Shown here: positions 1 through 64,000 of the stretch, in pieces
Layout: every line of letters begins with the position of its first letter
Position numbering within the stretch: position 1 is the stretch's first letter
Assembly: GCA_964016885.1 (NCBI GenBank)
Contig: OZ024751.1
Coordinates: forward strand, 17,856,001 to 17,920,000
DNA from: Eledone cirrhosa
Lineage: Eukaryota
Reading direction: 5' to 3'
Length of the DNA stretch: 64,000 nt
Program-made: the position numbers and the translations under genes
The notes under the pieces: generated by a model
What the model was told of the DNA's origin: nothing
The model's input: the letters and a program-made list of their open reading frames with translations, nothing else
Databases searched by the model: none

Positions 1-38
1 ATGCATACATACACATATATATACACATATATACACAC

Positions 39-84
<46 letters not shown>

Positions 85-86
<2 letters not shown>

Positions 87-297
87 CAAAGGAATTGTGG
101 TAAGGAACCAGATGGACCATAACGTACCAGAGTACTTAATACTTAGTTCCAGAGTACTCAATACTTAGAGTAGTAGAGTGGGAAAAAGTATGACCCCTAC
201 GGCAGAACTCATGCCGTTTCGACGGCTATTTCTGGACTCAGAGTCCAGAAATAGCCGTCGAAACGGCTTGAGCTCTGCCGTCGGGATCATACTTTTT

Positions 298-300
<3 letters not shown>
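85..300 (-). mobile_element. Fold-back element family A, copy 1 (probable PLE-derived non-autonomous element) in (TA)n
   Basis: Near-perfect inverted repeat 181-299 centred near 240 (gacggctatttctggactc-a-gagtccagaaatagccgtc) plus a unique tail (ggtaaggaaccagatggaccataacg) shared with other family copies; flanked by (TA)n on both sides. Confidence 0.75.
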
Positions 301-349
<49 letters not shown>

Positions 350-939
350 TATATATTTTTACATAATACAGAAACAGAGCCCCTTTTATTTGCTCTAGGT
401 TGAAATTTACATTGTATAATATCTGAATAATTAAAAGGGTCTATAACCCCCCCCCCCCCACACACACACACACAGATATTCAGGCATATACATACACAGA
501 ATGGAGACACATACTTAATCGCACACACATGTCCAAACGTATACATTTGCAACAGCAGACAAAATTCATAAACACAAACACACAATCACATTTAAACATA
601 TTTACACATAGGAGCAAACAAATATCAGACATACATACAGTAAGAGACACATAGTCATAGACATAAACTCGCACGCAATCACACGCAGATTATATGCATG
701 CATATTTATAATCACACAGTGAGAAACACGAAGGCTTATAATAAATGTAATAGCGAGGTTTGTGAGCAAATTTGGACTTAGTGGGAGTTATATGTTTTTA
801 TTTATGCACAAATTGATATACCAACCACGCACATACATAGGTACAAACCCATATGAATAGATAGATACATGCATATATATATATATATATATATACTATC
901 CAGGAAGCTCCAAGCGTTAAGGTTGTATTTTTTTCAGGG

Positions 940-1085
940 TATGTCAATATTTATTTATAAAACTAATCTGTATTGTATTTGATCTGATGAAAGCGCACCA
1001 TAATTTGCCTTGGTGGCCCTTGAAATATGTATAATAAAATAAATATGGTTTTATAAATATAGTTTCCATTTGTTAATATATTGTA
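940..1085 (+). mobile_element. Family B short element with hammerhead-like motif (984-1031)
   Basis: CTGATGA-AAG-cg-CACCA-loop-TGGTG-gcc-CTT-GAAA-TATGTA; a homologous copy lies on the minus strand at 35570-35720; ends in (TA)n. Confidence 0.6.
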
Positions 1086-1158
1086 TATATATATATATAT
1101 ACGTATATATGTATATCTAGTATGTATATGTATATTTTAATAAGTATATATATATATA

Positions 1159-1590
1159 TATTAGTAAAAAGGAAAAGAAAATGGTAACAAATTTTTCCCA
1201 GTGAAAAATAGTTTAATTAGGAATAAATATAAATTAGTAATAAGTATTGGTTAGTATTCAGTTTTAGTTTTAAGTTTTTACCGGTTGCGCATTTCTAATG
1301 CTTTTCAAAAATAATTTTGAGATAGAGCGCTCGTGATTTTTTGCTCTAATTTTTGCTCAGATTAGAGCAAAAATCACGAGCGCTCTATCTCAAAATTATT
1401 TTTGAAAAGCATTAGAAATGCGCAACCGGTAAAAACTTAAAACTAAAACTGAATACTAACCAATACTTATTACTAATTTATACTTATTCCTAATTAAACT
1501 ATTTTTCACTGGGAAAAATTTGTCAGCATTTTCTTTTCCTTTTACCAATATATCACAACTCGTGTGTTACACCTGTATTTTTTAAAATAT
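1159..1590. repeat. Long palindrome (about 190-bp arms) with a degenerate U3-A8 hammerhead motif in each arm
   Basis: Arms 1159-1350 and 1361-1551 are near-perfect reverse complements; right arm reads TTGAAAA-GCATT-aga-AATGC-GCAA-CCGGTA (1402-1431); flanked by (TA)n. Confidence 0.8.
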
Positions 1591-1671
1591 ATATATATAT
1601 ATATTCCTCAACTTCCAACAAGCATGAACTATGTAGAATTGTCTCCTGTGTTTTGTTCGTTCATTTTCAAC

Positions 1672-1778
<107 letters not shown>

Positions 1779-1857
1779 TAATTGTAAAGACTATTTTGAG
1801 TTTCTAACTCATTATATACCTTTGATATATACATATATACATACATATAAGAGAGAC

Positions 1858-1890
<33 letters not shown>

Positions 1891-1900
1891 GTTAGAGACT

Positions 1901-1936
<36 letters not shown>

Positions 1937-1937
<1 letters not shown>

Positions 1938-2296
1938 TTCTTTATTTACCATAAAGGCATAAAAAGAAGGGACAAATACAAAGGGGGAGTTTACATATAA
2001 TCGAGTAAAAAGGGTGTAACATGAAAATAATCGAAAATAACCTCAAAAGGGAGGGGACGTGATGGGGGTTGCACACACCCCCGAAAAAGTGTGCAATCCT
2101 TTGCCCGGGGAGCACATGGAGAAGGTGCTCCCCATCTCCTTTACTTCTTTACCTACAGGATGGTATACAGAGAAGGCCCATTTACACGAGCCATTCTCGC
2201 CACTATCACCCACCTTTCATAAAACTGCCTGTGGCCAAGCACCTCTCTCTCCATTCTTATCCTTCTTCCGAAGTGATATCGGAAGAAGTAGACCAG
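1937..2296 (-). mobile_element. 5'-truncated diverged subfamily copy of the Tx1/L1-like LINE (ORF2 C-terminus plus 3' UTR) inside (GATA)n
   Basis: Aligns by eye to 12950-13355 (ccttcttccgaa.tgatatcggaagaa, ccattctcgccact, gcacacacccccgaaaaagtgtgcaa); GATA repeats on both sides. Confidence 0.85.
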
Positions 2297-2309
2297 ACTT
2301 TATCTATAT

Positions 2310-2355
<46 letters not shown>

Positions 2356-2789
2356 CATCGTATAAAATTGCATATTCAACAAAGATCTACTTGTTTATAA
2401 ATAACAGCTATATTACATCAAGTCTTGACATCTAAAATGGTAGGTTATGTTGGCATCATAGGTTTAATTATATAATATTAAGTTATGGTCACGATTGGAA
2501 TGTCTTTTGTCATAGGTCTGTTCAATCAGACGTTGAATAACAACGATAACAACCTCATTAACCATCATCACAACCAAAAAATCGACAAGAACCATATCTG
2601 TATATATAAAAAGGAGCTCGTACATATATTTAACACATAAGTACACACATGCTCACACAAACACTGATATGCATGAAATTACACATGCATATATTATACG
2701 CACACTCTCACGTAGATATTTACACATTACACAGAAACTTTATTTAGAATAAAGCAATACTGGTCTCTTCTCTTTTACAACAACTCCTA

Positions 2790-3660
2790 TAGTCAACTAC
2801 ATATTCTGAAACTACGACCCGTCCCCTTACTAAATACCACCTTCCGTTCTGCTCACACTTTACTTTTTGTGTTACCCTTAACACATATTTTACACATACG
2901 TACACACATGCTCTCATATCGCACTGAAACTACGACCAATCTCCTTACTAATGTACACCCCTCACTTACACCCTAGTTTTTGTGTTACCCTTTACACATA
3001 TTTTATAAACACGTACACACATACTAACATATCGTTCTGAAACTACGACTCATCCCATTAAATACTCCCTATCTCACTAGCACCCAACTTTTTTTGCTAC
3101 CCTCAACACAGATAGTTTCCACATACGTACACACATGCTCACATATCGTTCTGAAACTACAACCCATCGCCTTAAAATACCCCTATCCATCTGGCACCCT
3201 ACATTTTGTGCTACCCTTAACACAGATATTTTACACATATATACACACATGATCACATATTCTGAATCTACAACTAATGCCTTTACTAATGCACACCTCT
3301 CGCTCGCACCCTAGTTTTTTGTGTTACCCTCAACACATATTTTACAAAAATGTACACACATGGTCACATATCGTTCTGAAACTACGAACCTACCCCTCGC
3401 ACCCTTCAGTTTTGTGCTACCCTCAACACAGATATTTTATACATACGTACACACATGATCCCATATTCTAAATCTCCTTTACTAATGCACCTCCACCTCG
3501 CTCACACCATAAATGTTGTGCTACTCACAACACAGACATTTTACACACACGCACGCACATACATCGTTCTGAATCTACGACCCATCTTCTTACTAATACA
3601 CCTCCCCTCACTGGCACCCTACCTTTTGTGCTACACCCTCAACACAGAAGTGAGACAGAC
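2790..3660. repeat. Diverged minisatellite, unit about 115 bp, 7-8 copies
   Basis: Recurring ctgaaactacgacc...ttttgtg(t/c)taccct(t/c)aacaca..tattttacacatacgtacacacatg. Confidence 0.85.
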
Positions 3661-3903
3661 CATAGTTTCAGCTTACAACCTAATTCCTGACACCCCACGA
3701 ACATCTCCCTACGGTCTACGACAAATCTTATGATGACCGACCACAAAACAATAGCCTTTAACACACTAGATGTAACTTTTGAGACGGCTTTATATGCAGA
3801 GAACACGAATACAGGATTATCTCCCGCTGCTGCTTCTCTATAATAATAAATATCTAAAAAAATGTCCTCTTTCAATTCCACCCCAATTTGTTGTTTCTGT
3901 TGC

Positions 3904-3904
3904 T

Positions 3905-3965
<61 letters not shown>

Positions 3966-4442
3966 CACTACTACCACTACTACTACCAATATTAATACCA
4001 CTACTATTACCACTACTACCACCACCACTACTACTACCAATACTAAATTTACTACTCCTACTGCTACTACTCCTACTACTACTGCTACAACTACTACTAC
4101 TACTACTGATACTACTACTACTACTACTGCTACAACTACTACTACTCCTACTGCTACAACTACTACTACTCCTACTGCTACTACTGCTACTCCTACAACT
4201 ACTACTACCACTACTATTACCACCACTACCACCATTACTACTACCAATACTAATATTACTACTATACCACTACTGCTACTACTACTACTAGTACTACTAC
4301 TACTTTTTTACTCGTTCTTTAACCTATCTATTTCGCTTACATTCATCTATTTATTCATCTCTATCTTCCCTTTACTCTCTCTCTCCCTCTTTCTCTACTC
4401 TAACTATATATATGTGTGCGTATATGTATATACATTATATAC

Positions 4443-4528
<86 letters not shown>

Positions 4529-4550
4529 TATATATATATATATATATATG

Positions 4551-4590
<40 letters not shown>

Positions 4591-4780
4591 AACATATATA
4601 TATATATACATATATATACCTATATATATATGTGTATATATATATGTATATATATATATACATATATATATATGTGTATATATATATATATATATATACA
4701 TATATACATATATATACCTATATATATATATGTGTATATATATATATATATATACATATATACATATATATACCTATATA

Positions 4781-4857
<77 letters not shown>

Positions 4858-4900
4858 TATATACCTATATATATAAATGTGTATATAAATATTGAATGGG

Positions 4901-4965
<65 letters not shown>
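3904..4965. repeat. (CTA)n-derived low-complexity tract followed by long (TA)n/(TACA) tracts
   Basis: Direct reading; source of the spurious poly-T/L/V and YIYI ORFs. Confidence 0.95.
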
Positions 4966-4972
<7 letters not shown>

Positions 4973-5719
4973 CCCATTCAATATTTACTCTTGAAACTAC
5001 TCGGATTCCCGCCTCTCACCCCCACCCCGCGCCCTACTTTTCAACATTACACCATATCCCGCCAAGCTTCTCCACCTCATCCACCCCCGTCTCATTCACA
5101 TCACATTAAATCTCTGCATGTCTGAATTATTTTTTCCCGTCTCACACTACTCAACTTCCTTCTTCTCTTTCTTTCTTTTATTTTCTTTCTTCTGCTTTCA
5201 TTCAATCCTCCGATTTCTCCTTTATTTCTTTCAATTGTCGTTTCTTTTTTTTTTTCTTTTTCCTTAATCACTTTTTAGTACTTTCCGTTCTCTCTTATCC
5301 TTTCTTTCTCTCCTTCTCTAATTCTCTCATTTTTTTCCTTCTTCTGCGTTCTTTCAATACTTGTCCTTTCTTCTCTTCAATTCTATCTTAATTATCGTTT
5401 TTTTTTTTTAAAGTTATTCTATTTTTATCGCTTTCTTTCCCTTTTTTCTGCTCTATCCTATATCTCATTCTCTCATCTTTTCTTTCTTAACTTCTTTCTT
5501 TTCTTCATGCTTTCTTCATTTCTTCATCTCAAGCTCGTCTTTTTATTTCTATCACCCACATACACATACATACACACATGTAAGTACATGTATGTCCACA
5601 CTCAAACACACACACACACAAACACACACTCTCATAAATATGCACTCACTTTTGCTTAATAGCTTTTTGTCTAACTTTTCTTTTACAATCACTATCTCTT
5701 TCGCTTTTTCTGTCAATTG

Positions 5720-5770
<51 letters not shown>

Positions 5771-5845
5771 CTCTATATTTTCTGTCTCTCTAACTCTCTC
5801 TTAATCATTCACTGTCTCTATCTTTCATTCTCTCCTTTCTCTGTC

Positions 5846-5881
<36 letters not shown>

Positions 5882-6061
5882 TACACATACACCCACTGAC
5901 ACACACACACACACATCTTTCCACTCTTCTCTGTTTTTTTTTCTCTCTCTCTGTCTATCTCCCTCTTAATCACTCACTGTCTCGCTATATCTTTTATTCT
6001 CTCCTCCTTTCTCTGTCTCTCTCATCTCTCATGTTAACTCTGTTCGTTCATTACCATAACT

Positions 6062-6344
6062 CAGTGATTCTCAACCTTTCTTTGCCAACGGCCCACCTTC
6101 GAACACATGATAAAATATCAGCACACCTGGCAAAATATATATGAAAATAATTGTTTCTACTTTTGGCACAAGGCCAGCAAATACCCAGTACATTACAGCT
6201 ACTTTATTTTATCGACCCCGTAAGGATATTTTTCATATATATTTATTAACTGTTTCATATAGAATATTTTTGTTCTTAGTGTGGCGTTCAATATTTCGCG
6301 GCACACTTAGGAAGATCTCGCGGCACACTGGTTGAGAATCACTG
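6062..6344. mobile_element. hAT (Charlie-like) MITE with a nested SINE fragment
   Basis: Perfect 15-bp TIR CAGTGATTCTCAACC/GGTTGAGAATCACTG; 8-bp flanks ccataact/ccataagg (6/8 match); SINE 3' piece at about 6147-6227. Confidence 0.8.
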
Positions 6345-6799
6345 CCATAAGGTAACAATATATTTTCCATTATCATTGGTTGTGTGGCTAATAACAAAAA
6401 TCATTATTATTTCTTTCTTATTGTCTCTACGCCGGGCAGATGGAGCAGATATATTACGAAATTCATCCCAGCTAGTAATGACCATCCCGACTAAAGCAGG
6501 AATTACACCAATTATAATATATTGTTCTGTTTCTAAAAACTGCGAGTAGGGCAAGATTAAAGCTATTAAATGCCTTGGATTAGAGAAGATTTGTGCACCC
6601 TAACATCTACTTACACGCAACTCTATGAAAATTCCAAGTACATGAACGTGGGCCTGAAATTAGAACGATGCTCAGATTGCAACATAGATTCATGCCGTTC
6701 TCTAAAATGGAGGTGAATCCCAAAGGAGTACAAATGAATTTAGTAAGAATTATAATATTCAAAATCTGGACAAAAATGTCACGTTTCATAGCTATATAG

Positions 6800-6860
<61 letters not shown>

Positions 6861-6865
<5 letters not shown>

Positions 6866-7066
6866 CGAAGGAAATGTGGTAAGGAACCAGATGGATCATA
6901 ACGCACCAAAGTACTCAATACTTAGGGTAGTAGAGTGGGTAATAGGAACGAGTAGGAGCCCGACGGCTGAGCTCAACCCGTTTCGACGGCTAATTCTGGA
7001 CTAAATTTAGTCCAGAATTAGCCGTCGAAACGGCTTGAGCTCAGCCGTCGGGGTCCTACTTGTTCC

Positions 7067-7068
<2 letters not shown>
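6861..7068 (-). mobile_element. Fold-back family A copy 2
   Basis: Same tail and palindrome (6942-7068) as 85-300; (TA)n flanks. Confidence 0.75.
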
Positions 7069-7094
<26 letters not shown>

Positions 7095-7097
<3 letters not shown>

Positions 7098-7332
7098 AAC
7101 AAAGAAGGTGTGGTAAGTTACCAGGCGGACCATAGCGCACCAGAGTACTCGATACTTAGCGTAGTAGAGTGGGTAATAGGAAAAATAATCAGGGCCCCGA
7201 CGGCTGAGCTCCGGCAGTTTCGACAGCTAGAACCTAACTAAGCCAGCACTATTCAATACTGCTGGCTTAGTTCGGATCTAGCCGTCGAAACGGCTAGAGC
7301 TCAGCCGTCGGGGTACTGACTGTTTTCCCTAT
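7095..7332 (-). mobile_element. Fold-back family A copy 3 (diverged, longer central stem)
   Basis: gccgtcgaaacggctagagctcagccgtcgggg arm and shared tail; starts in (TA)n. Confidence 0.7.
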
Positions 7333-8419
7333 ATTTAAAATGAGCAAGGACACCCTCTGCTGTAAACCCCTGGGCTGTATTCCGCTCGTGCCGTACATAA
7401 ATACGGTAATGACGGTAGGCTTTTTTGCTATTTTTAGTAGGCCACTTAGGCCTCATTCAAAAACTGAAATCTTCAGTTAACGAAATGTCTAAAGTCTCAT
7501 CGAAGACAAAAATCAATTTAAGCCAATAGTGCAATATCGGGATGTAACATAAATTACATATCAATGATCTTGTAAAATTAATTATTCATGTTTTTTTCCT
7601 TCAGTACAATGGCGACTGAAAACAAATACGCTGAGAAAAATATATAGTTTCTGATTTCAGAACAAGGGCAACAATTTTTTTTCGTGGTGGTGTTGGTGGT
7701 GGTGGGGGCGGATTCGATTATATCAACCCTAGTGAATTACTGGTACTTTATTATATTATATTGACCATGTAAGGATGAAAAGTAGAGCTAACATCGGCAG
7801 GATTTGAATTTAAGAAAAAATAATCCGATCAATTACTGCTGCAGCCCTTTTTCTTTGTAGCTCTCACAACCTGGAGGTTTCGATGGATCATTTATAAATG
7901 TCAGTTTATATGTGTAGGTCACTTTTTAGTGCTACTGATAACATGTAACCCAGTATAACCTGTCGCATGGTCGGCTCGTCAGCGACTCAACCGGCAAGCC
8001 CACCAAGTTTACTTGGTGAGGAGGGTGATTTTGGACACCCTGCAGGACAAAAAAACAAAACCTGACAAAGGGCGGAAGAAATCATAAGAGTCAATGGGCA
8101 TCTAAAAAAAAAAAATAAAGATAAAAAAAAAATTCTGCCAAATCAATGGGGGCAGAAGTTCCAGCTGCACCCATCGACGAAAGACCGGTGTAGTGGTTCT
8201 GAAAACAACATGCCTTTGCAGATGATGAATATAAATTTACAATGGAAAGGCGCTCCCGCTCGATTTAGAAGAAAACTATTGACATTCAGGAGATGCTACC
8301 CCTTATTGTATTCAGCAACTGAAACAAATATGAAGTACACCAAATCCAATGCTCCTAGGGGCGGCCATGGTTTTTCTTATTTGCGAGTGTAAACTCAGCC
8401 AGATTAAATTAGACTCGCA

Positions 8420-8596
8420 GTATCGGTAAAGCGTTGGACGCCATGCTTTGTAGCATAGAGTTACGCCCCTTTATGATCTGAGTTCAAATCCCACGGTGGT
8501 TAACTTTACATTTCACCCTTACGAGGACGATAAAATAAAGTACCAGTAATATACTGGTATAATTGCTGGCCTTGTGCCAAAAGTAGAAACAATTAT
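8420..8596 (+). mobile_element. tRNA-derived SINE (main family)
   Basis: Matches the family consensus: A-box-like gcagtatcggta, B box gagttcaaatccc, central tttca(t/c)ccttacg..gataaaataaagtacc, tail gctggccttgtgccaaaagtagaaacaatt. Confidence 0.8.
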
Positions 8597-8883
8597 ATGT
8601 GTATAAAAGAACAAACATTTGACTGAATGAGTTAGCAAAACAACCTCATCCTCCTTATCATAAACATGGTAGTCATTATCTTAATCACTATCATCAAGCT
8701 GTACATGTGATTCTACCTTCTCCTCTTGCTTCATTTCTTCGTCATCTACCTAATTATCATCATCATCATCATCATCATCATCAGTCTGTTGTTAGCGTGA
8801 TTATTATTGTCATTAGTATTAATGTTGTTTATCTGGTTGTTATTAACCGGACATGGTTTTATTTTTATATAGACACACACACA

Positions 8884-8929
<46 letters not shown>

Positions 8930-8933
8930 TATA

Positions 8934-8981
<48 letters not shown>

Positions 8982-9028
8982 AGTATATGTACACATATAT
9001 ATATATATATATATGTGAGTATATGTAG

Positions 9029-9061
<33 letters not shown>

Positions 9062-9065
9062 GTAG

Positions 9066-9210
<145 letters not shown>

Positions 9211-9279
9211 ATATATGAGTATATCTACATATATATATATATATATATAGATATATAGATATATATATGTGAATATATG

Positions 9280-9369
<90 letters not shown>

Positions 9370-9539
9370 TATGTACATATATGCAATCTACAAAGGCAGA
9401 AACTGCATGGTTCAGTCGCAGTTCGATTGGATGGTCGACTGTCTGGTTGGCTGGTTAGTTGGTGGGTTGGTGGGTTGCTTGGTCGGTTTGGCTTGGTTTG
9501 ACTCGGTTATCGCTTGCTTCGGCTTGGGCTGGGCTGGTG

Positions 9540-9760
9540 TGTCTATGATAACTTGGAGTGAGAGTGTCTTTCAGCCTGTTTCCGGTGCTAATGCCCACTG
9601 CCGGACAGTATGGCTGCCATCGGAAATAGATAGTCATGACATCTCGCCATGTTGAAGAACGATCGAGAAGCATTGGCCGGAAGTTCAGCGTAAAAAAAAA
9701 AAAGAGAAGAATCTATGGACAACCGGAAGTCGTTTTCAGTGTCTTGTCGTGTGGAACCTA
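9540..9760. promoter_or_regulatory. Promoter-like unique island (two ETS sites, one YY1-like start motif)
   Basis: CCGGAAGT at 9677-9684 and 9723-9730; AACATGGCG on the minus strand at 9645-9653; relatively CpG-rich and non-repetitive. Confidence 0.45.
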
Positions 9761-9807
9761 ACAGTAATTTATACGCAATAGCGATACGAGGATTACACAG
9801 TTATATT

Positions 9808-9838
<31 letters not shown>

Positions 9839-11814
9839 TCGTGTATGTATGTCTGTGTGAGGGTGCTTGCGAGTATATGTGAGCGTGCGCTTGTCGATAG
9901 GTAGACCAGCAAAGAGAGAGTGAACGAGAGAGAGAGAGAGAGAAGGGGAGGGAGAGAGAGGGGGAAGAGAGGGAGTGAGAGAGCGAGAGAGAGTGAACGA
10001 GAGAGAGAGAGGGAGAGAGAGAGAGGGGGATGGAGAGAGAGAGTAAAGTAGTGGGAGTGTTATGTGGGGATGAGTAAGTGAGAGAAGAAATGAAAAGCTA
10101 TGGAAAAAAAAGATTGAATAGAAAGATGGGAGGAGGAAGAGGAAAGGGCTTATAAATAGGGATAGGGTAGCAGAGAAGAGGAGGGGGGAGAGATTATGTC
10201 CAAAGAAAGGGTATTCGAGTGTGAGTTTGTGTTGGTGTGATTGCGGGTATATGTGCTCCGCAAATAGTATGTTGATGTTGTGGTGGTGTAGTAATGTATA
10301 CGTCTGTAACGAGTGGATTGTTTTTTTGGTGGTGGGGGTCATGGTGGGGAATTTTATATGGGACTGGATTGAATGATGTATTATGATAGTGAAATGTGTG
10401 TTTGTGTATGTGATTTTGTACGTACTGGTGGCGGTTGAAGGGATGCATGTGTGGTGGTGTTGTAATTGTGAGGGTGGTGACGGTGATGTATTGGTCTGTG
10501 GTGAGTGGTGTAGTGGTTGGTGGTACGTGTGTATCGTTCTGGTGGTAGTTGCAGTAAATATGTCCTACGTTATAAGAGTTTGTTTTTATGTATGTGATTG
10601 TGTTGGTGCTGGTACAGGTTGAGGTGGTTCATGAGTGGTGTTGTAGTTGTGGTGGTGTTTACGGTGATATATTAGTCTGTGGTGCGTGGTAAGTGCTGTA
10701 GTTGTTGGTGGTATGTGTTTGTCTTCCTGGTTTCAGGTGTAGCAGAAGTGTAATGGATTATGGGAGTTAGTGTAATGCTATCAGTCAGTGGTTTTGCTGT
10801 TGTTTATTCCACGTTGTTACTGATACAACAGAGCTATGATCAAAGACATTTCGGCTATGAATACCCTATCAATTTTAGACAGATTGTGCATGACTACATC
10901 ATGAAATAAGCTCATTATTTTAAAAAGAATTTCCGAGAGAGTTGACTGCTATCTCTAATAGGTTGTTCACCCGGTTGAACCTCGCTGGTTGCAATATTGT
11001 ATGAGCTGGGCTACTAGTTGAGGTGCTAGATTTTGTGACAGTAAAGGCCGTTTAAGGACTATTTTCCTAAGAATTTTCGAAATTAGGAACAGAAAAAGCA
11101 CATTATCAGAACACAAATGTTGCTGTTCCTAAGGTGGTACCGGAAGTTACTTGGAAGTTGATGAGAATGTCTGTCGTTCTCACTGATATACGTGTTCAAA
11201 GGAATTAAGAAAGCCCTCGATTCCTGCAAAAACCGGTGGTGATAACGGGGAAGAGATGGAAAGAGAGGGTAGCTACTATCAAATACAATAAGGGAAATGG
11301 GTAATAAAGAAGGCCTGCCTCACATCAGTTCATTACCTCATCCACTCGCGAGAATAGGATCGCCATGGAGGCCTCGCAATGTCCCACAAATGAATCGAAA
11401 ATGTAATTTTGTGTGAGTATGTAATCAACCGACTTTGTGCATTGAGAAGGAGTTTTAAGCTCATGTGACGAGGAGGTCTTTTCTCGTAAAGAACAACTAG
11501 AACTTTACTTTCCTGAGAAGAAATACTTCTCCTATGGAAGGAAGTGTATCACGCATATGGAAGAGCACATCCTTCTGTTTATTTTAAAATTTACATCCAT
11601 TTACATGACCAAACAAGTGTCAATCATTGATGCATATGAAATGCGTCAGCACATTCCATATGATATAGAGTCAAGGAAAGAGATGGGATCAGATAACAGG
11701 CCAGAACAAAAAATTACAAAATAGATCATTTAGCGATAACTCGTTTTCATAATGTTTATGGGATTTTACATGTCAACGATCAGCAGTACGAGAGTCTCTA
11801 TACATCCATACTGT

Positions 11815-12351
11815 AAATAATGGCTTCTAATATTGGCACAAGGCCAACAATTATCCCAGTGCATTACTGGTACTTTATTTTATCGACCCCGTAAGGATGA
11901 AGTTAACATCGGCGGGAGTTGAACTCAGACCGTAAAGGACCGTAACTCTATGCTGCAAAGCATGGCGTCCGAACCTCTACCAATACTGCCAATCCACCGT
12001 CCTAATATTAATATTAATTATAATATTATAAGAGTGACTAGGTCGATGGATTGGCAGAACCGTTTGAGTGATGGCCGAAATGATTTGCAGCATTTAATTA
12101 CTGCTCTTTGCGTTCCGTGTTCAAATCCCGCGCAGGATCACAAATCCCGCGCAGGATCACATTGCTTTTCATCCTTCAGAAGTCGATAAAATAAAATACC
12201 CGTTAAGTACAGAGGTTAATATAATCAACTATACGTTCCACTCTTCTCCCAAATTGGTGGCCTTGTGCCAATATTAGAAGCCAATTGTAAATAATTGTTT
12301 CTACTCTTGGCACAAGGCCAGCAATTATCCCAGTGCATGACTGGTACTTTC
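11815..12351. mobile_element. Cluster of three main-family SINE copies (minus 11815-12000, plus 12045-12285, minus fragment 12288-12351)
   Basis: Same A/B box, central and tail motifs as the family consensus. Confidence 0.75.
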
Positions 12352-12352
12352 A

Positions 12353-12890
<538 letters not shown>

Positions 12891-12893
12891 GGT

Positions 12894-12947
<54 letters not shown>

Positions 12948-13211
12948 TATTTCTTTTATTTGCCACTAGGGCATCAAAAGTGGGACAAGTACAAAGGGGG
13001 GAGTTTACACAAAAAGGCGTCCTCAATAAGGAGAAGGCAATAACAAAATATAAAAATAAAATAAGATATAACAAAAAATAAAATTTTTAACAAAATCCTC
13101 AATAGAGAGGAGGCGCCTTGGGGGGTCGCACACACCCCCGAAAAAAGTGTGCAACCCTTCTCCTCAGGTGCACAGAGAAGGGGTGCTCCCTTGGTCTTTT
13201 ATCTTCCTCAC

Positions 13212-16200
13212 CTATAGTCTGATGTAGAGTGAAGGCCCATTCACACGGGCCATTCTCGCCACTTTCACCCATCTTTCATAGAAACGGCTGGGGTGCAGCA
13301 CCTCTCTCTCCATCCTGATCCTTCTTCCGAAATGATATCGGAAGAAACGGACCAGTTGTTGGCCAGAGAGAAAGGTGCCCGACCTCAGTCCTTTCAGACG
13401 CGTCCACCATACAACCTCTTTCGCCATGGCTATTACGCACAGAAACACCGCCTCTGCTTCATCTTTGAAGGGGGGAGGCGGCTTGATCATTACAATCGAC
13501 TCGGTGGTCAACCGGATCGGTCCCACCCTTGACAGCAGTTGTTCGACATAGCCCCACAGATCGGCTACGCCCGAGCAGTGTACTAATGCGTGTGCAACGG
13601 TTTCCTCGTCGCACACGCATCTGGGACAGATCTTTTTGGCGGGGTCCCTACCCGGGCGCCCGTGTCTGTAGAGCCTTTCTCGAACGGGTAAAGCCCCTCG
13701 GTAGCACTGCCAGGCCAGGGACTTCTGGAAGTTGTCCATAGGTCCCGGGCTGAATGTCCTACCGAACAGGCTGGCCAGTTCGTCCTCCTCCATGTCTAGG
13801 GCTTCTCCGAGGGCGTCGTCGCACCTGCTGCGTACCAGCCCTCTATAGAATGTTGCGGTGGAGTCTCCACTGATAACCGGATCCGCCTGCCAGAGGGCGG
13901 TGAGCGCCTGGGCACACTCAGTGTGCCAGGCGCCCAGTTTTCTCGGTCTTTGCTTGACCCAGGATTGCAGCTCGGTGAGTGAGACGAGTTTGGGAAAGGT
14001 TCGTCTCACAAACGAGGCCCACACCGGTTGTCCGGTGAGGAATACGTAGAGGTGCCGTAGCCTTAATGCGTGTTTACGCATCATTAGCCACGGCATCCCC
14101 AGCCCTCCTTTCGAAGGGTGTTGACAGCAGATGGATCTCCTCACCATAGGAGCCCGCCTCTTCCAAAGGAATTGGAAGAGCGCGCGCTCCATCTTGGTGA
14201 GGGTTTCCCTTGGGCAGGGCACTACGGTCAGGCGGTAGTAGATGACGGACGCTATGTAGGTGTTCGCCACCTCCGCCCGACCTTTCAGGGATAGTTTGCA
14301 ACTGGCCCACTTCTGGGTCAGTGCAAACACCCTGTTCGTAACCTCCGCCCAGTTTTTCTCCACCTGGAGGTCCGGTCCGAACCAGACCCCGAGCAACTTC
14401 ACCGGGCCCTCCGTCCAGCGTCCGACGACGCTATCGGAGGGCATCGGTCTGCCCCTCCACGTGCCGAGTTGCAAACCGATCGACTTGTCCCGGTTCAGCT
14501 TAGCCCCTGTGAACTTTTCGTACTCCTCCAGTAAGGTGCCGACCGCCTCGATTTCGGAGGCCGTCGACACCATTACTGTCACGTCATCGGCGTAGGCCGA
14601 CACCGCTTTCCGCAATCCCGGTTCCAAAGGGATGCCCTGCAACAACTCCAACTTCCGCAGTAGTGGCTCGAGAGTCAACACATACAGAAGGGAGGAGAGA
14701 GGGCACCCTTGTCGGATGGACCGCGCGATTTTGAACGGCTCCGAGAGGTAGCCGTTCACCTTGACCCTAGAGCAGATGCGGCTGCTGTGCATAGCAGTGA
14801 TCCAGCCCCTGAAAACGGGTCCGAAGCCTGCCGCCGCTAGCACCGCATCCAGGTAACCATGGTCGACCCTATCGAACGCCTTAGATTGATCCAAGTTGAT
14901 CAGAGCCCCACCAAAGCCGGGTTCGTTCCCAACCCTCTCTATGATGTATCGCATGAGGTGGAGGTTGTCATGGATGGACCTGGACGGGATAGCGCATGTC
15001 TGCGCATCTCCCACCAGGTTGCCCACGACAAGCGCCAACCTCTTTGCTAGCACCTTGGCCAAAATCTGTAACTCTGTATTTAGCAGTGTTATGGGCCTGA
15101 AGTTACTTATTTCGTCCCCCTTGTTCTCGTCCTTCCTCACTAGCGTGACTACGCCCTTGGTCACAGTACAGGGAATTCTCCCGTTCTGTTGCCAGTTGCA
15201 GTAGACCGCCTCGAGGAGATCGGGGAACAAGTCCGGCATAGCTAGATATAATTCGTAAGGAAGACCATCGAGACCCGGGGATTTGCGTTTGCCGCATTGG
15301 CTCAGCACGTCCTCTATCTCAGCGGCCGAAATCGGCTCCTCGCAGGACTTCGCCTCCCTGTCCGAGAGGCGCGGCAGGCCGTCGAGGTATGGACCGAAGT
15401 CCACGTTCCCAACCGGCTCCCCGCCCCTCCCGAACAGTCGGGCAAAGTGCCTTTGAAAGGCCTCACACATCTGCTTAGGCTCAAGAATCGCCCGTCCATC
15501 CAGGACTTGCAAAGACCGGATGGTGGATTTAGTTCCACTGTTGGCCTCTGTCACGCGGGCCCAGCTAACAGCTTTGGTCCCCTCGTTCCCTAGAGCACGT
15601 ATTTTACTTCGGACAACGCAGCCTTCGTGCTTCGCGTCGAAAAACTGGCTCAACGCCGTTCTCGACGCTAGCACTCTGGCCACGTCGCCGCTTCTAATTG
15701 CCTCTTCTACTCTATCTATTAGCTCCCTTTCCTTCCTATTCCTATCCGCAGCTAGAACCTTACTAAATTCTATCGAGACTACTCTAATCTCTCTCTTTAG
15801 AGATACCCACCACCTGCTGTTGACGATCGCTCCAGTCAACCGTTCCTTAACTAACGTACTAATCCGATTCCTGTAGGCTCTACTTGCCGGCAAGGACAAG
15901 TTGAGCTTCCAGTAACCGGGGCCCTGTCTATGAGTTCTGTCAAGGTTGACCATGCAGGTCACTAATTTGTGGTCTGAATAGCCAACAATGCGCATTTTTG
16001 GACAACTTAAAAAGTCCTTATCCTTAATTCTAACTAAGAACCTATCTAGGTACGACCTAGATGATCCGCTACGATTTGCCCAAGTCCAGGTTGGCGCAGT
16101 CGGAAAATCTAGTCGATATCTATCGGCCAGGTCAAATCGACCGATTAACCCTTTGAGGCTATTACACCCCTCTCTATCGGGGCAGGCCCCTACGTAGTCC

Positions 16201-16649
16201 CAGCGTGCATCTAGGATACCATTCCAGTCCCCCACTAATAGCAAGGAGCGGGACGTCCCTAGAAAAGTCTCCAGACGATGGAAGAAGTCCGGCCGCATTG
16301 ACCCGAAAGGGCCGTAGGCGGCTACCAACCTAAACGCTCCGCCTTTACCACTGCCAAGGTCCAGAACCACTAGTCGACCCTCCGGGTCCAAATGTACCAT
16401 CTGTGTTGCGAGACCCAGATGTTTTTGCAGCAGAACGACAACTCCACCCCCACCTCCGGGCTGACAGAGAGATGCGTGCATCTCAAAGTCATCAAAGGTG
16501 GGGGCCAGCTGTCGCACGTTGCTGATCCGGGCCTCGCAAATAACCATCACATCTATACGTTGTGACCTGAGGTCATTTAGAAGCATTGCTTGCTTCCAAG
16601 TTGAGCCCAGGCCACGCGCATTTAAACAGCCTACTCTTAGCATAGCCAT
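13212..16649 (-). CDS. LINE ORF2: apurinic-like endonuclease, reverse transcriptase and C-terminal zinc finger
   Basis: APE motifs LNARGL, GDWN, LDRF, SDH; RT motifs KSPGLDG, FRPITLLN, DQSKAFD, RQGCPLS, YADD; C-terminal CPRC..EETVAHALVHC; no stops; first ATG at 16649. Confidence 0.96.
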   Translation of the reverse strand: MAMLRVGCLNARGLGSTWKQAMLLNDLRSQRIDVMVICEARISNVRQLAPTFDDFEMHASLCQPGGGGGVVVLLQKHLGLATQMVHLDPEGRLVVLDLGSGKGGAFRLVAAYGPFGSMRPDFFHRLETFLGTSRSLLLVGDWNGILDARWDYVGACPDREGCNSLKGLIGRFDLADRYRLDFPTAPTWTWANRSGSSRSYLDRFLVRIKDKDFLSCPKMRIVGYSDHKLVTCMVNLDRTHRQGPGYWKLNLSLPASRAYRNRISTLVKERLTGAIVNSRWWVSLKREIRVVSIEFSKVLAADRNRKERELIDRVEEAIRSGDVARVLASRTALSQFFDAKHEGCVVRSKIRALGNEGTKAVSWARVTEANSGTKSTIRSLQVLDGRAILEPKQMCEAFQRHFARLFGRGGEPVGNVDFGPYLDGLPRLSDREAKSCEEPISAAEIEDVLSQCGKRKSPGLDGLPYELYLAMPDLFPDLLEAVYCNWQQNGRIPCTVTKGVVTLVRKDENKGDEISNFRPITLLNTELQILAKVLAKRLALVVGNLVGDAQTCAIPSRSIHDNLHLMRYIIERVGNEPGFGGALINLDQSKAFDRVDHGYLDAVLAAAGFGPVFRGWITAMHSSRICSRVKVNGYLSEPFKIARSIRQGCPLSSLLYVLTLEPLLRKLELLQGIPLEPGLRKAVSAYADDVTVMVSTASEIEAVGTLLEEYEKFTGAKLNRDKSIGLQLGTWRGRPMPSDSVVGRWTEGPVKLLGVWFGPDLQVEKNWAEVTNRVFALTQKWASCKLSLKGRAEVANTYIASVIYYRLTVVPCPRETLTKMERALFQFLWKRRAPMVRRSICCQHPSKGGLGMPWLMMRKHALRLRHLYVFLTGQPVWASFVRRTFPKLVSLTELQSWVKQRPRKLGAWHTECAQALTALWQADPVISGDSTATFYRGLVRSRCDDALGEALDMEEDELASLFGRTFSPGPMDNFQKSLAWQCYRGALPVRERLYRHGRPGRDPAKKICPRCVCDEETVAHALVHCSGVADLWGYVEQLLSRVGPIRLTTESIVMIKPPPPFKDEAEAVFLCVIAMAKEVVWWTRLKGLRSGTFLSGQQLVRFFRYHFGRRIRMEREVLHPSRFYERWVKVARMARVNGPSLYIRL

Positions 16650-16673
16650 GTTGGTGGTGAAGAGAAAAGGCAC

Positions 16674-18262
16674 TTACCTCTCTGCGTCCCGGGTATCGGG
16701 CTGCACAATTTCCATTAGGGTGGGGGATGGGTTGTTGGGTGGGGTGGTGGTTTGTGGAAGTGTGGGGGCATCAGTGTGTTGTGTGGTTGGGGAGCTTGGA
16801 GTTGTGAGGGTGTTTGGGGAGGGGGTGGGATAGTTTTTTAGGAGGACGCGGTTAATGGGCCCGACGCAGGGGGGACCCACGTCCTCTTTAAAATTGTTTT
16901 TTAAAGTTTTATAGGTGTCCTGTGGGGCCTTAATCATTTTGAGGTGGGGGAAATCCCCTGCCTGGGTGAAGTTAGGCCCTTGTGTTTTTATTAGATTGTT
17001 GTTGTACACAATGTTTAACAGTTTTTTGTTTCTTGTATTTATGTATGTGTATGCATGTTTTTGTTTTTGTGTGGTGTTTTTTGTTTGCTGTTGTGAGCTC
17101 TTTTGTGTTGGTGTCAGTGTTATGTTTTGGGGAGGGGTTGTTTTCATTTGTGTGTCTGAGGTGTGTTTTCTTTTTTTTCTTTTGATTGTGTGGAAGTGCT
17201 CCTCCTCGTCTGACGACGAACTAGGGTCATCTTCCGCGTTGGAGGGGAGGGGTATATTTTCGGGTTGTGTTTGCGGTACGGGTGTTTTGGAAATTGTTTT
17301 TGTTTTTTGGGTGGAGGGGATGGGTTGGACATTGTTTTGTTTTGGTTTGAGCTGTGGTGGTTGTTTTTGTAGTGGTAGTTGTGGTGATTGTGTTGGTTGT
17401 GCAGTTGTTGGTGGTGTAGGCAGGATTGGGGTTTTCTTATTAAGTTGGGGACAGACAGCCCTCAGGTGACCTCTGGTTCCGCAGAGGTAACACGAGGGCC
17501 GTCTACCCTCAACGGTAATGTTGATGAAGGTTAGATCATCCAGTATGACGCGTTCAGGGATCTGGGCGATCCTTTCGGGCCTCATTTGAACTACAAGTTC
17601 GAGGCTCGTTCCACTGAACGCGTCACCCGATGCCTTTCCCATGGACACCAGCATGTCATCCTCCAGGTCCAGAAAACCTGTCAAAACCCACCATATGTCC
17701 ATAATCGGCAGGATGGTGTGGATTTTTATTTTTTGTGTTCTTCTACCCATGTACGTAGGGTAGAAGGTGTATGCGGTGGATGTGATTGGTTTGATGGACA
17801 GTTTCACTGCTGTGTCCCTGTCCTTCATGAGAATGGATAGACTCCCGTAGAGTCTATCCTTCTGAATGAAGGTGATGTCCTTCATGACGTCTTTTAAAAC
17901 CAGCTCTATCTCGCTCTGTGATGGTTGAGCTGGTTTTTTACTTTTGTTCGAAATTGTCCTAAACATGACCGTGTTTAGGAGTCTCTGGCTTTTTAGTTCC
18001 GGGGGGGAATGGATTGTGAATGAACCATTTTCCCCGTACACTATATATTTTTTCGCATCCGCCAGTAGCTCCTTCGCTTTTGTTATATCTACTGGCAGAT
18101 AGTCGAGGGTTTTCCTTGTCGTCTCGGCGAAGGAGAAATTTTGTTTGTTTGTGTTGTTGTTGTCGTTGGTGGTGTTGTTGTTATCATTGTTGTTGTTGTC
18201 ACCGTTATTGGTGTTGTTGTTGTTATTGTTATTGTTATTGGTGTTGCTTTCGTCCGTCGCAT
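16674..18262 (-). CDS. LINE ORF1 (nucleic-acid-binding, gag-like) with one CCHC zinc knuckle
   Basis: CYLCGTRGHLRAVC (17451-17492) preceded by an IPERV...ITVEGRRP segment typical of Tx1/L1-like ORF1; basic KRKKRK stretch. The 5' part of the track ORF (above 18283) is flanking microsatellite. The ATG at 18262 is one base out of frame. Confidence 0.85.
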
Positions 18263-18635
18263 ATTGTGGCAGACAAACAGACTGATAGATAGATTGAGAG
18301 AGAAAGCAAAGAAGGATGCATGTGGGATAGATAGAAAGAGAGAGGGGGAGAGAGAGAGAAAGAGTGAGAGAGAGAGAGACAAAGAGAGAGGGAAAGAGAG
18401 AGTGAGGGAGAGAAGAGAGGGAAAGAGAGAGGGAAGGGAGGGAAAGAGAGGGGAAAGGGAAGGAGAGAGTGCGTGAGTGAGACTGATGAACAATTTCGAA
18501 AATAAAGTTTAAAAAACATAAATCAACAAGTCTAATAATAAAAAAAACATAAATAACTAACAAAACTTAACAAAATATGATTCCTGAGCTGAAACGTAAA
18601 TAAGTAAATAATAATGATAATAATAATGATAATAA

Positions 18636-18825
18636 TAATTGTTTCTACGTTAGGCACAAGGCCAGCAATTACCCAGTGCATTACTGGTACTTTATTTTAT
18701 CGACCCCGTAAGGATGAAAGGCAAAGTCAACTTCGGCGGGATTTGAACTCAGACCGTAAAGGGACGTAACTATGCTGGAAAGCATGGCGTCCGACCCTCT
18801 ACCGATGCTGCCAATCCACCGCCTT
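18636..18825 (-). mobile_element. Main-family tRNA SINE, full length
   Basis: Complete reverse-complement consensus from the ggcggtggattggcag head to the agaaacaatt tail. Confidence 0.85.
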
Positions 18826-19042
18826 AATAATGATAATAATAATGATAATAATAATGATATAAAAATTAAAATATATAAAAAAACAGGACAACGAGAGAAA
18901 GGATGATATTTGAGAAGAGAAATTGTATCTTGTGTCTTATGGGGCTGAATCGAAACTGAAAGGAGCACTAACAAAAATATATAAATATATATAAATAATA
19001 GTAAATAGATAATAGGGAAAAGGAGAATGCGAGGGGATAAGA

Positions 19043-19075
<33 letters not shown>

Positions 19076-19145
19076 GGAGATGAGATGAGGCGAAAGAAGG
19101 AGAGAGGGATGGAGAGAGCGAGACAGACATATATATATGTATATA

Positions 19146-19240
<95 letters not shown>

Positions 19241-19291
19241 ATGTGTGTGTGTGTGTATATATATGTATGTATATATGTGTGTGTGTGTATC

Positions 19292-19359
<68 letters not shown>

Positions 19360-19575
19360 AGATAGATTGAGGGTAAAAATGTGTGTGAGAGAGAGAGGGA
19401 GAGAGAGAATATGAGACAGAACTGGAGGAAAAGATTGGAGAGTTAGAGATAGATAGATAGATAAATGGATAAATAGAAAGATTGACAGAGAGACAAACAG
19501 ATGGATATACAGACAGACATGCAGCCAGACATGCAGACATGCAGACAGACAGGCAGATATATACATAGACAGACA

Positions 19576-19615
<40 letters not shown>

Positions 19616-19741
19616 AAATAGATAGATAGACAGATAGATAGACAGATAGAGAGATAGATAAATATGAGATAGATAAGTAGAGAGATAGATATTAAATAAA
19701 TAGATACAGACGGAGAGAAGGAGAGATAATTTATAGATAAG

Positions 19742-19812
<71 letters not shown>

Positions 19813-22036
19813 CGAGAGAGAAAGAGTTAGGGAAAAAGATAGTAAGATAGAAAAGTGCTTGGAAAAAAGCAACTAAAACTAAACAAACACCGGAGCGCAG
19901 CAACAAGAAAACAAAATCGAAATAAGGGCTTGCCAAATCAAATTCATAAGATAAATATCTGATATTTGATACTGCTAACTTCCTGCTACACCATTCTGAC
20001 AAGTCCGTGTACCCTCCACCATCCACCTATCCTTTTCTACCTCCCTCCCATCACCACCCATCACCACTTACCGCCATTATATATCCACGAGGCAGCATCA
20101 TCTTTACATCTCACCTCTTGTGAAAAGAAACAATTATTCAATAATGGCGGTACATGAAGTTATACGGTTGTCTCCCTTCGTTGCTTCTCTAATGTTACAG
20201 CCATTGCTTTTAATGACGTATCGAATGTTTTCCTCTTTACCTCCTCCCCTCCTTCCACAGAAACCACCACCATTTATTTATTTATTTATTTATATTATTT
20301 TTGCTGCATTATTGTATCATTTTGATTTATTTTTATATTTTGTTTTTTAGATTATTTTTTTGTTCTTTTTACCACTGGTAGTCGGATTATCAAATGTTTA
20401 ATTTTACTCGCCGTTCCTATTGCTTGTAATGGTTTTCTTGTAATTGTTGTCTCATCGTTGTTGTTGTCATCGTTGTCGCTATTTTTGTTGTGACTGTTGT
20501 TATTCAATTCCGGCTATGTCCGATAGAGTTTGGGCCACTGATAAAGAACAACCATGCAGACATTCTGGGCGGTCCGTCACCCCTATCGAGTACTTTGGCC
20601 AGCCACTAAACATCTCTGGCCTAACATGATAACGGGAGCCATAACTGTATAAGAAAGTGATGAATTTTGAGATACGGAAGCGCCATCAACCAGACCTTTC
20701 TAATATACACAGCTCGATGGTCTAAGCTTCTTTTGAAACACTCGGATAAAAATCCAGACATTTGGTCAATTATCGCATGTAGAACAAATCAAGCGATCAA
20801 ACAAGTCAACCGTTAAAATTACATATTCATTTAACAAAGAAGGACAGGCAGATTTTCTCTGTCTGGTAGCTCCTTCGAAAGAAGAGGTATAGTGAACGAT
20901 TTCAAAAAATGAAGGATTTGTTCATTGCAATTTCGTTAGAGTCAACATCAAATTTTTCAATAAGTAGAAACTATGCATCTAAGGGTTCCACTTTGAAACT
21001 TTAAGGTTTCGGGTTCTGGTATATTGCTTGTCACCTTACGCAAGTCTTCTCCACTCTACATTTGAGAACCCAAGAACACATTAACCAAAATATCTCTTAT
21101 TTTGAAAAAAAAATAATAATGATATGGCGTCATTTGTGGGGGAACTTGGCTGCTAATTTTTAAAACGTCGATCGACATCGTGAAGGCTCTCTCTTTAGGT
21201 GGAGATAATCAAGGACTAAACAACAACAATAATAAAGGCACTCACGGTAAATCAAAAGAATTATCATGTCACCGAATACACATAACCTTATGCGTATATA
21301 CACACCTATATACACCTATATACACCTATATACACAGAGAGTGTTCCTCGTTTAAACGTTGAAGTATAGAAACTTACACCAGGTAAAGGTCAATATAAAC
21401 ATACCCCATAAGAGACACCCATGTGACACCCGTCACACAACATCATATAGAGACACACAGCCGCCCCACCTTACACACCACCCCGTTCTCCTCCTTATAA
21501 CACGCTCCTTTAGAAGAAGAACCTTTTCATTCTTACAGTTTTCCGTATACAGTGGGCGTTTTTGTTTAACAAAAAAAGTTCTCTTCCACCTTTTGTTGTT
21601 ATTTTTGTTGCTGATGCTGTTGTTGTTGTTTTTGTTGTTGTTTTCTAGGCGTACCAATTCTTCATCAACCTTCATTCCCACTTTATCTCAATCATCATCA
21701 TTTTCGTCAACAAAACCAACAGTTTCCTTCTTCGTTTTCTTCATTGATTTTTTTGTTTTGCTTTTGCTTTGATTCTTCCCATTAAAACATTCACTACGCA
21801 TTGATTGACATAGACACCTGCACACGCTCACATACACACACACACACACACACACACATACATACACATTTTGTATTTATATATGAATGTATGTATGAAT
21901 GAATTTATGTATGTATGTATGTATGTATGTACGTACGTACGTACGTACGTACGTATGTATGTATGTATGTATGTATGTATGTATGTATGTATGTATGTAT
22001 GTATGTATGTATGTATGTATGTATGTATGTATGTGA

Positions 22037-22092
<56 letters not shown>

Positions 22093-22148
22093 ATATATTC
22101 ATGCGCAGTTCGCTTCGCAAACATGTCATTTTGAGTTCGATCCTTGCA

Positions 22149-22207
<59 letters not shown>

Positions 22208-22786
22208 GTGTGCTATGTGTTGTGTGGTGGTTGTGTATGTGTATTCGTATATGTACCACATCTTCAAAAGTATGCCTGCGTTTTAACTATGAATATAAAG
22301 GAAATATTCAAACTGAAACCAAAGGAGCGAATGCCGAAAATGTAAAGCAATAAAAATATATGAAAAAAAATTAATAAACTATAAACGGAACTCCTAAGAA
22401 GAACCATCCCACATTCTAGTCACCATTGTTCTTCAGAATTACCAAATGTTGTCTTTTAATATTATAATCCTGCCCTCTTTTCCTGTCCTTCCTTTATTTC
22501 AACAGAATCTAGGTCTTTTATTTAATAGTTCAATAAAATATAATAAAGAAACGGCATCATGGAGAAAAGATTAAAATAAACAACTTAACAATTATAAAAG
22601 ATATGATAAAAAATCAAAATACATACACTTTCGTAAACTCACATGTGTATAAGCTAAGTGTGTATATATAAACATACACACTGATTTTCTCAGGTATATC
22701 ATTCACATATATTTACACTCAAGCCTTATATATATAAACACGTACATATATGTATCTATATATCTATATATATATAAACACACACA

Positions 22787-22832
<46 letters not shown>

Positions 22833-22900
22833 ACACACACATACATATATATACACATACATACCTACACACATATACATATATATATATATATATATAA

Positions 22901-22935
<35 letters not shown>

Positions 22936-23665
22936 AGCACACACACATACATATATATATACACACGCACACATATATATAAATACACACACACATATAT
23001 ATAAATACACACACACACACATATATAAACACACAGAGACACACACATATATATATATATATATACACAACCACACACACACACACATTTATATATATAT
23101 ATATATACACACACACACATGTATGTATATATATATATATAAATACACGTACAAAAGAACGCACTCCCATATATTCATTCATAAAATCAAACGCACACAT
23201 TCTAACAAAGAAACACAGCTATATATATGCATATACAGAAACATACACATACATATCAAGTGAATATAGTATTTTAAAGAAAAAAGAAATAGGATAAAAA
23301 ATATGCAAGAAAAAAATCAGCCAACAATGATCTCCGTTGCGTCTTTTAATTTCATAATGACAGGGTTCCTATTACAAATGAGAATACATTCTAAAGGAGT
23401 CAGATTAGGGGTTCAGTTTTCCGGATACGATCCCTTAGTCTTACTAGCAATGGTTCAAAGAACACAAAATCTATTGTAACAGTATGAAATACTAGCTGAA
23501 GAAACATACACACACATACACGCTCAAAAACATACACATACAGAAACACTTACGTGCGCACTGACACACACGCGTTATATATATATATATATATATATAC
23601 AGGGTGTTCCAAAAATGTATACAAACTTCAACAGTATTTTTATCAGTGTATAGATACAAAAAAAT

Positions 23666-23707
<42 letters not shown>

Positions 23708-23983
23708 GGGAAGATGGCACTGAGCTTTAGCACTTGGAAAGTTATTGAAACCAAACATTTAAATCTAACGAGATATTCTTAATAAATAAAATTTGAGCAC
23801 AGTCGTGTTTTTAAAGCTATGCACACACTCACGCAAATAGACAGAGACACGTGCATATATAAACACAGACACGCAGCCATAAACAAACAGAAACACATGC
23901 ATACACACACATACATAAACACACACACACACATACATATATAGTGTGTATGTATACATCTATCTATCTATGCATTTTTTATG

Positions 23984-24030
<47 letters not shown>

Positions 24031-24451
24031 GAAAATCTAGTTTACTTGAAGCATTGCGTAATGAGGTATAAACGTTTGGAGTTAGAAGGCCAAAACTATG
24101 CAGGTATGGATATAGAATATAAATACAAATTCAAAAGATATCGCTGACAATTAGTCTTGTACCTTAAATTTATTTGAATATCCTTAATTTTCGAGATAAT
24201 ATCTCTTCTTCGGAGGGAAATAAAGGGGTTAATCCAGTGTTCTAATTAGCTTGCCAAGTCAATTAGCTTGGCAAGCTAATTAGAACACTGGATTAACCCC
24301 TTTACTTCCCTCCAAAGAAGAGATATTATCTCGAAAATTAAGGATATTCAAATAAATTTAAGGTAAAAGACTAATTGTCAGCAATATCTTTTGCATTTGT
24401 ATTTATATTCTATATCCATACCTGCATTGGTTTGGCCTTTTAACTCCAAAC
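24031..24451. repeat. Long palindrome (about 185-bp arms, 24074-24451) with a degenerate hammerhead motif
   Basis: Arms reverse-complementary around 24262; minus 24181-24217 reads CCCT-CCGAAGA-A-GAGAT-att-ATCTC-GAAA-ATTA-AGG. Confidence 0.8.
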
Positions 24452-24939
24452 ACACATATATATATACACTATATAGTATGTGTCTATGCTGGAGTGAGGT
24501 TGGCAATAGTGGGGGTACATAAGGTCTGTGAGTGCCTAATTTTCCTTGCTTGAGTAAGAAAGGCAATTGACTGTGGGTATATTTTTATTTCTCCTTTTTG
24601 TTACAAATCGTTTGGTTTAAAATAAGAGGTCGTGCCTTAGGTATTTGATAAGTCTCCATGTGTGTAAGGTTGAATATTGAAAGTGTCTTAATGAGCCGAG
24701 GAGTGTAATTTTCGTGTTATAACCTGTTAAATTGAAACATGCGTGTAACTAGATGTATGTGATTATCTTTCCTTGATTTTGTCTCTGTATCCATCCATTT
24801 GTGTGTGTGTTTGCGTGTATGTCTGTGTGTGTGTTTGCGTGTTGGCCTGATACTTATTCAAAGGACAACGCTTGTGGACCTTGACGCAGAATAGTGTGTA
24901 GTTTATTGGTGCCTATGTTGTATATACATACTTAAAGCC

Positions 24940-25121
24940 ATAATTGTTTCTACATTTGGCACAAGGCCAGCAATTATCCGAGTACATTACTGGTGCTTTA
25001 TTTTATGGACCCCGTAAGGATGAAAGGCAAAGTTAACCTCGGCGGGATTTCAACTCAGAGCATAAAGGGACGTAACTCGTTGCTGCAAAGCATGGCGTCA
25101 GACCCTCTACCGATACTACCA
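24940..25121 (-). mobile_element. Main-family tRNA SINE
   Basis: Consensus motifs as above. Confidence 0.85.
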
Positions 25122-25192
25122 AAAAGCGATAATGAGATATAGATACCTAAAAAAAAAAAAAAAACAGGTAAAACTATCACTACCTTATATAG

Positions 25193-25385
25193 ATATGGCT
25201 GAGTGGTTAGGGAATTAGATTTGTAATCTTGAGGTTGTGATTTTGAATTCTAGACCGTGTGATGCGTTATGTCCTTGAGCAAGACACTTTATTTAATGTT
25301 GCGCCTTCTGCCTGGATTTGCGACTGACAGATAGCATTAGCGATTGGAATAACCAATGGAAACATTGTTTCCTAGGTCCGATTTA
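25193..25385 (+). mobile_element. Degraded tRNA/CORE-type SINE
   Basis: A box atggctgagtggttag and tgtccttgagcaagacacttta; the 3' part recurs at about 50750-50805. Confidence 0.5.
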
Positions 25386-25789
25386 AAGAGCTCCACCCCA
25401 CTCGTTAAGTGACTGAGGTCTGGGATCTTGTCAATTGACTGTCGATATATAATACTTGATTCCCGAGTTGAGTCAGACGGTAACCAGAGTTAAGAAATGT
25501 ACTCAATACATTGGTAGAGAATAGGCATCTTCGTTATACATAGAAATGACTATTTTAGGATCTATACACGCGCGCGCGCATATATATATATATATATATA
25601 CTATAAGAACAGATTAAAGTTTAAACAAAGATCCCGTTAAGGGTGAAAGCAGCGATTCTTTGCTTAAACTTTAATCTGTTATTTTAATAAATATTTGCTC
25701 TACGGTTCTTATATATTTGATATATATTTATCCTTATCGAGCCCTCTTCGGATTTTAGTCTTCACATTTATTATTACTATATACATATA

Positions 25790-25827
<38 letters not shown>

Positions 25828-26205
25828 AACATACATAATTCCATATACTCCAGTCAGTATCTTAATCCTAATGTCTATATATTGGTATATTGGTCTACTT
25901 GTTCATGTGTCTGTCTACCCCCCCCTCTCCATCTCTCTCTCTCACACACACACTATTTTCCTGTCTGTCTCTCTATATGATTCTATATACAACTCTACCC
26001 TCTCTATTATAACTTCCGTTCCTGCCAAATTTATTTAACATCAAACATCATATCTTCCATATCTGAAACATTATTCCTTGACTAAAATAAAATAAAATAA
26101 AATAAAATAACATAAAAATAATATAAAAATAATGTAAAATCATCTCTACCACTACTGCCACCGCCATCATCATCATCACCTCCATGACTCTGACTACTAC
26201 TATTT

Positions 26206-26247
<42 letters not shown>

Positions 26248-26979
26248 TTAACAACAACAACATAATTAACATCATCAAAGTCGTCGCAAGCAACATCAAC
26301 AACAACAACATCAACAACAACAACGACAACAACAACATCAACAACAACGACAACAACAACATCAACAACAACGACAACAACATCAGCAACAACGACGGCA
26401 ACAACAACACCATAATTAGTAATATAAATGCCGTTCCAAGCAACAACAACAACAACAACAACATCAACTACGAGCTAAGAGAGCCTCTGCTAAACACAGT
26501 AGCCAGTCCTTAATCAAATGTACTTAATCAAATGTACCACTACTACTACTCTGGTGAAAAGGTCATACGCTGACTATGATGGCGTGATGCTAGAGCTGTG
26601 AAATCTTGCATGCATTAATTTCAAATGCATTGTTTCTTTACAGGGATTATGTTTAAAAAGTAAACATCATTTTGGTCATTCCATGAGAGTATCTTGGTCA
26701 GCTTATGTACTTTTTAGACGACCCTTCTACTACTACTACTACTGCTACTACTACTACTACTACTACTACTACTGCTACTACTACTACTACTACTACTACT
26801 AATACTACTGCTGCTGCTGCTACTTTAATATATATAATTTTAATGACTATGATGATAATAATTATGGTAATTGTCATGCTATGATGGTTATTAACACTTT
26901 GATCACCATCATCTTTATCATCAATAACATCATCACAACCACCAACATATCATCATCATCATCATCAACATCACTACCA

Positions 26980-27153
26980 TTGGCAGTATCGGTAGAGTCA
27001 TATATGCTTTCCAGCGTAGTTACGTCCCTTTAGGATCTGAGTTCAAATCCCGCCGAGGTTAACTTTGCCTTTCATCCTTACGGGGTCCATAAAATAAAGT
27101 ACCAGTAATACACTGGTTATTTGCTGGCCTTGTGCCAAAAGTAGAAACAATTA
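26980..27153 (+). mobile_element. Main-family tRNA SINE
   Basis: Consensus motifs. Confidence 0.85.
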
Positions 27154-27339
27154 TCATCTTACTGAAGATCTCCGCCACGTGTATCGTTATATCCTCCGCC
27201 ACCACCTTCATCCTCTCCATTCCCCTCCTTATCATCATCATCATACTAACTATCATTAACATCATCATCATCATTCTAATCATCACCGTCGTCTATGTCT
27301 CATCTTCATCCTCCTCCTCTTCTACTTCTTCCTTCTCAT

Positions 27340-27790
27340 CATCATCATCACCATCATCATCATTGTCTTCGTTTCACTGTCATTAAACTCTCCTCCACCC
27401 CACCCCCCTGCCATTAAGCTCTCCTCTACCTCCATCTCACCCATCATCATCTTCGTTTCATTGTCATTAAGCTCCCCCCCCCCGCCCCTCCACTCACCCT
27501 CTATCATCATCATCGTCTTCGTTTCATTGTCATTAAAATCTCCTCCACCTCCTCTCCCCTCCATCATCATCATCATCATCATCATCGTCTTCGTTTCATT
27601 GTCATTAAAATCTCCTCCACCTCCTCTCCCCTCCATCATCATCATCATCATCGTCTTCGTTTCATTGTCATTAAAATCTCCTCCACCTCCTCTCCCCTCC
27701 ATCATCATCATCATCATCATCGTCTTCGTTTCACTGTCATTAAACTCTCCTCCACCTCCACCCCCCACCCCCGCCATCGTCGTCATCATC
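27340..27790. repeat. Minisatellite, unit about 60 bp with variable (CAT)n
   Basis: Repeated gtcttcgtttcattgtcattaaaatctcctccacctcctctcccctcc(atc)n. Confidence 0.9.
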
Positions 27791-28270
27791 ATAATTTCCA
27801 TAGCAACGTCTTAGCTTGTCTCTTCAAGTCTTGTCATCACCTCAACCCACCCAGGTACCCCTTAATTTGTACTCCTCTCCAACCAGAACCACCTACAACT
27901 AACTATTACCGCCCCACAATCATTTTTTTTTTTTTGTCTTTTCCTTTATTACCGTACCTTAACTTCGAACTTCCGTTCAGCCCTTTCTGGTTCCGTTGTC
28001 TGTAAATTAAGGGGTCACTTCCTGTAAGATTGGAGACCCTTATTCGGCAAACTAAACCCCTGTCGTTGACTTTTCCTCCGCCGATTGCTCCTTTGTCAAT
28101 GTTTCTTATTAGTAACCCTAAACCTATGATTATCAAATTGTAACATACAAAGCAACGGAGGGAGGGGCATGGCTGGATTTAATTAGATTAAGTTTATATT
28201 CATTTAATATTGTTGTTGTTATTGTTAATATATGTTTTATATTATTGTTTATATTTATTAAAATTCTTAG

Positions 28271-28355
28271 TATTGAGTCGTCAAGTATGAAATTTGTAAA
28301 AGTTTGTTCTTTTTACTATAAATTTCATACAAATCTCATACTTGACAAGCCATTA
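28271..28355. mobile_element. About 85-bp mariner/Tc1-type MITE (copy 1 of 3)
   Basis: TA-TTG(G/A)GTCGTCAAGTATG terminal inverted repeats; siblings at 51169-51251 and 60097-60180. Confidence 0.65.
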
Positions 28356-28835
28356 CATTTATTTAATATTGTTTTATTTATTCCTATTTTTGTTGTTGTT
28401 GTTGTTGTTAATATTTACTAATGTTGTTATTTATTAATGTTATTGTTGTTATTGTTAATATTTACTTAATGTTTTTGTTGTTTTGTTTTTATTAATTTTG
28501 TATTGTTGCTTAAACAAATAAATACAAAACAAAACAAACATTTGTGACCTTTGAAGGGGGAGGGGGAGTTGAATATTAGTTAGAGGGGGGAGAAGTGGAG
28601 TGGTGGTGGAGGAAATAAGAGGTAGAAAGAGAGAGAGGGAGTAGTGGTGTGGTGGTGGTGGAGGAAATAAGAAGTAGAAAGAGAGGGGGAGATAATGGTA
28701 CAAATATAGAGAGAAGGGGACTAATGAGAAGAAGTAAGAGAGAAAGACGAGGGAGAAAGTAAGAAAGAAAGGAGACAGGTAGGGAGAACAGAGAGAGGGG
28801 GTGGATCTTTTGCAATATTGTCCTCTTCAGTCAGG

Positions 28836-28900
<65 letters not shown>

Positions 28901-29220
28901 GACGCGCGGCTTTGTGGGTTGGGCATTCGGCACACAATCGTACGGTTGTGAGTTCGATTCCCGGCTGCACGTTGTGTCCTTGAGCAAGACACTTTATTTC
29001 ACGTTGCTCCAGTCCACTCATCTGGCAAAAATAAGTTGTACTTGTAATTCGAAGGGTCAGTCTTGTCACATTCTGTGTCACGTTGAATCTCCCTGAGAAC
29101 TACGTTAAGTGTAGGCGTGTCTGTAGAATGCTCAGCCACTTGCACGTTAATTTCATGAGCAGGCTCTTTCGTTGATTGGAACAACTGCAATACTCATCGT
29201 TGCAACCGACTGACTGCCAG
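28901..29220 (+). mobile_element. tRNA-derived CORE-type SINE
   Basis: B box gttcgattccc (28952) followed by CORE-like tgtgtccttgagcaagacacttta; the body recurs degraded at about 54105-54245. Confidence 0.7.
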
Positions 29221-29615
29221 TAATGTGTGTGTGTGCGTATGAGTATATCTAAGTACATGTGCATGTGCCATTGCGTGCTGGGTCTGTGTACATCTCACAT
29301 TTGTACACCAAGATAAACGAACTACATTAACCCTGCTACTGTATTATATCATTAATCATCCATTAATCTCTTTTACTAGAAAAATACGTTTTTTAAATCA
29401 ACTTTTCAATATAAAATGTACATCGGCTTCTGAAGTTTCGAGTTACTTTATTTTCGAGGCTGCAATTGACTCAATGATATGTTGCTCTGCTAAAAATAAT
29501 CCATAAAAAGCACACAAAACAATAAAAAACGTAAAATTACATTTAAATAAATGTGAAAATATTCAAGATGTATAGAATAGAGTACAGCCCTGATAAATAT
29601 ATAAACCGTTTAGAG

Positions 29616-29888
29616 CAGACATGGGCAAACCTTTTCGAGAAGCGAGCCGCATGAGATATGATTCATCATCAAGCGGGCCGCAAGCGTTAATTTACATTCG
29701 TGTCCACATTAAAAAAAGGGCGGTAACTCGGGGTTTTTTTATTTGTTTCTTCAGAATTCATACACGTTGTTATAGAAAGATAAATTACGACTGGAAAGTT
29801 TAGGTTTAAAAAAATCAGAAATATTTCACTTAGGTGACTTAGGCGAACCATTCAGGAAGCTTCGCGGGCCGCAGGTTGCCCATGACTG
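29616..29888. mobile_element. hAT (Charlie-like) MITE
   Basis: TIR CAGACATGGGCAA/TTGCCCATGACTG; 8-bp TSD gtttagag/gttttgag (7/8). Confidence 0.8.
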
Positions 29889-30159
29889 GTTTTGAGGGAG
29901 GGTAATTCAACTTTCGTCGTTTTTAAACTTATGTCTTGATGTCTGCAATCATTAAACGATGTAGGCTGAGGCATACCTGTACAGTAAATACAGGACAAAC
30001 AAGATATATTTCCACGGACAAAAGCATAATAAAGCAGAAACTCTCGGAGTTGTCTCTCTCAATATTACAGAATAAGAGTAATCTTAGACAACGCCCTAAG
30101 TGTTGTATCGCCTAATCACCGCATGGAAACGATGGAAATAACCAATCCCACACAAACAC

Positions 30160-30202
<43 letters not shown>

Positions 30203-30204
<2 letters not shown>

Positions 30205-30366
30205 TGCTATACTTTGGGAGGGTCATGTTGCCAATAAGAAACACACGCACCAGTTGATTTCACTTCCATTTATTATAATAAATTAAATTTATAAATTTAG
30301 GAATTTATCTGAAAACACACGTTTTCAGATAAAGAATCTTGCTAAACAAATTCAGAAACGAAATAT
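30203..30366. mobile_element. Rearranged 3'-end fragment of the PLE family at 49428-50655
   Basis: tactttgggagggtcatgttgccaataagaaacacacgcaccagttg matches 49493 onward; 30322-30365 is an inverted copy of 49428-49470; (TA)n flanks. Confidence 0.7.
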
Positions 30367-30440
30367 TTATATATATATATATATGTAAAAGGTAAACAAA
30401 AATAACAACACAATCGGCACAGTATATGGAAGGAATATAT

Positions 30441-30498
<58 letters not shown>

Positions 30499-30567
30499 TA
30501 TTATGTATATATATATATATATGCATGCACACGCACACACAAAAACATACACACACGCACACAGACA

Positions 30568-30658
<91 letters not shown>

Positions 30659-31169
30659 ATATGCATACAACTGCATATGACTCAAATAAAGGACAACTGA
30701 AATATCTCGGTGGTCAATCATACTAACGCGAGCGAGGTTGCTCTGTTATCTCAGTTTCTATCAGTTCTGATCTTTAATCATTAAAAGGTCACGCTTATTC
30801 ATACAACCAACACTGCGTGTCGGCCACCTTGTCCGGATGTCCTTTGTTTGTAATCCATATTTATAAGCAAGCAAATATCAAACTCCCAGGTGGTCCTCCA
30901 TTCATCAAACTTCCTTAGATATAATAATTTATCTTTCTTTCCCTATACTATGTAGGCGTAGATGGTCTAGTGGATCGGGTGCCGGAAAAAAACGGCCGAA
31001 CCTTTCCGTACATAACCTTTTCTGTCATATTCCTTGTAATAATACGTGTTAACCCTTTTCTTACCATATTTCTAGGGAAAGAAGCTGGGTATGATTTTGA
31101 AATAATTTTCTGAAAATATTCATAAATTTGTAGGGATTCATTATTCATTATATATCTGGTGTTTAAAGG

Positions 31170-31740
31170 GCAGTGGATAAGCTGAGTCGTTAATGCATTG
31201 GATAAATGCTTAAGAATATTGGTTTCCAGAATTTTACGTTCCAAGTTCAAATCCTTCGAAGGTCCACTTAGCCTTTCATCATTCCGAGGTACAGAATATA
31301 AAGGACAAGTCATGTACTGAGGTCGATGCAATCACCTTCCTTCCACAAATGTTGGCCTTATACCCATCATTATTTATGGCCGTTTATAGTCTGAGTTAAA
31401 AATCCCACCGAGGTTAACTTTGCCTTTCATTCTTACGAGGTCGATAAAATAAAGTACCAGTAAAGCACTTGGATAATTGCTGGCCTTGTGCCAAAAGTAA
31501 AAACAATTATTTATCTTGTGTTTGGGGCGATGGATTGGCTAAACTGTTACGGCGTCGGATAACATGCATTGCGGTTTAGAGTTACGTTTACGTTCCGAGA
31601 ACAAATCCCGCTGATGTTAGATTTGCTTTTCATCCTTAAAGGGTCGATAAATGAAGTAACAGTAATGCACTGGTGTCGATTTAATCGACTTGTTCCTCCC
31701 CCATAATTGTTGGCTTTGTGACTAAATCAGAATCCCTTAT
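31170..31740 (+). mobile_element. Three head-to-tail main-family SINE copies of different ages
   Basis: Repeated B box, cctttcatc-like and gataaa.taaagtacc-like motifs. Confidence 0.7.
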
Positions 31741-33016
31741 TTATCAGGCGTTTAGACCATAACCTAAATGTTCTTACTTAAAATTATGATGGAATGATTT
31801 TAATAAATCTTTCATTTTATTAAATACTAATTATTATAGTTGAAGCTTTTGTTTACTTTTTAGCCCCAGGTCTGAACTAATAGAGTGGGTACATTGTCCT
31901 TTTCATATCTGTAACTACACAATAAATTGTAAGATCTCATTTGAGAGAGATTTGTTACTAACTCTAACAGATTTGTTAACCAAGGTACGCTCGTTAGCTC
32001 AGTGGGCTATGCCCTATCACCAATGAATTCTCTACATTGGTACAAGGTCTGCTAGAATTATTAGCAAAATACCCCCCCCCCCCCCACGACATCCTGCCAC
32101 CATTAAAAAGAAAAGGTCACAAAAAATATAATAATGAAGGCAGGAGGTTCACGAGGGGACGTATCTTTGACAGATATTAACTGATCAGTGTTGCCATTGA
32201 GCTAAACAACCATAACTCAAATAGTCACAGCAACGGCGGCAATATTATAAACTTGACGTATGGTGTTTAGCGTCAGGTCAGCGTTAAACGAACAGAACTA
32301 TGATTAAACGCATTGAAGAGAATTTAGCTGTTATGACTAGCAAATTAAATGACCGTGGCGAGGTAGGCGGGGTGGTGGCTACTTATTGCTTCAGAAACTT
32401 GATGTTTTATGCTTCACCAATTTTTGATCACGCCAAATTATTCAGTTCACCAAGCTCGATAGTTCGCCTGACATTGTGCGCGTGCGCAGCTGCACAACAG
32501 CTAACAGAGAATAATATGCACGTGGCTCAGTATTCCATCACCCTCTCAGTATCAACCTTCTCATCATTAACCTCTCCTCTTTCTTCTCCTCTTCCTTCTC
32601 CTCCACCACAGACAACACAGAATCAGTGTTTTCTCATTTTCATCATTGTCCTCATCATATCCTTACCCTCCTCTTCCCTCCCCCTTCCACCTCCTGCACC
32701 AGTCAATGAGAACACTCTAGCGATGTATGTTCACTCATTATCACACTTTATTTTCCAGCCAACACCAACTGTTGCTTATAAGGTATCAGTATATAAACAG
32801 GGGTCAGCCTGGAGTAAAGCAAACGTTGCTTAGTTACCAAACTGCCTAGTGATAGATGTGAAGATTCAACAACACTGCCCACTCATTTATCGATATCTTT
32901 GGCAAAGACACGGCAAGATAAAACATACACAGAAACCATTCCATGGATCCTTAACACTCGATGGAATCGTAGAGAGTGGAATCATGAAATCTTGAGATAA
33001 ATTTCGGCCCCAGAGA

Positions 33017-33200
33017 TAATTGTTTCTACTTTTGCCACAAGGCCAGCAATTACCCAGTGCATTACTGGTACATTATTTTATCGACTCCGTAAGGATGAAA
33101 GGCAAAGTTAACCTCGGCGGGATTTGAACTCAGATCATACAGGGAGGTAACTCTATGCTTCAAATCATGGCATCCGACCCTCTACCGATACTGCCAATCC
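33017..33200 (-). mobile_element. Main-family tRNA SINE with probable TSD
   Basis: Full consensus; flanked by cggccccagagataat and cggccccaaagataat. Confidence 0.85.
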
Positions 33201-33776
33201 GGCCCCAAAGATAATGTTGGGTCGTATCTAGGTAAAAGATACAACTAATTAACTATATTTAATTACTTCAAGACATCTATTGTAAACCGAGAGGTGAAGA
33301 TATGAATATTTAGGCCTTAACACTCAAAATACTAAAATACTAAAAATGGACTTTGGAGAAGGATCAGAAAGAAACAGTAAAACCAGAATGACTTCGCTGA
33401 ACTGAAGTCCCCAGTATATATATGACTTGAAGGCGGCCGACTGAACTAGAAACTGCTAAATGTGTGGCCGCACTCTTGTCTCTCTGCCTTTTCAGCCCCA
33501 TAGATTAAATTCCTTTGTAATATTTCGAATACTTGATGATGTCACCGGATTCATAGTGAACCCGCACATTGAAATATTCATAGTATAATACACCTTTAAG
33601 GAATTACACCAGTCCAGCCTCCTGTTATTTTATAATAATTAACTCCGTACTCGCACCACCAACAACACAAACGAAGACGGGTGAATTGCATTACGTCGAA
33701 TGCTCTCCCTAATATTACATCGAGGTTGACCATACGGAATGACCAGTTCTATCCAGTAGTGAACCAACAAACCTAA

Positions 33777-33881
<105 letters not shown>

Positions 33882-33951
33882 AATATATATATATAAATAT
33901 ATATAAATATATATATATAAATATATATATATTATATATATATATATATAA

Positions 33952-34054
<103 letters not shown>

Positions 34055-35042
34055 AGTGGAAGTTTAGTAAAATGGAAGCTTTGGCTGTGGCCAAGCAAAG
34101 TCGACCTACAATAAGGAATGAGTAGCAAAGCACTCAATAAGAGTAGGTCTTTAGGGTAATAACATACGTTTAAATAGCTTGACAAATAGAAAATTGCGGT
34201 AGGCAAAACCCAACTATACAATACCAAAACAACGTAAGAACTAATCAGGTTAAAAAAAATATATATACAATCTATTTCCATAGAAAAGGTAAAGGAAGGA
34301 ATAGTGCTCTATGTATAGTACAGAGCTAAAGAGCTATTTCATTATATAATAAACAACACAATATACTTCTGTTAAGTCTAGTTTCATGGAACCTTAGGTA
34401 ATGGAATAATTATAGTGTTTTTTATTATATTATATTATATATATATATATATATAATATAATATATTATTAAAACAAACAAATTTAACAATCGAAATCCC
34501 CAATAGGGGGGAGGCGTTACAAATGGGAGACAGACTGACAGACAGACAGACAGACGGACAGATATATATAGATAAATGGTTGTGTTGCATGGTGGTGCAG
34601 TTAGTGGTGGTGATTGTATTGTTAACTGGAGATTGGTGGAGGTGGTGTTGTGCTGTTGCTGTTGTTGATGTTGTAGTTGTTAGCGGTAGTGGTGGTGGTG
34701 CTAGGTCATGGTGATGGTGGCCACGTTAGTAAGAGCTGAAGGCTGATGGCTGATAATGTAGACACACACATCTATCCACCCCCATTTGCTATCTCAGTCT
34801 CGATAAAAGTTGACATGTAAATCAGCAGGAACATTCCATTTGAAGCTCAGTCGGCTGGAAATCAACGTAACACGGTCGTTGACATCATTCAGTAGACATG
34901 ATACACTGTGTGGAGTGAACGAGTGAGTGAGTGAGTGAGTGAGTGAGTGGGTGAGTGAGTTAGAATGTAAATGTGGGAAGTAGGAGGTTATGGCTGTGTG
35001 AGGCGAATGAATTGGGATCTATAAAGAGAGAGAGAGAGAGAG

Positions 35043-35128
<86 letters not shown>

Positions 35129-35459
35129 AGTGAGTTACAGTGTAAATGTGGGAAGTAGGAGGTTATGGCTGTGTGAGACGAATGAATTGGGATCGAGAGA
35201 GAGAGAGAGAGAGAGAGAGGCGAGAGAGAGTGAGAGAGAGGCGAGAGAGAGAGAGAGAGAGAGAGGCGATAGAGAGAGAGATAGGCGAGAGAGAGAGAGG
35301 GGGAGAGAGAGAGAGGTGGAGCGAGAGAGAGTATGGAAAAAGCTAGTATTTTAATTTGGAGTGTGATAGAAAGTGACATTGGGAAACGAGAGAGGTGGAT
35401 ATAGACAGGGTGCAGTGTGATAGAAATGGCTGGTATGATGTGAAGAGAGCGTGTAAGAT

Positions 35460-35512
<53 letters not shown>

Positions 35513-35517
<5 letters not shown>

Positions 35518-35720
35518 AACGAGTAGGAACCCGACGGCTGAGCTCAAGCCGTTTCGACGGCTAATATATATACGATATTAACAAATGGAAACTATATTCA
35601 TAAAACCATATTTATTTCATTATACATATTTCAAGGACACCAAATTAAATTATGGTGTGCTTTCATCAGACAAAATATAGTATATATCAGTTTTATAAAT
35701 AAATCGTTAATATCGTATAT
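35513..35720 (-). mobile_element. Family A arm fragment (35513-35563) next to a family B copy with hammerhead motif (35623-35669)
   Basis: Minus strand CTGATGA-AAG-CACACCA-loop-TGGTGT-CCTT-GAAA-TATGTA; 15-bp terminal inversion atatacgatattaac/gttaatatcgtatat. Confidence 0.65.
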
Positions 35721-35804
35721 TTACTCCAAACACTTGTTGAGTGCTTTATATTAGTTATAAAAATATTTGCTTGTTGTATCCCAACAATTTAAATAGAACT
35801 TTTG

Positions 35805-35859
<55 letters not shown>

Positions 35860-36004
35860 TTATATAATGAGATTTTAAAAATCTCATTTCATAAAATCTC
35901 TGTCTGGTGAACGATCTAGACATATATTAATATTGCCTAGGGTCCTGAAACCTTTGGTAATGGAGTAGTTATTATATATTGTATTGTTCACTTTCTAACC
36001 AAAA

Positions 36005-36054
<50 letters not shown>

Positions 36055-36211
36055 AGTAATTAAGTATCGAGAGAGAGAAGAAGAAATAGGTGATGCATGT
36101 AGTTATTTGCAATAGCATATGCAAAGGGTGCTCAATGCGTGTGCCTGCAGTGTTAAATATTAGAAGTGTTAATATCTAGTGGGCGAGACAATCAGCAGAG
36201 CGGATACAGGT

Positions 36212-36336
36212 GCAGAAATATATATAAAGGAGAACAAACCGTTAAAACATGCTTATTTAAAATACCTATTTTAAATAAACATGTTTTAACGGTTTGTTCT
36301 CCTTTATATATATTTCTCCACGTATATATATTTCTC

Positions 36337-36430
<94 letters not shown>

Positions 36431-36545
36431 AAACGAAAAATCAGTGATGCATCTGAACTCAATTTATTGTGTTACAACTGTTTCGCCGGCGGACAGCTCA
36501 AAAGATTGAGTTCAGATGCATCAATGATTTTTCGTTTTCTATTCT
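36212..36545. repeat. Two fold-back palindromes (about 36214-36317 and 36427-36542) separated by a TA/GA tract
   Basis: aaggagaacaaaccgttaaaacatg/catgttttaacggtttgttctcctt; atagaaaacgaaaaatca.tgatgcatctgaactcaat/attgagttcagatgcatca.tgatttttcgttttctat. Confidence 0.75.
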
Positions 36546-36739
36546 ATCATACTCTGCTCTGTAAGAGCATAGAGTTCTCAACGGCATACCACATATGGAA
36601 GCATCTTAGCTACCATCAGACATATATATATATATATAACACGATTAACGAAGATCGCTGGTATAAATACAGCGTCCTTCGGCCAGCGTCTAGCTGACTC
36701 AACAAATCTAATGAATTGCAGTTATGCAATTGTTTTTAC

Positions 36740-36802
<63 letters not shown>

Positions 36803-36808
<6 letters not shown>

Positions 36809-36982
36809 ATAACCACAAACCCTCCATCTCAATTCTACTTTTGAAAAGCACAAGAACTGCGAAACCGGTAAAGGAACCAAATAAATATTAAAAAAAAAAA
36901 AAGTCTCCAGTTGCATTTTCGATTTCATCTTTTTTCCTTATACTTTCACTCGTTTTTTTTTCATTTTGTAAAAAAAACTCTC

Positions 36983-36990
<8 letters not shown>
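36803..36990 (+). mobile_element. Family C short element with U3-A8 hammerhead (36838-36873)
   Basis: CTT-TTGAAAA-GCA-loop-TGC-GAAACCGGTA-AAG then AATAAA; sibling on minus at 57938-58150 with the same 3' end at (TA)n. Confidence 0.7.
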
Positions 36991-37080
<90 letters not shown>

Positions 37081-37455
37081 GAAATAGAAGGAAAGAGTGA
37101 CAAATGGAGAAAGGGGAAGACGATTATGGTGGGACATATAAAGAGAGGAGAAGAGAGAAAATATATCGTCTATATCTCTATGTATATAGACGGAGACATA
37201 CATTGCATATAGACACACACACACATATATAATAGGACATTAGACATACAAGTGTTAAATGTAACATATTCTAGCTTGTCTATTCCGATGCTTAAACAAT
37301 AAGTAGCACCATGTTAGAATATAAGCGGACATGATACATATGGAAAATGGTTAACATTTTTACATAATACCCCACTGAAACGGCCACAGATTTCATGATA
37401 CAAAACTACTGATTTTAAAGTAGTCTATTTTAAATTCGATTTATCAGATTTGTTA

Positions 37456-38642
37456 TAATTGTTTCCACTTTAGGCCAGCAAATTACTCAGTACATTACTG
37501 GTACTTTATTTTATCGACCCCGTAAGAATGAAAGGCAAAGTTAACCTCGGCGGGATTTGAACTCAGACTGTAAAGGGACGTAACTATGCTAGAAAGCATG
37601 GCGTCCAACCCTCTACCGACACTGCCAGATTTGTTATAATGTCGGATAAAATGTTTTGCGTTATTCGTCCCGGCTCTTTCAGTTCCAATCCTTCCGAGGT
37701 CAACTTTGTCTTTCTCCCTTTCGAGATCGATAAATTGGTTTAACACTATGGCTGGTTCTTCCTCTATATCCCTCTCTCACTTCTCCCCACCACACACACA
37801 CTCTCTCTCTCCATCCATCTGTTTCATTCTTTCTCCTTCCCTTCCTTTTTCCTTTTCTCTATTATTTATTTCTTATTTATATATATTTATATATGTTTAT
37901 TAGTGCTCCTTTCAGTTTCGATTCAGCCCCGTTCATAATCTTTCTCATTCCCTGCTAGAGATCTGCTGTGTTCAGTCTTAGAGACGTATGGTCTCCACCA
38001 GTTTTAACATGCCCAAGAGATGTCGTATGCTACTACGGCGCTTCTACGTTTCCATACATTAAAATTCAATCCTTCTACCATAGATTTATGTAAGACTGCG
38101 TTTTTTATGGTAATCAACGGATAAATAATTCTTAGAAATTTGAGGGAAGAGAACAATCGATTATATAGTTACGGCCCTTTACGTTCTGAGGTCAATTCCC
38201 AACGATGTTAACTTTGCATATCATCTTTACTAGGTTGATGAAATAAAATAACCATAATGCACTGGGGTCGATTTATTGGACTTTCCCTCCCACCAAAATT
38301 GTTGGCCTTGTGCCTAAATCAGAAACCATTGTGGATTGGCAGTATCGGTAGAGGCTCGGACGCCATGCTTTGACGCATAGAGTTACGGCCCTTGCCATTC
38401 TGAGTTCAAATCCCGCCGAGGTTAACTTTGCCTTTCATTCTTACGGGGTCGATAAAATAAAGTACCAGTAATACACTGGGTAATTACTGGCCTTGTGCCA
38501 AAAGTAGAAACAATTATTATAGTCTTCTATTTTTGGCACAAGGCCACCAATTACCCAGTACAAAGTACCAGTAATGTACTGGTTGATTGCTGGCCTTGTG
38601 CCAAAAGTAGAAACAATTATTATAATCTATTACCACCACCAG

Positions 38643-38686
<44 letters not shown>

Positions 38687-38930
38687 AAAAAATAATATTG
38701 GTTTCTTATATAGCACAAGGCAAGCAATTTGGGGGGAGGGGCAAGTCGATCAAATCGACCCCAGTGCGTGACTGGTACTTTATTTTATCGACCCCGTAAG
38801 GATGAAAGGCAAAGTTAACCTCGGCGGGATTTGAACTCAGATCGTAAAGGGCCGTAACTCTTTGCTGCAAAGCATGGCGTCCGACCCTCTACCGATACTG
38901 CCAATCCACCACCCGATACTGCCAAATAAT
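37456..38930. mobile_element. Dense main-family SINE cluster (minus 37456-37628; plus 37640-37740, 38165-38330, 38330-38520; tail-tail 38520-38620; minus 38695-38912)
   Basis: Consensus motifs in both orientations; short-tail and long-tail (gtcgat..aatcgac hairpin) subtypes. Confidence 0.8.
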
Positions 38931-39124
38931 AATAATAAATAAATATATGAAAAAACCCAGTGACGGAATACTAATCTGTTAAGATCGATGGTCGCCAACA
39001 ATTTCCGTCGTACCCTATCACATCGGCTTAGCATGTTCTCAACTGTATAAGTCAGCGCCTAAATATATAAATAAGTAAGTGAAAGTGAAAGTAGAGGAGG
39101 TGAAAGAGAAAGTAGTGATCATGT

Positions 39125-39490
39125 CGTTGGTGTTGTTGATGATGGTGATAGTGATTGTGGTGTTGGTGGTGTTGATGATGGTAATAGTGATTGTGGTGTT
39201 GGTGGTGTTGATGATGGTAATAGTGATTGTGGTGTTTGGTGGTGTTGATAATGGTAATAGTGATTGTGGTGTTGGTGGTGTTGATGGTGGTAATAGTGAT
39301 TGTGGTGTTTGGTGGTGTTGATGATGGTAATAGTGATTGTGGTGTTGGTGGTGTTGATGATGGTAATAGTGATTGTGGTGTTGGTGGTGTTGATGATGGT
39401 AATAGTGATTGTGGTGTTGGTGGTGTTGATGATGGTAATAGTGATTGTGGTGTTGGTGGTGTTGATGATGGTAGTAATTGTGGTGTTGGC
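39125..39490. repeat. 39-bp minisatellite
   Basis: gatgatggtaatagtgattgtggtgttggtggtgtt repeated about 9 times. Confidence 0.9.
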
Positions 39491-39657
39491 GGCGGTGGGT
39501 TTTTTTTGAGGTAATGTTGGTTCTAATGGTGGTTGTCTAAATCTTCCTTTTTTTCGCTTATTTTTCTTACGAAGAAACATTTTAAGGGATGAGAAGGTTA
39601 CTTCGATGTTTGAGCGATTCTTTTGAACACAGATGAAGTAGTGTGAAGAACGATTAC

Positions 39658-39748
<91 letters not shown>

Positions 39749-41031
39749 TTGAGAAAGAGGGGGTGAAATAGAGGGAGGGGTGAGGGGGTGGGGGGAGGGG
39801 TGATAGAGAGGGGTGAGATGGGGTAGAGAGGAAGAGGGGTAGAGGAAGAGAGGGCGAGGAAGAGGGGGTAGATGAAGAGAGGAAGGGGGGGATACGAATG
39901 AATGAGTAAGAAAGTGTGAGGAGAAAGAGAAGATGGACGAAGGTGGGGTTGTGTGAAAGAATAAAGGTAGGAAGGCAGGAAGTGAGGAAGGAAGGAAAGG
40001 AGGGTTGAGAGAAAATGATCGGGAGTGCGGAAAGAAGAAGAAAAAGAAAAAGAAAAAGAAAAAGAAGAAAAACAACAACAAGGACAAGAAAAATAAAAAT
40101 AAAAAAAAATAAAAATAAAAATAAAAATAAAAAGATAAAAAAAGAATCTGAAAAAAAAAAAAAAGAAGAAAAAGAAGAAGAAAGAAGAAGAAAAAGAAGT
40201 AGAAAAAGAAGAAATTACAGAGGCAGAAAATAAGAGGAGGAGAGTGAAAGTGAGCAAGCGAGAAAGTGTGAAAGAGAGAGTGGTGGTGGTGGGGGGGGGG
40301 GAGTATAAAAGGCCGTTAAAATTGTTCTGATGGTGATGGGAAGAGAAGGAAGGAAAGCGGAAGAAGGAGGGAAAAAAAGCGATTGAAATGAGGGTTAAGG
40401 TGAGATGATGGTTTAATGACTGAGATGAAAGAAAAGAATGGAGATGGTGAAGTGGTGAAAGGTGAGTAGGGGGAAACAAGGGTGGTTATGGCGGTGAGGG
40501 TGAAGGGGCAGAAGCGAGAGTCAGAGAGAGAAGAGCAGAGAAAGAGATGGGGGAGGGAGAGGGAGGGAGAGGGAGAGGGAGAGAGAGAGAGAGGAGAGAG
40601 GGAGAGAGAGAGGGGAGAGAGAGAGAGAGAGAGAGGGGGAGAGAGAAGGAGAGAAAGAGAGGAGAGAGAGAGATGGAGAGAGAGAGAGATGGAGAGATAG
40701 AGATGGAGGGAGAGAGAGAGAAAGAGATGGGGGAGGGAGAGGGAGAGATAGGGAGAGAGAGAGGGGAGATAGGAGAGAGAGAGAGAGAAGGAGAGTGAGA
40801 GAGATGGAGAGTGAGAGAGGGAGGGAGAGAGAGAGAGTGAAAGAGAGAGAGAGAGAGATAGAAAGTGAGGGAGAGAGAGAAAGAGATGGAAGAGAGAGAG
40901 AAAGAGAGAGGGCGAGGGAGAGAAGTGACAAGTAAGAGGAGATATAAATATACATAGAGAAACAAACAGACAGAATAGAAGAGCAACGAAGAAAAGAGGT
41001 GTGTATGGGGAAGATAAAAGGTGACTATGGT

Positions 41032-41075
<44 letters not shown>

Positions 41076-41156
41076 GGGGCGTAAAATGGGATAGATAGAA
41101 ATAGAGAGATGATAAGAGCGAGAGAGAAAGAGAGGGGGGATGGGCAGAGGCAGGAT

Positions 41157-41560
41157 AAGCATGGCGTCCGACCCTCTACCGATAAGAATAATTGTTTCTA
41201 CTTTTGGCACAAGGCCAGCAACTATCTCAGCACATTACTGGTACTTTATTTTATCGACCCCGTAAGGATGAAAGGCAAAGTTAACCTCGGCGGGATTTGA
41301 AGAGGTTAACTTTGCCTTTCATCCTTACGTGTTCGATAAAATAAAGTACGAGTAATGCACTGGAATAATTGCTGGCCTTGTGCCAAAAGTATAAACAATT
41401 ATTCTTATTTTGCTTCTTAAGAATAATGGTTTCTTATTTAGGCACAAGGCCAGCAATTTGGGGAGTAGGGAGGGAAAAGTCGATTAAATTGACCCCAGTA
41501 CATTACTGGTACTTTATTTTATCGACCCCGTAAGGATGAAAGGCAAAGTTAACCTCGGAA
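41157..41560. mobile_element. Fused and inverted main-family SINE fragments
   Basis: Minus head joined to a minus tail (41157-41300), inverted plus half (41302-41402), minus long-tail half (41422-41558). Confidence 0.8.
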
Positions 41561-42093
41561 TAATGAAAATAGGAATGAGGTAAAATATGACGTGAAGAAT
41601 CAAAAATAGGAATAAGTTCAACTTAGCTGTTTTAAAGAATGAAAAACAGGAATACGATACGATATAACGTTGTGAAGAATGAAAGATATGGACTAAGATA
41701 AGATAGAAGTTATGACGTTGTGAAAAATAAAATATATGATTAAGATAGAAGATATGACTTTGTGGAAAATGGAAGAAAAGCTATGATGTTGCGAAGAATT
41801 AAATATATGACTAAGAGAAGATAAAAGTTATGACGAAGAGTAGATATGACGTCGTGAAAAATAAAATATATGAGTAAGATAGAATATATGACTGTGAAAA
41901 ACGGAAGAGAACTTATGATGTTGTGAAGAATGAAAGATAGAAGATATGATGGGGAAAATGAAATATATGACTAAGATAGAAGATATGACGCTGCGGAAAA
42001 CGAAAAATGAGTGATGATGTTGTGAAGAATGAAAGATATGACTAGGATAAGATAGAAGATATAACGAAGAATAGATATGACTAATACAAGATA

Positions 42094-43958
42094 TATTTCT
42101 TTTATTTGCCACTAGGGCATCAAAAGTGGGACAAGTACAAAGGGGGGAGTTTACACAAAAAGGCGTCCTCAATAAGGAGGAGGCAATAACAAAATATAAA
42201 AATAAAATAAGATATAACAAAAAATAAAATTTTTAACAAAATCCTCAATAGAGAGGAGGCGCCTTGGGGGGTCGCACACACCCCCGAAAAAAGTGTGCAA
42301 CCCTTCTCCTCAGGAGCACAGAGAAGGGGTGCTCCCTTGGTCTTTCATCTTCCTCACCTATAGTCTGATGTAGAGTGAAGGCCCATTCACACGGGCCATT
42401 CTCGCCACTTTCACCCATCTTTCATAGAAACGGCTGGGGTGCAGCACCTCTCTCTCCATCCTGATCCTTCTTCCGAAATGATATCGGAAGAAACGGACCA
42501 GTTGTTGGCCAGAGAGAAAGGTGCCCGACCTCAGTCCTTTCAGACGCGTCCACCATACAACCTCTTTCGCCATGGCTATTACGCACAGAAACACCGCCTC
42601 TGCTTCATCTTTGAAGGGGGGAGGCGGCTTGATCATTACAATAGACTCGGTGGTCAACCGGATCGGTCCCACCCTTGACAGCAGTTGTTCGACATAGCCC
42701 CACAGATCGGCTACGCCCGAGCAGTGTACTAATGCGTGTGCAACGGTTTCCTCGTCGCACACGCATCTGGGACAGATCTTTTTGGCGGGGTCCCTACCCG
42801 GGCGCCCGTGTCTGTAGAGCCTTTCTCGAACGGGTAAAGCCCCTCGGTAGCACTGCCAGGCCAGGGACTTCTGGAAGTTGTCCATAGGTCCCGGGCTGAA
42901 TGTCCTACCGAAAAGGCTGGCCAGTTCGTCCTCCTCCATGTCTAGGGCTTCTCCGAGGGCGTCGTCGCACCTGCTGCGTACCAGCCCTCTATAGAATGTT
43001 GCGGTGGAGTCTCCACTGATAACCGGATCCGCCTGCCAGAGGGCGGTGAGCGCCTGGGCACACTCAGTGTGCCAGGCGCCCAGTTTTCTCGGTCTTTGCT
43101 TGACCCAGGATTGCAGCTCGGTGAGTGAGACGAGTCTGGGAAAGGTTCGTCTCACAAACGAGGCCCACACCGGTTGTCCGGTGAGGAATACGTAGAGGTG
43201 CCGTAGCCTTAATGCGTGTTTACGCATCATTAGCCACGGCATCCCCAGCCCTCCTTTCGAAGGGTGTTGACAGCAGATGGATCTCCTCACCATAGGAGCC
43301 CGCCTCTTCCAAAGGAATTGGAAGAGCGCGCGCTCCATCTTGGTGAGGGTTTCCCTTGGGCAGGGCACTACGGTCAGGCGGTAGTAGATGACGGACGCTA
43401 TGTAGGTGTTCGCCACCTCCGCCCGACCTTTCAGGGATAGTTTGCAACTGGCCCACTTCTGGGTCAGTGCAAACACTCTGTTCGTAACCTCCGCCCAGTT
43501 TTTCTCCACCTGGAGGTCCGGTCCGAACCAGACCCCGAGCAACTTCACCGGGCCCTCCGTCCAGCGTCCGACGACGCTATCGGAGGGCATCGGTCTGCCC
43601 CTCCACGTGCCGAGTTGCAAACCGATCGACTTGTCCCGGTTCAGCTTAGCCCCTGTGAACTTTTCGTACTCCTCCAGTAAGGTGCCGACCGCCTCGATTT
43701 CGGAGGCCGTCGACACCATTACTGTCACGTCATCGGCGTAGGCCGACACCGCTTTCCGCAATCCCGGTTCCAAAGGGATGCCCTGCAACAACTCCAACTT
43801 CCGCAGTAGTGGCTCGAGAGTCAATACATACAGAAGGGAGGAGAGAGGGCACCCTTGTCGGATGGACCGCGCGATTTTGAACGGCTCCGAGAGGTAGCCG
43901 TTCACCTTGACCCTAGAGCAGATGCGGCTGCTGTGCATAGCAGTGATCCAGCCCCTGA
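42094..43958 (-). mobile_element. 5'-truncated copy of the Tx1/L1-like LINE with 12-bp TSD
   Basis: Nearly identical to 12948-14812; TSD TAATACAAGATA at 42082-42093 and 43959-43970. Confidence 0.95.
42358..43958 (-). pseudogene. ORF2 C-terminal half (RT YADD region and zinc finger), lacking its own start
   Basis: Protein identical to ORF2 from RGWITAM onward except one K/R change; the N-terminal MLYLLSCII of the track ORF comes from flanking DNA. Confidence 0.9.
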
Positions 43959-44289
43959 TAATACAAGATAGAAGATATAACACTGTGGGGAATGAAAGAT
44001 ATGACTAGGAGAATATATGACGTTGTGAGTAATTAAAGATTATAACTCAGAGAATATATGACGCTGTGCGGAATGAAAGATATGATTTTGTGAAGAATGA
44101 AAATATAAGAAAATATTTGACGTTTTGAAAAGTAACAACATAATAAATGATTTTGCGTTCTTTTCCGCGAAGCGTAGCCCCACACTGGCGCACCCTAGAC
44201 CCAGAGCCCATCAATCTCCCCTTCCGCTGCCCTCCCATTATTCTGTGACCCTAGAGCACTTGCCTTTTCCTTCCTTTTCCGTGTTTGAA

Positions 44290-44458
44290 TAATAATTGTT
44301 TCTACTTTTGGCACAAGGCCAGCAATTATCCCAGTGGTACTTTATTTTATCGACCCCGTAAGGATGAAAGGCAAAGTTAACCTCGGCGGGATTTGAACTC
44401 AGAATGGAAAGGGCCATAACTCTATGCGTCAATGCATGGCGTCCGACCCTCTACCGAT
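44290..44458 (-). mobile_element. Main-family tRNA SINE
   Basis: Consensus motifs. Confidence 0.85.
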
Positions 44459-45049
44459 GCAAAGATATTTTTATATAAGTTAAGTTGTCGAGAAAAATAA
44501 ATTTCTAAGTACGAAACCAGTCATGGTCAATAAATTAATGTACCCGAGTTGATAAAATAAAGTACACAGGGCTATAAAATAAAGTACCCAAGGCTATAAA
44601 ATAAAGTACCCAGGGTAATAAAATAAAGTACCTAGGGTAATAAAACAAACTGCTCGGAGCAATAAAAAAAAATTAAGTGCCAGTTAAGAATTAAAAGTCG
44701 GTGTAATATAGATGTAATATAACTACAAGGCACCATAGATGTGAATGAAATGATTTTAGATGAGGGAGACTAAAGAGTTCGCTTGACATCCTTCCGGGAT
44801 TCAATTTAATTGTATCTTCCTTCCAATAAGATTTATATAGATTTTTTACCTATGTAAGAAATTCTTATTTTTATAAAGAATTATTTACATTATGTTAGAT
44901 ATATTCGTCATCGCATCAACATAATCATCATCGTCATCGTCATCATCATCATAAACATTATCTTCATCATAAACATTATCTTCATCATCATTATCATCAT
45001 AATCTCCATCAATATTATTAGATTTATTGTTGTTATTATTATTTAATGG

Positions 45050-45200
45050 TGGATTTTGCAGTATTGCTAGAGGGTCGGACGCCATGCTTTGCAGCAAGGA
45101 GTTGCGGCCCTTTATGGTCAGATTTCAAATCCCACCGAGGTTAACTTTGCCTTTCATCCTTACGATAATTGCTGGCCTTGTGCCAAAAGAAGAAATGATT
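45050..45200 (+). mobile_element. Main-family SINE with internal deletion
   Basis: catccttacg joined directly to ataattgctggcc. Confidence 0.75.
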
Positions 45201-45210
45201 ATTAATATCA

Positions 45211-46130
45211 TCTATATATATAAAACTGAGGATGTCTGTGTGTGTGTGTGAGTTTGAATCCCTAAAATTCAAGAACCACCCAACCAACTGTTTTCAAACT
45301 TTACATATGTAATACTTATGTTTTAGGGAGTGTTCTGAACAAAACAAATTCAAACTTTCAATGCCCTAGGGACCGCATTAGGCGATTTAGCGATCTCTCT
45401 CTATAATTCTTAGTTTTTCTCTTTTTAGATAGATACATACATATAACGTCGCGCCCTTATAATATCTGTCTGTATGTCTGGCTGTCTGCATTACGTCACT
45501 TCCCTGAGGATGTCTGTGTGTGTGTGTGTGTGTCTGTGAGTTTGAATCCTTAAATCTCGAGAAGTACCCAGCCGACTTATTTCAAGCTTTACATGTGTAT
45601 TACTTATGTTTGAGGGAGTGTTATGCACATAACAAATTCAACTTGTTGATCCCCTAGGGCCCGCATTAGTTAAAAAACTGCGTTTTTTTCAGGTTTTTGT
45701 AGGGGTTCTTTGAGTCATTACGTCAGGCTGATTTCCTTGAAATTGTAACTATGTATTAGTCAGCTTCTTCTTCATACCGTGAGCAAAGAAAGTCCAACTT
45801 TTTTATGGCCTAGGTAAAAAACTTTATTTTTTCAGCTTTTTAGGGCTTTTTTGAGGCGTTACGTCTAGCCGGTTTTCCCGAAATTTCAAGGCATATTATG
45901 CACATAAAAACAATTCATTTTCTTGATCCCCTAGGGCCCCCCGCATTAGGTGAAAACCTGCATTTTTCCCGCTTCATCGAGGAAAATCTTAAAGATTATC
46001 CAGCCATCAGAGTATTCGTGTTCATTTTCTTTACATATTGTTCACGCATGCAGTTTTTCCACGATTAGGTCTGTCGGCGGCCCGCGTTCCAAAATACCTT
46101 ATCCCGTGTAACGCCGGGTACCACTGCTAG
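45211..46130 (+). mobile_element. Non-autonomous Helitron
   Basis: A|TCTATATATATAAAA 5' end, subterminal hairpin CCCGtgtaacgcCGGG (46103-46118), CTAG|T 3' end, no TSD. Confidence 0.85.
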
Positions 46131-46519
46131 TTATGAATAAAGAAACCATTATTAAAAAAATAAAATTACTGCTTTTTACCTTCTGATTTCTAATGCCGCC
46201 AAGGTGAGCTTTATCTTTCATCCTTACAGGATCGATAAATGAAGCACCAGTAATGCACTGGTCGATTTAATCGTCTTTTCCCTCTCCTTCAAATTGCTGG
46301 CTAAAAGTAGAAATAATATTTATTATTATTATTGTTTGCGACTCTGCAGGTTCTGAGTTCAAATCCTACAGAAATCAACTTTCTTTTCCATCTTTGGGGT
46401 TGATTTATTCATCCCGAGGTCGATGAAATAAAGTACCAGTCACGTATTGGTGTCGATTTAATCGTGTTACCCATTTCTTTAATATTGCTGGCTTTGTAAC
46501 AAATGTAAAAACAATTATT

Positions 46520-47140
46520 ATTGTTGTTGGTGCTAATGGTATTGGTATTAGTGGGGATGGTGGTGGTGGTGGTGGTGGTGGTGGTGTTGGTGGTGGTGTT
46601 GGTGGCGGTGTTGGTGTTGGTGGTGTTGATGGTGGTGGTGTTGGTGGTGGTGGTGGTGGTGGTGGTGTTGGTGGTGGTGTTGGTGTTGTTGGTAGTGGTG
46701 TTGGTGGTGGTGGTGGTGGTGTTGGTGTTGGTGGTGGTGTTGGTATTGGTATTGGTATTAGTGGTGATGGTGGTGTTGGTGGTGGTATTAGGGGCGATGG
46801 TGTTGTTGGTCGTGTTGATGGTAGTGGTAGTGGAGGTGGTATTGGTAGTGTTGGTGGTCGTGTTGATGGTAGTGGTAGTGGAGGTGGTATTGGTGGTGTT
46901 GGTGGTGTTGGTGGTCGTGTTGATGGTAGTGGTAGTAGAGGTGGTATTGGTGGTGTTGGTGGTGTTGGTGGTCGTGTTGATGGTAGTGGTAGTAGAGGTG
47001 GTATTGGTGGTGTTGGTGGTGTTGGTGGTCGTGTTGATGGTAGTGGTAGTGGAGGTGGTATTGGTGGTGTTGGTGGTGTTGGTGGTCGTGTTGATGGTAG
47101 TGGTAATGGAGGTGGTATTAGTGGTGTTGCTGGTGCTCGT
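46520..47140. repeat. (GGT/TGG)n-derived tract with higher-order units of about 48-57 bp
   Basis: Repeated gtcgtgttgatggtagtggtagt(g/a)gaggtggtattggtggtgttg. Confidence 0.9.
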
Positions 47141-48068
47141 ATTGTAAGGGATTGTGGTGTTGGTGGTAGGGATGGAATGAATGGTGGTAATGGTCTATGG
47201 TGTGGTTGTTGTTGTTGTTTGTGGTGAAATTAGTGGTAGTGGTGGTAATAATAGTGGGGTTGTGGTGGTATTCAGGAAATAGGTGGTGGGGATTAGTGAT
47301 GGTGCTATATACAGTGTAACAACCATCCAGCCTGCAAGCCAACCATCCAGCCATCAAGCCGAGCTAATCTCTATCCATCAATGGATTAGCGGTGCGTGGT
47401 AAGTAAGCGCATTAGTCATGTGACCATGATCTCATCGCACCGACCGGAAGCTGCGTGTGGACGTCCGTTACATTCTGTTCTCCCCACGACAACCTACAAC
47501 CATCACCAACAACAACTGAAACCCTGACACCGCCAGCACCACCGCCATCAACCAACAACACCGCCATCACCAACAACACCGTCATCACTAACAACAACAA
47601 CAACAACAACAACAACTGAAAACCCCTGACACCGCCAGCACCACCATCATCCCTAACAACAACAACAACCCTAACACCACTAGATCCACCATCCGCACCA
47701 CAACCACCACCACCACCATCACCACGCCATCATCATCACCATCACCTCAACCACCACCACCTCAACCATTAGACCAAGCTGTGTTGTAATCACGTGACAG
47801 GGGCGGATGTATGGTGACAGGAAGGAGGTGGTGGAGGGGCCTTACACAGTTTATTGATCTCCTTCTACATCAATTGCTCTGGAAATATTTTTCCCCGTTT
47901 ACTCATTCATCCATTTCTTCATTCATTTTTTTTTTCATTCATAACTTTTCTCCTCTCAATCTTCCTTCCATGCTGTTGGCGGACATTTTGGTTATACTTT
48001 CTTTCGCTTATTGTAGGTGATACATTTTTTCATTCATTTTTCTGTCTTCATGGTTCTATTCTTCTTCC

Positions 48069-48117
<49 letters not shown>

Positions 48118-48118
<1 letters not shown>

Positions 48119-48240
48119 CTTTCCTCTGAAGAAGGACTAGCATCCGAAACGTTAAAACAGTCTTTCTGATATTTCTAATGATAAACTAATATATTCCTTC
48201 CATATACTGTGCTGTTTCTTTTGTTATTTCTGTTTACATT
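48118..48240 (+). mobile_element. Short PLE-like remnant with minimal hammerhead core (48126-48154)
   Basis: CTGAAGA-A-GGA-ctagca-TCC-GAAACGTTA with palindromic AACGTT; stem I pairs poorly. Confidence 0.5.
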
Positions 48241-48289
48241 TTACACACACACACGCACACTCACACACATATATGTATATATATATATA

Positions 48290-48369
48290 CACAAGGTATC
48301 CGCAGAAAATGCATACACGCACTTTTATTAGAATATTGATGTGTATATACATTTTGTGGGAAACCCTGT
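48290..48369. mobile_element. Degraded Tc1/mariner-type MITE (related ends near 23599 and 58288)
   Basis: cagggtg/caaggta..aaaatg.atacac termini in inverted orientation within TA-rich DNA. Confidence 0.45.
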
Positions 48370-48393
48370 GTATATTATATATATATATGTATA

Positions 48394-48453
<60 letters not shown>

Positions 48454-48647
48454 TAGATAGATAGATAGGGCGGTGCCCCAGCATGGCCTCAGCCGGATGG
48501 CTGAAACAGGTAAAAGAGTAAGATAACACATTTCTCTTACTGGTAATAAGGTAGTAATAAATTACTGACCTTCCCTGTTTATAGTTGTTTATAGTATAGT
48601 ATATACATAACTATAAATAGTATCTTTAATATTATATATATATATTT

Positions 48648-48814
48648 AGGAAAAAGTATGACCCCGATGGCAGAGCTCAAGCCGTTTCGACGGCTATTTC
48701 TGGACTGAAATAGCCGTCGGGGTCATACTTTTTTCTATTTCCCACTCTACTACCCTAAGTATTGAGTACTCTGGTGCGTCATGATCCATCTGGTTCCTTC
48801 CCACATTTCCTTTG

Positions 48815-48865
<51 letters not shown>

Positions 48866-49053
48866 AACGAGTAGAACCCCGACGGCTGAGCTCAAGCCGT
48901 TTTGACGGCTAATTCTAGTTCAGAATTAGCCGTCGAAACGGCTTGAGCTCAGCCGTCGGGGTCCTACTCGTTCTTATTACCCACACTACTACCCTAAGTA
49001 TTGAGTACTTTGGTGCGTTATGGTCCACCTGGTTCCTTACCACATTTCCTTCG

Positions 49054-49056
<3 letters not shown>
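48648..49056 (+). mobile_element. Two tandem family A fold-back copies (48648-48817, 48861-49056)
   Basis: Short inverted arm plus long arm ending ...ccttcgtta(ta)n or ...cctttgtta(ta)n. Confidence 0.75.
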
Positions 49057-49123
<67 letters not shown>

Positions 49124-49262
49124 TTATCCAATAAACAACTTAATATAATTATTCCATTACCCAAGGTTTCATACAGTTTTAGGAAGCCGTAACTATGCTA
49201 ACACGGGGGGGGGGGGGGGGCTAACGCCGTCTGGTGATGTCCAGCAGAAGCATGGGGGACAA

Positions 49263-49304
49263 CCGTCTAAGCATTTCAGGCTTAACTGGCCTTCGTCAGG
49301 ACGG
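49263..49304 (-). ncRNA. Minimal type I hammerhead ribozyme motif
   Basis: CCGUC-CUGACGA-AGGC-loop-GCCU-GAAA-UGC-UUA-GACGG: 5-bp stem I, 4-bp stem II, canonical core; partly duplicated in the palindrome 49287-49359. Confidence 0.75.
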
Positions 49305-49368
49305 TCCCTCCCACCGCTTGCGACGCAGGCGTTGGGAAGGACCGTCCTGACGAAGGCCATATACATAC

Positions 49369-49430
<62 letters not shown>

Positions 49431-49643
49431 CGTTTCTGAATTTGTTTAGCAAGATTCTTTATCTGAAATCGTGTGTTGAAACCGATATTGTTATACTTTG
49501 GGAGGGTCATGTTGCCAATAAGAAACACACGCACCAGTTGCTTTCACTTCAATTTAATTTAATATATATTTATAAATTTACAAATTTATAAATTTCTGGT
49601 TGGTTGGTTGGTTCCACAACCAGATAGTTGTTTATATATATAT

Positions 49644-49688
49644 AGTCATAGTTCTTTCGTCACACACTCTGTGACCTCTTCAGTGACT
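49644..49688 (-). ncRNA. Hammerhead ribozyme motif (left-arm copy)
   Basis: Exact reverse complement of 50452-50496. Confidence 0.8.
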
Positions 49689-50451
49689 GGGGATTTCTTT
49701 CTTCGTTTCTGTGCCTTTCCTTTCTTCTATCCTACGCCATTTTGTTTGTGTGTGGGTTGCGTGCTCAGTTTGCGCATGCGCCACATCCGGGTGTCTGTGT
49801 GTGTTTGTGTTCATTTTTCTATTTTTCTATTTTTATATTTATATTTGTTTGTTTATTTATTTATTTATTGTTGGTTGGTTGTTTGTTCTATGTGTGTGTG
49901 TGTTTTCATTTTGTCTTGTGTGTGTTTTCATTTTGTGTGTGTTTTCAATTGTAAGTTGTTTATATATGTGTGTGTGTGTTTTCATTTTGTCCTTAATTGT
50001 AAGTTGTGATGTTGCTGTTCCACTCATATTTTCTATTTAATTTTGGTTTTAATTCTTTTATGCTTAATTCTTTTATGCTTAAAAGAATTAAAACCAAAAT
50101 TAAATAGAAAATATGAGTGGAACAGCAACATCACAACTTACAATTAAGGACAAAATGAAAACACACACACACATATATAAACAACTTACAATTGAAAACA
50201 CACACAAAATGAAAACACACACAAGACAAAATGAAAACACACACACACATAGAACAAACAACCAACCAACAATAAATAAATAAATAAACAAACAAATATA
50301 AATATAAAAATAGAAAAATAGAAAAATGAACACAAACACACACAGACACCCGGATGTGGCGCATGCGCAAACTGAGCACGCAACCCACACACAAACAAAA
50401 TGGCGTAGGATAGAAGAAAGGAAAGGCACAGAAACGAAGAAAGAAATCCCC

Positions 50452-50496
50452 AGTCACTGAAGAGGTCACAGAGTGTGTGACGAAAGAACTATGACT
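50452..50496 (+). ncRNA. Minimal type I hammerhead ribozyme motif
   Basis: AGUCA-CUGAAGA-G-GUCACA-gagug-UGUGAC-GAAA-GAA-CUA-UGACU; stem I 5 bp, stem II 6 bp, predicted cleavage after 50491. Confidence 0.8.
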
Positions 50497-51168
50497 ATAT
50501 ATATATAAACAACTATCTGGTTGTGGAACCAACCAACCAACCAGAAATTTATAAATTTGTAAATTTATAAATATATATTAAATTAAATTGAAGTGAAAGC
50601 AACTGGTGCGTGTGTTTCTTATTGGCAACATGACCCTCCCAAAGTATAACAATATATATATATATATATTAGAGAAGGCGCCTGCCTGAATGTTTAGAGA
50701 ATTAGACACTTTATTTCCCGTTGCTTATTCTACCTGGAGTTGCGATCGATAGATAGTATTAGCAATTGGAAAGACCCATGGAAACATAGTTTCCTCGGTC
50801 AGATTTGACGAAAGTCGATCGACAAAAAAAAAAAAAATTAGAGAATTTCATCCCTTCTTCTAGTCGCATGTATTTTAGTTATCCATTATATGTATGTACA
50901 AATGAATCCGTAATACCTGGTAGAGTCATAGCGACATCGAAGTGACATAATGGCGTATCTTGCTCTTGGATACTTCAAACCTTGCTAGCCCATTCCCTGT
51001 CCGTCCCTGAACACAGCCGAATTCTTTTACAGAGATTCAAATTTACATTTATTCTTCAGAAATCGATAGAATAAAGTACCATTCAGGTATTGGGGTCGAC
51101 TTTATCGGCTTTCCCCTCCCCTATATTGCGAGATTTCCACCTAAAATATCATATAATTTATTATGACA

Positions 51169-51251
51169 TATTGGGTCGTCAAGTATGGAATTTGTAGAAG
51201 TATTTAGAAACAAAACAAATTTATACAAATGTCATACTTGACGACCCAATA
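51169..51251. mobile_element. Mariner/Tc1-type MITE copy 2
   Basis: TATTGGGTCGTCAAGTATG / CATACTTGACGACCCAATA. Confidence 0.75.
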
Positions 51252-51329
51252 TTTGTTGTTATACACACATTTATTTATCGTTTATGTTAGTCTTCCCTCA
51301 ATCTTTCATGCATTAAATGTTCATTCCTT

Positions 51330-52210
51330 GATTGGCAGTATCGGTAGAGGGTCGGACGCCATACTTTACAACATAGAGTTACAGCCCTTTACGGTCTCAG
51401 TTCAAATCCAGTCGAGGCTAACTTTGCCTTTCATCCTTAAAGGGTCGATAAAATAAAGTTCCAGTAATACACTGAGATAATGGCTGGCCTTGTGCCAATG
51501 GCATTATCGGTAGAAGGTTGGACGCAATGCTTTGCAGCATAAAGTTACGGCCCTTTGCGGTCTTAGTTCAAATCCCATCGAGGTCAACTTTGCCATAATC
51601 CTTACGGGGTCGATAAAATAAAGTACCAGTAATACACTGATATAATTGCTGGCCTTGTGCCAAAAGTAGAAACAATTGTACTTTAATTCGTTGAGTGGCA
51701 GTATTGGTTGAAGGTCGGACGCTATGCTTCGCAGCATAGAGTTAAGGCCCTTTACGGTCTCAGTACAAATCCCGCCGAGGTCAACTTTGCCTTTTAATCC
51801 TTACGGGGTCGATGAAATAAAGTACCAGTAATGCACTGGGATAATTATTGGCCTTGTGCGAAAAGTAGAATGAATTATATTTTCATTCATTCAATATTAT
51901 ATTTTAGTTATTTCATTCAATATCTTCCTTCTTTATTTTCTTTCAACCGTTTTTTCTTTCATTCAATTATTTCTTTCACACTTTCAACTTCACATTCATT
52001 AAATTTTGGCAGTATCGGTAGAGGGTGAGACGCCATGCTTTGCAGCATAGTGTTACGGCCCTTTACGACCTGAGTTCAAATGCAGCCGAGGTTAACTTTC
52101 ATACTTACATGGTCGATAAAATAAAGTACCAGTAACGTGCTGAGGTCGATTTAATCGCCTTACCCCTCGCCCAAAATTGCTGGCCTTGTCCCTAAATTAG
52201 AAACCATTAA
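51330..52210 (+). mobile_element. Four head-to-tail main-family SINEs
   Basis: Heads at about 51331, 51499, 51696 and 52006, each followed by the B box and tail. Confidence 0.85.
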
Positions 52211-52625
52211 ATTATCTGTTTTATAGTTTTTATTCATTTATTTATTCATATAACTTTTTTTTATGTTTTCTTTCGTGTATTTATTTCTGTGTTTATTTTT
52301 ATTCATTCTGTGTGTTTGTGGGTGTGAGTAAGTTAGTTGTGTGTGTGTTTGTGGGTGTGAGTATGTGAGTGTGTGAGTGTGTGTGTATGTGAGAGAGTGT
52401 GCGTGCGTGTGTGTGTTTGTGGGTGTGAGTATGTGAGTGTGTGTGTGTTTGTGGGTGTGAGTATGTGAGTGTGTATGTGTGTGTGTTTGTGGTGTGTGCA
52501 TCTGAAGTGTATATGGATGTGTGCAATGTCCATATTTATATATCTGTGTGTGTGTCCACGTGTCTAGTGTCAAATTTTCAATTCATATAGGTATACGTGC
52601 GTTTGTGATTGAGTGCATATGCCCT

Positions 52626-52664
<39 letters not shown>

Positions 52665-54024
52665 CGTGTGTGTGTGTATGCGTTTGTGTATGTGCGTGTA
52701 CAATTGTGCGCTATATATATATATATATACACACACACTTGTGAATGTGTGTGTGAATGCACTTTATTATGAAAATAATGAATTCAATCAGTGATACTTA
52801 GTTTAACACTCTCCTGATTATCAGACAGAACTAATCAATATGGACAGATCAATAATCAAGTGATCGATATTGTTTGAAGCTCACATAATAAAAGTGCTGT
52901 GTCTGTTTAAGAAAACAATAACTGTTCGTCCCAAGGCTGTACCACACCTCCACGTTGCATTACGCCGACACCACACAGCCCCACACTTAAACGGTATATG
53001 ACCACAATACACAATACATTGTCGTACCACACTCTATACCGCCATACCGTACTACATCCCACTACACCACAGCACCACACGTCACATCTCACCACAACAC
53101 ATTATACAACACAACGCTAGACCGCAACACACCGCACCAAACCAAACTATAGTACGCTACGCAGCCACATACATAGCACACTACAACACACCAGACCACA
53201 ATAAACCCATTTTAGCACTGACCTGCACCTCAAATCACAAAACACCTTATGATACACAAAGCCACAACATCTCACAACTGAATACGCCACACTAGGCCAC
53301 AATAACGATGCATCCGGCAAGACCACTACACACACAACATACCACAGGACACTGGACCACACCGGGCCACAACACCACACCGAGCCACAACACAACAAAT
53401 GGCGCTGCACCACAACACAGTAGAGCACAACGGACCACAATAAAACTCACTGTATTATACCACAGCCACAACAATTAGATCAGCAACAACACATTAAGAC
53501 ATGGTACATCGGATGACTCCAAACTAGAGGACGCTTGAACAAATAACAAAGGATGGGATGCTATAGGGTTGCCCTCCCTGGTAGAAATAGTAGCTAACTT
53601 TTTCATATCACATATACCATCTTATAATAAAACCAAAGTGATGATCGTTGTCAGGACATTTTAACCATAATCTGAACGATGAGGGCTTCATTGGGGACCA
53701 ATGAAGAACAATAACACTATCTCAATTTCAGAACACCATACAGTCCCACACCACACTAGCTAACACTTAAGCTTCTTCCTAGTCCTTCGATCTGCTAGAA
53801 ATTGCTGCCAAATCCCCCTCAAAACGCAGCCCATGGTCTTATTAGATACACGGTTAAATATAGATAATCTGAACCTAGTTTCTCTGCACATAAGGGGAAA
53901 ATGGGATGGTCATAGTAGAAAAAGGCTTTGAATCTAAAATTATCTCTATCATGGCTAACCTGAGGGTCAACAACGGGTCATCACCGGGTAGAACCAGACA
54001 TGAACATATCCTCAGCACCCGGCG

Positions 54025-54100
54025 GCTTCAGCCGAAATGGACTCAACAATTGATCTCCACGTGGGTCATTGCCGTTGCCAAGTCCTGGATTTCAACACCA
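54025..54100 (-). mobile_element. Short 3' fragment of the RTE LINE at 54623-55010
   Basis: cagccgaaatggactcaacaattgatctccacgtgggtc..ttgccgttgccaa.tcctggatttcaacacca shared. Confidence 0.75.
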
Positions 54101-54246
54101 ACATTTCTTGTGTCCTTAAGCAAAATAATTTATTTCATGTTGCTTTAGTGCAATCAGCTGTCAAATATGATTTGTACCTGTAATTCAAACGGCAAGTAAT
54201 GTCACACACTCATGACCCACCCCACGCTGAATATCTACCTGAGAGT

Positions 54247-54324
<78 letters not shown>

Positions 54325-54327
<3 letters not shown>

Positions 54328-54519
54328 TGAGATTCTACAGGACTAGAACTGTTTCATTCTTTAGAAATCATCAGGAATCTCATCAGAGATTCCTGATGAT
54401 TTCTAAAGAATGAAACTGATCTAGTCCTGTAGAATCTCATCTATATTAAAACTTTTATACTCTGCAATGTATTGAGTACCTTACTTACTGTGGTTACCTC
54501 CGATTCAACCCGGAATAAC

Positions 54520-54521
<2 letters not shown>
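54325..54521 (+). mobile_element. Fold-back element with hammerhead-like core (54393-54416)
   Basis: Palindrome 54325-54442; CTGATGA-tTTC-taaa-GAAt-GAAAC; the tail ends in (TA)n. Confidence 0.6.
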
Positions 54522-54565
<44 letters not shown>

Positions 54566-54622
54566 CATGCTCAGCTTCTTGCATGTTAAATACCACGAGC
54601 GGGTTGTTCGGTTGATTATATC

Positions 54623-55010
54623 TCATCATCATCATCATCATCATCATCCAGGGCCTCAGCCGAAATGGACTCAACAATTGATCTCCACGTGGGTCTGTCA
54701 TTCATTGCCGTTGCCAAATCCTGGATTTCAACACCAGATTCTCTGGCGATGACACCGGGGTGGGAGAGCTTGCGCCCCCTGTTATTAGTGACTGCTTGTG
54801 GTTTCCAAAGCACTAACGAGGACATAGCCTCGAAGGTGGCGCGATGGAAGTGGCCAGCAAATTTTACTCTCCTCTTACAACGACAGATATGCATGGTAGG
54901 CCGGCATATGTCTCTCTCAAAGTCAGATGCCGCCACCTTATATTCTGAATGCGTTGAAGCAGGAGAGTGTAAATGCCATCGAGTTGCTTTTGTTGTTTGG
55001 AAGAAAATAT
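54623..55010 (-). pseudogene. RTE-clade LINE 3' end (frameshifted) with (GAT)n tail
   Basis: QLDGIYT.LLQRIQNIRW and RRVKFAGHFHR...LVLWKP...RGR...IARESG..DLATAMNDRPTWR motifs in two frames, typical of RTE ORF C-termini. Confidence 0.75.
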
Positions 55011-55285
55011 GAACGCATAGTAAGAACTTACAAGACCAACATACTTCAATGAAATATCTACTATGCTATACTACACCATACAACACCTCATTACTTCCCA
55101 TTACACTATCCTGTCTGCAATGAAGACAGTGCACAATGGACATTATATCAGCTCCACAATACACTTATCTACATTGCCAATATTTCTCCTCATTGCCATG
55201 ACACTGAAATTCGAGCCATCGAGCCAATCATTCACTCTATAAACTAGCACGCCTTCCTAATTCCCCTCCTCTTTAATGTGTTGCA

Positions 55286-55350
<65 letters not shown>

Positions 55351-55361
55351 ACATATATATA

Positions 55362-55419
<58 letters not shown>

Positions 55420-55491
55420 ACATATATATAATAAATATATATACATACACACATATATATATATATATATATATATGTATACATATATATA

Positions 55492-55534
<43 letters not shown>

Positions 55535-56016
55535 TATATATATACATTTGTATATATATGAATATATATATATGTGCATATATATATATATATATATAGT
55601 GAAAACTTGGACGGACGGGAACAAAAACAGAGAGGCAGTACAAATAAATAAAAGTTTATTATATATATTTATACACACACACATATGCATACACACATAT
55701 ACAAATATATATATATACACACACATATACAAATATATATATATATACAGTTGTATATGTGTGTGTATATATATATATATATTGTTTTACTATTATCACT
55801 GGCACACCCACACTGATGTGCAAACCAAAGACAATAAAATCAATACAAAATGGGCGGCGGTGGCATCACCACCGCCACCACCTCCACAACCCCCTCCACC
55901 ACCACCACCATCACCACCATCATCACTACGATCACCATCATCATCAGCAGCAACAGCACCAATGTTAAAATCACACAACAGCTACTATAAACAAAATCAA
56001 TGCGATGTGAACTGGG

Positions 56017-56019
<3 letters not shown>

Positions 56020-56048
<29 letters not shown>

Positions 56049-57560
56049 GCCTCATCAAAAACATTTACATAACAACAAAAACAACGACAATAATTACAAT
56101 AACAATGGGAAAAAAAACAACAAAAGCAATCACAGCAACTATAACAACAATAACAACGTCAACAGTAATAACAATAATATTAATTATAATGACAATGGAA
56201 AGAAGAAAATATGATAATGGACACAATAACAACAGCAGCAACAACAATAACAACAATAGCAACAATAACAGCAGCAACAACAATGACAACACCAACAATA
56301 ATGACAACAGCAACAATAATGTCAACAGCAACAACAATAACAGCAGCAACAATAAATAACAACTGCAACAACAATGACAACAGCAACAACAATAACAGCA
56401 GCAACAATAACAACAACAGCAACAACAATGACAACAGCAACAACAATAACAGCAGCAACAATAAATAACAACTGCAACAACAATGACAACAGCAACAACA
56501 ATAACAGCAGCAACAATAAATAACAACTGCAACAACAATGACAACAGCAACAACAATAACAGCAGCAACAATAAATAACAACTGCAACAATAATGACAAC
56601 AGCAACAACAATAACAGCAGCAACAATAAATTACAACAGCAACAACAATAACAGCAGCAACAATAAATAACAACAGCAACAACAATGACAACAACAATAG
56701 CATCAACAATAAATAACAACAGCAACAACAATAACAGCAGCAACAATAAATAACAACAGCAGCAACAATAACAACAACAATAACATCAACAATAAATAAC
56801 AACAGCAACAACAATGACAACAGCAGCAACAATAACAACAACAGCAACAATAACAACAGCAACAACAATGACAACAGCAGCAACAATAACAATGACAACA
56901 ACAGCAACAATAACAACAGCAACAATAACAACAGCAACAACAATGACACCAGCAACAATAATGACAACAGCAGCAACAATAACAACAACAATAACATCAA
57001 CAACAATAACAGCAGCAACAACAATGACAACACCAACAGTAATGACAACAGCAGCAACAATAACAGCAGCAACAACAATAACAGCAGCAACAACAATGAC
57101 AACAGCAACAACAATACAACAGCAACAACAATGACAACAGCAACAACAATAACAGCAGCAACAATAAATAACAACTGCAACAATAATGACAACAGCAACA
57201 ACAATAACAGCAACAACAATAAATAACAACTGCAACAACAATGACAACAACAACAACAATAACAGCAGCAACAATAAATAACAACTGCAACAACAATGAC
57301 AACAACAACAACAATAACAGCAGCAACAATAAATAACAACTGCAATAACAATGACAACAGCAACAACAATAACAACAATAACAACTGCAACAACAATAAC
57401 AACTGCAACAACAATTGTAACAGCAACAACGATACTAATTATAATGATATTAAAACTACAAAAATAAAATAATTAAATAAAAATAGCAACAGCAATGACA
57501 ACAGCAACAACAATGACAACAGCAACAACGATGACAACAATTGTAATAATATTAAAAATT
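56020..57560. repeat. (CAA/CAG/TAA)n compound array with units of about 57 bp
   Basis: aataaataacaactgcaacaacaatgacaacagcaacaacaataacagcagcaac repeats. Confidence 0.9.
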
Positions 57561-57830
57561 ACAAAAACTAAATAATACAACAACAATAACAACAGCCCCC
57601 CCCCCCCCTCCCTCTCCCCTAAAAAACAAAAAAAAACAATAACAACAGCAATAACAGAATTTTAAGAAATTTATAATTAAATTATATTAAACTTGATTGC
57701 ATAAATGGATATTCTATCATTTGAAAAAAAAAAAATTAATAATTATAATAAAGAAATATGCAATTACTTGCTATGGTCTTAGCATTGTCCCTCACACACA
57801 CACACACAATTCAACAACTATAATAACATG

Positions 57831-57910
<80 letters not shown>

Positions 57911-57937
57911 CATGTTATTATGGTTATATATATATAT

Positions 57938-58150
57938 ATTAGAAAGTGAGGTTTTTTTTACAAAATGAAAAATAACCGAGGTGTCCTATACGAGTGAAAG
58001 TATAAAGAAAAAGAGATGTAATCGAAAATCCAACTGGAGTTTTATTTAAAAAAAATATATATATTTATTTGGTTCCTTTACCGGTTTCGCAGTTCTTCTG
58101 TTTTTCAAAAGTAGAGTTGAGATGGAGGGTCTGTGGTTTTTCTCACATCT
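57938..58150 (-). mobile_element. Family C copy 2 with U3-A8 hammerhead (58076-58111)
   Basis: Reverse complement aligns to 36803-36990; CTT-TTGAAAA-aCAG-aagaa-CTGc-GAAACCGGTA-AAG. Confidence 0.7.
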
Positions 58151-58401
58151 CACACATATATATATAAATTTGTCCATCGACTCTCGTCAAATCGCACCGA
58201 GGAAACAATGTTTCCAATTTCTTATACTATCTATCGGTTGCAACTCCAGGTAGAAGGAGCATATATATATATATGTATATATATATACAGGGTGTCGCCC
58301 AAAATGTATACATTCATCAACAGCCTTCTAATAAATATGTGTATACATTACTTTTATTACATGTAATATATTGCATGTAATATATATATATATTATATAT
58401 A

Positions 58402-58495
<94 letters not shown>

Positions 58496-58909
58496 TAAGA
58501 ATAGAGAAGATAAACTCAGAGATGCAGAAACACAAAATCTTACTAGTTTTACGCGTTTGGGAAGAAGTAAATGGGTTCTTCGACTTATCAGGCATACGTC
58601 CTTCTTCCCACTCACATAGAGAGTATAAGTTTTCTAATGCAGTCAAGTTGCTACAAGCTGGGGTTCCCTTTCTTATTACAATGATTCTATCCCCTACATT
58701 TTGTCCTTATATACAATCATTTTCCCCCAGGTTACTCATGCATTTAATCCTGAAGTCATTTGTAATATATAAGCTAAGCATTTATGTAAATATATCCTAG
58801 AAATAAATTATTACAGTACTTTGATCTTTAAGCCCTTCCAGGTATCAGTGACCATCTATAGGGTTTCTCTTATGCACACCATTAATATATCTTTTCTTTT
58901 TTCTATGCA

Positions 58910-59108
58910 GAAGACCAGCAATTTGAAGAGAGGTGGGTGGAGTCGATAAAATCGATCCCAGTGCATTGCTGGTACTTTATTTTATCGATCCCGTAAGGAT
59001 GAAAAGCAAAGCTAACCTCAGCGAGATTTGGACTTAAAACGCAAAGGGCCGTAACTCTCTGCTGCGAAGCAGGTTGGTCGATGCTCTACCCATTCTGCCA
59101 ATCCACCA
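58910..59108 (-). mobile_element. Main-family SINE, long-tail subtype, diverged
   Basis: Consensus motifs; tgcacaccattaat occurs on both sides. Confidence 0.75.
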
Positions 59109-59549
59109 TACTCTGCACACCATTAATTTATCAAAATGCTAATTTCCAGTTTATTCTTGCATCCCAGTGCAACGTGGATTCCAAAAATTAAATACTTTCA
59201 ACGATACTAGTCTACTAATAAATATATACATAAGAAAGATTTCGAAGAGAAATTTATAACCAAAAGATTATACTGAACTGGTACTACAGTCAAAATGAGA
59301 TATATTAACCCTTGAGCATTTAATCTGGTCGCATTCGGCCAGATTTCTCTCCCCTCTTTCTGTTCAAATCGGCCATAACCGGCTGCTCATACTAAATGTT
59401 AAGGTATTGTTCTCAAAATAAATAATGTCAAAATCTCATAGGTTCGATGTTATGTGAAATAATTATGTGAGGTAAAGCCTCATTATAATGTTCGGTGTGT
59501 TTGTAACAAACACACTGAGCATTATAATAAATGTTCGGTGAATCCATAC

Positions 59550-59596
<47 letters not shown>

Positions 59597-59893
59597 ATAT
59601 ATATATATGTGCATGTATGTATATATATATACATACTACTGTACGTCTGTATACATATATTTATGTACGTATACATACTTATATTTAAGTAACAGCCGTA
59701 CTAAGAGTGGGAAATCAAATTTTCGTTTTATTTTTTCCGTTTATATAGCAATATACATCTTGCATATATATATATATATATATATATATTCAAGTTTATC
59801 TTCGTTTTAACCATACTTATGTATAATTATATTTTTGTTATATATCTCATTACTTTTTTCATTCTTATTGAGTTGTTAATTGTTTCATTCAAA

Positions 59894-59986
<93 letters not shown>

Positions 59987-60096
59987 CCCCCCCACCCCCA
60001 CCCCACACACACACACTCCTTTTTAGAATCCAACAATACGCACTTGACTCCTAAGACAAGCACATACATACTTACTAAGACACACACATGAATATA

Positions 60097-60180
60097 TATC
60101 GGGTCGTCAAGAATAAAATTTGTAGTGAGGCTATAGTCAACAGTTCTTTTTCTACAAATTTTATACTTGACGACCCAATA
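60097..60180. mobile_element. Mariner/Tc1-type MITE copy 3
   Basis: tatcgggtcgtcaag / cttgacgacccaata. Confidence 0.7.
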
Positions 60181-60339
60181 TAAAGACAAACGTTCACACA
60201 CACACACACACGTACTTTTACCCACACACTCACTCTCACACACATCACATACAGACACATACGGATAATTATACAACGTACCTCTACACACGCACAGAAC
60301 CCACCATGTACCATACCTTATTCAACACACACACACATA

Positions 60340-61650
60340 TACACACACACTCACACTCACACACACACAAACTCTCTCTCTTACTCTCACTATAATATCT
60401 CTCTCACAAACGTACAACTCTTTATCTCTCTCTCTCTCGCTCTCTCAGACATACATACAACTCTCTCTCTCTCTCACACACACACACATACAACTCTCTC
60501 TCTCTCTCACTTAAATATCTCTTTGTCTCTCTCACTTAAATGTCTCTCTGTCTCTCTCTCTCACACACACATACAACTCCCCCTCTCTCTCTCTCTCACA
60601 CTTAAATGTCTCTCTCTCTCTCACACACATACAACTCCCTCTCTCTCTCTCTCACTTAAATGTCTCTCTCTCTCTCTCTCACACACACACAACTATCTCT
60701 TTCTCTCTCTCTCTCACTTAAATGTCTCTCTCTCTCTCTCTCACACACAACTAACTCTTTCTCTCTCTAAGTCCAGACCTCAAATGCCCCAACTTAACTC
60801 TCCCTCTCCGTCTTTCTCACATCCACACATATCACACTCCACCACACAATACACACTCCATTAAATACACACATACAAACACACAGTACACACACACTAC
60901 ACACACACATACACACATACACACAGAATACACACACACATACACACACAGTACACACACTCATACACACAGAGTACACACACACTACACACACACACAT
61001 ACACACACATTACACACTAAAAAGACAGTACACATTACAAACACACACTACACACACACATACAGTACACATTACAAACACACAGTACACACACACTACA
61101 CACACAGTACACATTACAAACACACACTACACACACACATACACACACAGTACACACTACAAACACACACTACACACACACACACACACACATACACACA
61201 CATAACACACTACACACAGAACACACTACACACAGAACACACTACACAGACACCACTCATACAGTACATACAGTAGACACTACACAAAGTTCACACTACA
61301 CACACAGTACACGACTACACACTACATACACACACAGTACACACTACCAACAGTACACACCACTCACACACCACTCATACAGTACAGACTACACACATAC
61401 ACACACTACACACTACATACAGTACACACCACTCACATACCACTCACACATACAGACACGGTACACACTACAGACTACACACACACACAGTACACACTAC
61501 ACACCACTCACACACAGTACACACTACACACAGTACACACCCCTCCCACACCACTCATACAGAACACACTACATACTACATACACACACACTACACACAC
61601 GAGTCACACCGCAGTACACACTACACAGACATACACACCACTCACATACG
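60340..61650. repeat. CT/CA-derived compound minisatellites
   Basis: cacttaaatgtctctc units followed by cacactac/cagtac units. Confidence 0.85.
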
Positions 61651-61994
61651 AGCAGTCCATTATTACTATATAAGCTATGTCAATTGTCTGATCATCCTAT
61701 CCATTAAGACTGAAAACGAACTAATGAAAGACAGCAAGTATGAAGATTTAGTCTCGACGAACAAATGAATTCTTTTTTTTTTATTTTTAACAAACCACGC
61801 TTATAGTATAATCTATACAGCTTCCGGACCATTCTTATCCGGAAAAGATCGATTACATTAACGCTTATTCAACAAATTGATTGAATTTATTAACGGCGGA
61901 CGTCGAGTATAATTCAGCATTATGATATACCAATATATCTTTTTATGAGGTTTGCAGTTTATACTGGCGTGTGTGTATATGTGTGTGTATGTAT

Positions 61995-62043
<49 letters not shown>

Positions 62044-62128
62044 TGTGTGTGTGTGTGTCTGTGTGTATCTACCTCTCTCTTTCTCTATGCATATATATAT
62101 ATATATATACACACATATAAACATAAAG

Positions 62129-62174
<46 letters not shown>

Positions 62175-62243
62175 ATTTATATATATATATGTATGTATAT
62201 ATGTATATGCATGTGTGTGTAGGTATCTACCTCTCTCTCTCTC

Positions 62244-62314
<71 letters not shown>

Positions 62315-62460
62315 CATACATATACGTATATATATATGCATACATATATGTATGCATTCATATATACATACATATATATGTATATATGTATGTAAAATAA
62401 AAATAAATATATATATACACACACATATATACATAAACAAACATATATACATAAACACAC

Positions 62461-62601
<141 letters not shown>

Positions 62602-62624
62602 AATATATATATATATAAATAAAT

Positions 62625-62659
<35 letters not shown>

Positions 62660-62716
62660 AATATATATATATAAATATACGATATTAAATAAATGGAAAC
62701 AAACATATATACATAA

Positions 62717-62800
<84 letters not shown>

Positions 62801-62857
62801 ATATATTTATACATATATATATATATATTTATATATATATATATTTATATATATATA

Positions 62858-62896
<39 letters not shown>

Positions 62897-62916
62897 TTAT
62901 ATATAAATATATAAAT

Positions 62917-62949
<33 letters not shown>

Positions 62950-62952
62950 AAT

Positions 62953-63001
<49 letters not shown>

Positions 63002-63068
63002 AATATAAATATATATATAAATATATAAATATATATATATATATATAAATATATATATAAATATATAA

Positions 63069-63103
<35 letters not shown>

Positions 63104-63471
63104 CAGTCTTCCTCATCGTTTGTATGTCCGGATGCCCTTCTTGACACCAAGTATTTTAGTCACTCTACTGCACGTTGTAGAGTACTTATGAAGAGAAAAT
63201 ACGGGAATCACACGTACATGCACACACACACACACACACACGCACACGCGTATACACTAAGTTATCGCGGTTAACCACTAAACACACACGTGTATGTATA
63301 TTTTTAGAAGTGTTTATATAAAAATATATATATAATGTATATATTTGTGAAATGAATCGTGAACCTTTAATATAATTTCCATTCAAAGTATATAATAATG
63401 TTTTTTTTTTATATATCGATGTATATATCAATATACCGCATTTCGCATCAGTGTATATATATATATGTATG

Positions 63472-63564
<93 letters not shown>

Positions 63565-63567
<3 letters not shown>

Positions 63568-63770
63568 ACGAAGGCGATGTGGTAAGGAATTAGATGGACC
63601 ATAACGCACCAGAGTACTCAATACTTAGGGTAGTAGAGTGGGTAATAGGAAAATGTATAACCCCAACGGCAGAGCTCAAGCCGTTTCGACAGCTATTTCT
63701 GTATTCTGGAGTCCAGAAATAGCCGTCGAAATGGCTTGAGCTCTGCCGTCGGGGTCATACATTTTCCTAC
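63565..63770 (-). mobile_element. Fold-back family A copy 7
   Basis: Same tail and palindrome (63645-63769). Confidence 0.75.
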
Positions 63771-64000
63771 ACACATATATATATATATAAATATATGTGT
63801 GTGTGTATTTGTGTGTGTATAACAGCATATAGCTATAAATACATACACATATATATTCCTATATACATGCATACATACATACACATATATATAGTCATAT
63901 TCATATATACATACAAACATATATATACATATATTCATATATACATACAAACATGTATATACATATATTCATATATGCATACATATATATACACATATTC

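Follow-up and report, generated by a model that had tools for sequence, protein, structure and literature searches.

Introduction

An inverted, 5'-truncated copy of the element, together with a tail on one side only, has been called typical of PLEs, for which (TA)n is a listed target and target-site duplications are hard to read when the target is itself a repeat (PMC8557442). How the tandem and inverted structures form is named an open question in the same paper. In Adineta vaga, the pseudo-LTR of Pen2a holds the first 12 codons of the element (22 with the tail), and the inverted copy lies head-to-head; self-priming on an antisense template was proposed for PLEs from this work in 2013 (PMC3846280). 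The tail has been explained by an in vitro study of PAc, the Poseidon element of Anolis carolinensis, whose hammerhead ribozyme depended on protein and could be dispensed with for insertion in vitro (PMC11167929). Cervera and De la Peña described the minimal PLE hammerhead, observed no cleavage by the monomer and low cleavage by dimers in vitro, and already noted hammerhead pairs on opposite strands 100–700 bp apart (PMC4209133).

Here we describe a palindrome that likely consists of a 5'-truncated PLE pseudo-LTR in two head-to-head copies between TA repeats. Its layout, including the hammerheads on opposite strands, is already published for PLEs. The palindrome shares with Pen2a_Av and Pen3a of Adineta vaga a pseudo-LTR with the first codons, an inverted head-to-head copy, a one-sided tail and a palindrome at the junction (PMC3846280). 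It differs from the Adineta PLEs in that its arms, 576 bp each, are identical, that it lacks the ORF body and that its tail measures 57 rather than 31 nt; the pseudo-LTR here holds about 9 codons (27 with the tail), against 12 and 22 there. Penelope-13_HM of the Hydra clade is likewise similar, with a 966-nt inverted 5'-truncated copy at its 5' end, hammerheads on both strands and a (TA)n target (PMC8557442, supplement).

Results

Two identical arms between TA microsatellites

The palindrome lies in a window of 64 kb (the whole stretch of DNA analyzed, 64,000 nt) of animal-like, repeat-rich DNA that contains no N, that is, no assembly gap. Paired base by base about a center at 50070, its two 576-bp arms (Table 1) show no mismatch and no gap, which bears out the roughly 575 bp without mismatch of the preliminary description. 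A repeat search returned arms of 583 nt at a rounded identity of 100% because it extended into the imperfect center, where 2 mismatches lie. This center (50061–50079, 19 nt) is unpaired or imperfectly paired and forms no clean loop. It contains part of a 15-nt tandem duplication, in which 50050–50064 is repeated head-to-tail at 50065–50079 on the left, tail-bearing arm only. What had been called an apparently perfect palindrome is thus perfect in its arms and imperfect at its center. Similarly, the right end of the extent first assigned (49428–50655) stands, and the start takes in an extension of the left arm, which runs 57 nt past 49485 to 49428 with no mirror on the right.

Both outer ends meet (TA)n, and the flanks beyond are unlike each other. 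The last 4 nt of the right arm continue the (AT)n period of the adjoining flank. With (TA)n on both sides, no target-site duplication is readable in the microsatellite. The neighboring sequence at 49120–49359 was considered as part of the same insertion and rejected, as it belongs to another sequence family and is separated from the palindrome by microsatellite.

Table 1. Features of the focal palindrome and of the second copy of its family (window coordinates)
Feature	Position	Strand	Basis
Left flank, (TACA)n then (TA)n microsatellite target	49360..49427	.	sequence
One-sided 57-nt tail of long arm, terminating outward at end point 1 (ATG frame nt +83)	49428..49484	-	no mirror; same end in second copy
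ATG frame, 27 codons (MTLPKYNNIG...), open to tail end; putative ORF start within pseudo-LTR	49428..49510	-	translation
Left (long) arm, 576 bp, pseudo-LTR-sized, sense on minus strand	49485..50060	-	0 mismatches vs right arm
Minimal type I hammerhead, left copy, predicted cut after 49649	49644..49688	-	motif scan; mirror of right copy
Last 23 codons and stop of ORF (SIKELKPKLN...TTYN); putative GIY-YIG endonuclease C-terminus	49993..50064	-	translation, I-x4-P-x-LN spacing
15-nt tandem duplication	50050..50079	+	sequence
Right (short) arm, an inverted copy of 576 bp that terminates outward at end point 2 (ATG frame nt +26)	50080..50655	+	pairing
Mirror of ORF end (KELKPKLN...stop)	50082..50147	+	sequence
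Minimal type I hammerhead, right copy, predicted cut after 50491	50452..50496	+	motif scan, fold
First 26 nt of ATG frame on short arm	50630..50655	+	end-point comparison
Right flank, (AT)n then sequence unlike left flank	50656..50669	.	sequence
Second copy, segment from end point 2 (same nucleotide as 50655)	30201..30308	-	blastn; 69/72 nt identical, best local alignment
Second copy, fold-back hairpin, 13 bp, 4-nt loop, at inversion junction	30304..30333	+	hairpin analysis
Second copy, inverted segment to end point 1 (same nucleotide as 49428)	30314..30363	+	49/50 nt identical to tail

With a hairpin score of 575, against a best score of 14 in three block-shuffled windows, a chance origin of the palindrome is excluded. 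The palindrome is real in the assembly and probably real in the genome. Among the 23 rows listed by a sequencing-run index, 4 hold at least half of 60 words (0.60–0.77; one organism, two samples, one study), and these attest the arm sequence in reads rather than the junctions. Another 16 rows share at most 0.35, including both RNA rows (0.12 and 0.07), probably through simple-repeat words, and so provide no evidence; 3 of the 23 were not indexed. Zero differences over 576 bp bound the divergence of the arms at 0.52% (95%). The arms of other palindromes in the window have diverged (by 8 mismatches in 185 bp and 4 in 59 bp, for example), from which it follows that the genome holds and ages such palindromes and that the identity of the focal arms most likely reflects youth. 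Pairing-driven homogenization or consensus polishing could add to this identity.

The arm joins an ORF end to a probable ORF start

From the center outward, each arm contains the end of an ORF, about 480 nt of simple-repeat-rich UTR with the hammerhead, and then a frame that opens with ATG. The ORF end, SIKELKPKLNRKYEWNSNITTYN-stop, had been ascribed to both arms. Only the left arm has it in full, on the minus strand from 50064 to 49993, and there a second SIKEL, derived from the 15-nt duplication, precedes it; the right, plus-strand arm begins one codon later, reads LKELKPKLN and reaches its stop at 50147. The ATG lies at 50630 on the plus strand and, in mirror, at 49510. Its frame, absent from the preliminary description, is cut off at +26 nt on the short arm and at +83 nt on the long arm. 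The element's ORF may truly begin with this frame, though an open frame of such length is a weak sign by itself. Because the UTR joins the ORF end to this probable ORF start, the arm likely corresponds, by analogy, to a PLE pseudo-LTR.

The ORF end resembles the C-terminus of PLE endonucleases. By eye, IKELKPKLN fits the pattern [IV]-x4-P-x-LN of three Nematis rows and of PoseidonFr in Figure S7 of PMC8557442. Of 5000 shuffles of the long arm, 25 contain the I-x4-P-x-LN spacing, which matches twice in the 127,996 codons of the window's six frames, one match being the palindrome site; it is supportive of an endonuclease C-terminus and no proof of one. As the parent ORF with RT and GIY-YIG domains was not recovered, the assignment rests on this nine-residue spacing, which would place the element in either the Nematis or the Penelope/Poseidon clade. 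The CX2-5CxxC linker, present in Nematis and absent in Poseidon, belongs to a region that the insertion lacks.

Pfam returned no family for either the 23-aa ORF end or the 27-aa ATG frame. For the protein searches, both pieces were lengthened with neighboring window codons to the minimum query length, and with only 23–27 informative residues their negative results are weak: two word-indexed searches, with 2 and 9 candidates, kept none at E<=10, an exhaustive phmmer search kept none of 1.84 billion representatives at E<=0.001, and a protein atlas search for the parent reached 0.86 at best, with low recognition, and found no parent. A 25-nt tail motif had no match in metagenome contigs, no PLE RT motif was recognized in the six frames of the window, and the portion of the Craig et al. 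supplement text available to us contains no KPKLN, YEW or MTLPK. The likeness to an endonuclease tail originally proposed thus keeps its Nematis- and Poseidon-like spacing, to be set against the silence of Pfam and the protein searches and the recurrence of the motif in shuffles.

The hammerhead has a complete core and a marginal helix III

Hammerheads are present at both mirror positions at which they had been placed, with the core CUGAAGA at 50457 and 49683 in the motif scan and with helices I and II forming in the MFE fold. Each consists of a 5-bp helix I, CUGAAGA, one extra G, a 6-bp helix II starting with G-C, GAAA, and a helix III of 2 bp closed by a 2-nt AA loop; the CUA triplet follows and ends, as stated earlier for the right copy, at 50491. 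In line with the minimal metazoan PLE hammerheads of PMC4209133, the ribozyme combines a short helix I, a long helix II, a G10.1-C11.1 pair and almost no helix III, and the hallmarks of that class (core CUGANGA, GAAA, UH, helix I of 4–5 bp) are all found here. An additional residue lying after position 9 and before 10.1 is common to both, a G here and H in the PMC4209133 consensus; an extra G also occurs in Hydra-1_oBim. Loop 3, by contrast, is palindromic in the PMC4209133 type and a non-palindromic AA here. Positions 15.2–16.2 of helix III are complementary (G-C), the AA loop would give two A-A mismatches in a dimer, and in cofolding no dimer helix formed through helix III.

The hammerhead fold is not stabler than that of shuffled sequences (z −1.48; 23 of 200 shuffles as good). 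Rfam yielded no family over the whole window at the gathering threshold, and none of its hammerhead families scored over 50380–50535 at E<=10; a snoRNA near the hammerhead was rejected as a chance Rfam match (E 4.7). The term 'intact' therefore suits the core, whose nucleotides are all present, and does not suit the 2-bp helix III, the shuffle-level stability or the silence of Rfam. Because helix III is marginal, the monomer probably does not cleave.

The two ribozymes lie about 770 bp apart on opposite strands, so that one transcript carries one sense hammerhead. Because the antisense copy would be transcribed first in both directions, and because its predicted duplex with the ribozyme is far stabler than the hammerhead fold (−85.9 versus −10.9 kcal/mol), the ribozyme is predicted to be masked in read-through RNA of either direction, a prediction that does not extend to RNA that starts inside an arm. 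The masking suggested in the preliminary description thus follows from geometry and duplex energy, and yet it may matter little, since no cleavage in vitro was seen for a minimal hammerhead of this type as a monomer (PMC4209133).

A second copy uses the same two end points

Self-BLAST of the window uncovered a second copy of the family at 30201–30363, with (TA)n on both sides, that had previously been missed. Its two segments do not overlap. Both end points, which lie 57 nt apart, are used in two of two insertions, one of each per insertion. By analogy, they may mirror the two internal RT start sites that bound the PAc tail (PMC11167929).

The inversion junction of the second copy is occupied by a hairpin of composite origin. 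Three base pairs of its stem are a self-complementarity at the end of the tail segment, with a difference from the focal copy at one position. A further 5 nt cannot be traced to either parental segment, and the other segment shares the outer 5 nt. We infer that this single junction, which lies in AT-rich DNA, retains the trace of a tail-side cDNA that folded back, grew by 10 nt and jumped by microhomology to the other cDNA.

Further tail-bearing palindromes belong to other families

A scan for short-loop hairpins gave 20 matches in the window, compared with 0, 0 and 1 in three block-shuffled windows; block shuffling controls for composition only and destroys repeats too, and some 5–6 of the 20 matches are driven by simple repeats. 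Besides the focal palindrome, 8 of the other 19 extend on one side to a microsatellite. A ninth tail-bearing palindrome (48651–48733) came from self-BLAST and copy comparison and lies outside these eight. All nine represent families other than the focal one. Six of them form one short family, in which tail and hairpin occur in 6 of 7 copies and every one of the six centers is different; because the centers differ, the mirror half in this short, unrelated family is built anew at each insertion. One of its copies (63646–63769) resembles the focal center in having, on the tail arm next to the loop, a duplication that is short and imperfect, and in another (48651–48733) the tail arm is without a segment that the short arm keeps. 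Centers of 0–12 nt are common among the palindromes of the window, and 14 hand-picked short-loop examples cover 2,919 of its 64,000 nt (4.6%).

At the eight short-arm ends that we examined, the repeat period of the flank enters the element by 4, 4, 0, 3, 3, 3, 2 and 1 nt. This terminal identity hints at microhomology priming; it is weak either way because a dinucleotide target gives about 1 nt for free.

Relation to described PLE clades and to other element types

Four features of EN+ PLEs are present: the pseudo-LTR join, the hammerhead, the head-to-head inverted copy, and the one-sided tail with its end points in both copies. Judged by its sequence, the palindrome has the workings of an EN+ PLE stub and very probably is one. 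It resembles PAc, in which two internal end points in the 5' ORF define the tail, the target is AT-rich and the hammerhead lies upstream (PMC11167929); the ORF starts inside the hammerhead in PAc and about 135 nt downstream of it here. Hydra endonucleases extend past LN with E-x-x-S-x-C-x-H, and Hydra hammerheads have a helix III of 3–4 bp. Neither is seen here, and the palindrome reads LNRKYEWNSNITTYN-stop after LN. The Neptune clade ends in P-x-G-[IL]N or PGLN in two of three rows, a small sample, and this end is absent here. Naiad elements carry an N-terminal endonuclease and no canonical hammerhead, whereas the palindrome has a complete core and an endonuclease-like C-terminus.

Element types outside the PLEs were also compared. 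A non-LTR retrozyme is disfavored, as the palindrome has one hammerhead per strand and no tandem head-to-tail unit. MITEs and foldback DNA transposons have symmetric terminal inverted repeats and the same structure in all copies; here the ends are asymmetric and the second copy differs internally. The 5' inversions of L1 arise by twin priming, in which reverse transcription on the element RNA is primed from both target ends and microhomology joins the cDNAs, a process that yields non-overlapping segments and a poly(A) end. The second copy resembles such a product. The focal insertion is unlike it, with the same 576 bp doubled and with fixed internal end points.

Discussion

Origin of the palindrome and a proposed mechanism

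The whole anatomy of the locus and a second copy that shares its end points support the recent PLE insertion with an inverted 5' copy that was first proposed, and we consider a PLE origin highly probable on grounds of sequence and analogy. The product lacks RT and endonuclease and is inert cargo. Within such an insertion, fold-back of the tail-side cDNA offers the best explanation of the palindrome and is, on balance, the probable one. The PLE protein would nick both strands of the AT-rich target, as the work on PAc suggests (PMC11167929), and RT would start at two internal RNA sites, one per target end; here the terminal identity to the target amounts to about 4 nt. The cDNA begun at the outer, tail site would have reached about 640 nt, halting a little way inside the endonuclease end, and after a slip would have copied 15 nt a second time up to the same stop. 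It would then have folded back through a short imperfect stem at 50061–50079 (5 of 7 pairs) and extended on itself. Because the folded-back strand is complementary to the inner-site cDNA, it could have annealed to or switched onto that cDNA, closing the insertion exactly at end point 2.

The second copy speaks for this fold-back. Its tail-side segment ends in a 13-bp hairpin, and its junction appears to show a fold-back followed by a microhomology switch. A plain fold-back at a 4-nt loop is excluded, as it would mirror the 15-nt duplication, which is absent from the short arm; since the duplication is unmirrored, the fold-back model needs the imperfect 19-nt fold or a further jump. Several points weigh against the model. 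The evidence within the family is one junction in AT-rich DNA, and the palindrome at 48651–48733 is better explained by a second, independent cDNA or by a later deletion than by fold-back copying over the full length. The tail measures 57 nt as against the published 30–40, and the parent RT/EN ORF was not recovered. RT starts in PAc show no homology to the cut DNA (PMC11167929), compared with 4 nt of identity at the focal insertion and 0–4 nt at the eight ends here, a comparison that is weak either way. In the open-access literature, we found no PLE-specific mechanistic paper on twin priming, microhomology or fold-back beyond PMC3846280.

Alternative explanations

The strongest alternative retains the PLE insertion and makes the arms independent cDNAs, each primed at one target end, with their 3' ends joined head-to-head by host end-joining. 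The two cDNAs could come from two RNAs on a protein dimer or from one RNA read twice, and the 15-nt templated duplication would be a further trace of end-joining. Both strands are cleaved and extended by PAc, for which a dimer is predicted (PMC11167929). The segments of the second copy do not overlap, just as in twin priming on one RNA, and the duplication at the focal center and the deletion at 48651–48733 are both unmirrored. Yet two independent cDNAs would have to stop within about 4–19 nt of each other after some 600 nt, and this in a window where centers as small as 0–12 nt are common. Such precision needs a fixed 5' end of the template, whereas the second copy stops far earlier, and its junction holds a true fold-back hairpin. 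We therefore think independent cDNAs unlikely, if a serious competitor.

An explanation that we hold to be distinctly improbable is self-priming on an antisense RNA template within the same PLE insertion, as put forward by Arkhipova et al. in 2013. It is the published reading of head-to-head junction palindromes (PMC3846280), and the orientation here is indeed head-to-head. It leaves unexplained, however, why the outer ends fall at two family-specific sites in both copies. Moreover, in vitro the tail ends are RT start sites on RNA that spans the pLTR-ORF junction (PMC11167929).

Slightly more improbable still is an origin outside the PLEs, either as a hammerhead-bearing non-autonomous element (retrozyme, SINE or foldback/MITE) or as a stub made palindromic by DNA repair, with a peptide likeness due to chance. 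The lack of any protein or Rfam match would fit such an origin, as would the second, chance occurrence of the endonuclease-end motif in the six frames of the window. Against it, tandem arrays, symmetric terminal repeats and poly(A) are all absent from the locus. A tail on one side and end points common to both copies are marks of PLEs, and a mirror arm made by later repair would not stop at end point 2 of the family.

Long palindromes are a known class of artefact, and zero differences even in simple-repeat tracts would suit a fold-back in sequencing, amplification or assembly, but we regard this as very improbable, given that the two flanks differ, that other palindromes in the window have diverged arms, and that an independent, diverged copy stops at exactly the nucleotide that ends the short arm. 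Reads aside, nothing speaks more strongly against an artefact than the shared end points, because an artefact would not reproduce two end points in a second copy.

Implications

The palindrome is a clean, young specimen of a structure that is itself ordinary for PLEs. More tentatively, and rather doubtfully as yet, it would record the last steps of PLE integration, namely one tail-defining RNA site per target end, a snap-back of the cDNA and a switch. If this is true, no antisense template of the kind proposed in 2013 is needed to explain head-to-head palindromes. Where a genome holds many young two-ended copies, counts of junctions would separate the fold-back from the two-cDNA model.

If transcribed, such palindromes are ready-made long dsRNA. 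A read-through transcript of the focal palindrome would be a long hairpin in which the hammerhead is base-paired. Porath et al. (PMC5625713) found octopus and frog to be richest in loci of near-perfect dsRNA, and the passages on these loci name a source for the frog only. Because the window is dense in short-loop palindromes, PLE insertion may be a main maker of perfect-hairpin RNA here. Taken jointly with the reading of the palindrome as a record of integration, and just as tentatively, this could explain, if the host is an octopus as its repeat types suggest, the exceptionally high density of dsRNA and the hyper-editing that are reported for octopus.

Palindromes and their tails

Seven copies of one short family lie in the window, each set between (TA)n microsatellite. 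Six of the seven combine a hairpin with a tail, that is a one-sided extension of one arm, of ~80–100 nt, and the hairpin centre differs in each. A motif scan of the window found no hammerhead core in this family, which is probably a non-autonomous element mobilised by a Penelope-like element (PLE).

Two further palindromes carry tails. One frame of the larger gives a decayed-ORF-like reading (RDIISKIKDIQINLRYKTNCQRYLL...) that is perhaps another PLE N-terminus. The smaller has inserted where (TA)n meets (GA)n and contains a CUGAUGA...GAAA hammerhead-like motif. Four short palindromes have no obvious tail.

Next to the focal palindrome, the likely PLE stub, lies an insertion of another family, whose hammerhead-like motif has its core (CUGACGA) at 49299 and whose inverted copy, 36 bp long, ends within helix II. 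Counting the neighbours of this insertion as well, there are four insertions in 2 kb, with (TA)n between each.

Repeat features of the window
Feature	Position	Strand	Description
Short family, copies 1–4	84-299; 6862-7068; 7095-7331; 35513-35566
Short family, copies 5–7	48647-48817; 48862-49056; 63565-63770
Palindrome	24074-24451		arms 185 bp, 8 mismatches; loop 8 nt; tail ~35–60 nt
Palindrome	54325-54520		arms 57 bp; loop 4 nt; tail ~80 nt
Short palindromes	12352-12419; 36214-36317; 36426-36542; 51168-51252
Adjacent insertion	49120-49359		hammerhead-like motif on minus strand
SINE-like clusters	37488-38909; 41182-41556; 44305-45189; 51320-52118
LINE	13212-18566	minus	ORF1 region open; ORF2 1153 codons
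Second LINE copy	42358-44004	minus	5'-truncated, near-identical to first

SINE-like and LINE sequences

The SINE-like clusters, whose repeat may be an octopus-type SINE, hold both direct and inverted arrangements, and one includes a short-loop palindrome with arms of 110 bp (41182-41408). ORF2 of the longer LINE encodes endonuclease, RT and zinc-binding regions, and the best homolog shares 69% identity. The LINE family is young and possibly active.
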